From: a virus
Taxonomy: Duplodnaviria; Heunggongvirae; Uroviricota; Caudoviricetes
Virus record (IMG/VR): IMGVR_UViG_3300028995_000083
Location: 1-16,929 of that record
DNA: 16,929 bases
Reading direction: 5' to 3' (one strand)
Part shown: piece by piece, positions 1 to 16,929 of the stretch
Numbering within the stretch: the stretch's first letter is position 1
How the letters are laid out: the number at the start of each line of letters is the position of its first letter
Notes under the pieces: generated by a model
What the model was told of the DNA's origin: nothing
The model's database searches: none
The model's input: the letters and a program-made list of their open reading frames with translations, nothing else
Made by a program: the position numbers and the translations under genes

Positions 1-1053
1 TTACGGGGTAATGCCAACCGCTGCCGCCACTTTGTCGCCACTTGGCAGCGTTGCCAGAGGATTGAAACGGAGCGCCGTTTCCAGATGATCCGGTGCCAGA
101 TGTGCGTAACGCATAGTCATTTTTATATCGTGGTGTCCGAGAATTTTTTGTAAGGCCAGAATGTTTCCACCCGACATCATGAAGTGCGCCGCAAACGTAT
201 GGCGCAGAACGTGTGTGAGTTGACCGCGAGGGAGCACGATAGACGTTTTTTCCATCACGGATAAAAATTGAAAATAGCAGTCTGTGAAGAAATTGAACCC
301 ATCAAGCGCCATGATCTCTTCGTAAAGCTCTTTACTGATAGGGATGCTTCTGTTTTTCTTCCCCTTCGTTCTTACAAAGGTAATTCGGTATTTGGTCACC
401 TGTGAACGAGTAAGATTTACGGCTTCTCGCCAGCGTGCGCCTGTGCTTAAGCATATCTTAACTACCAGTGCCAGAATTGGGTCCTGACGTTTGCAATCAG
501 CCAGTAATTCAACAATCTGCTCATGGGTAAGCCATGCCATCTCTTTTTCTGCGATGGTGAATTTTCGCATGTTCTCCAGTGGGTTCGGATACGACCATTC
601 GCCCAGGCGGGATAGTTCGCTAAAAACACTACTTAGATAGCTTTGCTCCAGGTTAATGGTGACCGGGCTTGCTCCTTTCTTCCATTTCTCGCTGAAGTAG
701 ATCTCACCTGTCAGGCGTTTATCTCGATAGTGGGCAAACATTTTAGAGGTTAGATCAGTTGCAAGGGGATTGCCCAGAGCGTCAACCATCAGCAGCAATT
801 TGTCATAGACATGCTGCCCAGCAGTCAGTGATTTACCATGTAGTTTGAACCATAGCTCAACCACGTCTTTCAGTGTTCGACGATCCACTGATTCACCTAG
901 CCAGGGCTTTGCTTCGGTTTCTTCCATCGTGTGACGCTCAAAAGCCAGTGCTTCGCCTTTGGTGGCGAATTGTTTACGCACACGACGCCCACTACGTCCG
1001 GCGGGGTAACATTCGCAAAGCCATTTTCCTGTGGTGAGTTTTCGTACAGCCAT
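1..1053 (-). CDS. int: Tyrosine integrase (P2/186 type)
   Basis: 350-aa product starting MAVRKLTTGKWLCECYPAGRSGRRVRKQFATKGEALAFE, typical of P2-family integrase N-termini; C-terminal region has an HxxR...Y-type catalytic layout (LRHTFAAHF...HHDIKMTMRYAHL). GGAGGG RBS before the ATG at 1053; the upstream in-frame extension to 1131 lacks an RBS. Confidence 0.9.
   Translation of the reverse strand: MAVRKLTTGKWLCECYPAGRSGRRVRKQFATKGEALAFERHTMEETEAKPWLGESVDRRTLKDVVELWFKLHGKSLTAGQHVYDKLLLMVDALGNPLATDLTSKMFAHYRDKRLTGEIYFSEKWKKGASPVTINLEQSYLSSVFSELSRLGEWSYPNPLENMRKFTIAEKEMAWLTHEQIVELLADCKRQDPILALVVKICLSTGARWREAVNLTRSQVTKYRITFVRTKGKKNRSIPISKELYEEIMALDGFNFFTDCYFQFLSVMEKTSIVLPRGQLTHVLRHTFAAHFMMSGGNILALQKILGHHDIKMTMRYAHLAPDHLETALRFNPLATLPSGDKVAAAVGITP
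19..40 (+). repeat. Candidate attL core (CGCTGCCGCCACTTTGTCGCCA), direct repeat of 14075..14096
   Basis: 21/22 identity with the copy immediately after the ogr stop codon; flanks on both sides of each copy are unrelated. Lies inside the 3' end of int. Confidence 0.55.
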
Positions 1054-1241
1054 AAAAAATGCCCTCCAATAGAGAGCATTTTTACTGTATGTATAACCAG
1101 TGTCAATGTATGAAATCCTGCGACCATACATCTCACTGAAGCCATAATGAAGTAGGCTATTCTTTTTGCTATGTGATCATGTAACTTTTGCGGTTAACCT
1201 GTGGCTCATTTTTATTTTAGGCGCAGATATAAAAGCAAAAG

Positions 1242-1433
1242 TTATCGTGAGTTTTTAGTACAGATTTTTTTGGATTTACTAATAGTTCCATCATTGCAAA
1301 CGAATTTGCCATCAGAGGTACAGTGAGAAACACCTCCCTTTTTCCCTGAGCAGGGATAATTTCTAGCATAGGTAGCTAGTGGGTTTAATAACAAAGAACA
1401 TGACAAAACCACAAAAAATACCTTACCAAGCAT
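1242..1433 (-). CDS. Small secreted or lipoprotein-like cysteine-rich protein (63 aa), putative moron in the cI-int operon
   Basis: GGGAGG RBS 5 nt before the ATG; hydrophobic N-terminal signal-like segment ([23 protein letters not shown]) then a Lys/Cys-rich mature part with 4 Cys; AT-rich relative to int and cI; same strand, between cI and int. Confidence 0.55.
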
Positions 1434-1448
1434 AATTTCCTCCCGGTA

Positions 1449-2024
1449 CTATTTAACATACTTGACTGTTAAACTTATAATTTTACCAATTATTTCAATG
1501 TCTTCTATCTTACATTCAAAGGCTCTGTTTCCACCCTCGACGAAGATTCTTCCACCGGGTAAACGAGTAATGTCACGGATCGTTATTTCGCCATCAATAC
1601 TTATTACCCATTTACCATCACGTATATCATCAAATTCCTTATCACAAATAAATTCAGAATTATTATCTGTGATTACAAAAAGATTCTTGAATGCCGACGG
1701 TAGAAATTCTCTATCGAAAATATAAAAACCGTCTTCACACAAGGCCCCATCAGATAATACATATTTAGCAACTTCCATAGTATTTGTATTACCTGAAGTT
1801 TGCTTTGAACCATGCCCGGTTGTGAGCCAATTAAGCGAGGTGCCTGTTTCAAGGGCGCACTGGATTACCCATTCTGCTGGGAATGAGTCACGCATGTAGC
1901 GTGTGGCGAGTGTACTTTTAGAGATTCCTAAATGATCGCACAACGCCTGTCGAGTCTTGAATCCATAAGCTTCTACCATGCGCTCTATGGCGCCTCGTCC
2001 GCCTTTCTCCAAATTCATGGTCAC
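1449..2024 (-). CDS. cI: CI-type immunity repressor (186 CI-like, HTH N-terminal domain)
   Basis: 191 aa, close to the size of phage 186 CI; N-terminal HTH-like segment (FKTRQALCDHLGISKSTLATRYMRD); located between int and the divergent early operon; GGAG RBS. Confidence 0.8.
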   Translation of the reverse strand: MTMNLEKGGRGAIERMVEAYGFKTRQALCDHLGISKSTLATRYMRDSFPAEWVIQCALETGTSLNWLTTGHGSKQTSGNTNTMEVAKYVLSDGALCEDGFYIFDREFLPSAFKNLFVITDNNSEFICDKEFDDIRDGKWVISIDGEITIRDITRLPGGRIFVEGGNRAFECKIEDIEIIGKIISLTVKYVK

Positions 2025-2042
2025 TCCAAGTGAACTTTTATC

Positions 2043-2071
2043 TTGACGATTTCACCGTGCGATCGTATGTT
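2043..2071 (+). promoter_or_regulatory. Candidate early lytic promoter (pR/Pe-like): -35 TTGACG, 17-bp spacer, -10 TATGTT
   Basis: Hexamers read directly in the cI-apl intergenic region, oriented toward apl about 70 bp downstream. Operators not mapped. Confidence 0.3.
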
Positions 2072-2143
2072 TATGGTGTTCACAAAATACAAACGATCCG
2101 TATTCGTCCTGATTAATCATCATTAAACGAGGAATGTTGCATC

Positions 2144-2365
2144 ATGAGACCTAACATTTCAATCACTCTTACCACGCCTCATGTGACTATTGAACGCTAT
2201 AGCGAGCTGACAGGGCTATCCATCGATACCATCAATGACATGTTGGCTGATGGACGCCTTATCCGTCACCGTCTGCGCAAAGATAAAAAACGCGAAAAAG
2301 TGATGATCAACATAGCAGCAATGACCGTTGATGCGCTTTCAGAATGCAATCTAAACCTTAATTAG
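2144..2365 (+). CDS. Apl/Cox-like small DNA-binding protein (excisionase / repressor of lysogenic promoter)
   Basis: 73-aa basic protein, first gene of the rightward early operon, divergent from cI; position and size match 186 Apl / P2 Cox. Family assignment is by synteny, not motif. Confidence 0.6.
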
Positions 2366-2397
2366 TTCGATTCTGAAATACATCAGAGGCATTGACC

Positions 2398-2907
2398 ATG
2401 TTTGATTACCAAGTTTCCAAACATCCACATTTTGATGAAGCCTGTCGTGCATTTGCACTGCGCCACAATCTGGTGCAACTGGCAGAACGTGCAGGCATGA
2501 ATGTGCAGATTCTGCGGAACAAGCTGAACCCAGCTCAGCCTCATTTATTAACCGCACCAGAAATCTGGCTGCTTACCGATCTGACTGAAGATTCAACGCT
2601 GGTAGATGGTTTTCTGGCACAGATTCATTGTCTGCCATGTGTACCGATTAATGAGGTGGCAAAAGAGAAACTGCCACATTACGTCATGAGTGCAACCGCA
2701 GAGATCGGGCGTGTTGCTGCAGGTGCGGTGTCTGGCGATGTAAAAACCTGTGCCGGTCGTCGTGATGCTATCAGCAGCATTAACTCTGTAACACGACTGA
2801 TGGCGCTGGCGGCTGTTTCATTGCAGGCCCGTTTACAGGCTAATCCTGCGATGGCGAGTGCAGTTGATACCGTGACTGGCCTCGGTGCTTCATTTGGTTT
2901 GCTGTGA
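2398..2907 (+). CDS. cII: CII-type phage regulatory protein (186 CII-like)
   Basis: 169 aa from ATG 2398 (AGAGG RBS 9 nt upstream; the TTG at 2392 in the ORF track is too close to the RBS); N-terminus [45 protein letters not shown] resembles the Phage_CII family; immediately after apl as in 186. Confidence 0.8.
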
Positions 2908-2914
2908 GGTGCTT

Positions 2915-3115
2915 ATGCTGACGAAAGAACCATCATTTGCATCGCTGCTGGTTAAACAAAGCCCGGCAATGCATTACGGCCACGGCTGGATCATGGGGGA
3001 GGATGGTAAACGCTGGCATCCGTGCCGTTCACAAGATGAATTGCTGGCAGAACTATCTACGAAAAAACGGGGGAACAAATGGCTATTGAAGGCACTGCGG
3101 CGACTGTTCCATTAA
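2915..3115 (+). CDS. Hypothetical small phage protein (at the position of fil in 186)
   Basis: 66-aa ORF from ATG 2915 with GAGG RBS; the GTG at 2885 overlaps cII and has no RBS. Function inferred from position only. Confidence 0.5.
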   Translation: MLTKEPSFASLLVKQSPAMHYGHGWIMGEDGKRWHPCRSQDELLAELSTKKRGNKWLLKALRRLFH

Positions 3116-3420
3116 GCCCCGGTGAACGCCTGAATGGACTTAATCACATTGCGGAGTTAAGGGCGAAAATTTTTGGCCTGAATATTGAGTCAGAGCTTGA
3201 GCGGTTTATTAAAGATATGCGTGATTCACGGGATATTAATAGCGAACAAAATAAACGGGCACTGGCTGCCATATTCTTTATGGCAAAAATTCCAGCTGAA
3301 CGTCATAGCATCAGCATTAATGAGCTGACCACTGACGAAAAGCGGGAGTTGATTAAAGCAATGAATCATTTTCGTGCAGTGGTGAGCTTATTTCCCAGAC
3401 GGCTAACCATGCCGAATTAA
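3079..3420 (+). CDS. Hypothetical phage early protein (113 aa)
   Basis: ORF with GGGGGAA RBS before ATG 3079; overlaps the previous gene by 37 nt; no motif recognised. Confidence 0.55.
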   Translation: MAIEGTAATVPLSPGERLNGLNHIAELRAKIFGLNIESELERFIKDMRDSRDINSEQNKRALAAIFFMAKIPAERHSISINELTTDEKRELIKAMNHFRAVVSLFPRRLTMPN

Positions 3421-3487
3421 CCAACTAATGAAATTAATGGCGTAAACCCGCCGGGCATCCCTTTATCTAAATTCAGGAGAATTGATT

Positions 3488-3721
3488 ATGCGTAATATTG
3501 AAACCCTCTCGACCAAAACCGGACCGGATGACGCAGGGCTTAATATTTTACTGACAGAGGCTCGTCTGGAAGAACGCCGGGCAAGGGCTGAAGCAATGGC
3601 AGCTCGCCTTGATAGCCTGGCGTGTCATATCACATCCCGCCAGCTAACCCACGTCGAAGCGGCAGAACTGCTTCGTGTGACTGCTGAAGCAATCCAGAAC
3701 GAAGCGCAGGAGATCCACTAA
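3488..3721 (+). CDS. Hypothetical phage early protein (77 aa)
   Basis: AGGAG RBS 7-8 nt before ATG 3488; stop overlaps the start of the next gene (TAATG). Confidence 0.6.
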   Translation: MRNIETLSTKTGPDDAGLNILLTEARLEERRARAEAMAARLDSLACHITSRQLTHVEAAELLRVTAEAIQNEAQEIH

Positions 3722-3948
3722 TGGCTGATGCAATGGATCTCGTACAGCAGCGCGTTGAAGAAGAACGCCAACGCCATATCCGTGCTGCCCGTGCCAAAAC
3801 GCCGGGCGTGTCCCGCGTGCTTTGCATTGATTGTGAAGCGCCAATTCCGCCAGCACGCCGCCGTGCCATTCCGGGTGTGCAGCTTTGCATTACCTGCCAG
3901 GAAATCGCAGAGCTGAAAGGCAAACATTACAACGGAGGTGCTGTATGA
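3721..3948 (+). CDS. TraR/DksA-family C4 zinc-finger protein
   Basis: 75 aa with CIDC-x17-CITC spacing (C-x2-C ... C-x2-C), characteristic of phage TraR/DksA-like zinc fingers; translationally coupled to neighbours. Confidence 0.8.
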   Translation: MADAMDLVQQRVEEERQRHIRAARAKTPGVSRVLCIDCEAPIPPARRRAIPGVQLCITCQEIAELKGKHYNGGAV

Positions 3949-4802
3949 GCACCATCCTGAAATGGGCGGGAAATAAAACTGCCATAATGTCCGAACTGAA
4001 AAAACATCTTCCTGCTGGCCCGCGACTGGTTGAACCTTTCGCGGGTTCCTGTGCTGTGATGATGGAGACGGATTATCCCAGCTATCTGGTTGCGGATATT
4101 AATCCTGATTTAATCAACCTCTATAAAAAGGTTGCCGCTGATTGTGAATCGTTTATATCTCGCGCCAGAGTTTTATTTGAGATCGCAAACAGGGAGGTGG
4201 CTTATTACAACATAAGGCAGGAGTTTAATTACTCAACTGAAATTACTGATTTCATGAAAGCGGTATATTTCCTGTATCTCAATCGTCACGGTTACCGTGG
4301 TTTATGTCGCTATAACAAGAGCGGGCATTTCAACATTCCCTACGGTAATTATAAAAATCCGTATTTCCCTGAAAAAGAAATTCGCGCATTTGCAGAAAAG
4401 GCCCAGCGAGCAACGTTTATCTGCGCCAGCTTTGATGAAACGCTGGCGATGTTGAAGGCGGGGGATGTGGTGTATTGCGATCCGCCGTATGACGGTACGT
4501 TTTCCGGCTATCACACTGACGGCTTCACTGAAGATGACCAGTATCACCTGGCATCTGTTCTTGAACATCGGTCATCAGAAGGACATCCGGTCATTGTTTC
4601 TAACAGTGACACATCCCTGATCCGTTCGCTGTATCGCAATTTTACTCACCACTACATCAAGGCAAAACGCAGCATCGGTGTGGCAGCTGGCGAGGGTAAA
4701 TCAGCAACAGAAATCATTGCTGTTTCCGGGCCGCGCTGCTGGGTGGGATTTGATTATTCGCGTGGCGTGGATAGTTCTGCCGTGTACGGAGTACGTGCAT
4801 GA
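3945..4802 (+). CDS. dam: DNA adenine methyltransferase (Dam-like, N6-adenine MTase)
   Basis: 285 aa from ATG 3945 (GGAGGTG RBS). Motif I-like EPFAGSCAV near the N-terminus and catalytic DPPY ([12 protein letters not shown]); N-terminus [11 protein letters not shown] is typical of Dam-family enzymes. Confidence 0.9.
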
Positions 4803-7213
4803 GTCATGCCGATATGAACAACTGCTGCGGCTTTAACGAAGCTGCCGCATCGTTCTCATGGAACAGCTCGAAAAAGGCCATTAACCCTTATCTGGACCCG
4901 GTGGAAGTTGCGCCGGTTTCTACGCTTTCAAACCTGATCACTCTGTACGCTGCCGATAACGAGCAGGAACAGCTGCGCCGTGAGGCGCTGAGTGATCAGG
5001 TCTGGGAGCGTTATTTCTTTAATGAATCCCGTGATCCTGTCCAGCGCGAAATGGAACAGGATAAGCTCATTAGTCGGGCAAAGCTGGCGCATGAGCAGCA
5101 GCGTTTTAATCCGGATATGGTCATTCTGGCGGACGTCAACGCCCAGCCTTCCCATATCAGCAAGCCGCTGATGCAACGTATTGAATACTTCAGCAGCCTG
5201 GGCAGGCCAAAGGCTTATTCCCGCTATTTACGTGAGACGATTAAGCCATGTCTGGAACGACTGGAGCATGTACGCGACAGTCAGCTATCTGCATCTTTTC
5301 GCTTTATGGCAAGCCATGAAGGGCTGGACGGCCTGCTGATCCTGCCTGAAATGAGTCAGGATCAGGTGAAACGCCTGTCCACCCTGGTAGCTGCGCATAT
5401 GAGTATGTGCCTTGATGCCGCTTGTGGCGATTTGTATGCCACCGATGACGTTAAGCCAGAAGAAATCCGCAATACATGGGAAAGGGTGGCAGCGGAAACC
5501 CTGCGTCTGGATGTCATCCCGCCTGCGTTTGAGCAACTCCGTCGGAAAAGAAACCGCCGTAAACCCGTGCCCTATGAACTCATTCCGGGTTCGCTGGCGC
5601 GTATGTTGTGCGCCGACTGGTGGTATCGGAAATTATGGAAGATGCGTTGCGAATGGCGGGAAGAGCAGTTGCGTGCTGTCTGCCTTGTCAGCAAAAAAGC
5701 ATCTCCCTATGTCAGCTATGAAGCCGTGTTGCATAAACGTGAGCAGCGCCGTAAGTCGCTGGAGTTTTTCCGTTCTCATGAACTGGTGAACGAAGACGGC
5801 GACACGCTAGACATGGAGGATGTGGTAAACGCCAGCAGCAGCAACCCTGCGCATCGCCGCAATGAGATGATGGCCTGTGTTAAAGGTCTGGAGCTTATCG
5901 CGGAAATGCGCGGTGACTGCGCCGTTTTCTACACCATCACCTGTCCGTCACGTTTCCATTCCACGCTAAATAACGGCAGGCCCAACCCGACCTGGACAAA
6001 TGCGACGGTAAGACAAAGCAGCGATTATCTGGTCGGTATGTTTGCTGCATTTCGTAAGGCGATGCACAAAGCCGGGTTGCGCTGGTATGGCGTGCGGGTG
6101 GCTGAGCCGCATCACGACGGCACAGTTCACTGGCACCTGTTGTGTTTCATGCGCAAAAAAGACCGCCGCGCCATTACAGCATTGTTGCGTAAGTTTGCTA
6201 TCCGTGAAGACCGCGAGGAGCTGGGCAATAACACGGGGCCGCGCTTTAAGTCTGAGCTGATTAACCCGCGCAAAGGAACGCCGACAAGCTACATAGCGAA
6301 ATACATCAGTAAGAACATTGACGGGCGTGGTCTGGCTGGCGAGATCAGCAAGGAAACGGGTAAATCTCTGCGTGATAACGCTGAATACGTGAATGCCTGG
6401 GCGTCTTTGCATCGTGTTCAGCAATTCCGCTTCTTTGGCATTCCGGGGCGTCAGGCTTACCGTGAACTGCGATTGCTGGCTGGTCAGGCGGCAAGGCAAA
6501 AGGGGGACAAAAAAGCAGGTGCGCCGGTACTGGATAACCCGCGCCTTGATGCCATCCTGGCTGCTGCTGATGCTGGTTGTTTTGCCACCTACATCATGAA
6601 GCAGGGCGGCGTACTGGTTCCCCGTAAATATCACCTCATCAGAACCGCTTATGAAATCAACGAAGAGCCGACCGCCTATGGCGATCACGGCATTCGTATT
6701 TATGGCATCTGGTCACCCATTGCAGAGGGCAAGATCTGCACTCATGCAGTGAAGTGGAAAATGGTTCGTAAAGCCGTTGACGTTCAGGAGGCGGCAGCCG
6801 ACCAGGGCGCTTGCGCCCCTTGGACTCGTGGCAATAACTGTCCCCTTGCTGAAAATTTGTACCAACAAGGGAAAGACAAATCAGCTGATGGGGATACCAG
6901 AACGGATATTACCCGCATGGATGACAAGGAATTGCACGATTACCTGCACAGTATGAACAAAAAAGAGCGCCGGGAACTGGCTGCAAGGTTACGCCTGGTG
7001 AAACCGAAACGGCGTAAAGACTACAAACAGCGAATTACAGACCATCAGCGACAGCAGCTCGTCTATGAACTGAAGTCCAGAGGATTTGATGGCAGCGAGA
7101 AAGAGGTCGATTTACTCCTTCGCGGCGGCAGTATTCCGTCAGGAGCAGGCCTGCGTATCTTCTATCGGAACCAGCGTTTGCAGGAAGATGATAAGTGGCG
7201 AAACCTGTATTAA
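4799..7213 (+). CDS. Replication initiation endonuclease (P2/186 gene-A-like rolling-circle initiator)
   Basis: 804 aa; HUH-type motif ([10 protein letters not shown]) and a paired-tyrosine segment (YIAKYISKN) consistent with P2 gpA-family proteins; start overlaps the dam stop (ATGA). Confidence 0.9.
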
Positions 7214-7305
7214 TTACGCGGGTTAACAATTCGTGCTCTTAATAATACCAGGCATATCAGGCTGATGAACGTAAAAAAACGTTTTACATCAGTAAGATTA
7301 TTATA

Positions 7306-7325
7306 TACTGTAAATATAAACAGTG
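7306..7325 (+). promoter_or_regulatory. LexA (SOS) box TACTGTAAATATAAACAGTG
   Basis: Perfect CTGT-N8-ACAG core with TA/TG flanks; part of a larger palindrome (TACTGTAAATAT-N11-ATATTTACAGTA, 7306..7340); about 40 bp upstream of the 7366 ORF, downstream of a TTTACA -35-like hexamer at 7283..7288. Confidence 0.7.
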
Positions 7326-7365
7326 GTTATATTTACAGTATTGCTTTGGTGTCATAGGAGGAAAG

Positions 7366-7554
7366 ATGCAGGACTATTTTTTGGAGTCTTTGAAGCTCCA
7401 GCGCATTGATTTTTTTCTTAAGCTTGTAGCGGCTAGTGAGTGTAGTGATGAAGAGAAGGGGCTGGCTTTGCAGTGGGTTTCTGAACTAACAGATGAACTC
7501 ATGGCAAAAATCAGAACCCACGAATACAACCGCTCAATGGATGTCATCAGTTGA
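7366..7554 (+). CDS. Small SOS-controlled protein, possible Tum-like antirepressor N-terminal module
   Basis: 62 aa, strong AGGAGG RBS, directly downstream of the LexA box and upstream of the DinI-family gene; function inferred from position by analogy with 186 tum. Confidence 0.5.
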   Translation: MQDYFLESLKLQRIDFFLKLVAASECSDEEKGLALQWVSELTDELMAKIRTHEYNRSMDVIS

Positions 7555-7565
7555 GGTGACTTTTT

Positions 7566-7799
7566 ATGCGCATTGAAATAATGATCGATAAAGAGCAGAA
7601 GATTAGCCAGTCTACCCTGGACGCCCTTGAATCCGAGCTTTACCGCAATCTGCGTCCTCTGTATCCCAAAATGGTAATTCGTATCCGCAAAGGTAGCTCT
7701 AACGGTGTGGAACTGACCGGATTGCAACTGGACGAAGAAAGAAAACAAGTGATGAAAATTATGCAGAAGGTGTGGGAAGACGACAGCTGGCTGCATTAA
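7566..7799 (+). CDS. dinI: DinI-family protein (DNA-damage-inducible protein I-like)
   Basis: 77 aa; MRIEIMIDKEQKISQSTLDALESELYRNL...VWEDDSWLH parallels E. coli DinI in length and pattern (MRIEV...ETWE..DW); GAGGTG RBS; in the LexA-controlled transcription unit. Confidence 0.85.
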   Translation: MRIEIMIDKEQKISQSTLDALESELYRNLRPLYPKMVIRIRKGSSNGVELTGLQLDEERKQVMKIMQKVWEDDSWLH

Positions 7800-8069
7800 G
7801 AAACGTTGCTGGCGTCTGAACTTGCTTCTGGCGTCAGCAAGGTTGAACAACGAGCTATGCGAGGCGTTAGTGTCAATTTGTTACCTTAACCACTATATAT
7901 GCCAGGAAATTAACAGTTCTTAAGAAACAGCTTGCATGATCGAGCGCATTGAACTTAAGTTTAAGTAACGCAATCAACAGATGATATTGTTGTCTAAATT
8001 TTAAAGATAATCTGTTGAGGTTGTAGGCGTCGGAGTGTAGACTTCCGCGCCATGTGAAAAGGGGGAGTT

Positions 8070-8285
8070 ATGTCAAGCATCGCCGCATTTAGCCTGGGTA
8101 ACCCAGTTGAACGTCTGGCAAGGGTTCTTAAAGAGAACCAGGACAAACTCAATCTTAGTAAAGATGGTTTTGTGTCCGTAGACTTGTCTAACAAAAGAGC
8201 AATGGATGCCATCAAGGCACAGATGGATAAGCTTGAAGGCATCAAAACGAGCACTGTAAAAGAGAAAACTAATAGAACCAGATAA
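8070..8285 (+). CDS. Hypothetical small soluble protein (71 aa), first gene of cargo operon
   Basis: Strong RBS (AAAGGGGGAG) before ATG 8070; Lys-rich, no TM segment; stop overlaps the start of the next gene (TAATG); AT-rich. Confidence 0.6.
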   Translation: MSSIAAFSLGNPVERLARVLKENQDKLNLSKDGFVSVDLSNKRAMDAIKAQMDKLEGIKTSTVKEKTNRTR

Positions 8286-9127
8286 TGGCAACATTACTTT
8301 TAGCAGTGATTTTGGTTAGTGGTTTTATTTATGTAAACCTATCACTTTCAACAAGATACCGATATAAGCGTTCCAACGGCTGGGACGCTTATTTTTTTGT
8401 GGCTGCCTGGGGTATCGTTTTTTTTCTCCTTGGCGGTTTTTTCACCTTTATTTTGAACGTCAGCGGAGGGTTTCGTTGGCTGGCTAATGCCTTGAATCTA
8501 ACACCTGACAGTTTTAATGGCATGTTGTCTTCATCGAAAGACAAACTTCAAAGAATAAATGAAATCAAACAGATAGCATGGGTTATGATTTCAATTGTCC
8601 TCGCTGCGATTTCAGGTTTTGGAAATAAGTTACGCACATCACGTGGAGATCGTCGTTGGGATGCCTTAGCTAAAGCTGTGGGTAATAACGCTTTCGAATC
8701 ATTACTCATGGAAGCGTCCGCAAGACAGTTTCCGATCATAGCAACTCTGTCGTCTCGCAAAATCTATGTTGGTCTTGTTACTTGTCCGGCGTTAGAAAAC
8801 GGGCTTTCAGAGCACCTTGAACTTCTCCCGATGTTAAGCGGATATCGGGATAAAGATGATCTAACGATTAGTATCACGACTAACTATCACCAACATTATC
8901 TTGATAGTGGTGTGATAAGTGGAATGTCTCGGCTTAATATCGAAGATTTCCGTGTGCTCATACCAAAAGATGAGGTTGAAACAATTTCGTTTTTTGATAC
9001 TGAGACATATAACAAATTTAAAGAAAATGAAGCCAGGGATAGAAAGAACTGTCGAAAGATTGATAGTAAAAGTGCATCTTCGCGCAGCAAGCGTGCAGCA
9101 GATGCTGAGTCAAATGATCGTGCATGA
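8285..9127 (+). CDS. Hypothetical membrane protein (280 aa; three predicted N-terminal TM helices plus about 165-aa charged cytoplasmic domain)
   Basis: Hydrophobic segments at about residues 2-19, 36-57 and 96-112, then a soluble Lys/Arg/Asp-rich domain; translationally coupled to the 8070 gene; AT-rich; no family recognised. Confidence 0.7.
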   Translation: MATLLLAVILVSGFIYVNLSLSTRYRYKRSNGWDAYFFVAAWGIVFFLLGGFFTFILNVSGGFRWLANALNLTPDSFNGMLSSSKDKLQRINEIKQIAWVMISIVLAAISGFGNKLRTSRGDRRWDALAKAVGNNAFESLLMEASARQFPIIATLSSRKIYVGLVTCPALENGLSEHLELLPMLSGYRDKDDLTISITTNYHQHYLDSGVISGMSRLNIEDFRVLIPKDEVETISFFDTETYNKFKENEARDRKNCRKIDSKSASSRSKRAADAESNDRA

Positions 9128-9175
9128 CTATGCTGCATGAGATCGCATGATCGTTTGAGGATCGTTTTTGCTAGG

Positions 9176-9199
9176 GCCCGCCAGAACTGGCGGGCTTTC
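9176..9199 (+). terminator. Candidate intrinsic terminator after the two-gene cargo operon
   Basis: GC-rich hairpin GCCCGCCA-gaac-TGGCGGGC followed by only TTT; about 50 nt after the 9127 stop. The short T tract makes this tentative. Confidence 0.4.
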
Positions 9200-9244
9200 G
9201 CGTAGATCATGCACCTGCATGAAAACTACTACATAAAGCGGGCA

Positions 9245-9257
9245 GGCGTGGCGGGGA
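9245..9257 (+). other. Possible cos-site remnant (GGCGTGGCGGGGA)
   Basis: Isolated GC-rich block inside AT-rich DNA; from memory it matches the first 13 nt of the 19-nt cohesive end of 186/P2-family phages (GGCG[T/A]GGCGGGGAAAGCA...), after which similarity is lost. Recollection not verified. Confidence 0.35.
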
Positions 9258-9364
9258 TACGAGCGCGCGCAACAGTGTAACAATCTGGATCTAATGTGAT
9301 ATAGTTACTGTAAATATTATTAACTATTCTTATATGCATTATTAAATATTTTAATGGAGCGTTT

Positions 9365-11038
9365 ATGGAAAAATATCAAGATGAGGAATATGTAGATGAT
9401 TTAACTGAGCGTGTTTTTCTCATTAAGCAACAACTGGAAGCGGGAAAACTAAAAATAGCTCATCATCTTGTAGAAGGTTTTATTGAAAGTTTTAAAAGAA
9501 TAAGGCTGCGACAGGATGGTAAAGTTGACCCTTCTACTGTTGATGGCAGAATAAGGGCTATGGGAGCAGCGGTTAATCACTTTTTAGAAAGAGAAGATAT
9601 AAAAAACAAATACTCTATTCAGGACTTGCAAAGTTCTTACTTTAATATTCTTTTTAGTAATTTTGGCGAGTTGTTTTATCTGATGAAAAAAACTAATGCA
9701 ACGCCACATAAAGCATCAAGTTTTTTTTCTCAACAAGAAGAATATGTTAAGCAAATAGAAGATATTTTTCCTGAGTTATATAATCAGGTAATAGAGTTTT
9801 GGCAGGTAACATCCGATATTGGTGTAATACATTTGCAGGATGGTTCTCAGTTTAAAGCTAATTTTTCTGGTGACTTATTTCCTGCATTTGATGAGAATGC
9901 TGTCTCTATTGCAGGGTTGTATGTTGATACTATTTCACTTCCATGTCCTATATTAAGAGTCGGTCGTCTCTATGAAAAGTCAGATAAGGCTGAGTTTACA
10001 AGGATACTTCTGAAGCATGTCCTAACATGTATGACATATAAAGAAGTAGCGCTTGAAGATATAGAGCCAGCAATAGTATTAATTTTGCCGGATAGAAGAG
10101 ATTTTGAAACTGAGAGCAAAAAAAATTTGATGAGTTTTTGTGAGCCTTATGCTCTGACTCATGCGCAATATCTCTATGATCGACGGTTCGAAAGCTACGA
10201 TGAATTTCGAGATTTTAGTTATTCGATGAATGATATTGATGCTGTTCTTAAAAATATTAAGAGAGCAGATAGACTTATTTTTGATACAGCATGGGGGCTA
10301 AATCCAAAAACTCAATTAGAAAAACTACTATCTGATAAAAAAAGAATATCACGTAATGTTGTTGGTGATCATGCTGGAATGGAGGTTTTCCTTTCCTGCA
10401 TTGGAAGAATGCCGCAAGCCTATTCAGCAAAATGTAATGCACAAGAACTTGGTAGTACTCCATATATAAATGCAGACACATCTTGGCTCTATTATACTTG
10501 GCTTATTGAGTACGAATCTCTTAATTTTGATGTCAATGATATTGAACTAAAAAATTTGCATATGGTTCATGCGTTATCTGCTGGTATGCAAGATGGTTTT
10601 TCATGGTTAGGAAATGTACCGGTCAATAAAATAATTGAGTTGAGACGTAACAAATTGATGGAGGATGTAAGATCCATCTTATCAAATGGTGTTGACTCTT
10701 TAATCAATTCTTCGGCAGAGAGCTTTTCGAGGACAACGCAAAAAGTAATTGATAATGTAGACCGGGCTTTTATTGAACATCAAAGGATTCTTGCAAAAGC
10801 CCAAAAAGAGAAATTGAGAATTTACGGACTAGATGTCCTACCATGTATCGCAAATGGTGCTATAGCAATTGCTGGAGCGCTGACTGGCAATACTACTTTA
10901 ACGGCGTTAAGTGCAGGCCTTGGAGTAATAGGTATTCCGAGTATTAGTGATATCAAATCTAAATTTAAGCAGAGGCAAGAGAAGCTTGATGCCTATCAAC
11001 GTTCTGTTACAGGTATACTCTTTAGCCATAAATCTTAA
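9365..11038 (+). CDS. Hypothetical 557-aa protein with C-terminal glycine-zipper-like hydrophobic segment; candidate defense / abortive-infection effector
   Basis: Long uninterrupted AT-rich ORF with TGGAG RBS; no Walker A, no RT YxDD, no HTH recognised; hydrophobic Gly/Ala-rich stretch at residues about 486-524 (LDVLPCIANGAIAIAGALTGNTTLTALSAGLGVIGIPSI); PD...ESK string at residues 242-252; flanked by terminator-like hairpins. Confidence 0.75.
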   Translation: MEKYQDEEYVDDLTERVFLIKQQLEAGKLKIAHHLVEGFIESFKRIRLRQDGKVDPSTVDGRIRAMGAAVNHFLEREDIKNKYSIQDLQSSYFNILFSNFGELFYLMKKTNATPHKASSFFSQQEEYVKQIEDIFPELYNQVIEFWQVTSDIGVIHLQDGSQFKANFSGDLFPAFDENAVSIAGLYVDTISLPCPILRVGRLYEKSDKAEFTRILLKHVLTCMTYKEVALEDIEPAIVLILPDRRDFETESKKNLMSFCEPYALTHAQYLYDRRFESYDEFRDFSYSMNDIDAVLKNIKRADRLIFDTAWGLNPKTQLEKLLSDKKRISRNVVGDHAGMEVFLSCIGRMPQAYSAKCNAQELGSTPYINADTSWLYYTWLIEYESLNFDVNDIELKNLHMVHALSAGMQDGFSWLGNVPVNKIIELRRNKLMEDVRSILSNGVDSLINSSAESFSRTTQKVIDNVDRAFIEHQRILAKAQKEKLRIYGLDVLPCIANGAIAIAGALTGNTTLTALSAGLGVIGIPSISDIKSKFKQRQEKLDAYQRSVTGILFSHKS

Positions 11039-11043
11039 TGTAG

Positions 11044-11074
11044 AGGGCCGAGGTATTCGGCCCTTAGTTTTATA
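11044..11074 (+). terminator. Intrinsic terminator after the 557-aa gene
   Basis: Hairpin AGGGCCG-aggtatt-CGGCCCT followed by T-rich TAGTTTTATAT, 6 nt after the stop codon. Confidence 0.6.
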
Positions 11075-11220
11075 TGAAACTGTATGGCATGAATTTTATT
11101 ATGTCATCTTTGAGCCATTTATTGAGTTCTTCTATTCTGTTTTGTAGCGGTATCAATTCATTACGCATAAAAACCTTACTAGCCTTCTCCACATCCCCAA
11201 ATCCCCCAACATTATTCGGC

Positions 11221-12186
11221 ATTATCCCCATCATTTGCGGCGGCACTCGGTGTGCTGCCATCATGTCATCCCGGCTCACGTTCTTGATAGGTCTTGTGGT
11301 TACTGCACTGGCGGGTGTGGCGCTGGTTGTCTGGAAATACTGGCAGCCCATCACCGCATTTCTCGGTGGCGTGGTGGAAGGATTCAAAGCGGCGGCAGGT
11401 CCTGTCAGTGCCGCGTTCGAACCGCTTAAGCCTGTGTTCCAGTGGATTGGCGACAAAGTACAGGCGCTGTGGGGCTGGTTTACTGATCTGCTGACGCCCG
11501 TTAAGTCGACCTCTGCCGAACTGCAGAGTGCAGCGGCAATGGGGCGACGATTCGGGGAGGCTCTGGCGGAAGGGCTGAATATGGTCATGCATCCGCTGGA
11601 CTCCCTGAAATCCGGCGTTTCCTGGTTGCTGGAGAAACTTGGCATTGTCAGTAAAGAGGCCGCAAAGGCGAAACTGCCGGAAAGCGTGACGCGTCAGCAA
11701 CCTGCGACGGTGAATGCAGACGGTAAAGTGATGATGCCATCGGGTGGTTTTCCGTCATGGGGATATGGCTTTGCGGGGATGTATGACAGCGGCGGGTATA
11801 TCCCGCGCGGGCAGTTTGGCATCGTCGGTGAAAACGGGCCGGAAATTGTTAACGGCCCGGCAAATGTGACCAGCCGGAGAAATACAGCTGCACTGGCTGC
11901 CGTTGTTGCCGGAATGATGGGTGTTGCTGCTACGCCAGCAGAGCTTCCACCGTTGCACCCTTTGGCACTTCCCGCGAAAGGCGGTGAAGCGATGGTGAGT
12001 CGTGCAGCCACTGTGCTGCCCGTTCAACGGATTGAGGCACCGATGCAGATCATCATTCAGACGCAGCCAGGACAAAGTGCGCAGGATATTGCGCGGGAGG
12101 TGGCCCGCCAGCTTGATGAACGTGAACGCAGGCTGAAGGCAAAAGCCAGGAGTAACTACAGCGATCAGGGGGGATACGACGCATGA
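11221..12186 (+). pseudogene. 5'-truncated tail tape-measure gene (P2 gpT / 186 G-like), C-terminal fragment only
   Basis: Translation from about residue 50 of the 11074 ORF onward is Ala/Gly-rich with tape-measure character (AFLGGVVEGFKAAAGPVSAAFEPLKPVFQWIGDKVQALWGW...) and is followed by U and D as in the P2 FETUD operon; upstream 150 nt is AT-rich with no RBS; a full tape measure would be about 800 aa. 5' boundary approximate. Confidence 0.7.
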
Positions 12187-12668
12187 TGATGGTGCTGGGA
12201 TTGTACGTGTTTATGCTGCGCACCGTGCCGTATCAGGAGCTGCAGTATCAACGCAGCTGGCGACATGCGGCAAACAGCCGGGTAAACCGACGCCCGTCAA
12301 CGCAGTTTCTGGGACCGGACAACGACATGCTGACGCTTTCTGGTGTTCTTATGCCGGAGGTAACGGGCGGCAGGCTGTCGTTGCTGGCTCTGGAGCAGAT
12401 GGCAGAACAGGGAAAAGCATGGCCCCTGATTGAAGGCAGCGGCACGATTTACGGCATGTATGTGATTGAGGGACTGAATCAGACTAAAACGGAGTTTTTC
12501 CGCGACGGTATGCCGCGCCGGATTGAGTTCACCCTGTCGCTAAAACGCGTGGATGAATCCCTGTCCGATATGTTCGGTGATCTCAGTGCGCAACTGAATA
12601 ATCTGCAGGGAACGGCAACATCTGCCTTAAGCGATATCAGTAAAACGGTGGGAGGGCTGCTGTCGTGA
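12183..12668 (+). CDS. U: Tail protein U (P2 gpU-like)
   Basis: 161 aa, start overlaps the tape-measure stop (ATGA); size and position between T and D match P2 gpU. Confidence 0.85.
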   Translation: MMMVLGLYVFMLRTVPYQELQYQRSWRHAANSRVNRRPSTQFLGPDNDMLTLSGVLMPEVTGGRLSLLALEQMAEQGKAWPLIEGSGTIYGMYVIEGLNQTKTEFFRDGMPRRIEFTLSLKRVDESLSDMFGDLSAQLNNLQGTATSALSDISKTVGGLLS

Positions 12669-13765
12669 ATTTCAGCTCTGAACTGCTTAACAAAGGCAAC
12701 AAAACTCCGGCATTCAGCATCAGTATTGAAGGCAGGGATATCACCACTGTGCTGGACAACCGCCTGATGGGGCTGACGCTGACGGATAACCGGGGCTTTG
12801 AAGCGGACCAGCTTGATCTGGAGCTGGACGACGCCGATGGAAAAATCGTGCTGCCGCGCCGTGGGGCTGTCATTACGCTGGCGCTGGGCTGGAAGGGACA
12901 GCCGCTTTTCCCGAAAGGGGCATTCACGGTGGACGAGATTGAACACACTGGCGCACCGGATCGCCTGACTATCCGGGCGCGAAGTGCTGATTTTCGTGAA
13001 ACGCTGAATACCCGCCGTGAAAAGTCGTGGCACAAGACCACCGTTGGGGAAGTGGTGAAGGAAATAGCTGCGCGGCACAAACTGAAGATGGCATTGGGTG
13101 AAGACTTGTCGGATAAACTCGTGGAGCATATAGACCAGACTAATGAGAGTGACGGCAGTTTTTTGATGCGGCTGGCGCGCCAGTACGGTGCTATTGCGTC
13201 GGTGAAAAATGGCAATCTGTTATTCATCCGGCAGGGGCAGGGTAAAAGCGCCAGCGGTAAACCACTACCGGTGATCACTATCACACGCAAGGACGGCGAC
13301 AGTCACCGCTTTACCCTGGCAGATCGCGGAGCTTACACGGGCGTCATTGCCAGCTGGTTGCATACCCGCGAACCCGCGAAGAAAGAAAGCACCACGGTGA
13401 AGCGTAAGCGCAGGACTAAGAAGCAGAAGAAAGAGCCGGAAGCGAAGCAGGGCGATTACCTGGTGGGTACGGATGAAAACGTGCTGGTACTTAATCGCAC
13501 TTATGCCAACCGGAGCAACGCCGAACGGGCAGCGAAAATGCAGTGGGAACGCCTGCAACGCGGCGTTGCATCATTCTCGCTACAACTGGCGGAAGGGCGG
13601 GCAGATCTCTACACAGAAATGCCTGTGAAGGTCAGTGGCTTTAAACAGCCGATAGATGATGCGGAATGGACCATTACGACTCTGACGCATACCGTCAGCC
13701 CGGATTACGGTTTTACGACCAGTCTGGAGCTTGAAGTGAGGATTGATGATTTCGAAATGGAATGA
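12665..13765 (+). CDS. D: Tail protein D (P2 gpD-like, late control gene D family)
   Basis: 366 aa; GTG start overlapping the U stop, GGGAGGG RBS; size, position (last late gene before ogr) and composition consistent with Phage_GPD. Confidence 0.85.
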   Translation: MNFSSELLNKGNKTPAFSISIEGRDITTVLDNRLMGLTLTDNRGFEADQLDLELDDADGKIVLPRRGAVITLALGWKGQPLFPKGAFTVDEIEHTGAPDRLTIRARSADFRETLNTRREKSWHKTTVGEVVKEIAARHKLKMALGEDLSDKLVEHIDQTNESDGSFLMRLARQYGAIASVKNGNLLFIRQGQGKSASGKPLPVITITRKDGDSHRFTLADRGAYTGVIASWLHTREPAKKESTTVKRKRRTKKQKKEPEAKQGDYLVGTDENVLVLNRTYANRSNAERAAKMQWERLQRGVASFSLQLAEGRADLYTEMPVKVSGFKQPIDDAEWTITTLTHTVSPDYGFTTSLELEVRIDDFEME

Positions 13766-13855
13766 TTCTTCGCAATGGAGAACTTTTAAGTTTGCAAAAT
13801 GGAATAATGCGGTATCATTATTGTGAATTTAGCAAAAATGGGGAGAACTCGAAAA

Positions 13856-14074
13856 ATGATGATTTGCCCACTGTGTGGAAGTGCCGCCCATACTCGCAGC
13901 AGTTTTCAGGTATCTTCATTGACCAAAGAGCGTTACAACCAGTGCCAGAACATTAACTGCAGCCATACTTTTGTTACCCATGAAACTTTTGTTCGTTCGA
14001 TTGCAACGCCAAAAGAGTCAAATCCGGTTCAGCCGCATCCAATGAAATCAGGACAGGTGGCGCTCTCTCTTTGA
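13856..14074 (+). CDS. ogr: Ogr/Delta-family zinc-finger late transcription activator
   Basis: 72 aa from ATG 13856, the same length as P2 Ogr; CPLC...CQNINC matches the Ogr C-x2-C-x22-C-x4-C zinc-binding pattern (compare P2 Ogr CPLCQHAAH...YHQCQNVNC). Confidence 0.85.
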   Translation: MMICPLCGSAAHTRSSFQVSSLTKERYNQCQNINCSHTFVTHETFVRSIATPKESNPVQPHPMKSGQVALSL

Positions 14075-14096
14075 CGCTGCCGCCATTTTGTCGCCA
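14075..14096 (+). repeat. Candidate attR core (CGCTGCCGCCATTTTGTCGCCA)
   Basis: Direct repeat of 19..40 (21/22), beginning at the nucleotide after the ogr stop codon; sequence to the right is host-like and leads into the ybjL terminator. Confidence 0.55.
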
Positions 14097-14150
14097 TCGT
14101 TAAAAAACAGTGCTTCTAACATCATGATTTTAAAAGGCATAAATTTCAGG

Positions 14151-14197
14151 CAACAAAAAACCCATCAACCTTGAACCGAAATGGCGGGGTTGATGGG
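14151..14197 (-). terminator. Candidate intrinsic terminator downstream of ybjL (minus strand)
   Basis: Inverted repeat CCCATCAACC / GGTTGATGGG (14161..14170 and 14188..14197) with a T6 run immediately after the stem on the minus strand; about 110 nt beyond the ybjL stop. The loop is long. Confidence 0.45.
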
Positions 14198-14309
14198 CTC
14201 CACAAAATGGGGACATCAAAGAAAAGCAGTGGCACTAATTAAGACTGATGCCCTGCGGAAAAGTTCTGCGGTTGTGCAAAAAAATTTCATTTTCAGGGCA
14301 ACTTCAGTT

Positions 14310-15995
14310 TTATCCTAATCCTGGCCATACCATGACGATGATTGTCCCTGCCAGCGTCAGCAGGACGTTGGCGATTGCGTAGGTGCCCGCGTAGCCCAGC
14401 GCAGGGATGTTACTGCGAGCTGTATCACTGATGATCTCCATTGCCGGCGCGCAGGTGCGTGCGCCCATCATTGCGCCGAACAACAGTGCGCGGTTCATTC
14501 GCAATACATAAGCACCGAACAAGAAACAGATAACCACGGGCACAAGACTGACAATTAATCCGGCAATCAACATCTGACCGCCAATCGCGCCCAGGCCGTT
14601 ATTAATACCGCTACCGGCGCTCAGACCAACGCCTGCCATAAACACCATCAAGCCGAACTCTTTCACCATGCTTAATGCACCTTGCGGAATGTAACCGAAG
14701 GTCGGGTGGTTAGCACGCATAAAGCCCAGCATAATTCCGGCGAATAACAACCCGGCAGCGTTCCCCATGCCGAAACTGAATGTGCTGAACTGGAAGGTGA
14801 TCATCCCGATCATCAGCCCAATAACAAAGAAGGCGCAAAATGCCAGCAGGTCAGTGACCTGGCTGTGAATCGAGATAAAGCCGATGCGATCGGCGATGGT
14901 TTTTACGCGACGGGCATCACCGCTGACTTGTAAAACGTCACCTTTGTTAAGCACGACGTTGTCATCTATCGGCATCTCAATCTGGCTACGAATGACGCGG
15001 TTAAGGAAGCAACCGTGATCGGTCAACTTCAGTTGTGCGAGACGTTTACCTACAGCGTTATGGTTTTTAACGACCACTTCTTCAGTGACGATACGCATGT
15101 CGAGAAGGTCACGATCGAAAACTTCTTTACCGTTACGGAAGCTGGGATCGAGTCGGGCATGGGCGTCGGGATAGCCTACCAACGCTATTTCATCGCCCAT
15201 TTGTAGCACGGCATCACCGTCTGGATTTGCCAGAATCCCGTTACGTCGAATACGTTCAATGTAGCAGCCGGTTTGTCGATAAATACCCAGTTCACGCAGA
15301 TTTTTGCCGTCGGTCCAGGCCACCAGCTCCGGGCCGACGCGATAGGCGCGGATCACCGGTAAATAAACCTTACGGTTGGCATCAGTGTCCAGGCCACGTT
15401 CGCGGGCGATTTGCTGGGCGCTGGTCTGTAAGTCCTGATGCTGCAATTTCGGCAAGTAACGCGCACCAACAATCAAACTCACCAGACCGATTAAATAGGT
15501 TAAGGCATACCCGAGGCTCAGATTATCCAGTGCCAGTGAGAGCTGCCTGCTTTCCATGCCGGAATGACGCAGTGTATCGCCAGCACCGACCAGAACCGGT
15601 GTCGACGTCATAGAGCCTGCTAACATACCGGCCGTCAGGCCAATATCCCAGCCAAACAGCTTACCTAACCCTAAGGCGATCACCAGCGCACTGCCAACCA
15701 TCACCAGTGCTAACATTAGGTAATTTTTCCCATCGCGAAAAAAAATGGAAAAAAAGTTCGGTCCGGCTTCGACCCCGACGCAGAAAATAAACAGCATAAA
15801 GCCAAGATTAAGCGCATCGGTGTTAATGCTGAAATGTTGTTGGCCTAATAACAGCGATACGACTAAAACGCCAATGGAATTACCCAGTTGGATCGAACCA
15901 AGTCGTAACTTTCCGAGACATAGCCCAAGCGCGAGGACCACAAATAATAACAGAATGTAATTCCCATTTAACAATTCGGCGACGTTTATATTCAC
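14310..15995 (-). CDS. ybjL: Putative transport protein YbjL (AAE-family membrane transporter)
   Basis: 561-aa product [39 protein letters not shown]... recognised as E. coli YbjL; membrane domains flank a central soluble region; GTG start as given by the ORF track. Confidence 0.9.
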
Positions 15996-16264
15996 GGAGG
16001 CTAACTTCTTGTTTACTAGTAAGCTGTTGAAAGAAATGGTAATTTACGATAATGTTTTTTACCAGAATTCAGGGCGCAGATTCATTCAGCGCACCTAAAC
16101 GATAGTAAAGTAACAATATATTTTACTAGTGTAATCACATTAGGTATCAACGGCTATATGAATTGCGTTGGCCTATATTAGCATGGAATGCGAAGCGGCT
16201 TTATCTTACTGAACGCCACACTGGCGAAAAATGTGTTCGATAGACGCAGTGTCAGGAGGAACGA

Positions 16265-16642
16265 GTGAAACATAAACAACGTTGGGCGGGGGCAATCTGC
16301 TGTTTTGTCCTCTTCATTGTGGTGTGCCTTTTTCTGGCGACGCACATGAAAGGCGCTTTTCGGGCTGCCGGGCATCCTGAAATCGGCTTGCTATTTTTCA
16401 TTCTTCCTGGAGCAGTCGCCAGCTTCTTTTCACAGCGTAGAGAAGTCCTGAAACCTCTGTTTGGCGCAATGCTGGCGGCACCCTGTTCGATGCTCATTAT
16501 GCGGCTGTTTTTTTCACCGACGCGCTCATTCTGGCAAGAGCTGGCATGGTTACTAAGCGCGGTGTTCTGGTGTGCGCTGGGGGCACTGTGTTTCTTATTT
16601 ATCAGTAGTTTGTTTAAACCACAGCACAGAAAAAATCAGTAA
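16265..16642 (+). CDS. ybjM: Inner membrane protein YbjM
   Basis: 125-aa hydrophobic protein MKHKQRWAGAICCFVLFIVVCLFLATHMKG...; AGGAGGA RBS before GTG 16265; conserved position between ybjL and grxA. Confidence 0.85.
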   Translation: MKHKQRWAGAICCFVLFIVVCLFLATHMKGAFRAAGHPEIGLLFFILPGAVASFFSQRREVLKPLFGAMLAAPCSMLIMRLFFSPTRSFWQELAWLLSAVFWCALGALCFLFISSLFKPQHRKNQ

Positions 16643-16663
16643 AGCCCTCAACGCGAGGGCTTG
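16643..16663. terminator. Candidate bidirectional terminator between convergent ybjM and grxA
   Basis: Hairpin AGCCCTC-aacgc-GAGGGCT between the two stop codons; T-rich tract on the minus strand side. Confidence 0.4.
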
Positions 16664-16671
16664 TCAGACGA

Positions 16672-16929
16672 TCAGGCGTCCAGATTTTCTTTCACCCATG
16701 CAGCAAAATCGGTATAGCCGCCGATATGTTGCTGATCGACAAAAATCTGCGGCACGGTTTCTACGGGTTTACCTGCCTTTTGTTGTAGATCTTCTTTAGT
16801 GATCCCTTCCGCACGAATATCTACATACTGATACTGAAAATCATCGCGTTCATTGCTCAATTTCTCAGCCAGATCTTTTGCACGCACACAGTAAGGGCAA
16901 CCCGGACGACCAAAAATAACGGTTTGCAT
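16672..16929 (-). CDS. grxA: Glutaredoxin 1
   Basis: 85 aa with MQTVIFGRPGCPYCVRAKDLAEKL... containing the CPYC glutaredoxin active site; the window ends exactly at its ATG. Confidence 0.95.
   Translation of the reverse strand: MQTVIFGRPGCPYCVRAKDLAEKLSNERDDFQYQYVDIRAEGITKEDLQQKAGKPVETVPQIFVDQQHIGGYTDFAAWVKENLDA

What the first reader, a model, noticed from the sequence alone, without database searches (positions are those of the whole stretch)
7283..7799. SOS-controlled antirepressor-like module: palindromic LexA operator followed by a split Tum/DinI pair
A consensus-quality LexA box (CTGT-N8-ACAG at 7308..7323) sits inside a larger perfect inverted repeat of the 12-mer TACTGTAAATAT (7306..7317 and 7329..7340), overlapping promoter-like hexamers. 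Downstream are a 62-aa ORF and a separate DinI-family ORF. In phage 186 the LexA-repressed tum gene encodes a single antirepressor whose C-terminal part is DinI-like, so here the module appears split into two cistrons. This predicts that the defective prophage is still DNA-damage inducible, and that the DinI-like protein could also modulate host RecA.
Basis: partly seen in the sequence, partly recalled or inferred. Interest (0 to 1): 0.5.

Follow-up and report, generated by a model that had tools for sequence, protein, structure and literature searches.

The report
LexA-controlled split Tum antirepressor/DinI operon
This is the DNA-damage switch of a 186/Fels-2-type P2-like prophage: a LexA-repressed promoter driving a small antirepressor gene and a DinI-like gene. 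It is real and intact, but it has already been described and genetically tested in near-identical prophages.

Summary
A LexA box (7306-7325, 17/20 to consensus) lies in a 35-bp palindrome. A 62-aa ORF (7366-7554) and a DinI-family ORF (7566-7799) follow.

- The 62-aa protein is 61/62 identical to E. coli HS ECHS_RS04495. That is the "tum" gene whose in-frame deletion abolishes mitomycin induction of prophage DuoHS, as does lexA(Ind-).
- It is also 61/62 identical to Fels-2 STM2728.
- The split tum (tumA/tumB) is already annotated in PSP3 and discussed for Fels-2.
- A profile of the ORF62 family matches residues 5-48 of 186 Tum (E 3.6e-9). Pairwise BLAST finds nothing.

What I add:
- The "larger inverted repeat" is a colicin-type pair of overlapping LexA boxes. 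It is nearly identical to the operators of ColE1-like and cloacin-like plasmids. 186 and PSP3 have a single box.
- In relatives, the LexA box and a TTTACA-17-TACTGT promoter always accompany the small gene. DinI is missing in 13 of 33 species-level loci. The 62-aa gene is therefore the core unit.
- The window's prophage has lost about 18 kb of late genes. Derepression cannot yield virions.

Ordinary biology. The one practical point is an annotation gap: the gene is called "hypothetical protein" in many genomes.

The parts
7283..7288 (+). -35-like hexamer TTTACA of the tum promoter (p95 equivalent)
   Evidence: It lies 17 nt upstream of TACTGT. TTTACA or TTCACA is present 16-18 nt upstream of the LexA box in most of the 33 species-level loci (about 27) and in 186, where it is annotated as the p95 -35. 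This rests on analogy and conservation. The transcription start has not been mapped.
7306..7311 (+). -10-like hexamer TACTGT, the left half-site of LexA box 1
   Evidence: The same hexamer is annotated as the p95 -10 in phage 186, where it also starts the LexA site.
7306..7325 (.). LexA box 1 (TACTGTAAATATAAACAGTG), 17/20 to consensus
   Evidence: 0 of 200 shuffles have such a site. It is invariant in DuoHS and Fels-2. A high-scoring box (15-19/20) is present in all intact relatives.
7321..7340 (.). LexA box 2 (CAGTGGTTATATTTACAGTA), 15/20 to consensus. It is offset 15 bp from box 1, and the 16-bp cores share one base (7323).
   Evidence: The architecture and sequence match colicin E1-like and cloacin-like operators. 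Colicin operators bind two LexA dimers (PMC2994835). A partner box with at least 14/20 at +15 is present in about 23 of 33 species-level loci. Among window, DuoHS and Fels-2, only two spacer bases vary.
7356..7361 (+). Shine-Dalgarno site AGGAGG of the 62-aa gene
   Evidence: Read from the sequence. It is conserved as (T)AGGAGGGAA(G/A)ATG in nearly all related loci.
7366..7554 (+). tumA-type antirepressor gene (62 aa), homologous to the N-terminal part of 186 Tum
   Evidence: Member of phrog_698 (3.6e-38), with weaker hits to phrog_8554 and phrog_1993, the PSP3 TumA family. The family profile matches 186 Tum residues 5-48 (E 3.6e-9; hhalign 95%). It is 61/62 identical to ECHS_RS04495, the tum gene deleted in DuoHS. 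AF2 predicts a two-helix hairpin, pLDDT 85.
7553..7559 (+). Shine-Dalgarno site GAGGTGA of the DinI-like gene, overlapping the tumA stop codon (7552-7554)
   Evidence: Read from the sequence. It lies 6 nt before the ATG at 7566. This suggests one bicistronic mRNA with possible translational coupling, which is an inference.
7566..7799 (+). DinI-like gene (77 aa), the tumB equivalent
   Evidence: PF06183 5.4e-23. phrog_189 positions 71-148. 40% identity to 186 Tum residues 71-145. It matches E. coli DinI structures 1ghh and 7ywa at E 4e-6.
1449..2024 (-). 186-type CI immunity repressor, the presumed target of the antirepressor
   Evidence: 33% identity to 186 CI over 175 aa (8e-38). 100% identical to DuoHS CI over 189 aa.

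Best explanation
This is the SOS operon of a Fels-2/DuoHS-type (186-like, P2-family) prophage.

In undamaged cells, LexA occupies two overlapping SOS boxes (7306-7325 and 7321-7340). These cover the -10 element and the start region of the promoter TTTACA-17-TACTGT.

DNA damage activates RecA. LexA cleaves itself, and a bicistronic mRNA is made.

Its first product is a 62-aa two-helix protein homologous to the N-terminal part of 186 Tum. It binds the 186-type CI repressor (1449-2024, minus strand) and stops it from binding its operators, so the early lytic operon is derepressed. That operon carries apl, cII, fil, the dam methylase gene and replication gene A.

The second product is a DinI-like protein. 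It corresponds to the C-terminal half of Tum and to the truncated Tum products of 186. It most likely acts on RecA filaments to tune the SOS signal, and it is dispensable for the switch itself.

Basis of each step:
- Shown here: the operator, the homologies, the synteny, and their conservation across relatives.
- Shown in the literature for a near-identical prophage: induction needs this small gene and cleavable LexA.
- Inferred: direct TumA-CI binding, occupancy by two LexA dimers, and the RecA effect of the DinI-like protein.

This copy has lost the portal-to-tape-measure block. Induction can therefore give at most derepression, excision and replication, not virions or lysis.
For: Operator:
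- Searches show the site is present and non-random.
- the operator differs from DuoHS and Fels-2 only at two spacer bases of box 2.
- the 47-bp operator matches 939 plasmid records. The top seven hits are prophage-like copies. All three small Col-type plasmid hits examined lie about 40 bp upstream of colicin E1-like or cloacin-like genes. CTGTA.ATA.AA.CAGTGGTTATA..TACAGTAT is invariant across them.

Conservation:
- in 33 loci from different Enterobacterales species, every intact homologue has the LexA box. About 27 have TTTACA or TTCACA 16-18 nt upstream.
- The one truncated copy (L039) also has a decayed box.
- members only 35-43% identical still sit right after gene A and have a 17-18/20 LexA box 15-21 nt before the start codon.
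- 85 of 120 viral-contig matches to the double-box pattern are followed by a TumA-like ORF.

Homology:
- link ORF62, the 186 Tum N-terminus and PSP3 TumA through profiles.
- establish the DinI part.
- establish the CI.

Function:
- (PMC12055606): an in-frame deletion of ECHS_RS04495, or lexA G85D, abolishes mitomycin C induction of DuoHS. ECHS_RS04495 is the 189-bp gene between gpA and the DinI-like gene. The window's protein is 61/62 identical to it.
- (PMC3121763): Fels-2 and PSP3 have tum split. In PSP3 the upstream gene carries the antirepressor activity.
- the GenBank annotations of 186 tum/p95/LexA and of PSP3 tumA/tumB.
Against: - No experiment exists on this exact copy.
- Pairwise BLASTP of ORF62 against 186 Tum or PSP3 TumA finds nothing. 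The profile link to PSP3 TumA alone is weak (4.3 bits; hhalign probability 8.6%).
- The standard sigma-70 scan does not call the promoter. TACTGT matches TATAAT at only 3 of 6 positions.
- Box 2 has a degenerate inner half-site (GTGG).
- Direct CI binding by a split-type TumA has not been published, as far as I could find. The PSP3 result is a personal communication cited.
- The DuoHS deletion could in principle affect expression of the downstream DinI-like gene.
- Bunny et al. 2002 could not be read.
Confidence: 0.88

Rival explanations
1. The DinI-like protein, alone or as an obligate complex with the 62-aa protein, is the real inducer. For example, it could boost RecA coprotease activity or contact CI. 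The 62-aa protein would then be only an accessory or adaptor.
For: In 186 both parts are in one polypeptide. The two genes are adjacent, 9-12 nt apart, in 20 of 33 species-level loci. The SD site of the DinI-like gene overlaps the tumA stop codon, which suggests coupling. A polar effect of the DuoHS deletion is not formally excluded.
Against: 13 of 33 species-level loci, and all three distant members examined, have the LexA-controlled small gene but no DinI within 1.5-3 kb. In PSP3 the antirepressor activity maps to the upstream gene. The DuoHS deletion was in-frame and fused the start and stop codons. The intercistronic gap varies from 9 to 12 nt, so the reading frames are not kept in register.
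Confidence: 0.05
2. In this virion-less remnant the module no longer serves its own element. It matters mainly in trans, as an SOS-induced antirepressor acting on the CI of co-resident or incoming Fels-2/DuoHS-type phages (prophage crosstalk). Alternatively, it is simply not yet decayed after a recent deletion.
For: The late-gene deletion is present. Its junction is absent from 5,426 complete E. coli genomes, which suggests a recent event. The early region is otherwise intact and 97.8% identical to DuoHS. Trans-acting antirepressor crosstalk is documented for the Gifsy and Fels-1 prophages. The same module occurs in 1,125 of 5,426 E. coli genomes, some with 2-3 copies.
Against: This concerns biological role, not mechanism, so it is compatible with the main explanation. 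The cognate CI, int, apl-like and A genes are all intact in cis. Nothing is known about co-resident prophages in the source genome.
Confidence: 0.1
3. The 35-bp palindrome is the operator of some regulator other than LexA, such as a phage repressor. Its resemblance to SOS boxes would then be incidental.
For: It is a long, near-perfect palindrome. Box 2 on its own is only 15/20 to consensus.
Against: The invariant positions are exactly the LexA half-sites CTGT and ACAG, while the spacers vary. It is almost identical to colicin operators known to bind LexA. Relatives with a single box keep a canonical 17-19/20 LexA site. lexA(Ind-) blocks induction in DuoHS. 186 p95 is annotated as LexA-controlled.
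Confidence: 0.02

Closest known systems
tum (ECHS_RS04495) and the DinI-like gene of E. coli HS prophage DuoHS; STM2728 and STM2726.1 of Salmonella phage Fels-2
   Same: Same position after gene A and the same promoter/operator; only two spacer bases of box 2 differ. The 62-aa protein is 61/62 identical to each. The DinI-like protein is near-identical, and CI is 100% identical to that of DuoHS. For DuoHS, the need for this gene and for cleavable LexA has been shown genetically.
   Different: The window copy sits in a prophage that has lost the portal-to-tape-measure genes. It also carries different cargo genes downstream of the DinI-like gene.
tumA/tumB of Salmonella phage PSP3
   Same: Same two-cistron layout under a LexA box after gene A. 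tumB is a DinI homologue. The tumA annotation reads 'similar to 5' end 186 tum; UV induction of prophage'. ORF62 gives a weak hit (E 0.0022) to the PSP3 TumA family, phrog_1993.
   Different: PSP3 has a single LexA box of 19/20. Its tumA and tumB are in the same frame, separated by a stop codon. The window's two genes are 11 nt apart in different frames. TumA of PSP3 and ORF62 are not alignable pairwise.
Tum antirepressor and the p95 SOS operon of coliphage 186
   Same: LexA-repressed promoter with TACTGT as both the -10 element and the box half-site. Position after gene A. The N-terminal part is homologous to ORF62, and the C-terminal part is DinI-like. The CI is of the 186 type. 186 also makes a separate DinI-like product from an internal GTG start.
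   Different: 186 fuses both parts into one 146-aa protein and has one LexA box. It also lacks the W conserved in the ORF62 family: ALNLIAEI against ALQWVSEL.
Dual overlapping SOS boxes of colicin operons (ColE1, cloacin/klebicin-type plasmids)
   Same: Two 20-bp LexA boxes offset by 15 bp. The sequence CTGTA.ATA.AA.CAGTGGTTATA..TACAGTAT is shared. These operators are known to bind two LexA dimers and give very tight repression.
   Different: In the Col plasmids the boxes lie downstream of a TTGACA-type promoter and control a toxin gene. Here box 1 itself supplies the -10 element, and the product is an antirepressor.
LexA-controlled dinI-antirepressor operons of the Gifsy prophages (GfoA/GftA)
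   Same: SOS-controlled small antirepressors co-transcribed with a dinI homologue.
   Different: The gene order is reversed (dinI first). The antirepressors and repressors are unrelated in sequence, and the phages are lambdoid.

Membership tests
LexA (SOS) operator | A 20-bp site close to TACTGT(AT)4ACAGTA, with CTGT-N8-ACAG and an AT-rich spacer | tested here: met
   Box 1 at 7306-7325 is 17/20, and 0 of 200 shuffles have such a site. The core is at 7308-7323.
LexA (SOS) operator | Overlaps the promoter or start site of the regulated gene | tested here: inconclusive
   TTTACA-17-TACTGT is conserved and parallels the annotated 186 p95. The generic promoter scan does not call it, and no transcription start data exist.
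LexA (SOS) operator | LexA binding, and derepression when LexA is cleaved or absent | not testable with these tools
   Published for the near-identical DuoHS only at the level of induction: lexA(Ind-) blocks it. For Fels-2, lethality of a lexA null is attributed to the prophage (reference title).
Colicin-type dual overlapping SOS boxes | A second LexA box offset by 15 bp, so that the 16-bp cores share one base | tested here: met
   Box 2 at 7321-7340 is 15/20.
Colicin-type dual overlapping SOS boxes | Occupancy by two LexA dimers | not testable with these tools
   Known for colicin operators. Not measured for any tum operator that I could find.
Tum / TumA antirepressor of 186-like phages | Sequence homology to the N-terminal part of 186 Tum | tested here: met
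   Pairwise BLASTP is negative. The family profile gives 35.7 bits, E 3.6e-9, over Tum residues 5-48. hhalign gives 95% probability.
Tum / TumA antirepressor of 186-like phages | Sequence homology to PSP3 TumA | tested here: inconclusive
   BLASTP finds nothing. HMM score is 4.3 bits. hhalign E is 0.0039 but the probability is 8.6%. ORF62 hits the PSP3 TumA PHROG at E 0.0022. The motif C-x3-[DE]-x2-LAL is shared.
Tum / TumA antirepressor of 186-like phages | First gene of a LexA-controlled operon immediately downstream of replication gene A, in a phage with a 186-type CI | tested here: met
   gpA is at 4799-7213. CI is 33% identical to 186 CI. The same synteny is seen.
Tum / TumA antirepressor of 186-like phages | Required for SOS induction; binds CI and blocks its DNA binding | not testable with these tools
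   The requirement is shown for the 61/62-identical DuoHS gene. CI binding is shown only for 186 Tum (Shearwin 1998, cited).
DinI family (PF06183) | Pfam score above the gathering threshold over the whole domain | tested here: met
   81.5 bits against 24.2, covering profile positions 1-63 of 63. It scores below the NCBIfam equivalog cut-off for chromosomal DinI (41 against 111 bits). It is therefore a phage paralogue, not dinI itself.
DinI family (PF06183) | Binds RecA filaments and modulates coprotease activity | not testable with these tools
   The C-terminal acidic Trp-containing helix (KVWEDDSW) aligns with that of DinI structures 1ghh and 7ywa. No functional data exist for this paralogue.

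The most novel reading that the evidence does not exclude
The intact LexA-TumA-CI switch in this virion-less remnant may have been co-opted.

The trigger would be DNA damage, or SOS set off by an attacking phage. The remnant would then excise and be amplified by gpA. Transcription would read through from the tum promoter into the adjacent variable cargo genes, the 71-, 280- and 557-aa ORFs at 8070-11038. No terminator is detected between 7799 and 8070, and the 557-aa protein weakly resembles the candidate defence protein DitB. The remnant would then work as an SOS-triggered defence island.

A lesser novel point concerns the operator. The colicin-type double LexA operator in this phage clade may set a higher induction threshold than the single box of 186 and PSP3. 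It may also have been exchanged between Col plasmids and P2-like phages.
Probability: 0.1. Interest if true: 0.5.

Novelty: already known. Interest (0 to 1): 0.18.

Why it matters
Scientifically it matters little. It is another copy of a described and genetically validated induction module.

Two practical points follow.

1. Annotation gap. The antirepressor gene is called 'hypothetical protein' in the sampled E. coli genome annotations (all 30 listed rows). The module occurs in about a fifth of complete E. coli genomes (1,125 of 5,426). It has no Pfam or NCBIfam model, and its PHROGs (698, 8554, 1993) are marked 'unknown function'. A single family model linked to 186 Tum would let pipelines recognise SOS-inducible P2-like prophages.

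2. Operator diversity. The single-box versus colicin-type double-box difference among tum promoters is a ready-made natural series. It could be used to test how LexA operator architecture sets the threshold and noise of prophage induction.

Tried and rejected
- Pairwise BLASTP of ORF62 against 186 Tum and PSP3 TumA gave no alignment. This is a sensitivity limit, and the profile methods overturned it.
I used the single protein instead.
- Searching the ORF62 profile against PDB sequences gave nothing.
- Foldseek of the AF2 model against the PDB gave only generic helical hairpins, none with E at or below 0.001. This was uninformative.
- The terminator-like hairpin at 7543-7560 between the two cistrons folds no better than shuffles (z = -0.46). 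I rejected it as an attenuator.
- Rfam found no RNA family in the region.
- PADLOC gave no defence-family hit for either protein.
- The 30-aa ORF at 7265-7357, which overlaps the operator, was treated as spurious.
- Bunny et al. 2002 and Christie & Calendar 2016 are not in the library. A literature search for 'tumA/tumB' returned only unrelated papers.
- I did not compute a heterology index, because I do not have the Lewis et al. matrix. I report matches to the consensus instead.
- The position frequencies come partly from loci selected by the double-box pattern itself. I used them only for spacer variability.

Full report
**1. What is in the sequence**

The region lies just downstream of a P2-family replication gene A (4799-7213; PF05840, 3.7e-127).

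The pattern CTGT-N8-ACAG occurs once in the 16.9-kb window, at 7308-7323. That loose pattern is not rare by itself: 38 of 200 shuffles contain one. The full 20-mer TACTGTAAATATAAACAGTG (7306-7325) is more telling. It is the only site within three mismatches of the LexA consensus TACTGTATATATATACAGTA, and none of 200 shuffles has such a site.

The arms at 7305-7322 and 7324-7341 are 94% complementary, with 15 perfect bases each. It is the only perfect inverted repeat of 12 nt or more with a short gap in the window. Only 2 of 300 resampled sequences contain one.

Two ORFs follow:
- A 62-aa ORF at 7366-7554, with AGGAGG four bases before the ATG.
- After an 11-nt gap and in another frame, a 77-aa ORF at 7566-7799. 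Its GAGGTGA ribosome-binding site overlaps the first ORF's stop codon.

**2. The two proteins**

The 77-aa protein is a clear DinI-family member.
- PF06183 scores 81.5 bits against a cut-off of 24.2.
- It matches phrog_189 positions 71-148.
- It is 40% identical to residues 71-145 of 186 Tum.
- It matches the solved E. coli DinI structures (1ghh, 7ywa).
- It falls below the NCBIfam equivalog threshold for chromosomal dinI. It is therefore a phage paralogue.

The 62-aa protein has no Pfam, NCBIfam or PADLOC match. It belongs to phrog_698, marked 'unknown function'. BLASTP against 186 Tum or PSP3 TumA finds nothing.

Profile methods do find the link. I scanned 1.84 billion cluster representatives with HMMER and obtained 66 representatives, nearly all 55-75 aa. 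A profile built from 29 diverse members matches residues 5-48 of 186 Tum at 35.7 bits (E 3.6e-9 in a database of 10,002). The best of 10,000 shuffled decoys scores 10.7 bits. hhalign gives 95% probability.

PHROG profiles give the same picture. 186 Tum hits phrog_1993, phrog_8554 and phrog_698. ORF62 hits the same three in the reverse order. PSP3 TumA belongs to phrog_1993.

AlphaFold2 predicts a two-helix hairpin (helices 2-23 and 28-61, pLDDT 85). The conserved Cys lies in the turn. Fold search is uninformative for so small a fold.

**3. It is already known**

- The PSP3 GenBank record annotates tumA as 'similar to 5' end 186 tum; UV induction of prophage'. It annotates tumB as 'similar to dinI and 3' end of 186 tum'.
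- The Fels-2 record carries STM2728 (61/62 identical to ORF62) followed by a DinI-family gene 'similar to TumB [PsP3]'.
- Lemire et al. 2011 (PMC3121763) state that Fels-2 and PSP3 have tum split in two. They add that in PSP3 the upstream gene carries the antirepressor activity.
- The Phollow paper (PMC12055606) is the most direct evidence. It deleted 'tum', locus tag ECHS_RS04495, in the E. coli HS prophage DuoHS, and it made lexA(Ind-). Either change abolishes mitomycin C induction.
- In the HS genome, ECHS_RS04495 is the 189-bp 'hypothetical protein' between the replication endonuclease and the DinI-like gene. The window's ORF62 is 61/62 identical to it. The CI repressors are 100% identical. 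The promoter/operator differs only at two spacer bases.
- The window's CI is of the 186 type, 33% identical (8e-38).

**4. The operator**

The 35-bp palindrome is best read as two LexA boxes. Box 1 is 7306-7325 (17/20 to consensus). Box 2 is 7321-7340 (15/20). They are offset by 15 bp, so their 16-bp cores share base 7323.

I recalled this arrangement from colicin operons and tested the idea. The 47-bp operator finds 939 plasmid records, mostly small mobilisable plasmids. I examined three of the small-plasmid hits. All three lie about 40 bp upstream of a colicin E1-type pore-former gene or a cloacin-type tRNase bacteriocin gene. In the alignment, CTGTA.ATA.AA.CAGTGGTTATA..TACAGTAT is invariant between prophage and Col operators.

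[quoted passage not shown] It also reports that they show no detectable basal expression.

By contrast, 186 and PSP3 have one box of 18-19/20.

Box 1's left half-site TACTGT is the hexamer annotated as the p95 -10 in 186. A TTTACA lies 17 nt upstream, at 7283-7288. The generic promoter scan misses this pair, because TACTGT matches TATAAT at only 3 of 6 positions.

**5. Comparative test**

A protein-based scan of one genome per species returned 33 loci from Escherichia, Citrobacter, Enterobacter, Klebsiella, Kluyvera, Raoultella, Serratia, Pantoea, Erwinia, Tatumella and others.

- Every intact homologue has a LexA box of 15-19/20. About 27 of the 33 also have TTTACA or TTCACA 16-18 nt upstream.
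- About 23 of 33 have the double box.
- Eight loci, all Pantoea, Erwinia or Tatumella, have a single box.
- The only truncated copy (L039, 20 codons) also has a decayed box.
- A DinI-like gene follows 9-12 nt downstream in 20 loci. It is absent within 1.5 kb in 13.
- The variable gap means the two frames are not kept in register.

Members only 35-43% identical (P0147, P0172, P0168) also sit directly after gene A. They have a 17-18/20 LexA box 15-21 nt upstream and no DinI, and they are followed by convergent ogr and portal genes.

In IMG/VR, 85 of 120 exact matches to the double-box pattern are followed by a TumA-like ORF.

Among phage records that match 186 Tum, only about 28 of 126 carry the fused 146-aa form, and all of those are over 91% identical to 186.

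I conclude that the LexA-controlled small gene is the conserved core. DinI is a frequent but optional passenger, and the 186 fusion is the exception.

**6. Mechanism and its status**

The operator, the homologies, the synteny and their conservation are shown here. The requirement for the small gene and for cleavable LexA is shown in the literature for a near-identical prophage.

Three steps are inferred:
- Direct binding of this split-type TumA to CI. This is demonstrated only for 186 Tum.
- Occupancy of the operator by two LexA dimers.
- An effect of the DinI-like protein on RecA. The 186 record describes its truncated, DinI-like Tum products as modulating SOS induction.

I considered and rejected a role for the intercistronic hairpin.

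**7. Context**

Compared with DuoHS, the window keeps int through the DinI-like gene (42-7797, 97.8% identical). It then keeps only about 200 bp of the portal gene's 3' end (11092-11289). After that it jumps into the last third of the tape-measure gene (from 11286) and continues through U, D, ogr, rybB and ybjL. About 18 kb of head, lysis and tail genes are missing.

The junction is absent from 5,426 complete E. coli genomes, so the deletion looks recent. 'Inducible' can only mean derepression, excision and replication.

**8. Verdict**

The residual value is threefold: recognising the colicin-type double operator in this clade, showing that DinI is optional, and flagging the annotation gap.

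Noticed in passing
window 11092-11289 and 11286 onward: This is a deletion junction. About 200 bp of the portal gene's 3' end is joined directly to the last third of the tape-measure gene, with a 4-nt overlap between the two alignments. About 18 kb of late genes (Q to T) is missing relative to DuoHS. The junction is not found in any of 5,426 complete E. coli genomes. The 370-aa ORF at 11074-12186 is therefore mostly the 3' part of the tape-measure gene, extended upstream across the junction.
   Followed up: partly
window 8070-11038: Three cargo ORFs (71, 280 and 557 aa) occupy the variable slot between the DinI-like gene and the portal gene. This is the tin/old hotspot position of P2. They differ from the cargo of DuoHS and Fels-2. 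The 557-aa protein hits the PADLOC candidate defence protein DitB weakly (7e-10). The other two are PHROGs of unknown function (9843, 3630). No terminator-like site lies between 7799 and 8070, and a good one follows at 11043-11065. They may therefore be read through from the SOS promoter, as orf97 is in 186.
   Followed up: partly
window 14152-14230 (-): The RybB sRNA gene (Rfam RF00110, 105 bits) lies between the prophage's ogr gene (13823-14074) and ybjL (14310-15995, minus strand). The prophage is therefore inserted in the rcdA-rybB-ybjL interval, as DuoHS is in E. coli HS.
   Followed up: no
proteins P0147, P0149, P0152, P0155, P0164, P0169, P0172, P0177, P0181 (alignment A4): Many distant TumA-like proteins carry an extra C-terminal tail of the form K-N/S-P-Q-x-G-G-...-G-x-x-L/F-Q that ends exactly at the C-terminus. 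The window's protein and 186 Tum lack it. Its meaning is unknown.
   Followed up: no
L039 (Siccibacter turicensis), 1501-1679: This is the only pseudogenised homologue, with a stop after 20 codons. Its LexA box has also decayed to 13/20. This is consistent with joint loss of the gene and its operator.
   Followed up: no
L080 and L089 (IMG/VR contigs), double-box sites: These are AT-rich, colicin-type double LexA boxes (CTGT...ACAGTGGTTATTTATACAG). In L080 the site is followed not by a TumA-like gene but by a 225-aa ORF of unknown type. In L089 no ORF was found downstream. They are possibly another SOS-controlled phage gene class.
   Followed up: no
window 7366-7554; E. coli genome annotations: The validated antirepressor gene is annotated 'hypothetical protein' in all 30 listed RefSeq E. 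coli hits, and the module occurs in 1,125 of 5,426 genomes. Some phage and UniRef records call it 'levan regulatory (domain) protein', which appears to be a mis-annotation.
   Followed up: partly
window 3885-4802: A D12-class Dam-type adenine methylase gene (PF02086, 1.2e-76) sits immediately upstream of gene A and overlaps it. This matches Fels-2 and DuoHS. In 186 a PAPS-reductase-like orf occupies that position.
   Followed up: no

What the first reader, a model, noticed from the sequence alone, without database searches (positions are those of the whole stretch)
7995..11235. AT-rich cargo island of three uncharacterised genes at the P2-family defence hotspot position
Between the replication/SOS module and the remnant late genes lies about 3 kb of DNA that is visibly more AT-rich than the flanking prophage genes. 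It encodes three proteins (71 aa, 280 aa with three TM helices, 557 aa) in which I recognise no known family. In P2-like phages the interval after gene A, where tin and old sit in P2, is an established hotspot for mobile anti-phage systems. A small protein plus a membrane protein plus a large effector-like protein is a typical architecture for abortive-infection or defence modules. This is the strongest candidate for a previously undescribed system in the window.
Basis: partly seen in the sequence, partly recalled or inferred. Interest (0 to 1): 0.85.

Follow-up and report, generated by a model that had tools for sequence, protein, structure and literature searches.

The report
Two separate phage cargo cassettes flanking cos
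The AT-rich "three-gene island" is really two unrelated mobile gene cassettes on either side of the prophage's DNA-packaging (cos) site, at a well-known hotspot for anti-phage genes; both are plausible but untested defence candidates, and one was already catalogued in 2022.

Summary
ORFs of 71, 280 (three TM helices) and 557 aa lie at 8070-11038 in low-GC DNA (0.35-0.42, flanks 0.53-0.56). They sit between gpA/DinI and a portal remnant of a degraded 186/P2-like prophage.

The interpretation as one three-gene system does not hold. A cos site (9245-9263) lies between the 280-aa and 557-aa genes. Comparative breakpoints define two cassettes, 7871-9119 (71+280 pair) and 9271-~11106 (557), separated by a conserved cos core. 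Among 5426 complete E. coli genomes the pair occurs in 52, the 557 gene in 17, and both together in 1.

The 71+280 pair is a strictly conserved, translationally coupled operon. It encodes a small basic protein and a 3-TM protein with a cytoplasmic Sm/Hfq-like beta-barrel, and no described family matches it.

The 557-aa protein stands alone, with no conserved neighbour in 19 loci. Its central domain is remotely similar to DitB of the Aditi defence system (E 7e-10), and it ends in a Gly/Ala-rich hydrophobic hairpin. Relatives occur in P4-like satellites, integrase islands and beside Old, Mokosh, Avs and type IIG RM genes. Rousset et al. 2022 listed it as untested P2-hotspot system #79.

Both are probably independent phage-exclusion modules, but this is inferred, not shown. 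Interest is moderate.

The parts
7871..9119 (+). Cassette 1: the whole insert carrying the 71-aa + 280-aa operon with its promoter region
   Evidence: E. coli PE15 (L002) matches the window at 7202-7870 and again from 9120, with only 7 bp in between. The same cassette is followed by different cargo in other prophages.
7974..8018 (.). Inverted repeat (arms 7974-7988 and 8004-8018) carrying CAACAG/CTGTTG half-sites that overlap the -35 element; possible operator
   Evidence: The half-sites average 1.6 per 140 nt in 33 distinct upstream regions, against about 0.27 expected. The loci are related, so this is suggestive only.
8014..8042 (+). Promoter-like element of cassette 1: TTGAGG, 17 nt, TG-extended TAGACT
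   Evidence: Read from the sequence. The -10 box and the 'CTTCCGCGCCAT' block are conserved upstream of the small gene in divergent loci. Not found by the stricter consensus scan. Inferred.
8070..8285 (+). 71-aa basic protein (pI 9.9), phrog_9843; its stop codon overlaps the start codon of the next gene by 1 nt
   Evidence: A homologue was detected directly upstream of the 280-aa homologue in 75 of 80 viral loci. It is also present in Pectobacterium and Shewanella.
8285..9127 (+). 280-aa inner-membrane protein: 3 TM helices, a helical linker and a C-terminal Sm/LSm/Hfq-like beta-barrel (about residues 136-236); phrog_3630
9120..9270 (.). Conserved backbone core between the cassettes, containing a strong hairpin (9171-9203) and the cos site
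   Evidence: Shared at 99.6-99.9% identity by prophages that lack either cassette. The 55-nt stretch containing the hairpin (9161-9215) folds at -24.7 kcal/mol.
9245..9263 (+). cos cohesive-end equivalent, GGCGTGGCGGGGATACGAG (P2: GGCGAGGCGGGGAAAGCAC)
   Evidence: Window 9216-9270 aligns with the P2 cosR/cosL junction (41/55 identities, E 3e-5, best hit in the window). The core motif lies 120-250 nt after the 280-aa gene in most (54) of the 80 viral loci.
9271..11106 (+). Cassette 2: the insert carrying the 557-aa gene in the cos-to-portal slot
   Evidence: Prophages with the pair plus SieB or a KAP NTPase match the window up to 9270 and again from about 11107-11115.
9277..9305 (+). Promoter-like site for the 557-aa gene (GTAACA, 17 nt, TG-extended TATAGT)
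   Evidence: A consensus match only.
9365..11038 (+). 557-aa protein: N-terminal helical bundle, DitB-like alpha/beta core (about 164-452), long helical hairpin, and a C-terminal Gly/Ala-rich hydrophobic hairpin (488-530)
   Evidence: PADLOC DitB E 7.3e-10 over residues 195-452; 21 of 34 family members hit DitB. AlphaFold2 pLDDT 81, pTM 0.73. No solved-structure match. Hydropathy. Identical to WP_024235280.1, which is system #79 of Rousset 2022.
11043..11065 (.). GC-rich hairpin followed by a T-run; a terminator between the convergent 557-aa gene and the portal remnant
   Evidence: -16.8 kcal/mol.

Best explanation
Interval 7995-11235 holds two independent accessory cassettes of a P2/186-family prophage. 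They occupy two neighbouring variable slots on either side of the cos site.

Cassette 1 (7871-9119) is the last operon before cos. It encodes a small basic protein that is translationally coupled to a 3-TM inner-membrane protein with a cytoplasmic Sm-like beta-barrel. I infer that the membrane protein assembles, like other Sm-fold proteins, into a ring at the inner membrane. There it would act as a phage-exclusion module. It would either open a leak or pore when its beta-barrel senses a phage nucleic acid or ligand (abortive infection), or it would block incoming DNA. The small protein would be its regulator or partner, possibly an autorepressor acting on the CAACAG/CTGTTG repeats over the promoter.

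Cassette 2 (9271-~11106) fills the cos-to-portal slot. It is a self-contained single gene with its own promoter and terminator. Its product has a DitB-like (Aditi) core and a C-terminal glycine-zipper-like hairpin. I infer a one-protein defence in which the soluble N-terminal and DitB-like parts sense infection and the C-terminal hairpin inserts into the membrane to stop the infected cell.

Shown: the gene anatomy, the cos position, the independence of the two cassettes, their mobility, the remote DitB homology, the Sm-like fold, and the defence-rich neighbourhoods of 557-aa homologues.

Inferred: the anti-phage function and both mechanisms.
For: Two cassettes:
- The breakpoints are clean: 7870/9120 against PE15 and 9270/~11107 against ECCRA-119 and fS58a.
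- cos lies at 9245-9263.
- The pair is in 52 genomes, the 557 gene in 17, and both in 1 of 5426. Only 1 of 80 viral loci has both.
- The cos-to-portal distance varies from 200 nt to 3 kb behind an identical pair.
- Rousset Table S5A lists the pair with SieB or other genes, and the 557 gene alone.

Pair as a unit:
- A small ORF ends within -3 to +15 nt of the 280-aa homologue's start in all 33 distinct loci examined, down to 30-45% identity.
- DinI plus the pair is retained in the Pectobacterium chromosome with no other phage gene called in the 12.8-kb loci read.

557-aa protein as a standalone defence-like gene:
- No neighbour family is shared by more than 3 of 19 loci.
- 760 clusters at 50% identity, mostly full length.
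- DitB hits in 21 of 34 members.
- Homologues lie after psu in P4-like satellites, in an integrase island, and next to an HTH + reverse-transcriptase gene pair near a prophage end.
- Neighbours hit Old (1e-193), type IIG RM (E 0), MkoA (3.5e-97), Avs2 (3e-48), MADS genes, AriA and AbiLi.
- The G/A-rich C-terminal hairpin is conserved: G488, G498, L512 and G523 are invariant.

Background rate: six of eight randomly chosen unknown P4 hotspot loci gave phage protection (PMC13586616).
Against: - There is no functional data for either cassette. Neither is among the systems tested by Rousset 2022, nor among those described as validated in PMC13586616.
- The P2 hotspot also carries non-defence cargo, such as partition systems and cytolethal distending toxin.
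- The DitB similarity is remote and partial (250 of 361 profile positions), and Aditi itself has no known mechanism.
- No catalytic motif or known fold was found for the 557-aa core.
- The C-terminal hairpin is only weakly hydrophobic (Kyte-Doolittle 1.46-1.62).
- Ring formation, nucleic-acid sensing and pore activity of the 280-aa protein are extrapolated from the Sm fold alone.
- The operator idea rests on related sequences, and 9 of 33 upstream regions lack the half-sites.
Confidence: 0.6

Rival explanations
1. All three genes form one tripartite defence system (small regulator + membrane protein + large effector).
For: The genes are adjacent, on the same strand and all low in GC. The identical arrangement recurs in E. 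coli 210221272 and in one IMG/VR contig, L042.
Against: cos lies between the genes. The breakpoints are independent. Co-occurrence is 1 of 5426 genomes, against 52 and 17 for the parts. Each part occurs with other partners or alone. There is a strong hairpin after the 280-aa gene and a separate promoter-like site before the 557-aa gene. GC also differs between the parts, 0.41 against 0.35.
Confidence: 0.04
2. The 71+280 pair is not an abortive-infection module but a lysogenic-conversion function. It could be classical superinfection exclusion that blocks DNA entry at the inner membrane without killing the cell, or a host-fitness membrane channel or stress protein.
For: The 280-aa protein has a membrane location with a small cytoplasmic domain. 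In ECCRA-119 the pair sits beside a SieB-family gene. DinI plus the pair is retained in Pectobacterium chromosomes, with no other phage gene called in the loci read, next to an MscK-like gene. The architecture of 3 TM helices plus an Sm-like barrel recalls MscS (own knowledge: the MscS middle domain is classed as Sm-like).
Confidence: 0.25
3. One or both cassettes have nothing to do with phage exclusion. They could be anti-defence or counter-satellite genes, virulence or colonisation factors, or selfish addiction modules that merely ride the hotspot.
For: The P2 hotspot also carries partition systems and cytolethal distending toxin. No catalytic or defence-diagnostic domain was found in any of the three proteins. 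The cassettes sit next to cos, where early-entering or late-packaged genes could serve the phage itself.
Against: Homologues of the 557-aa protein sit in defence-rich neighbourhoods in unrelated bacteria and in satellite and integrase islands without any P2 context. The DitB link is to a validated defence system. Most unknown hotspot loci tested so far were protective.
Confidence: 0.15

Closest known systems
Aditi defence system (DitA + DitB; Millman et al. 2022, as modelled in PADLOC-DB 2.0.0)
   Same: The central alpha/beta region of the 557-aa protein (residues 195-452) matches the DitB profile (positions 95-344 of 361, E 7.3e-10). 21 of 34 diverse family members also hit it. Both are cargo of defence islands or mobile elements, and neither has a recognised domain.
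   Different: There is no DitA: none of the five neighbouring proteins scanned hits it, and no partner is conserved in 19 loci. The 557-aa protein is about 200 residues longer than the DitB profile. It has an extra N-terminal helical bundle and a C-terminal helical and hydrophobic hairpin. Aditi's mechanism is itself unknown, so the homology transfers no mechanism.
P2 gpA-gpQ hotspot systems of Rousset et al. 2022 (old, tin, Rst_DUF4238, Rst_3HP, DprA-PRTase, TIR+TM of phage AC1)
   Same: The genomic position is the same and the cargo is likewise low in GC, short and swappable. The 557-aa protein is literally entry #79 of their Table S5B, and the pair appears in their Table S5A.
   Different: The three proteins were absent from both tables of systems cloned and tested, validated and additional (N-terminal strings not found in Table S2). 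They have no PADLOC hit to those systems. The paper treats gpA-gpQ as one locus, whereas here the cargo resolves into a pre-cos slot and a post-cos slot.
Membrane effectors of abortive-infection systems (CBASS Cap15/2TM effectors, retron 2TM, RexB, Hydrolase+3TM of P4)
   Same: These are N-terminal TM helices joined to a small cytoplasmic ligand-binding beta-barrel or partner protein. Such TM proteins are thought to kill or arrest the infected cell (statement in PMC9122126).
   Different: There is no sequence or profile similarity to any of them. The cytoplasmic domain here is Sm/Hfq/WYL-like. No signal-generating enzyme is encoded alongside; the only partner is a 71-aa basic protein.
Sm/LSm/Hfq and WYL small beta-barrel domains
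   Different: Pfam detects no Sm, LSM or WYL sequence signature. The fusion to three TM helices is not described for these families in the papers I could search.

Membership tests
Aditi (DitA/DitB) | Protein matches the DitB profile | tested here: met
   PADLOC DitB E 7.3e-10, 36 bits, residues 195-452 against profile positions 95-344 of 361. 21 of 34 family members hit at E<0.01. The match is remote and partial.
Aditi (DitA/DitB) | A DitA gene adjacent to DitB (two-gene system) | tested here: not met
   No DitA hit among the five proteins encoded at 7366-11038. No neighbour family is conserved in 19 loci of the 557-aa family. DitA is not among the 25 listed PADLOC families of 135 neighbour proteins (only the top 25 of 113 are shown, so weak single hits could be hidden).
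Aditi (DitA/DitB) | Confers phage resistance | not testable with these tools
   Needs cloning and phage challenge.
P2-family gpA-gpQ defence/diversity hotspot cargo | Located between the replication gene A and the portal gene Q, next to cos | tested here: met
   gpA 4799-7213, cos 9245-9263, portal remnant from 11070 on the minus strand.
P2-family gpA-gpQ defence/diversity hotspot cargo | Content varies among otherwise near-identical prophages | tested here: met
   1282 genomes match the flanks and 1 matches the whole interval. Alternative cargo includes SieB, KAP NTPase, SEFIR and DUF2971.
Rst_3HP (three hypothetical proteins, P2 hotspot, anti-P1; Rousset 2022) | Sequence identity or homology to the three cloned proteins | tested here: not met
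   The N-terminal strings of all three window proteins are absent from Table S2 (validated and other tested systems). There are no PADLOC hits other than DitB and LeoBC.
MscS-type mechanosensitive channels | Three TM helices followed by an Sm-like beta domain | tested here: inconclusive
MscS-type mechanosensitive channels | Match to the MS_channel profile or sequence | tested here: not met
   No Pfam MS_channel hit in any of 34 family members. hhalign of the family profile against an MscK-like protein gives probability 0.4%.
Sm/LSm/Hfq fold | N-terminal helix plus a strongly bent five-stranded beta-barrel | tested here: met
Sm/LSm/Hfq fold | Sm sequence motifs, or hexa/heptameric ring assembly and RNA binding | not tested
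   No Pfam LSM or Hfq hit.
Eleos/dynamin-like (LeoA/LeoBC) | Match to LeoBC and presence of a GTPase domain | tested here: not met
   Only 1 of 34 members hits LeoBC, at E 0.0046, over the C-terminal helices. No GTPase domain was found.

The most novel reading that the evidence does not exclude
Both cassettes are new kinds of membrane-acting phage-exclusion devices. (i) The 71+280 pair would be the first membrane-embedded Sm-ring sensor-effector, in which a cytoplasmic Sm/WYL-like ring detects phage nucleic acid and gates a pore built from its own TM helices. (ii) The 557-aa protein would be a one-polypeptide relative of Aditi. It would show that the DitB core is the infection sensor and that a glycine-zipper hairpin can replace DitA as effector, giving the first mechanistic handle on Aditi. 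In addition, the P2 'hotspot' would be two mechanistically distinct recombination slots flanking cos.
Probability: 0.2. Interest if true: 0.7.

Novelty: new variant of a known kind. Interest (0 to 1): 0.45.

Why it matters
If either cassette protects against phages, it adds compact systems of one or two genes to the E. coli defence catalogue. A standalone DitB-like protein would give a simpler entry point to the uncharacterised Aditi family. A TM-anchored Sm-like barrel would be an unreported sensor-effector design.

The practical lesson for hotspot mining is that the P2 gpA-gpQ interval consists of two slots separated by cos. Adjacency there does not imply a shared system, so candidate systems should be delimited by comparative breakpoints before cloning. 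Otherwise this is typical hotspot cargo of the sort already catalogued by the hundred.

Tried and rejected
- Pfam, NCBIfam and PHROGs gave no functional annotation for the three proteins. Pfam on all 34 members of each family also gave nothing consistent.
- A sequence search of PDB found nothing.
- The AFDB Foldseek library was unavailable.
- The N-terminally extended relatives (700-840 aa) gave no Pfam or PADLOC domain for the extension. A database search with that extension found one fragment only, so that search was wasted.
- The MscS hypothesis for the 280-aa protein was tested by hhalign and rejected at sequence level.
- Rfam found no RNA family inside the interval.
- Literature searches by the three RefSeq accessions and for DitA/DitB/Aditi mechanism found nothing. 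So did a search for Sm-like TM effectors. None of these turned up a functional study.
- A tblastn of the presumed psu ORF of L019 against the phage collection found nothing. P4-likeness was then shown by a direct comparison with P4 proteins.

Full report
**Observation.** The window carries a degraded 186/P2-family prophage. Its genes in order are:
- integrase (1-1131, minus strand)
- CI repressor
- CII
- DUF5347
- Dam methylase
- gpA (4799-7213)
- a 62-aa ORF
- DinI (7566-7799)
- a short C-terminal portal remnant on the minus strand from 11070, fused near 11289 to a tape-measure remnant
- gpU and gpD
- host genes: RybB sRNA and a YbjL-like permease

GC is 0.42, 0.41 and 0.35 for these, against 0.53 for gpA and 0.56 for the late genes. 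The 280-aa protein has three hydrophobic helices. No Pfam or NCBIfam family is hit.

**The interval is two cassettes, not one island.** The intergenic stretch 9128-9364 contains a sequence that aligns with the P2 cosR/cosL junction. It matches 41 of 55 positions at E 3e-5, is the best hit in the window and has the same orientation. The 19-nt cohesive-end equivalent is GGCGTGGCGGGGATACGAG at 9245-9263.

Pairwise comparisons give clean, independent breakpoints.
- E. coli PE15 has the 557-aa gene but not the pair. It matches the window at 7202-7870 and 9120-11289.
- ECCRA-119 and fS58a have the pair followed by SieB or a KAP P-loop NTPase. They match 7200-9270 and again only from about 11107.

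Cassette 1 is therefore 7871-9119 and cassette 2 is 9271-~11106. A conserved 150-bp core (hairpin 9171-9203 plus cos) lies between them.

In the packaged linear genome the pair is the last operon at the right end. The 557-aa gene is the first gene at the left end, convergent with Q.

Among 5426 complete E. coli genomes the pair occurs in 52, the 557-aa gene in 17, and both in one, strain 210221272, which has an intact portal unlike the window.

In 80 IMG/VR loci carrying the 280-aa gene:
- The cos core motif follows it by 120-250 nt in most (54) of them.
- The cos-to-portal distance ranges from about 200 nt (empty, as in P2 itself) to about 3 kb.
- Only one locus (L042) contains the 557-aa gene.

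Table S5A of Rousset et al. 2022 independently lists the pair with SieB or with other hypotheticals, and the 557-aa gene alone after DinI.

**Cassette 1.** The stop codon of the 71-aa gene overlaps the 280-aa start codon by one base. In all 33 distinct loci examined, a 55-104-aa ORF ends within -3 to +15 nt of the 280-aa homologue's start. All but the most divergent (Shewanella, 13% identity) share an N-terminal motif resembling 'ERLxxVLKEN'. This holds down to about 30-45% identity, in P2-like phages of Klebsiella and Salmonella and in phage contigs with no detectable P2-type gpA or portal gene. It also holds in a Shewanella P2-like prophage and in a Pectobacterium chromosomal DinI+pair locus.

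The small protein is basic (pI 9.9).

A promoter-like element (TTGAGG, 17 nt, TG-extended TAGACT) and the block after it are conserved with the cassette. It is overlapped by an inverted repeat built of CAACAG/CTGTTG half-sites. These are about six-fold enriched upstream of the small gene across loci. This hints at an operator, perhaps for the 71-aa protein, but the loci are not independent and 9 of 33 lack the sites.

**Cassette 2.** The 557-aa protein is identical to WP_024235280.1. It is entry #79 (no domain, '2 TM', 49 occurrences) in Table S5B of Rousset et al. 2022. It is absent from their tables of tested systems.

The family is large: 760 clusters at 50% identity with E<=1e-3. Members are mostly full length at about 550 aa, and some carry an extra 200-300-aa N-terminal domain of unknown type. 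It spans Gamma-, Beta- and Alphaproteobacteria and Bacteroidota.

In 19 loci no neighbouring gene family is shared by more than three, so the gene acts alone. Its contexts are mobile and defence-rich:
- after psu in P4-like satellites of Enterobacter and Pseudocitrobacter
- in an integrase/AlpA island between mutS and recA in Aeromonas
- next to an HTH + reverse-transcriptase gene pair near a prophage end
- with neighbours that hit Old, type IIG RM, Mokosh MkoA/MkoC, Avs2, MADS, AriA and AbiLi models strongly

The only family link is PADLOC DitB (Aditi): E 7.3e-10 over residues 195-452, reproduced in 21 of 34 members. DitA is absent.

The AlphaFold2 model (pLDDT 81, pTM 0.73) has no counterpart among solved structures. 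The only hydrophobic part is a conserved Gly/Ala-rich hairpin at 488-530. A TG-extended promoter-like site (9277-9305) and a hairpin plus T-run terminator (11043-11065) bracket the gene.

**Mechanism (inferred).** I consider each cassette an independent phage-exclusion module.
- For the pair, the anatomy suggests an inner-membrane assembly. Its cytoplasmic Sm/WYL-like barrel would sense a nucleic acid or small ligand, and its TM helices would either leak or depolarise the membrane (abortive infection) or obstruct DNA entry. The small basic protein would be a regulator or partner.
- For the 557-aa protein, the soluble N-terminal bundle and DitB-like core would sense infection, and the C-terminal glycine-zipper-like hairpin would attack the membrane.

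None of these steps is demonstrated, and Aditi's own mechanism is unknown. The hotspot also carries non-defence cargo. However, six of eight randomly chosen unknown P4-hotspot loci proved protective in a recent study (PMC13586616), so the prior for defence is reasonably high.

I put the two-cassette anatomy at above 0.9. I put an anti-phage role at roughly 0.6 for the 557-aa gene and 0.45 for the pair. The specific membrane mechanisms are at about 0.2-0.3.

**Comparison with known systems and novelty.** The locus is a textbook instance of the P2 gpA-gpQ hotspot. The 557-aa protein is not a canonical Aditi system, because there is no DitA and the architecture differs. It is best called a standalone DitB-like variant, and it was already catalogued but untested. 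The pair has no described counterpart beyond PHROG families of unknown function. A TM-anchored Sm-like barrel is unusual, and I found no report of one in a defence context.

Overall this is a new variant of a known kind and not a new three-gene system. Interest is moderate. It offers useful, cleanly delimited candidates and a cautionary example that adjacency across cos does not make a system. It is not surprising to a specialist.

Noticed in passing
window 9120-9270: The prophage cos site (9245-9263) and a strong hairpin (9171-9203) form a conserved core that splits the gpA-gpQ 'hotspot' into a pre-cos slot and a post-cos slot. The two slots are filled independently. In P2 itself the post-cos slot is empty (167 nt).
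   Followed up: yes
window 7974-8042: An inverted repeat with CAACAG/CTGTTG half-sites overlaps the -35 of the promoter-like element of the 71-aa gene. The half-sites are about 6-fold enriched upstream of the small gene in 33 distinct loci. It may be an operator, perhaps for the 71-aa basic protein.
   Followed up: partly
window 11070-11400: A portal-gene C-terminal remnant (minus strand) is fused near 11289 to a tape-measure remnant, so everything from Q to most of T is deleted. The window is therefore not from strain 210221272 (intact portal), although 7200-11289 is 99.98% identical to it (100.0% by megablast). The tape-measure side matches the remnant in strain PE15. Both cargo cassettes remain intact in this dead prophage.
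   Followed up: partly
window 14152-14230 (-) and 14310-15995 (-): RybB sRNA (Rfam 105 bits) and a YbjL-like Asp-Al_Ex/TrkA-C permease mark the host flank. The prophage sits between rcdA and rybB.
   Followed up: no
window 1132-1448 versus L001 1306-2982: In strain 210221272 a 558-aa DUF4041 protein gene lies between the integrase and CI. The window has only about 320 bp of low-GC DNA there. This is a second variable slot (int-CI) in the same prophage lineage.
   Followed up: no
L019 8001-9668 and L031 7409-9076: 57%-identical homologues of the 557-aa protein lie just after a psu-like gene in elements with P4-like int, cI and alpha primase (Enterobacter soli, Pseudocitrobacter). [quoted passage not shown]
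   Followed up: partly
L011-L013 5372-6819 (Pectobacterium): DinI + 65-aa + 272-aa homologues sit in the chromosome next to an MscK-like gene, with no other phage gene called in the 12.8-kb loci read, and this recurs on several contigs. It looks like a domesticated remnant, which argues that the pair has value to the host.
   Followed up: no
proteins P0216, P0275, P0282, P0290, P0296, P0302, P0303, P0309, P0318, P0322: Relatives of the 557-aa protein with an extra 200-300-residue N-terminal domain that has no convincing Pfam or PADLOC match (P0275 gave only a weak HTH-like PADLOC hit, E 0.0099). It may be an added sensor module.
   Followed up: partly
L007 5853-7492 (Klebsiella phage ST15-OXA48phi14.1): Behind the same pair, the post-cos slot carries a 69-aa gene plus a SEFIR-domain protein. 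SEFIR is a known defence domain, so a recognised defence gene occupies the slot that the 557-aa gene occupies in the window.
   Followed up: no

What the first reader, a model, noticed from the sequence alone, without database searches (positions are those of the whole stretch)
8070..9127. Translationally coupled pair: 71-aa soluble protein and 280-aa three-TM membrane protein
The stop of the first gene overlaps the start of the second (TAATG), implying stoichiometric co-expression. The second protein has three N-terminal hydrophobic helices and a highly charged cytoplasmic C-terminal domain. A membrane protein paired with a small partner fits a sensor/effector or toxin/antidote-like unit that could depolarise or permeabilise the membrane on infection. 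The operon has its own strong RBS and a downstream hairpin, so it looks like an independent unit from the 557-aa gene.
Basis: inference. Interest (0 to 1): 0.75.

Follow-up and report, generated by a model that had tools for sequence, protein, structure and literature searches.

The report
Prophage small-protein plus membrane-protein cassette
A real, widely conserved but uncharacterised two-gene unit, carried in the variable "defence hotspot" of a P2-like prophage, encodes a tiny soluble protein and a three-helix inner-membrane protein with an Sm-like domain; it is a plausible new phage-exclusion module, but its function is untested.

Summary
ORFs 8070-8285 (71 aa) and 8285-9127 (280 aa) overlap in TAATG. 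The 280-aa protein has three hydrophobic helices, and both genes are under purifying selection.

The pair is a self-contained cassette (~7872-9117) in the gpA-gpQ hotspot of a defective P2/186-like prophage. It occurs in 52 of 5,426 complete E. coli genomes with changing neighbours (SieB, TIR systems, the 557-aa gene, or none). It also sits at other moron sites of temperate phages.

The membrane protein belongs to a large unnamed family: 2,910 clusters at 50% identity, with no Pfam, PADLOC or NCBIfam hit and only sub-threshold hits to DUF6338. A small ORF lies directly upstream in 83 loci.

New here: a terminator-like hairpin plus T7 run inside the membrane gene (8364-8398). It is conserved in 15 distinct homologues with compensatory changes. 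It argues against simple stoichiometric co-expression.

Best reading (about 0.45, inferred): a phage-exclusion or abortive-infection module with a membrane effector and a small regulator. No experiment supports this, and distant relatives sit in fixed chromosomal loci.

The parts
7872..8069 (+). Cassette-specific leader, about 200 nt. Contains a palindrome (7949-7964), a 15-nt inverted repeat (7974-7988 / 8004-8018) and the Shine-Dalgarno AAGGGGGAG (8059-8067). No consensus sigma-70 promoter was called.
   Evidence: The left homology break against a prophage lacking the pair falls after ...GCGAGGCGTTAG. The leader is conserved in the Klebsiella-phage, Serratia and Enterobacteriaceae cassettes. 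Repeats. Promoter scan negative on the + strand here.
8070..8285 (+). Small gene: 71-aa basic, soluble protein (WP_000094764; phrog_9843). Predicted as helix, beta-hairpin, helix.
8283..8287 (+). TAATG stop/start overlap (translational coupling junction).
   Evidence: Sequence. The same 1-nt overlap occurs in 26 of 83 loci; 39 of 83 overlap by 1-13 nt.
8285..9127 (+). Large gene: 280-aa inner-membrane protein (WP_021556032; phrog_3630).
   Evidence: ORF. PHROG hit 8.8e-99, function unknown. No Pfam, PADLOC or NCBIfam family. dN/dS 0.03-0.05. AF2 model pLDDT 78.5.
8288..8344 (+). TM helix 1 (aa 2-20).
   Evidence: Hydropathy peak 2.2; model helix 2-19.
8364..8398 (+). Intragenic intrinsic-terminator-like element: 12-bp stem (8364-8375 / 8381-8392), 5-nt loop, T7 run (8392-8398). 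It overlaps the codons for the conserved loop YKRSNGWDAYFF.
   Evidence: Found by the terminator scan. dG -16.4 kcal/mol, z -3.2. Conserved in 15 distinct homologues with compensatory changes. It is the only consensus structure RNAalifold predicts in a 196-nt stretch. Synonymous-recoding test. Codon identity 82% in the hairpin against 39% elsewhere.
8387..8455 (+). TM helix 2 (aa 35-57).
   Evidence: Hydropathy peak 2.3; model helix 33-60.
8567..8623 (+). TM helix 3 (aa 95-113).
   Evidence: Hydropathy peak 1.8; model helix 87-119.
8690..8995 (+). Cytoplasmic Sm-like (LSm-fold) domain, aa ~136-237, with the invariant loop motif LLP.LSGYRDKD.
8999..9124 (+). C-terminal helix and variable, highly charged tail (aa 239-280).
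   Evidence: Not conserved in alignment A1. 10 K/R and 5 D/E in aa 251-280. pLDDT 57 at the end.
9173..9198 (+). GC-rich hairpin downstream of the pair. It belongs to the prophage backbone, not to the cassette.
   Evidence: -27.5 kcal/mol, z -4.1. Present in the H2-type prophage that lacks the pair. Not called as a terminator because only UUU follows it.

Best explanation
The pair is an autonomous two-gene accessory ('moron') cassette carried by temperate phages. Here it sits in the gpA-gpQ defence hotspot of a defective P2/186-like prophage.

Shown:
- The pair is conserved and translationally coupled.
- The large product has three predicted TM helices in an N-out/C-in topology, with a conserved cytoplasmic loop.
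- It has a predicted cytoplasmic Sm-like barrel.
- A conserved terminator-like hairpin lies early in the membrane gene.

Inferred:
- The membrane protein oligomerises through its Sm-like domain, as Sm proteins form rings. It acts as the effector of a phage-exclusion (abortive-infection type) module by compromising the inner membrane.
- The small basic protein binds its cytoplasmic face and acts as its regulator, antidote or sensor.
- The intragenic hairpin attenuates transcription unless a ribosome follows closely. This keeps the membrane protein sub-stoichiometric to its partner.
For: Location: the window is a P2/186-like prophage, and the pair lies between gpA/DinI and the portal gene. This locus was shown experimentally to be a reservoir of anti-phage systems (PMC9122126).

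Modularity:
- The cassette 7872-9127 is found at >=80% coverage in 52 of 5,426 complete E. coli genomes (50 records at >=99% identity).
- Its downstream neighbours vary: SieB, a hypothetical gene plus TIR, a 69-aa gene plus TIR, the 557-aa gene, or none.
- Relatives occupy other moron sites: a lambdoid tail cluster, the nin region next to hok, and the repressor-proximal end of P2-like phages.

Pair conservation. Co-divergence of the two proteins gives rho 0.63.

Fold: 3 TM helices plus an Sm-like domain. The cytoplasmic motifs are invariant, while the periplasmic loop and the tail are variable.

Evolutionary signal: at a fixed locus in the P. fluorescens group the pair is only 49-73% identical while flanking genes are 91-99% identical.

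Hairpin.
Against: - No experiment exists for this pair. It appears only as 'hypothetical + hypothetical' in Rousset Table S5A, and neither sequence occurs in the stored Table S5B of 169 curated systems.
- No PADLOC, Pfam or NCBIfam model matches.
- Many distant relatives are syntenic chromosomal genes flanked by housekeeping genes in Pseudomonas, Vibrio and Photorhabdus. This suggests a cellular role.
- Oligomerisation, pore formation, binding of the small protein and termination at the hairpin are all untested.
- No promoter was identified.
- The model's pTM is only 0.58.
Confidence: 0.45

Rival explanations
1. Superinfection exclusion without cell death. The membrane protein sits in the inner membrane and blocks genome entry of incoming phages, as known prophage Sie proteins do. 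The small protein is an assembly or regulatory partner.
For: It is an inner-membrane moron in temperate phages. It is found inside tail-gene clusters of lambdoid prophages, a site where HK97 gp15 is known to lie (own knowledge). It also lies next to a SieB-family gene in many E. coli. The periplasmic loop between TM2 and TM3 is the most variable part, in both length and sequence, which fits specificity for incoming phage proteins.
Against: The most conserved parts are cytoplasmic (loop 1 and the Sm-like domain with SGYRDKD), not periplasmic. There is no similarity to the SieA, SieB, Imm or gp15 families in Pfam. A strictly conserved cytoplasmic partner and an attenuator fit control of a dangerous protein better.
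Confidence: 0.15
2. A toxin-antitoxin-like addiction module. The membrane protein is a toxin and the small upstream protein its antitoxin. The pair stabilises the prophage or chromosomal islet rather than defending against phages.
For: The layout is that of a small upstream gene overlapping a larger downstream gene. It occurs as isolated two-gene islets between housekeeping genes and next to hok in one prophage. The membrane gene is split while the small ORF stays intact in 4 loci: L014, L017, L021, L031. The attenuator would keep the putative toxin below the antitoxin.
Against: No known TA family matches. Two of the four broken copies are in a genome-decaying symbiont lineage. Toxicity is untested. 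The small protein has no recognisable DNA-binding fold.
Confidence: 0.15
3. A cellular membrane function that phages merely borrow. Examples are a small channel with MscS-like architecture, a membrane-tethered RNA- or ligand-binding Sm protein, or an envelope-stress factor. It would have no direct role in phage conflict.
For: Distant branches are syntenic across many species of the Pseudomonas oryzihabitans and fluorescens groups, Vibrio and Photorhabdus, between housekeeping genes. In the P. oryzihabitans group the pair is 93-100% conserved. The architecture and topology (3 TM, N-out, followed by a cytoplasmic Sm-like barrel) parallel MscS (own knowledge of MscS).
Against: There is no sequence relationship to MscS (hhalign probability 0.1%) or to Pfam MS_channel, LSM, Hfq or NfeD models. 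The close relatives of the window's pair are almost all in prophage variable regions. In-situ divergence is fast in the P. fluorescens group, and identity across Photorhabdus species is unusually high relative to the flanks.
Confidence: 0.2
4. Chance ORFs or mis-called genes with no function.
For: Database names are empty or spurious ('multidrug ABC transporter ATPase', 'HrcA', 'YobD').
Against: Both genes are under purifying selection. The family has thousands of clusters. The pair architecture is conserved. The fold is predicted with confidence.
Confidence: 0.01

Closest known systems
Lambda RexA/RexB and analogous prophage two-gene exclusion systems (e.g. mycobacteriophage Sbash gp30/gp31, Butters gp30/gp31); own knowledge
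   Same: A prophage-borne two-gene unit made of a soluble protein and a polytopic inner-membrane protein. It is located in an accessory or moron region and is proposed to act at the membrane on superinfection.
   Different: No sequence or model similarity (PADLOC and Pfam negative). There are three TM helices plus an Sm-like cytoplasmic domain rather than a four-TM channel. The partner is only 71 aa. No phenotype is known.
Sm/LSm/Hfq fold proteins
   Different: No Pfam LSM or Hfq hit and only 11-20% identity. The domain is fused to three TM helices. Ring formation and RNA binding are untested.
MscS mechanosensitive channel (own knowledge: three TM helices, N-out, followed by an Sm-like beta domain, heptamer)
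   Same: Same order of parts and the same predicted topology.
Pfam DUF6338 (PF19865), an uncharacterised membrane-protein family
   Same: Three distant family members give weak hits (E 5.7e-5 to 2.2e-4), covering the N-terminal membrane part and beyond.
   Different: The one hit whose score was shown is below the Pfam gathering score (21.3 against 26.5 bits). The window protein and most relatives give no hit. DUF6338 has no known function, and no paper discusses it functionally.
Hotspot systems with TM effectors validated by Rousset et al. 2022 (Hydrolase+3TM in P4; 2TM+1TM+TIR of phage AC1 in P2)
   Same: Same type of locus (cos-proximal hotspot) and TM proteins proposed as effectors.
   Different: The proteins are different: the AC1 insert and the Hydrolase+3TM sequences do not match, and there is no PADLOC hit. 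The pair itself was not among the systems tested.
Prophage superinfection-exclusion membrane proteins (P22 SieA/SieB, HK97 gp15, T4 Imm); own knowledge, and PMC10883804 listed
   Same: Small inner-membrane morons of temperate phages. A SieB-family gene is often the immediate neighbour.
   Different: No homology. Those act as single proteins. Here the conserved surface is cytoplasmic and a partner is always present.

Membership tests
Known anti-phage defence systems (PADLOC-DB v2.0.0) | Significant match of either protein to a defence-system HMM | tested here: not met
   Small protein: 0 families. Large protein: only a 0.14 E-value hit to an amino-acid transporter model.
Anti-phage hotspot cargo of P2-like phages (Rousset 2022) | Located between the replication gene gpA and the portal gene gpQ of a P2-like prophage, as a variable cassette | tested here: met
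   gpA is at 4799-7213 (Pfam Phage_GPA). The portal gene follows in the intact relative L001. The accessions are listed in Table S5A of PMC9122126. The cassette is present or absent among related prophages.
Anti-phage hotspot cargo of P2-like phages (Rousset 2022) | Demonstrated protection against phages | not testable with these tools
   Neither sequence is found in the stored copy of the 169 curated systems. No paper mentions the accessions or PHROG ids.
Sm/LSm/Hfq | Sm fold (N-terminal helix plus a strongly bent five-stranded sheet) | tested here: met
Sm/LSm/Hfq | Sm1/Sm2 sequence motifs (match to Pfam LSM or Hfq models) | tested here: not met
   No such hit for the window protein, 10 distant relatives or 50 family members.
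Sm/LSm/Hfq | Hexameric or heptameric ring and RNA binding | not testable with these tools
MscS channels | Sequence or profile similarity to MscS (Pfam MS_channel domains) | tested here: not met
No Pfam hit.
MscS channels | Three TM helices (N-out) followed by a cytoplasmic Sm-like beta domain | tested here: met
   This is a resemblance of architecture only.
Pfam DUF6338 (PF19865) | Score above the Pfam gathering threshold | tested here: inconclusive
   The window protein gives no hit. L066 scores 21.3 bits against a cut-off of 26.5. 2 of 50 family members hit, best E 5.7e-5.
Type II toxin-antitoxin modules | Small upstream gene overlapping a downstream gene in one operon | tested here: met
   TAATG overlap, conserved across loci.
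Type II toxin-antitoxin modules | Membership of a known toxin or antitoxin family; a DNA-binding antitoxin fold | tested here: not met
   No Pfam hits for 11 small proteins. The AF2 model has no fold match.
Type II toxin-antitoxin modules | Toxicity of the downstream product, neutralised by the upstream product | not testable with these tools
   Requires expression experiments.
Class I holins | About 100 aa with three TM helices (N-out/C-in) and a charged tail, encoded in the lysis cassette | tested here: not met
   The topology and charged tail resemble a holin. However, the protein is 280 aa with a globular domain. It lies outside the lysis cassette, which has its own HP1-family holin in the intact relative.
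Intrinsic (Rho-independent) terminators / attenuators | GC-containing stem-loop immediately followed by a U-tract, conserved with covariation | tested here: met
   12-bp stem, 5-nt loop, U7. 91.7% of cells are paired, against 30-48% when the partner is slid. 2 pairs show compensatory changes. RNAalifold finds it independently.
Intrinsic (Rho-independent) terminators / attenuators | Actual transcript 3' end at the U-tract | not testable with these tools
   Needs Term-seq, 3' RACE or Northern analysis. No Rfam family matches.

The most novel reading that the evidence does not exclude
The pair founds a new, widespread class of anti-phage (or membrane-signalling) system. In this reading, a membrane-anchored Sm-fold protein assembles into a ring-shaped, gated inner-membrane complex that senses a cytoplasmic ligand or nucleic acid through its invariant SGYRDKD loop. 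It is held in check by a dedicated 50-90-aa partner. Its synthesis is licensed by a ribosome-dependent intragenic attenuator written into the codons of a conserved protein loop.
Probability: 0.2. Interest if true: 0.8.

Novelty: new variant of a known kind. Interest (0 to 1): 0.6.

Why it matters
If the cassette excludes phages, it would add an unrelated protein family to the repertoire of prophage-encoded membrane-acting defences. The family is large (about 2,900 clusters at 50% identity) and is spread across Gamma-, Beta- and Alphaproteobacteria and Acidobacteria.

It would also give the first function to a membrane-tethered Sm-fold protein and to relatives of DUF6338.

The conserved terminator-like hairpin embedded in coding sequence is a concrete, testable example of dual coding. 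Its compensatory substitutions change amino acids. It could explain how a potentially harmful membrane protein is kept below its partner.

If the cassette has no phage phenotype, it remains a well-defined, compact unknown carried by about 1% of complete E. coli genomes and many other enterobacteria.

Tried and rejected
- Pfam, NCBIfam and PADLOC scans of both proteins gave no family. PHROGs gave only 'unknown function' families.
- A profile search of PDB sequences found nothing.
- The AFDB Foldseek library was unavailable. BFVD gave only small Sm-like or uncharacterised viral proteins.
- hhalign against MscS was negative.
- Pfam on ten divergent small partners, to test an AbrB/MazE-like idea prompted by the VVGRGTV.ID motif, gave nothing. 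That idea was dropped.
- Literature searches for the accessions, PHROG ids, DUF6338, and Sm-like plus transmembrane plus anti-phage found nothing relevant. One search was wasted on an ambiguous term.
- The phage AC1 '2TM+1TM+TIR' system was considered as the identity of the pair and rejected, because the sequences differ.
- No sigma-70 promoter could be assigned in the leader.
- Rfam has no match.
- A holin reading was rejected on size and location.
Full report
**Observation**

The window carries two + strand ORFs at exactly the stated coordinates: 8070-8285 (71 aa) and 8285-9127 (280 aa). The TAA stop of the first shares its last base with the ATG of the second, giving TAATG at 8283-8287. A strong Shine-Dalgarno AAGGGGGAG (8059-8067) precedes the first gene. 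None is visible before the second.

Kyte-Doolittle analysis gives three hydrophobic segments (aa ~2-20, 35-57, 95-113). The K/R-rich loops after TM1 (4 K/R in 14 residues) and after TM3 indicate an N-out/C-in topology. The 71-aa protein is basic and has no hydrophobic segment.

Both genes are under purifying selection. Against cassettes from a Klebsiella phage, Serratia and an Enterobacteriaceae isolate, dN/dS is 0.18-0.22 for the small gene and 0.03-0.05 for the large gene.

**Genomic setting**

The window is a P2/186-like prophage:
- integrase at 1-1131 (by similarity to the annotated integrase of L001);
- CI repressor at 1449-2024;
- replication protein gpA at 4799-7213, and a DinI-like gene at 7566-7799.

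An almost identical intact prophage in E. coli 210221272 (L001) continues with portal, terminase and capsid genes. The pair therefore lies in the gpA-gpQ locus. Rousset et al. 2022 (PMC9122126) showed this locus to be a hotspot of anti-phage systems (the old/tin locus of P2).

Their Table S5A lists both accessions (WP_000094764 + WP_021556032) only as 'hypothetical + hypothetical', beside SieB, PIN_12 or other hypothetical genes. Neither sequence occurs in the stored copy of their table of 169 curated systems. The neighbouring 557-aa protein is there as stand-alone system 79 ('2 TM', 49 occurrences).

**Cassette limits and independence**

I aligned the window against a prophage that has the 557-aa gene but lacks the pair (L002). 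Homology breaks just after the DinI gene (~7871) and resumes at ~9118. The mobile unit is therefore ~7872-9117: a ~200-nt leader plus the two genes.

The leader is conserved in the Klebsiella-phage, Serratia and Enterobacteriaceae versions. It holds a palindrome and a 15-nt inverted repeat. No consensus sigma-70 promoter is called in it.

It belongs to the backbone shared with prophages that lack the pair, and only three U follow it.

The cassette is found at >=80% coverage in 52 of 5,426 complete E. coli genomes (50 records at >=99% identity). The downstream neighbour changes:
- a SieB-family gene;
- a hypothetical gene plus a TIR gene;
- a 69-aa gene plus a TIR gene in Klebsiella phage ST15-OXA48phi14.1;
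- the 557-aa gene, here and in L001;
- nothing, in Salmonella phage SEN5 and a Pectobacterium prophage.

**Distribution**

The 280-aa protein has 57 clusters at 90% identity in Enterobacterales, Aeromonas, Shewanella and others, all unnamed or spuriously named. A profile search of 1.84 billion representatives gives 2,910 clusters at 50% identity with E<=1e-3, and 2,037 with E<=1e-10. Among the 150 best hits listed, most are 240-300 aa.

A scan of one genome per species returned 80 loci. These span Gamma-, Beta- and Alphaproteobacteria and Acidobacteria.

Close relatives sit in temperate-phage variable regions of several kinds:
- the P2 hotspot;
- the repressor-proximal end of P2-like phages in Shewanella and Pseudoalteromonas phage C5a;
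- between tail genes K and I of a lambdoid prophage in Enterobacter, and between L and K in Nicoletella;
- the nin region beside a hok gene in an E. coli lambdoid prophage.

Distant relatives are different. In the Pseudomonas oryzihabitans and fluorescens groups, the Vibrio jasicida group and Photorhabdus, the pair sits at a fixed locus. There it lies between housekeeping genes such as an aminotransferase, an OYE oxidoreductase, an outer-membrane protein, a glutamate symporter and a multicopper oxidase.

Even at those fixed loci the evolutionary tempo is odd. In the P. fluorescens group the pair is 49-73% identical while its flanks are 91-99% identical. In Photorhabdus the pair (97-99%) is more conserved than its flank (87-90%).

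**The small partner**

In 83 loci a same-strand small ORF ends at or near the start of the membrane gene. In 39 loci stop and start overlap, 26 of them by exactly one base, and most of the rest are within 15 nt. One caveat is that I picked the in-frame start codon nearest the stop.

Iterative HMM searches gather the partners into two groups of 32 and 42 loci. hhalign joins them weakly but in the expected register (E 2.3e-4, probability 44%). Most of the remaining ten loci carry a small ORF with the same pattern: a helix, a G-containing beta-hairpin ending in D/N, then an amphipathic helix.

Pairwise identities of partner and membrane protein co-vary (Spearman 0.63). The AF2 model of the 71-aa protein has modest confidence (pLDDT 69) and shows helix 12-22, a short hairpin and helix 42-61. 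It has no fold match.

**Fold of the membrane protein**

AF2 with 25 homologues gives pLDDT 78.5 and pTM 0.58. It predicts three long helices, then two short helices, a six-strand barrel region (150-236) and a long C-terminal helix.

The family's invariant residues cluster in two places: cytoplasmic loop 1 (R29, G32, Y36) and the Sm-like domain (K159, Y161, G163, P182, S185-G186-Y187-R188-D189). The periplasmic TM2-TM3 loop and the charged tail vary in length and sequence.

By sequence the family matches nothing defined:
- no Pfam, NCBIfam or PADLOC family;
- no PDB sequence;
- sub-threshold hits to DUF6338 for only 3 distant members;
- PHROGs places both proteins in 'unknown function' families.

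The order 'three TM helices (N-out), then Sm-like barrel' recalls MscS (my own knowledge). There is no profile similarity, however (hhalign probability 0.1%), so I treat this as an analogy only.

The terminator scan flags 8364-8392 inside the membrane gene. It has a 12-bp stem and a 5-nt loop, followed by a run of seven T. Its free energy is -16.4 kcal/mol, z -3.2. It is written over the codons for YKRSNGWDAYFF, the conserved loop between TM1 and TM2.

The same hairpin and T-run are present in 15 distinct homologues down to ~33-46% protein identity. These come from P2-like, SEN5-like and two kinds of lambdoid prophages.

Substitutions are compensatory and even change amino acids:
- Pectobacterium: CGT>CGC paired with GAC(D)>AGC(S);
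- Erwinia: CGC paired with GGC(G);
- Aeromonas: TCC(S)>GCA(A) paired with GAC(D)>CAC(H).

On the 14-sequence alignment, 91.7% of cells pair, against 30-48% when the partner column is slid. Two pairs carry double-sided changes, and none of 500 shuffles reach the observed covariation.

RNAalifold on a 196-nt stretch predicts this hairpin and nothing else. Native sequences fall in the best 0.3-4.5% of synonymous recodings in 13 of 14 cases. At identical amino acids, codons are identical in 82% of hairpin positions against 39% elsewhere. The pooled Fisher p of 8e-13 comes from non-independent comparisons, but the effect appears in every pair.

DNA identity to the Klebsiella and Serratia cassettes peaks at 94-95% in 8300-8399, against 69-83% across the rest of the large gene. 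Vibrio, Photobacterium, Shewanella and Pseudomonas relatives lack the hairpin. Rfam has no match.

I infer an attenuator. Without a closely following ribosome, transcription would stop after the small gene and 38 codons of the membrane gene. The membrane protein would then be kept below its partner. That conflicts with 'stoichiometric co-expression'. Actual termination is untested.

**Mechanism**

Shown:
- a conserved, coupled, mobile two-gene cassette in a validated defence hotspot;
- a predicted 3-TM protein with a cytoplasmic Sm-like domain;
- a co-evolving small partner;
- a conserved intragenic hairpin.

Inferred:
- the membrane protein oligomerises through the Sm-like domain and is the effector of a phage-exclusion or abortive-infection module;
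- the small protein binds its conserved cytoplasmic face as a regulator or antidote;
- the hairpin sets the ratio of the two proteins.

I put this at about 0.45. The rivals are:
- an entry-blocking superinfection-exclusion protein (0.15);
- a toxin-antitoxin addiction module (0.15);
- a cellular membrane function borrowed by phages, suggested by the syntenic chromosomal branches (0.2);
- chance ORFs (0.01, refuted).

**Comparison and novelty**

Functionally the nearest known things are prophage two-gene exclusion systems with a membrane component: lambda RexAB and mycobacteriophage Sbash or Butters gp30/31 (own knowledge). The TM-effector systems of the P2 and P4 hotspots are also close. Structurally the nearest are Sm/LSm proteins and, by architecture, MscS. 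By sequence only DUF6338 comes near, weakly.

No membership test based on sequence is met. I found no publication on the family. I therefore rate it a new variant of a known kind. It would work like a sensor-or-antidote plus membrane-effector unit but is built from unrelated parts.

Interest is 0.6. It is a solid, widespread candidate with an unusual fold combination and a dual-coding RNA element, but it has no functional data.

Noticed in passing
window 8364-8398: A conserved intrinsic-terminator-like hairpin plus T7 run inside the 280-aa gene. Its compensatory substitutions alter amino acids. Synonymous sites are far more conserved here (82% codon identity) than in the rest of the gene (39%).
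   Followed up: yes
window 11289 onward (11074-13956): The prophage is defective. Identity to the intact relative L001 ends at 11289, inside the 3' end of the portal gene. The sequence then jumps to the C-terminal part of the tape-measure gene, followed by gpU (12183-12668), gpD (12665-13765) and an ogr-sized ORF (13762-13956; assigned from the P2 gene order, no Pfam hit). Host genes come next: an Asp-Al_Ex/TrkA_C permease at 14310-15995, ybjM and glutaredoxin. All head genes and most tail genes are deleted, yet the hotspot cargo is retained. The 370-aa ORF at 11074-12186 is a junction chimera.
   Followed up: partly
window 9365-11038: The 557-aa neighbour (WP_024235280) is a separate hotspot cargo. 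It is stand-alone system 79 ('2 TM', 49 occurrences) in Rousset 2022 Table S5B. It has no Pfam, PHROG or NCBIfam family and only weak PADLOC hits to DitB (7e-10) and LeoBC (0.005). Its region has the lowest G+C in the window (0.33-0.37). A terminator-like hairpin follows at 11043-11065.
   Followed up: partly
window 8070-8285 and public records: The 71-aa protein is named 'multidrug ABC transporter ATPase' or 'YobD' in many NCBI and UniRef records, and a Photorhabdus homologue of the 280-aa protein is named 'HrcA'. None of these names has any support from domain searches; they look like propagated mis-annotations.
   Followed up: yes
window 8070-9127 vs L003/L006: Synonymous divergence is uneven within the cassette. 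dS is ~0.46-0.49 in the small gene against ~1.9-2.4 in the large gene for the same pairs. DNA identity is 0.82-0.95 across 8100-8400, peaking at 0.94-0.95 in 8300-8399. This points either to a recombination mosaic or to a wider nucleotide-level constraint around the gene junction.
   Followed up: partly
window 7949-8018: The leader contains a palindrome TTGAACTTAAG/CTTAAGTTTAA (7949-7964) and a 15-nt inverted repeat (7974-7988 / 8004-8018, 87% complementary). The palindrome and the outer CAACAG/CTGTTG arms are conserved in the Klebsiella-phage cassette. They are candidates for an operator or a 5'-UTR structure.
   Followed up: partly
L038, L041, L062, L068, L077, L081 (Pseudomonas fluorescens group); L022, L025, L026, L033 (Photorhabdus): At a fixed chromosomal locus the pair diverges much faster than its flanks in P. 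fluorescens-group species (49-73% against 91-99%). In Photorhabdus species it is more conserved than its flank (97-99% against 87-90%). This hints at allelic turnover or horizontal replacement in place.
   Followed up: partly
L003 4853-6492; L092 5083-6102: Two different TIR-domain systems (69 aa + 477-aa TIR; 138 aa + 200-aa TIR) lie immediately downstream of the pair, in a Klebsiella phage and in E. coli O157:H16. This may be simple stacking of systems in the hotspot, or a functional link; I did not resolve which.
   Followed up: no
L001 606-2282 vs window 1131-1449: The intact relative carries a DUF4041-domain gene (558 aa) between the integrase and CI genes that the window lacks. The CI region itself is not matched between the two, and the segment just downstream (window 2130-3046) is about 90% identical. 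This is a second variable site in this phage lineage.
   Followed up: no

What the first reader, a model, noticed from the sequence alone, without database searches (positions are those of the whole stretch)
9365..11038. Orphan 557-aa protein with glycine-zipper-like C-terminal hydrophobic segment and a PD...ExK-like string
Large AT-rich ORF with its own RBS and a good downstream intrinsic terminator, separated from the upstream operon by about 240 bp containing a hairpin. It has no P-loop, no reverse-transcriptase motif and no obvious HTH. The C-terminus carries a Gly/Ala-rich hydrophobic stretch (residues about 486-524, nt about 10820..10936) resembling glycine-zipper membrane-insertion segments of pore-forming effectors. 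Residues 242-252 (LPDRRDFETESKK, nt about 10088..10120) could be a short PD-(D/E)xK nuclease motif, but this is speculative. It sits where the capsid and packaging genes should be.
Basis: inference. Interest (0 to 1): 0.8.

Follow-up and report, generated by a model that had tools for sequence, protein, structure and literature searches.

The report
Membrane-tethered DitB-like prophage defence candidate
This 557-residue gene is not an orphan: it belongs to a large uncharacterised family distantly related to DitB of the Aditi anti-phage system, it carries its own membrane-type hairpin, and it sits as optional cargo in the known defence hotspot of P2-like prophages, so it is a good untested candidate for a one-gene phage-defence system.

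Summary
The ORF, its RBS, its terminator and the 237-bp spacer with a hairpin are all real.

- **Not an orphan.** The family has 762 clusters (50% identity) across Proteobacteria and Bacteroidota.
- **Related to DitB.** The core (about aa 84-472) is a remote homolog of DitB, one of the two proteins of the validated Aditi system, whose mechanism is unknown. Support: PADLOC E 7e-10, hhalign 95.6% with E 1e-8, and the same order of secondary-structure elements in two independent AlphaFold models. No DitA partner is present.
- **C-terminal module is conserved family-wide.** It comprises basic flanks, two short Gly/Ala-rich hydrophobic helices, an amphipathic basic helix and an SPxGLLF end.
- **No nuclease motif.** Only the P and an acidic residue of the "PD...ExK" string recur. 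No nuclease or phage structural fold was found.
- **Not replacing capsid genes.** It occupies the gpA-portal hotspot, just right of a cos-like site. The capsid genes were lost in a separate deletion at about 11289.
- **Optional cargo.** It is present in 17 of 5426 complete E. coli genomes. Elsewhere it sits beside Old, Gabija, a type IIG restriction-modification enzyme and Mokosh-like genes.

Most likely it is a stand-alone, membrane-associated anti-phage protein. That function is inferred, not shown.

The parts
9176..9195 (+). GC-rich hairpin in the spacer. It is the counterpart of phage 186 terminator t95b and ends the upstream early/accessory transcript.
   Evidence: Sequence read. Colinear match to the 186 right end (CGCCAGAGCTGGCG). 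The 186 annotation of t95b is.
9245..9263 (.). cos-like site. The first 13 nt (GGCGTGGCGGGGA) are identical to the phage 186 cohesive end, and the preceding 9207-9244 matches the 186 right end.
   Evidence: There is a single match in the window against 0.04 expected by chance. The same 13-mer lies 70-160 nt upstream of the homolog in 12 other loci.
9277..9305 (+). Sigma-70 promoter-like site (GTAACA, 17-nt spacer, TATAGT, with an extended -10 TG) at the start of the AT-rich cassette.
   Evidence: This is a consensus match only and is not above the shuffle expectation for the region.
9356..9359 (+). Shine-Dalgarno GGAG, 5 nt upstream of the ATG.
9365..11038 (+). CDS of 557 aa (WP_024235280 in RefSeq, annotated as a hypothetical protein).
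9365..9613 (+). N-terminal helical region (aa 1-83). It has no counterpart in DitB.
   Evidence: AlphaFold model. The hhalign match to DitB begins at aa 84.
9614..10780 (+). DitB-like core (aa 84 to about 472): a helical domain around a small four-stranded sheet (strands at 164-167, 189-192, 238-240 and 365-367).
   Evidence: PADLOC DitB model, E 7.3e-10, aa 195-452. hhalign A5 against A4: probability 95.6%, E 1.1e-8, target 84-379 to DitB 10-272. The order of secondary-structure elements matches in the two AlphaFold models.
10826..10939 (+). Hydrophobic Gly/Ala-rich helical hairpin (aa 488-525) flanked on both sides by Lys/Arg-rich segments. It is a putative membrane-inserting or membrane-anchoring element.
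   Evidence: Kyte-Doolittle profile. Family-wide column statistics. Tails of 46 representatives.
10940..11035 (+). Basic amphipathic helix (aa 527-545) followed by the conserved terminal motif S-P-x-G-L-L-F (aa 547-553).
11043..11075 (+). Intrinsic-terminator-like hairpin plus T-run. It fills the 31-nt gap to the stop codon of the convergent portal gene.
11070..11289 (-). Context only: remnant of portal gene Q (3' end). At about 11286-11289 it is joined by a deletion to the C-terminal part of the tape-measure gene.
   Evidence: blastn against an intact prophage and against strain PE15. Pfam Phage_portal. PHROG tape-measure hits for aa 72-370 of ORF 11074-12186.

Best explanation
The gene is accessory cargo (a "moron": own promoter-like site, RBS and terminator, low GC) of a P2/186-like prophage. 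It is inserted in the cos-proximal gpA-to-portal hotspot, where such phages keep anti-phage genes.

**Product architecture**
- An N-terminal helical region (aa 1-83).
- A core (aa 84 to about 472) homologous to DitB of the two-gene Aditi defence system.
- A C-terminal module absent from DitB: a long helix, a short hydrophobic Gly/Ala-rich helical hairpin with basic flanks on both sides, an amphipathic basic helix, and an SPxGLLF tail.
- No signal peptide was noticed on reading the N-terminus (this was not tested with a predictor).

**Proposed mechanism**
- It acts alone, since no DitA and no other conserved partner is present.
- It protects the lysogen against other phages.
- The DitB-like core, with its invariant polar cluster (Q89, Y92, H156, K164, D188/T189, R348, S373/W374, R427, R436), recognises or acts on a phage-derived cue.
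- The hairpin places the protein at the inner membrane, or on activation inserts or oligomerises in it. That would stop the infection by loss of membrane integrity or by blocking an early step.

**What is shown and what is inferred**
- Shown: gene anatomy, family size, DitB homology, absence of DitA, conservation of the C-terminal module, and hotspot or defence-island context.
- Inferred: anti-phage function (about 0.65), membrane association (about 0.6), and the hairpin as the killing effector (about 0.3).
For: **DitB homology**
- The PADLOC DitB model matches at E 7.3e-10, and several distant family members match the same model region.
- The profile-profile comparison of a diverse family alignment with a DitB alignment built on the verified S. 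kuerlensis protein gives probability 95.6%, E 1.1e-8 over 254 columns.
- Positions invariant or nearly so in each family coincide in that alignment: Q89/Q14, Y92/Y17, F145-W146/F43-W44, P195/P95, P242/P142, Q351/Q242, P366/P257.
- Independent AlphaFold models (pLDDT 84 and 89) show the same order of strands and helices.

**C-terminal module**
- It is conserved in 73 members that are only 22-44% identical to the target.
- In 26 of 46 representatives the hairpin reaches a Kyte-Doolittle mean of at least 1.6.

**Optional cargo**
- The flanking prophage DNA is found in 1281 of 5426 complete E. coli genomes; the gene is found in 17.
- It occurs with or without orf71/orf280, or after a DUF2971 gene.

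**Position and neighbours**
- In 13 of 14 IMG/VR loci it lies directly upstream of, and convergent with, the portal gene. This holds even for the Serratia homolog at 46% identity.
- The gpA-gpQ region is the published P2 defence hotspot (PMC9122126; PMC13586616).
- Outside prophages its immediate neighbours are an Old nuclease, a type IIG restriction-modification enzyme, a MkoA-like helicase, an SMC/LmuB-like ATPase and Gabija in Tn7-like cargo.
- It also lies in integrase islands.

**No competing assignment**
- No phage structural, housekeeping or enzyme fold was found in PDB or BFVD.
Against: - No experiment exists for this protein. Rousset et al. list it only as "hypothetical" in their hotspot table.
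- Aditi's own mechanism is unknown, so the homology transfers a role, not a mechanism.
- The hydrophobic segments are short (about 18 and 14 residues) and borderline in hydropathy. Many homologs carry E, Q or D inside them, and AlphaFold confidence there is only 62-71. The hairpin could be a buried oligomerisation element rather than a membrane element. No dedicated transmembrane predictor was available.
- Defence-island association was judged from about 40 loci, without a genome-wide statistic.
- With the shallow alignment A1, the hhalign probability for DitB was only 9-29%.
Confidence: 0.55

Rival explanations
1. Membrane-anchored exclusion protein. The hairpin is only an anchor. The DitB-like core is the active part and works at the inner membrane on incoming phage DNA or on the injection machinery, giving non-abortive superinfection exclusion, as with other prophage inner-membrane exclusion proteins.
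For: - The hairpin segments are too short for classic membrane spans and have basic flanks on both sides, which fits a monotopic or re-entrant anchor.
- The core carries many invariant polar residues, suggesting a binding or catalytic site.
- The neighbouring hotspot slot in phage 186 holds Orf97, which is annotated as blocking 186 infection.
Against: - The family is also common in chromosomal defence islands and in Tn7-like cargo of bacteria without a P2 context. There, general defence is the more typical role than exclusion of one phage type.
- The strict conservation of small residues within the hairpin and of the SPxGLLF tail suggests more than a passive anchor.
Confidence: 0.2
2. Accessory gene with a non-defence role: lysogenic conversion or host fitness, a counter-defence or anti-satellite function, or a toxin-like selfish element that merely shares the hotspot.
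For: - P2 hotspots also carry non-defence cargo such as plasmid-stability genes and cytolethal distending toxin (PMC9122126).
- Only 15-32% of unknown P2 hotspot proteins are predicted to be antiviral by machine-learning tools (PMC13586616).
- There is no functional test.
Against: - It is homologous to a component of an experimentally verified defence system.
- It is repeatedly an immediate neighbour of known defence genes in unrelated mobile elements.
- It has no cognate antitoxin-like partner.
Confidence: 0.17
3. PD-(D/E)xK-type nuclease using D243, E250 and K252.
For: A P-D dipeptide at the end of strand beta-3 is fairly conserved: P242 in 65 of 73 members and an acidic residue at 243 in 55 of 73.
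Against: - E250 and K252 fall in a variable loop with no conserved acidic or lysine residue.
- No Pfam or PDB profile hit was found.
- In DitB the aligned segment is ILPxR, with no acidic residue after the proline.
Confidence: 0.03
4. A phage morphogenesis or packaging function, suggested by the position next to cos and the portal gene.
For: The gene lies between the cos-like site and portal gene Q in many P2-like phages.
Against: - It is absent from about 99% of related E. coli prophages that share the flanks, and from P2 and 186 themselves.
- It is present in Tn7-like and integrase islands that have no virion genes.
- It has no similarity to viral structural models in BFVD.
Confidence: 0.03

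Closest known systems
DitB of the Aditi defence system (Millman et al. 2022; S. kuerlensis DitA+DitB verified in B. subtilis)
   Same: - The core domain is homologous (PADLOC E 7.3e-10; hhalign 95.6%, E 1.1e-8).
- The order of strands and helices in the AlphaFold models is the same.
- Invariant Q, Y, FW, P, Q and P positions coincide.
- Neither protein has a Pfam domain, a solved structure or a known mechanism.
- Both are defence-associated.
   Different: - DitB is about 365 aa and works with DitA (DUF5677, 483 aa). Here there is no DitA in the window or in 43 related loci.
- The target adds about 83 N-terminal and about 85 C-terminal residues, including a hydrophobic hairpin that neither DitA nor DitB has.
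- Identity to DitB is below 20%.
- DitB's H80, H90 and D93 are not kept in the target.
- The target family was found mainly in Proteobacteria. The DitB homologs retrieved here come from Firmicutes genera such as Paenibacillus, Bacillus and Pelosinus.
Cargo of the P2 gpA-gpQ hotspot (old, tin, the DUF4238 single-gene system and others; Rousset et al. 2022)
   Same: - It occupies the same cos-proximal variable slot.
- It has moron-like organisation.
- Presence is sporadic.
- It exists as a single-gene module.
   Different: - There is no sequence relation to any hotspot system modelled in PADLOC.
- It lies to the right of the cos-like site, between cos and Q. P2's old and tin lie on the other side of cos.
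Defence effectors that act through transmembrane or hydrophobic helices, and glycine-zipper pore formers
   Same: A soluble sensor-like body is fused to a short C-terminal hydrophobic, small-residue-rich helical pair.
   Different: - There is no GxxxGxxxG repeat.
- The segments are shorter than normal membrane spans.
- No homology to any such family was detected.
- Membrane activity is untested.
LeoBC of Eleos (bacterial dynamin-like defence protein)
   Same: There is a weak PADLOC match (E 0.0046) of aa 430-540 to LeoBC model positions 392-509. This is a long-helix, hydrophobic-hairpin, helix arrangement. From my own recollection, not tested here, it resembles the membrane paddle of bacterial dynamin-like proteins.
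   Different: - There is no GTPase domain.
- The match is near the noise level and covers only the C-terminal module.
- It is treated as a lead, not as homology.

Membership tests
Aditi system (DitA + DitB) | A protein homologous to DitB | tested here: met
   PADLOC DitB model, E 7.3e-10. hhalign A5 against A4: 95.6%, E 1.1e-8. Matching secondary-structure order in two AlphaFold models. The homology is remote and covers aa 84 to about 472 only.
Aditi system (DitA + DitB) | An adjacent DitA gene (DUF5677 protein) in the same operon | tested here: not met
   DitA carries DUF5677. The window's neighbours have no DitA or DUF5677 hit. tblastn and phmmer with DitA find nothing in the window or in 43 homolog loci. 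hhalign of the target family against DitA is negative.
Aditi system (DitA + DitB) | Demonstrated anti-phage activity | not testable with these tools
   This needs plaque and infection assays.
PD-(D/E)xK nuclease superfamily | Conserved D...(D/E)xK catalytic residues on the core beta-strands | tested here: not met
   Position 243 is acidic in 55 of 73 members, but E250 and K252 are not conserved.
PD-(D/E)xK nuclease superfamily | Restriction-endonuclease-like alpha-beta-beta-beta-alpha-beta fold | tested here: not met
Glycine-zipper membrane-inserting segments | Repeated (G/A/S)xxx(G/A/S) pattern in a hydrophobic helix, conserved across homologs | tested here: inconclusive
   G498, small residues at 499 and 503-505, and G508 are conserved, as are small residues at 513 and 516-519. 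There is no strict GxxxGxxxG, and polar residues occur at 501, 520 and 523 in many members.
Glycine-zipper membrane-inserting segments | Actual membrane insertion or pore formation | not testable with these tools
   Only hydropathy is available (maximum 1.62; at least 1.6 in 26 of 46 representatives). No transmembrane predictor or experiment was available.
P2-like gpA-gpQ hotspot cargo (moron) | Located between replication gene A and portal gene Q, variable among otherwise similar prophages | tested here: met
   The hotspot is defined in PMC9122126. The protein is listed there as "hypothetical".
Phage structural or packaging proteins | Sequence or fold similarity to virion or terminase components, and universal presence in related phages | tested here: not met
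   No PHROG, Pfam, BFVD or PDB similarity. Present in 17 of the 1281 genomes that share the flanks.

The most novel reading that the evidence does not exclude
This protein represents a widespread family (about 760 clusters at 50% identity) of one-gene anti-phage immunity proteins. In it the Aditi DitB fold, which has no solved or recognisable relative, is fused directly to a latent membrane-inserting hairpin. If so, the DitB fold would be a phage sensor or switch that can be coupled either to DitA or to a built-in membrane effector. That would give the first mechanistic handle on Aditi.
Probability: 0.3. Interest if true: 0.7.

Novelty: new variant of a known kind. Interest (0 to 1): 0.5.

Why it matters
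Aditi is a validated defence system for which no domain, structure or mechanism is known. A large sister family that has dropped DitA and gained a built-in membrane-type module gives a testable hypothesis about what the DitB fold does and how its signal is executed.

It would also add a compact (1.9-kb) single-gene system to the P2 hotspot repertoire. About one fifth of such loci still have no recognised defence gene (PMC13586616).

The practical test is easy. The native cassette at about 9120-11075 carries its own regulatory region and occurs in E. coli itself.

Tried and rejected
- **Family libraries.** Pfam, NCBIfam and PHROGs gave no hits for the target.
- **PDB sequence profiles.** The searches with A1, A5 and the DitB alignment A4 returned only noise.
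- **Shallow DitB comparisons.** Single DitB sequences, or the shallow alignment A1, gave only weak hhalign scores. Only the diverse alignment A5 gave a confident result.
- **Weak PADLOC matches.** LeoBC (E 0.005) and Avs1c (E 0.03 to 2e-4 in some members) are kept only as leads.
- **DitA.** There is no relation to the target and no homolog in any locus.
- **orf280 as a partner.** Rejected as an obligate partner, because the target occurs without it in PE15, p10A and several IMG/VR loci.
- **orf280 against 186 Orf97.** No similarity.
- **N-terminal extensions.** Some family members carry extensions of about 190 aa, which gave no Pfam or PDB hit.
- **Literature.** No paper names the protein. The new P4 systems in PMC13586616 (Bandua, Aernus, Toga, Reve, Crouga, Hailong) have different domain content.
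- **HEPN reading.** An R-x4-H string at R213-H218 was considered, but R213 is not conserved.
Full report
**1. Observation**

The ORF at 9365..11038 (+) is real and encodes 557 aa.
- A GGAG lies 5 nt upstream of the ATG.
- A 10-bp-stem hairpin with a T-run follows at 11043-11065.
- GC drops to 35-37% across the ORF, against 49-58% in the flanking phage genes.
- The spacer 9128-9364 is 237 bp and contains a GC-rich hairpin at about 9176-9195.
- The C-terminal hydrophobic stretch consists of two segments, 488-508 and 510-528, with a best 19-residue Kyte-Doolittle mean of 1.62.
- There is no Walker A motif and no Pfam, NCBIfam or PHROG hit.

**2. The surroundings: a decayed P2/186-like prophage**

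The window encodes the following, in order:
- integrase (1-1131, minus strand);
- 186-type CI repressor (1449-2024, minus strand);
- CII, Fil, DUF5347, DUF2732 and a TraR-type zinc-finger protein;
- Dam methylase (3885-4802);
- replication protein gpA (4799-7213);
- a 62-aa ORF and DinI (7566-7799);
- orf71 and a 280-aa membrane protein (phrog_3630);
- the target;
- a short remnant of portal gene Q on the minus strand;
- the C-terminal part of the tape-measure gene, then gpU and gpD;
- a host aspartate:alanine antiporter.

Compared with an intact relative (E. coli 210221272), the window is colinear up to 11289. There it jumps to tape-measure sequence. The capsid, packaging and most tail genes were therefore lost in a deletion to the right of the target. 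The target does not replace them.

In intact prophages the target lies between DinI, or other cargo, and the convergent portal gene.

**3. The spacer contains the phage cos region**

Window 9179-9257 is colinear with the right end of phage 186. That 13-mer occurs once in the window, against 0.04 expected by chance.

The same 13-mer lies 70-160 nt upstream of the homolog in 12 other loci. These include the Serratia prophage, whose protein is 46% identical, and a P4-integrase/Ogr island. The AT-rich cassette thus starts about 25 nt to the right of the cos-like site and ends 31 nt before the portal stop codon.

The block 9120-11289 is shared at 99% or more with strains PE15 and p10A, whereas 7871-9119 (orf71 and orf280) is absent there. 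The target therefore travels as a separate module together with the cos-proximal DNA.

**4. Family**

The protein is not an orphan.
- A word-indexed search found 212 clusters. Those listed are about 555 aa and all annotated as hypothetical. They come from Enterobacterales, Aeromonas, Aquitalea, Ca. Electronema and many metagenomes.
- An exhaustive HMM search found 762 representatives at 50% identity with E of 1e-3 or better, and 266 with E of 1e-30 or better.
- The species-representative genome set adds Burkholderiales, Pseudomonas, Hyphomicrobium, Balneolaceae and Chitinophagaceae.
- Most members match from end to end.
- A minority carry N-terminal extensions of about 190-300 aa with no recognisable domain. 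One includes an XRE-type HTH-like stretch.

**5. Relationship to DitB of Aditi**

- PADLOC's DitB model matches aa 195-452 at E 7.3e-10. Distant members hit the same part of that model.
- I took the sequence of the experimentally verified S. kuerlensis DitB from the supplement of Millman et al., collected its homologs and aligned them (A4).
- Against the shallow target alignment A1, hhalign gave only 9-29% probability.
- Against a diverse alignment of 73 representatives (A5, 22-44% identity to the target), it gave 95.6% probability and E 1.1e-8 over 254 columns, mapping target 84-379 to DitB 10-272.
- Positions invariant or nearly so in each family coincide: Q89/Q14, Y92/Y17, F145-W146/F43-W44, P195/P95, P242/P142, Q351/Q242 and P366/P257.
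- The wider family reads LPDP where DitB reads DDP. The clade containing the target has LPCP.
- Independent AlphaFold models agree in element order. The target model has pLDDT 84.3 and pTM 0.77. The DitB model has pLDDT 88.7 and pTM 0.87. Strands 164-167, 189-192, 238-240 and 365-367 correspond to DitB strands 64-68, 89-93, 138-141 and 256-259, and the intervening helices also correspond.

I conclude that the core is a remote DitB homolog.

Aditi's partner DitA is a DUF5677 protein. It has no counterpart in the window or in 43 loci that carry family members. Neither DitA nor DitB has a hydrophobic hairpin. Aditi is described as two proteins with no recognisable domain, and reviews up to 2026 still list its mechanism as unknown.

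**6. Fold**

**7. The C-terminal module**

Across the 73 diverse members the following elements are conserved:
- a basic stretch, K-K-x-K-F-x-G-x-D (482-490);
- a hydrophobic, small-residue segment at 491-508 (G498, small at 499, A/S/G at 503-505, G508);
- a turn (N509, P510);
- a second hydrophobic segment at 511-524;
- P525 followed by K/R-D/E-L;
- a basic amphipathic helix;
- S547-P-x-G550-L-L-F553.

The hairpin reaches a Kyte-Doolittle mean of at least 1.6 in 26 of 46 representatives. The segments are short, at about 18 and 14 residues. Some members have E at 501 or Q/E/D at 520 and 523.

This fits a re-entrant or latent membrane-inserting hairpin with both flanks in the cytoplasm better than two classic membrane spans. 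It could also be a buried oligomerisation element. A weak PADLOC match to the Eleos dynamin-like protein LeoBC (E 0.005, aa 430-540) is noted only as a lead.

**8. The nuclease idea**

P242 is kept in 65 of 73 members, and position 243 is acidic in 55 of 73. E250 and K252 lie in a variable loop. No nuclease fold or profile was detected. The PD-(D/E)xK reading is not supported.

The conserved polar residues of the family lie elsewhere: Q89, Y92, H156, K164, Y186, D188, T189, K217, H266, R348, Q351, T372, S373, W374, R427, R436, N464 and H472. They suggest a defined binding or catalytic site of unknown nature.

**9. Genomic context**

In E. coli:
- The flanking prophage DNA occurs in 1281 of 5426 complete genomes, but the gene in only 17, always at 99% identity or more.
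- It is found directly after DinI (PE15), after orf71 and orf280 (210221272), or after a DUF2971 gene (p10A).

In other prophages:
- In 13 of 14 IMG/VR loci the homolog is immediately upstream of, and convergent with, the portal gene. In 11 of them gpA lies upstream.
- The Serratia homolog occupies the same slot, next to an AAA_15/AAA_21 ATPase pair.

This gpA-gpQ region is the published P2 anti-phage hotspot (PMC9122126; PMC13586616). Table S5A of Rousset et al. lists WP_024235280 there as "hypothetical", and nothing in the text read here indicates that it was curated or tested.

Outside prophages, the immediate neighbours are:
- a P2 Old-family nuclease (Candidimonas, E 1e-193);
- a type IIG restriction-modification enzyme (Comamonadaceae);
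- a MkoA-like helicase (Burkholderiales);
- an SMC/LmuB-like ATPase (Pseudomonas);
- Gabija plus a UvrD/HNH pair inside Tn7-like cargo (Aquitalea).

Other copies lie in integrase islands at mutS (Aeromonas) and in a P4-integrase/Ogr/DUF2971 island. No gene is a constant neighbour.

**10. Interpretation**

What is shown:
- a self-contained cassette;
- optional cargo of a defence hotspot and of defence islands;
- a DitB-homologous core;
- no DitA;
- a conserved hydrophobic C-terminal module;
- no structural or enzymatic fold match.

What is inferred:
- The protein is a stand-alone anti-phage or phage-exclusion factor (about 0.65).
- It associates with the inner membrane through the hairpin (about 0.6).
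- The hairpin executes the response by perturbing the membrane after the core senses infection (about 0.3).
- The main alternative is an anchored core that acts on incoming phage components.

**11. Novelty and verdict**

This is best filed as a new variant of a known kind: a DitB-like protein turned into a single-gene, hairpin-bearing architecture. Neither PADLOC nor the literature searched describes it.

It is moderately interesting. Candidate hotspot genes are common. This one, however, is widespread, easy to test in E. coli, and could open up the mechanism of Aditi.

Noticed in passing
window 9207-9263: A cos-like site. 9232-9257 matches the phage 186 right end plus the first 13 nt of its cohesive end (GGCGTGGCGGGGA at 9245-9257). 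The remaining 6 nt differ from both 186 and P2. The target and its homologs consistently lie between this site and the portal gene, which is the opposite side of cos from P2's old and tin.
   Followed up: partly
window 11070-12186: A deletion joint at about 11286-11289 fuses the last 73 or so codons of portal gene Q (minus strand) to the C-terminal third of the tape-measure gene. ORF 11074-12186 (+) is a chimeric reading frame whose aa 72-370 are tape measure. The prophage is therefore defective.
   Followed up: yes
window 7871-9119 (orf71 at 8070-8285; orf280 at 8285-9127): A discrete 1.25-kb cassette that is absent from otherwise identical prophages (PE15, p10A). On reading the sequence, orf280 (phrog_3630) looks like a membrane protein with roughly three N-terminal hydrophobic segments; the computed maximum Kyte-Doolittle mean is 2.29 at aa 39-57. 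In Rousset et al. Table S5A the pair recurs with different third genes (SieB, PIN_12). Homologs at 33-34% identity also precede target homologs in three IMG/VR loci. It may be a separate exclusion module.
   Followed up: partly
L001 1306-2982 (E. coli 210221272), compared with window 1132-1448: The intact relative carries a DUF4041 gene between the integrase and CI genes. The window lacks it. This is a second variable slot in the same prophage type.
   Followed up: no
L003 4101-5219; L008 4575-6389: DUF2971 genes recur next to target homologs. There is one upstream in E. coli p10A and two in a P4-integrase/Ogr island of an unrelated genome.
   Followed up: no
L026, L040, L041 (also L014): These P2-like elements have an 890-aa primase at the position of gpA (the neighbour scan found DUF927, Toprim_3 and Zn_Ribbon_Prim domains in two loci). 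They still have the P2-type portal right after the target homolog. L014 has the primase, but no portal was found within the flank.
   Followed up: no
proteins P0225, P0233, P0239, P0240, P0245, P0246, P0252, P0261, P0265, P0196 (aa 1 to about 190): A subfamily of the target family carries a conserved N-terminal domain of about 190 aa, with invariant residues including W12, W17, W51, E70, Y80 and R111 (numbered on the first sequence, P0239). It has no Pfam or PDB match. P0217 instead has an extension of about 300 aa that includes an XRE-type HTH-like stretch.
   Followed up: partly
window 9944-9946 (codon C194): Residue 194 is Cys in all 32 members of the target's own clade (motif LPCP) but Asp in 78% of the wider family (LPDP). 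It aligns with the invariant D94 of DitB (DDP). This is a clade-specific swap at a conserved position.
   Followed up: no
E. coli 13P477T: NZ_CP019273 (chromosome), NZ_CP019275 (37.4 kb), NZ_CP019279 (22.6 kb): One strain carries three copies of the gene: one chromosomal and two on small replicons. The 37-kb replicon is also filed as a phage record. The two small-replicon copies differ in length by 1-2 nt, which may reflect frameshifts or assembly errors.
   Followed up: no
window 13762-13956: A 64-aa ORF sits after gpD, where P2 has ogr. It gave no Ogr_Delta or any other Pfam or NCBIfam hit.
   Followed up: no
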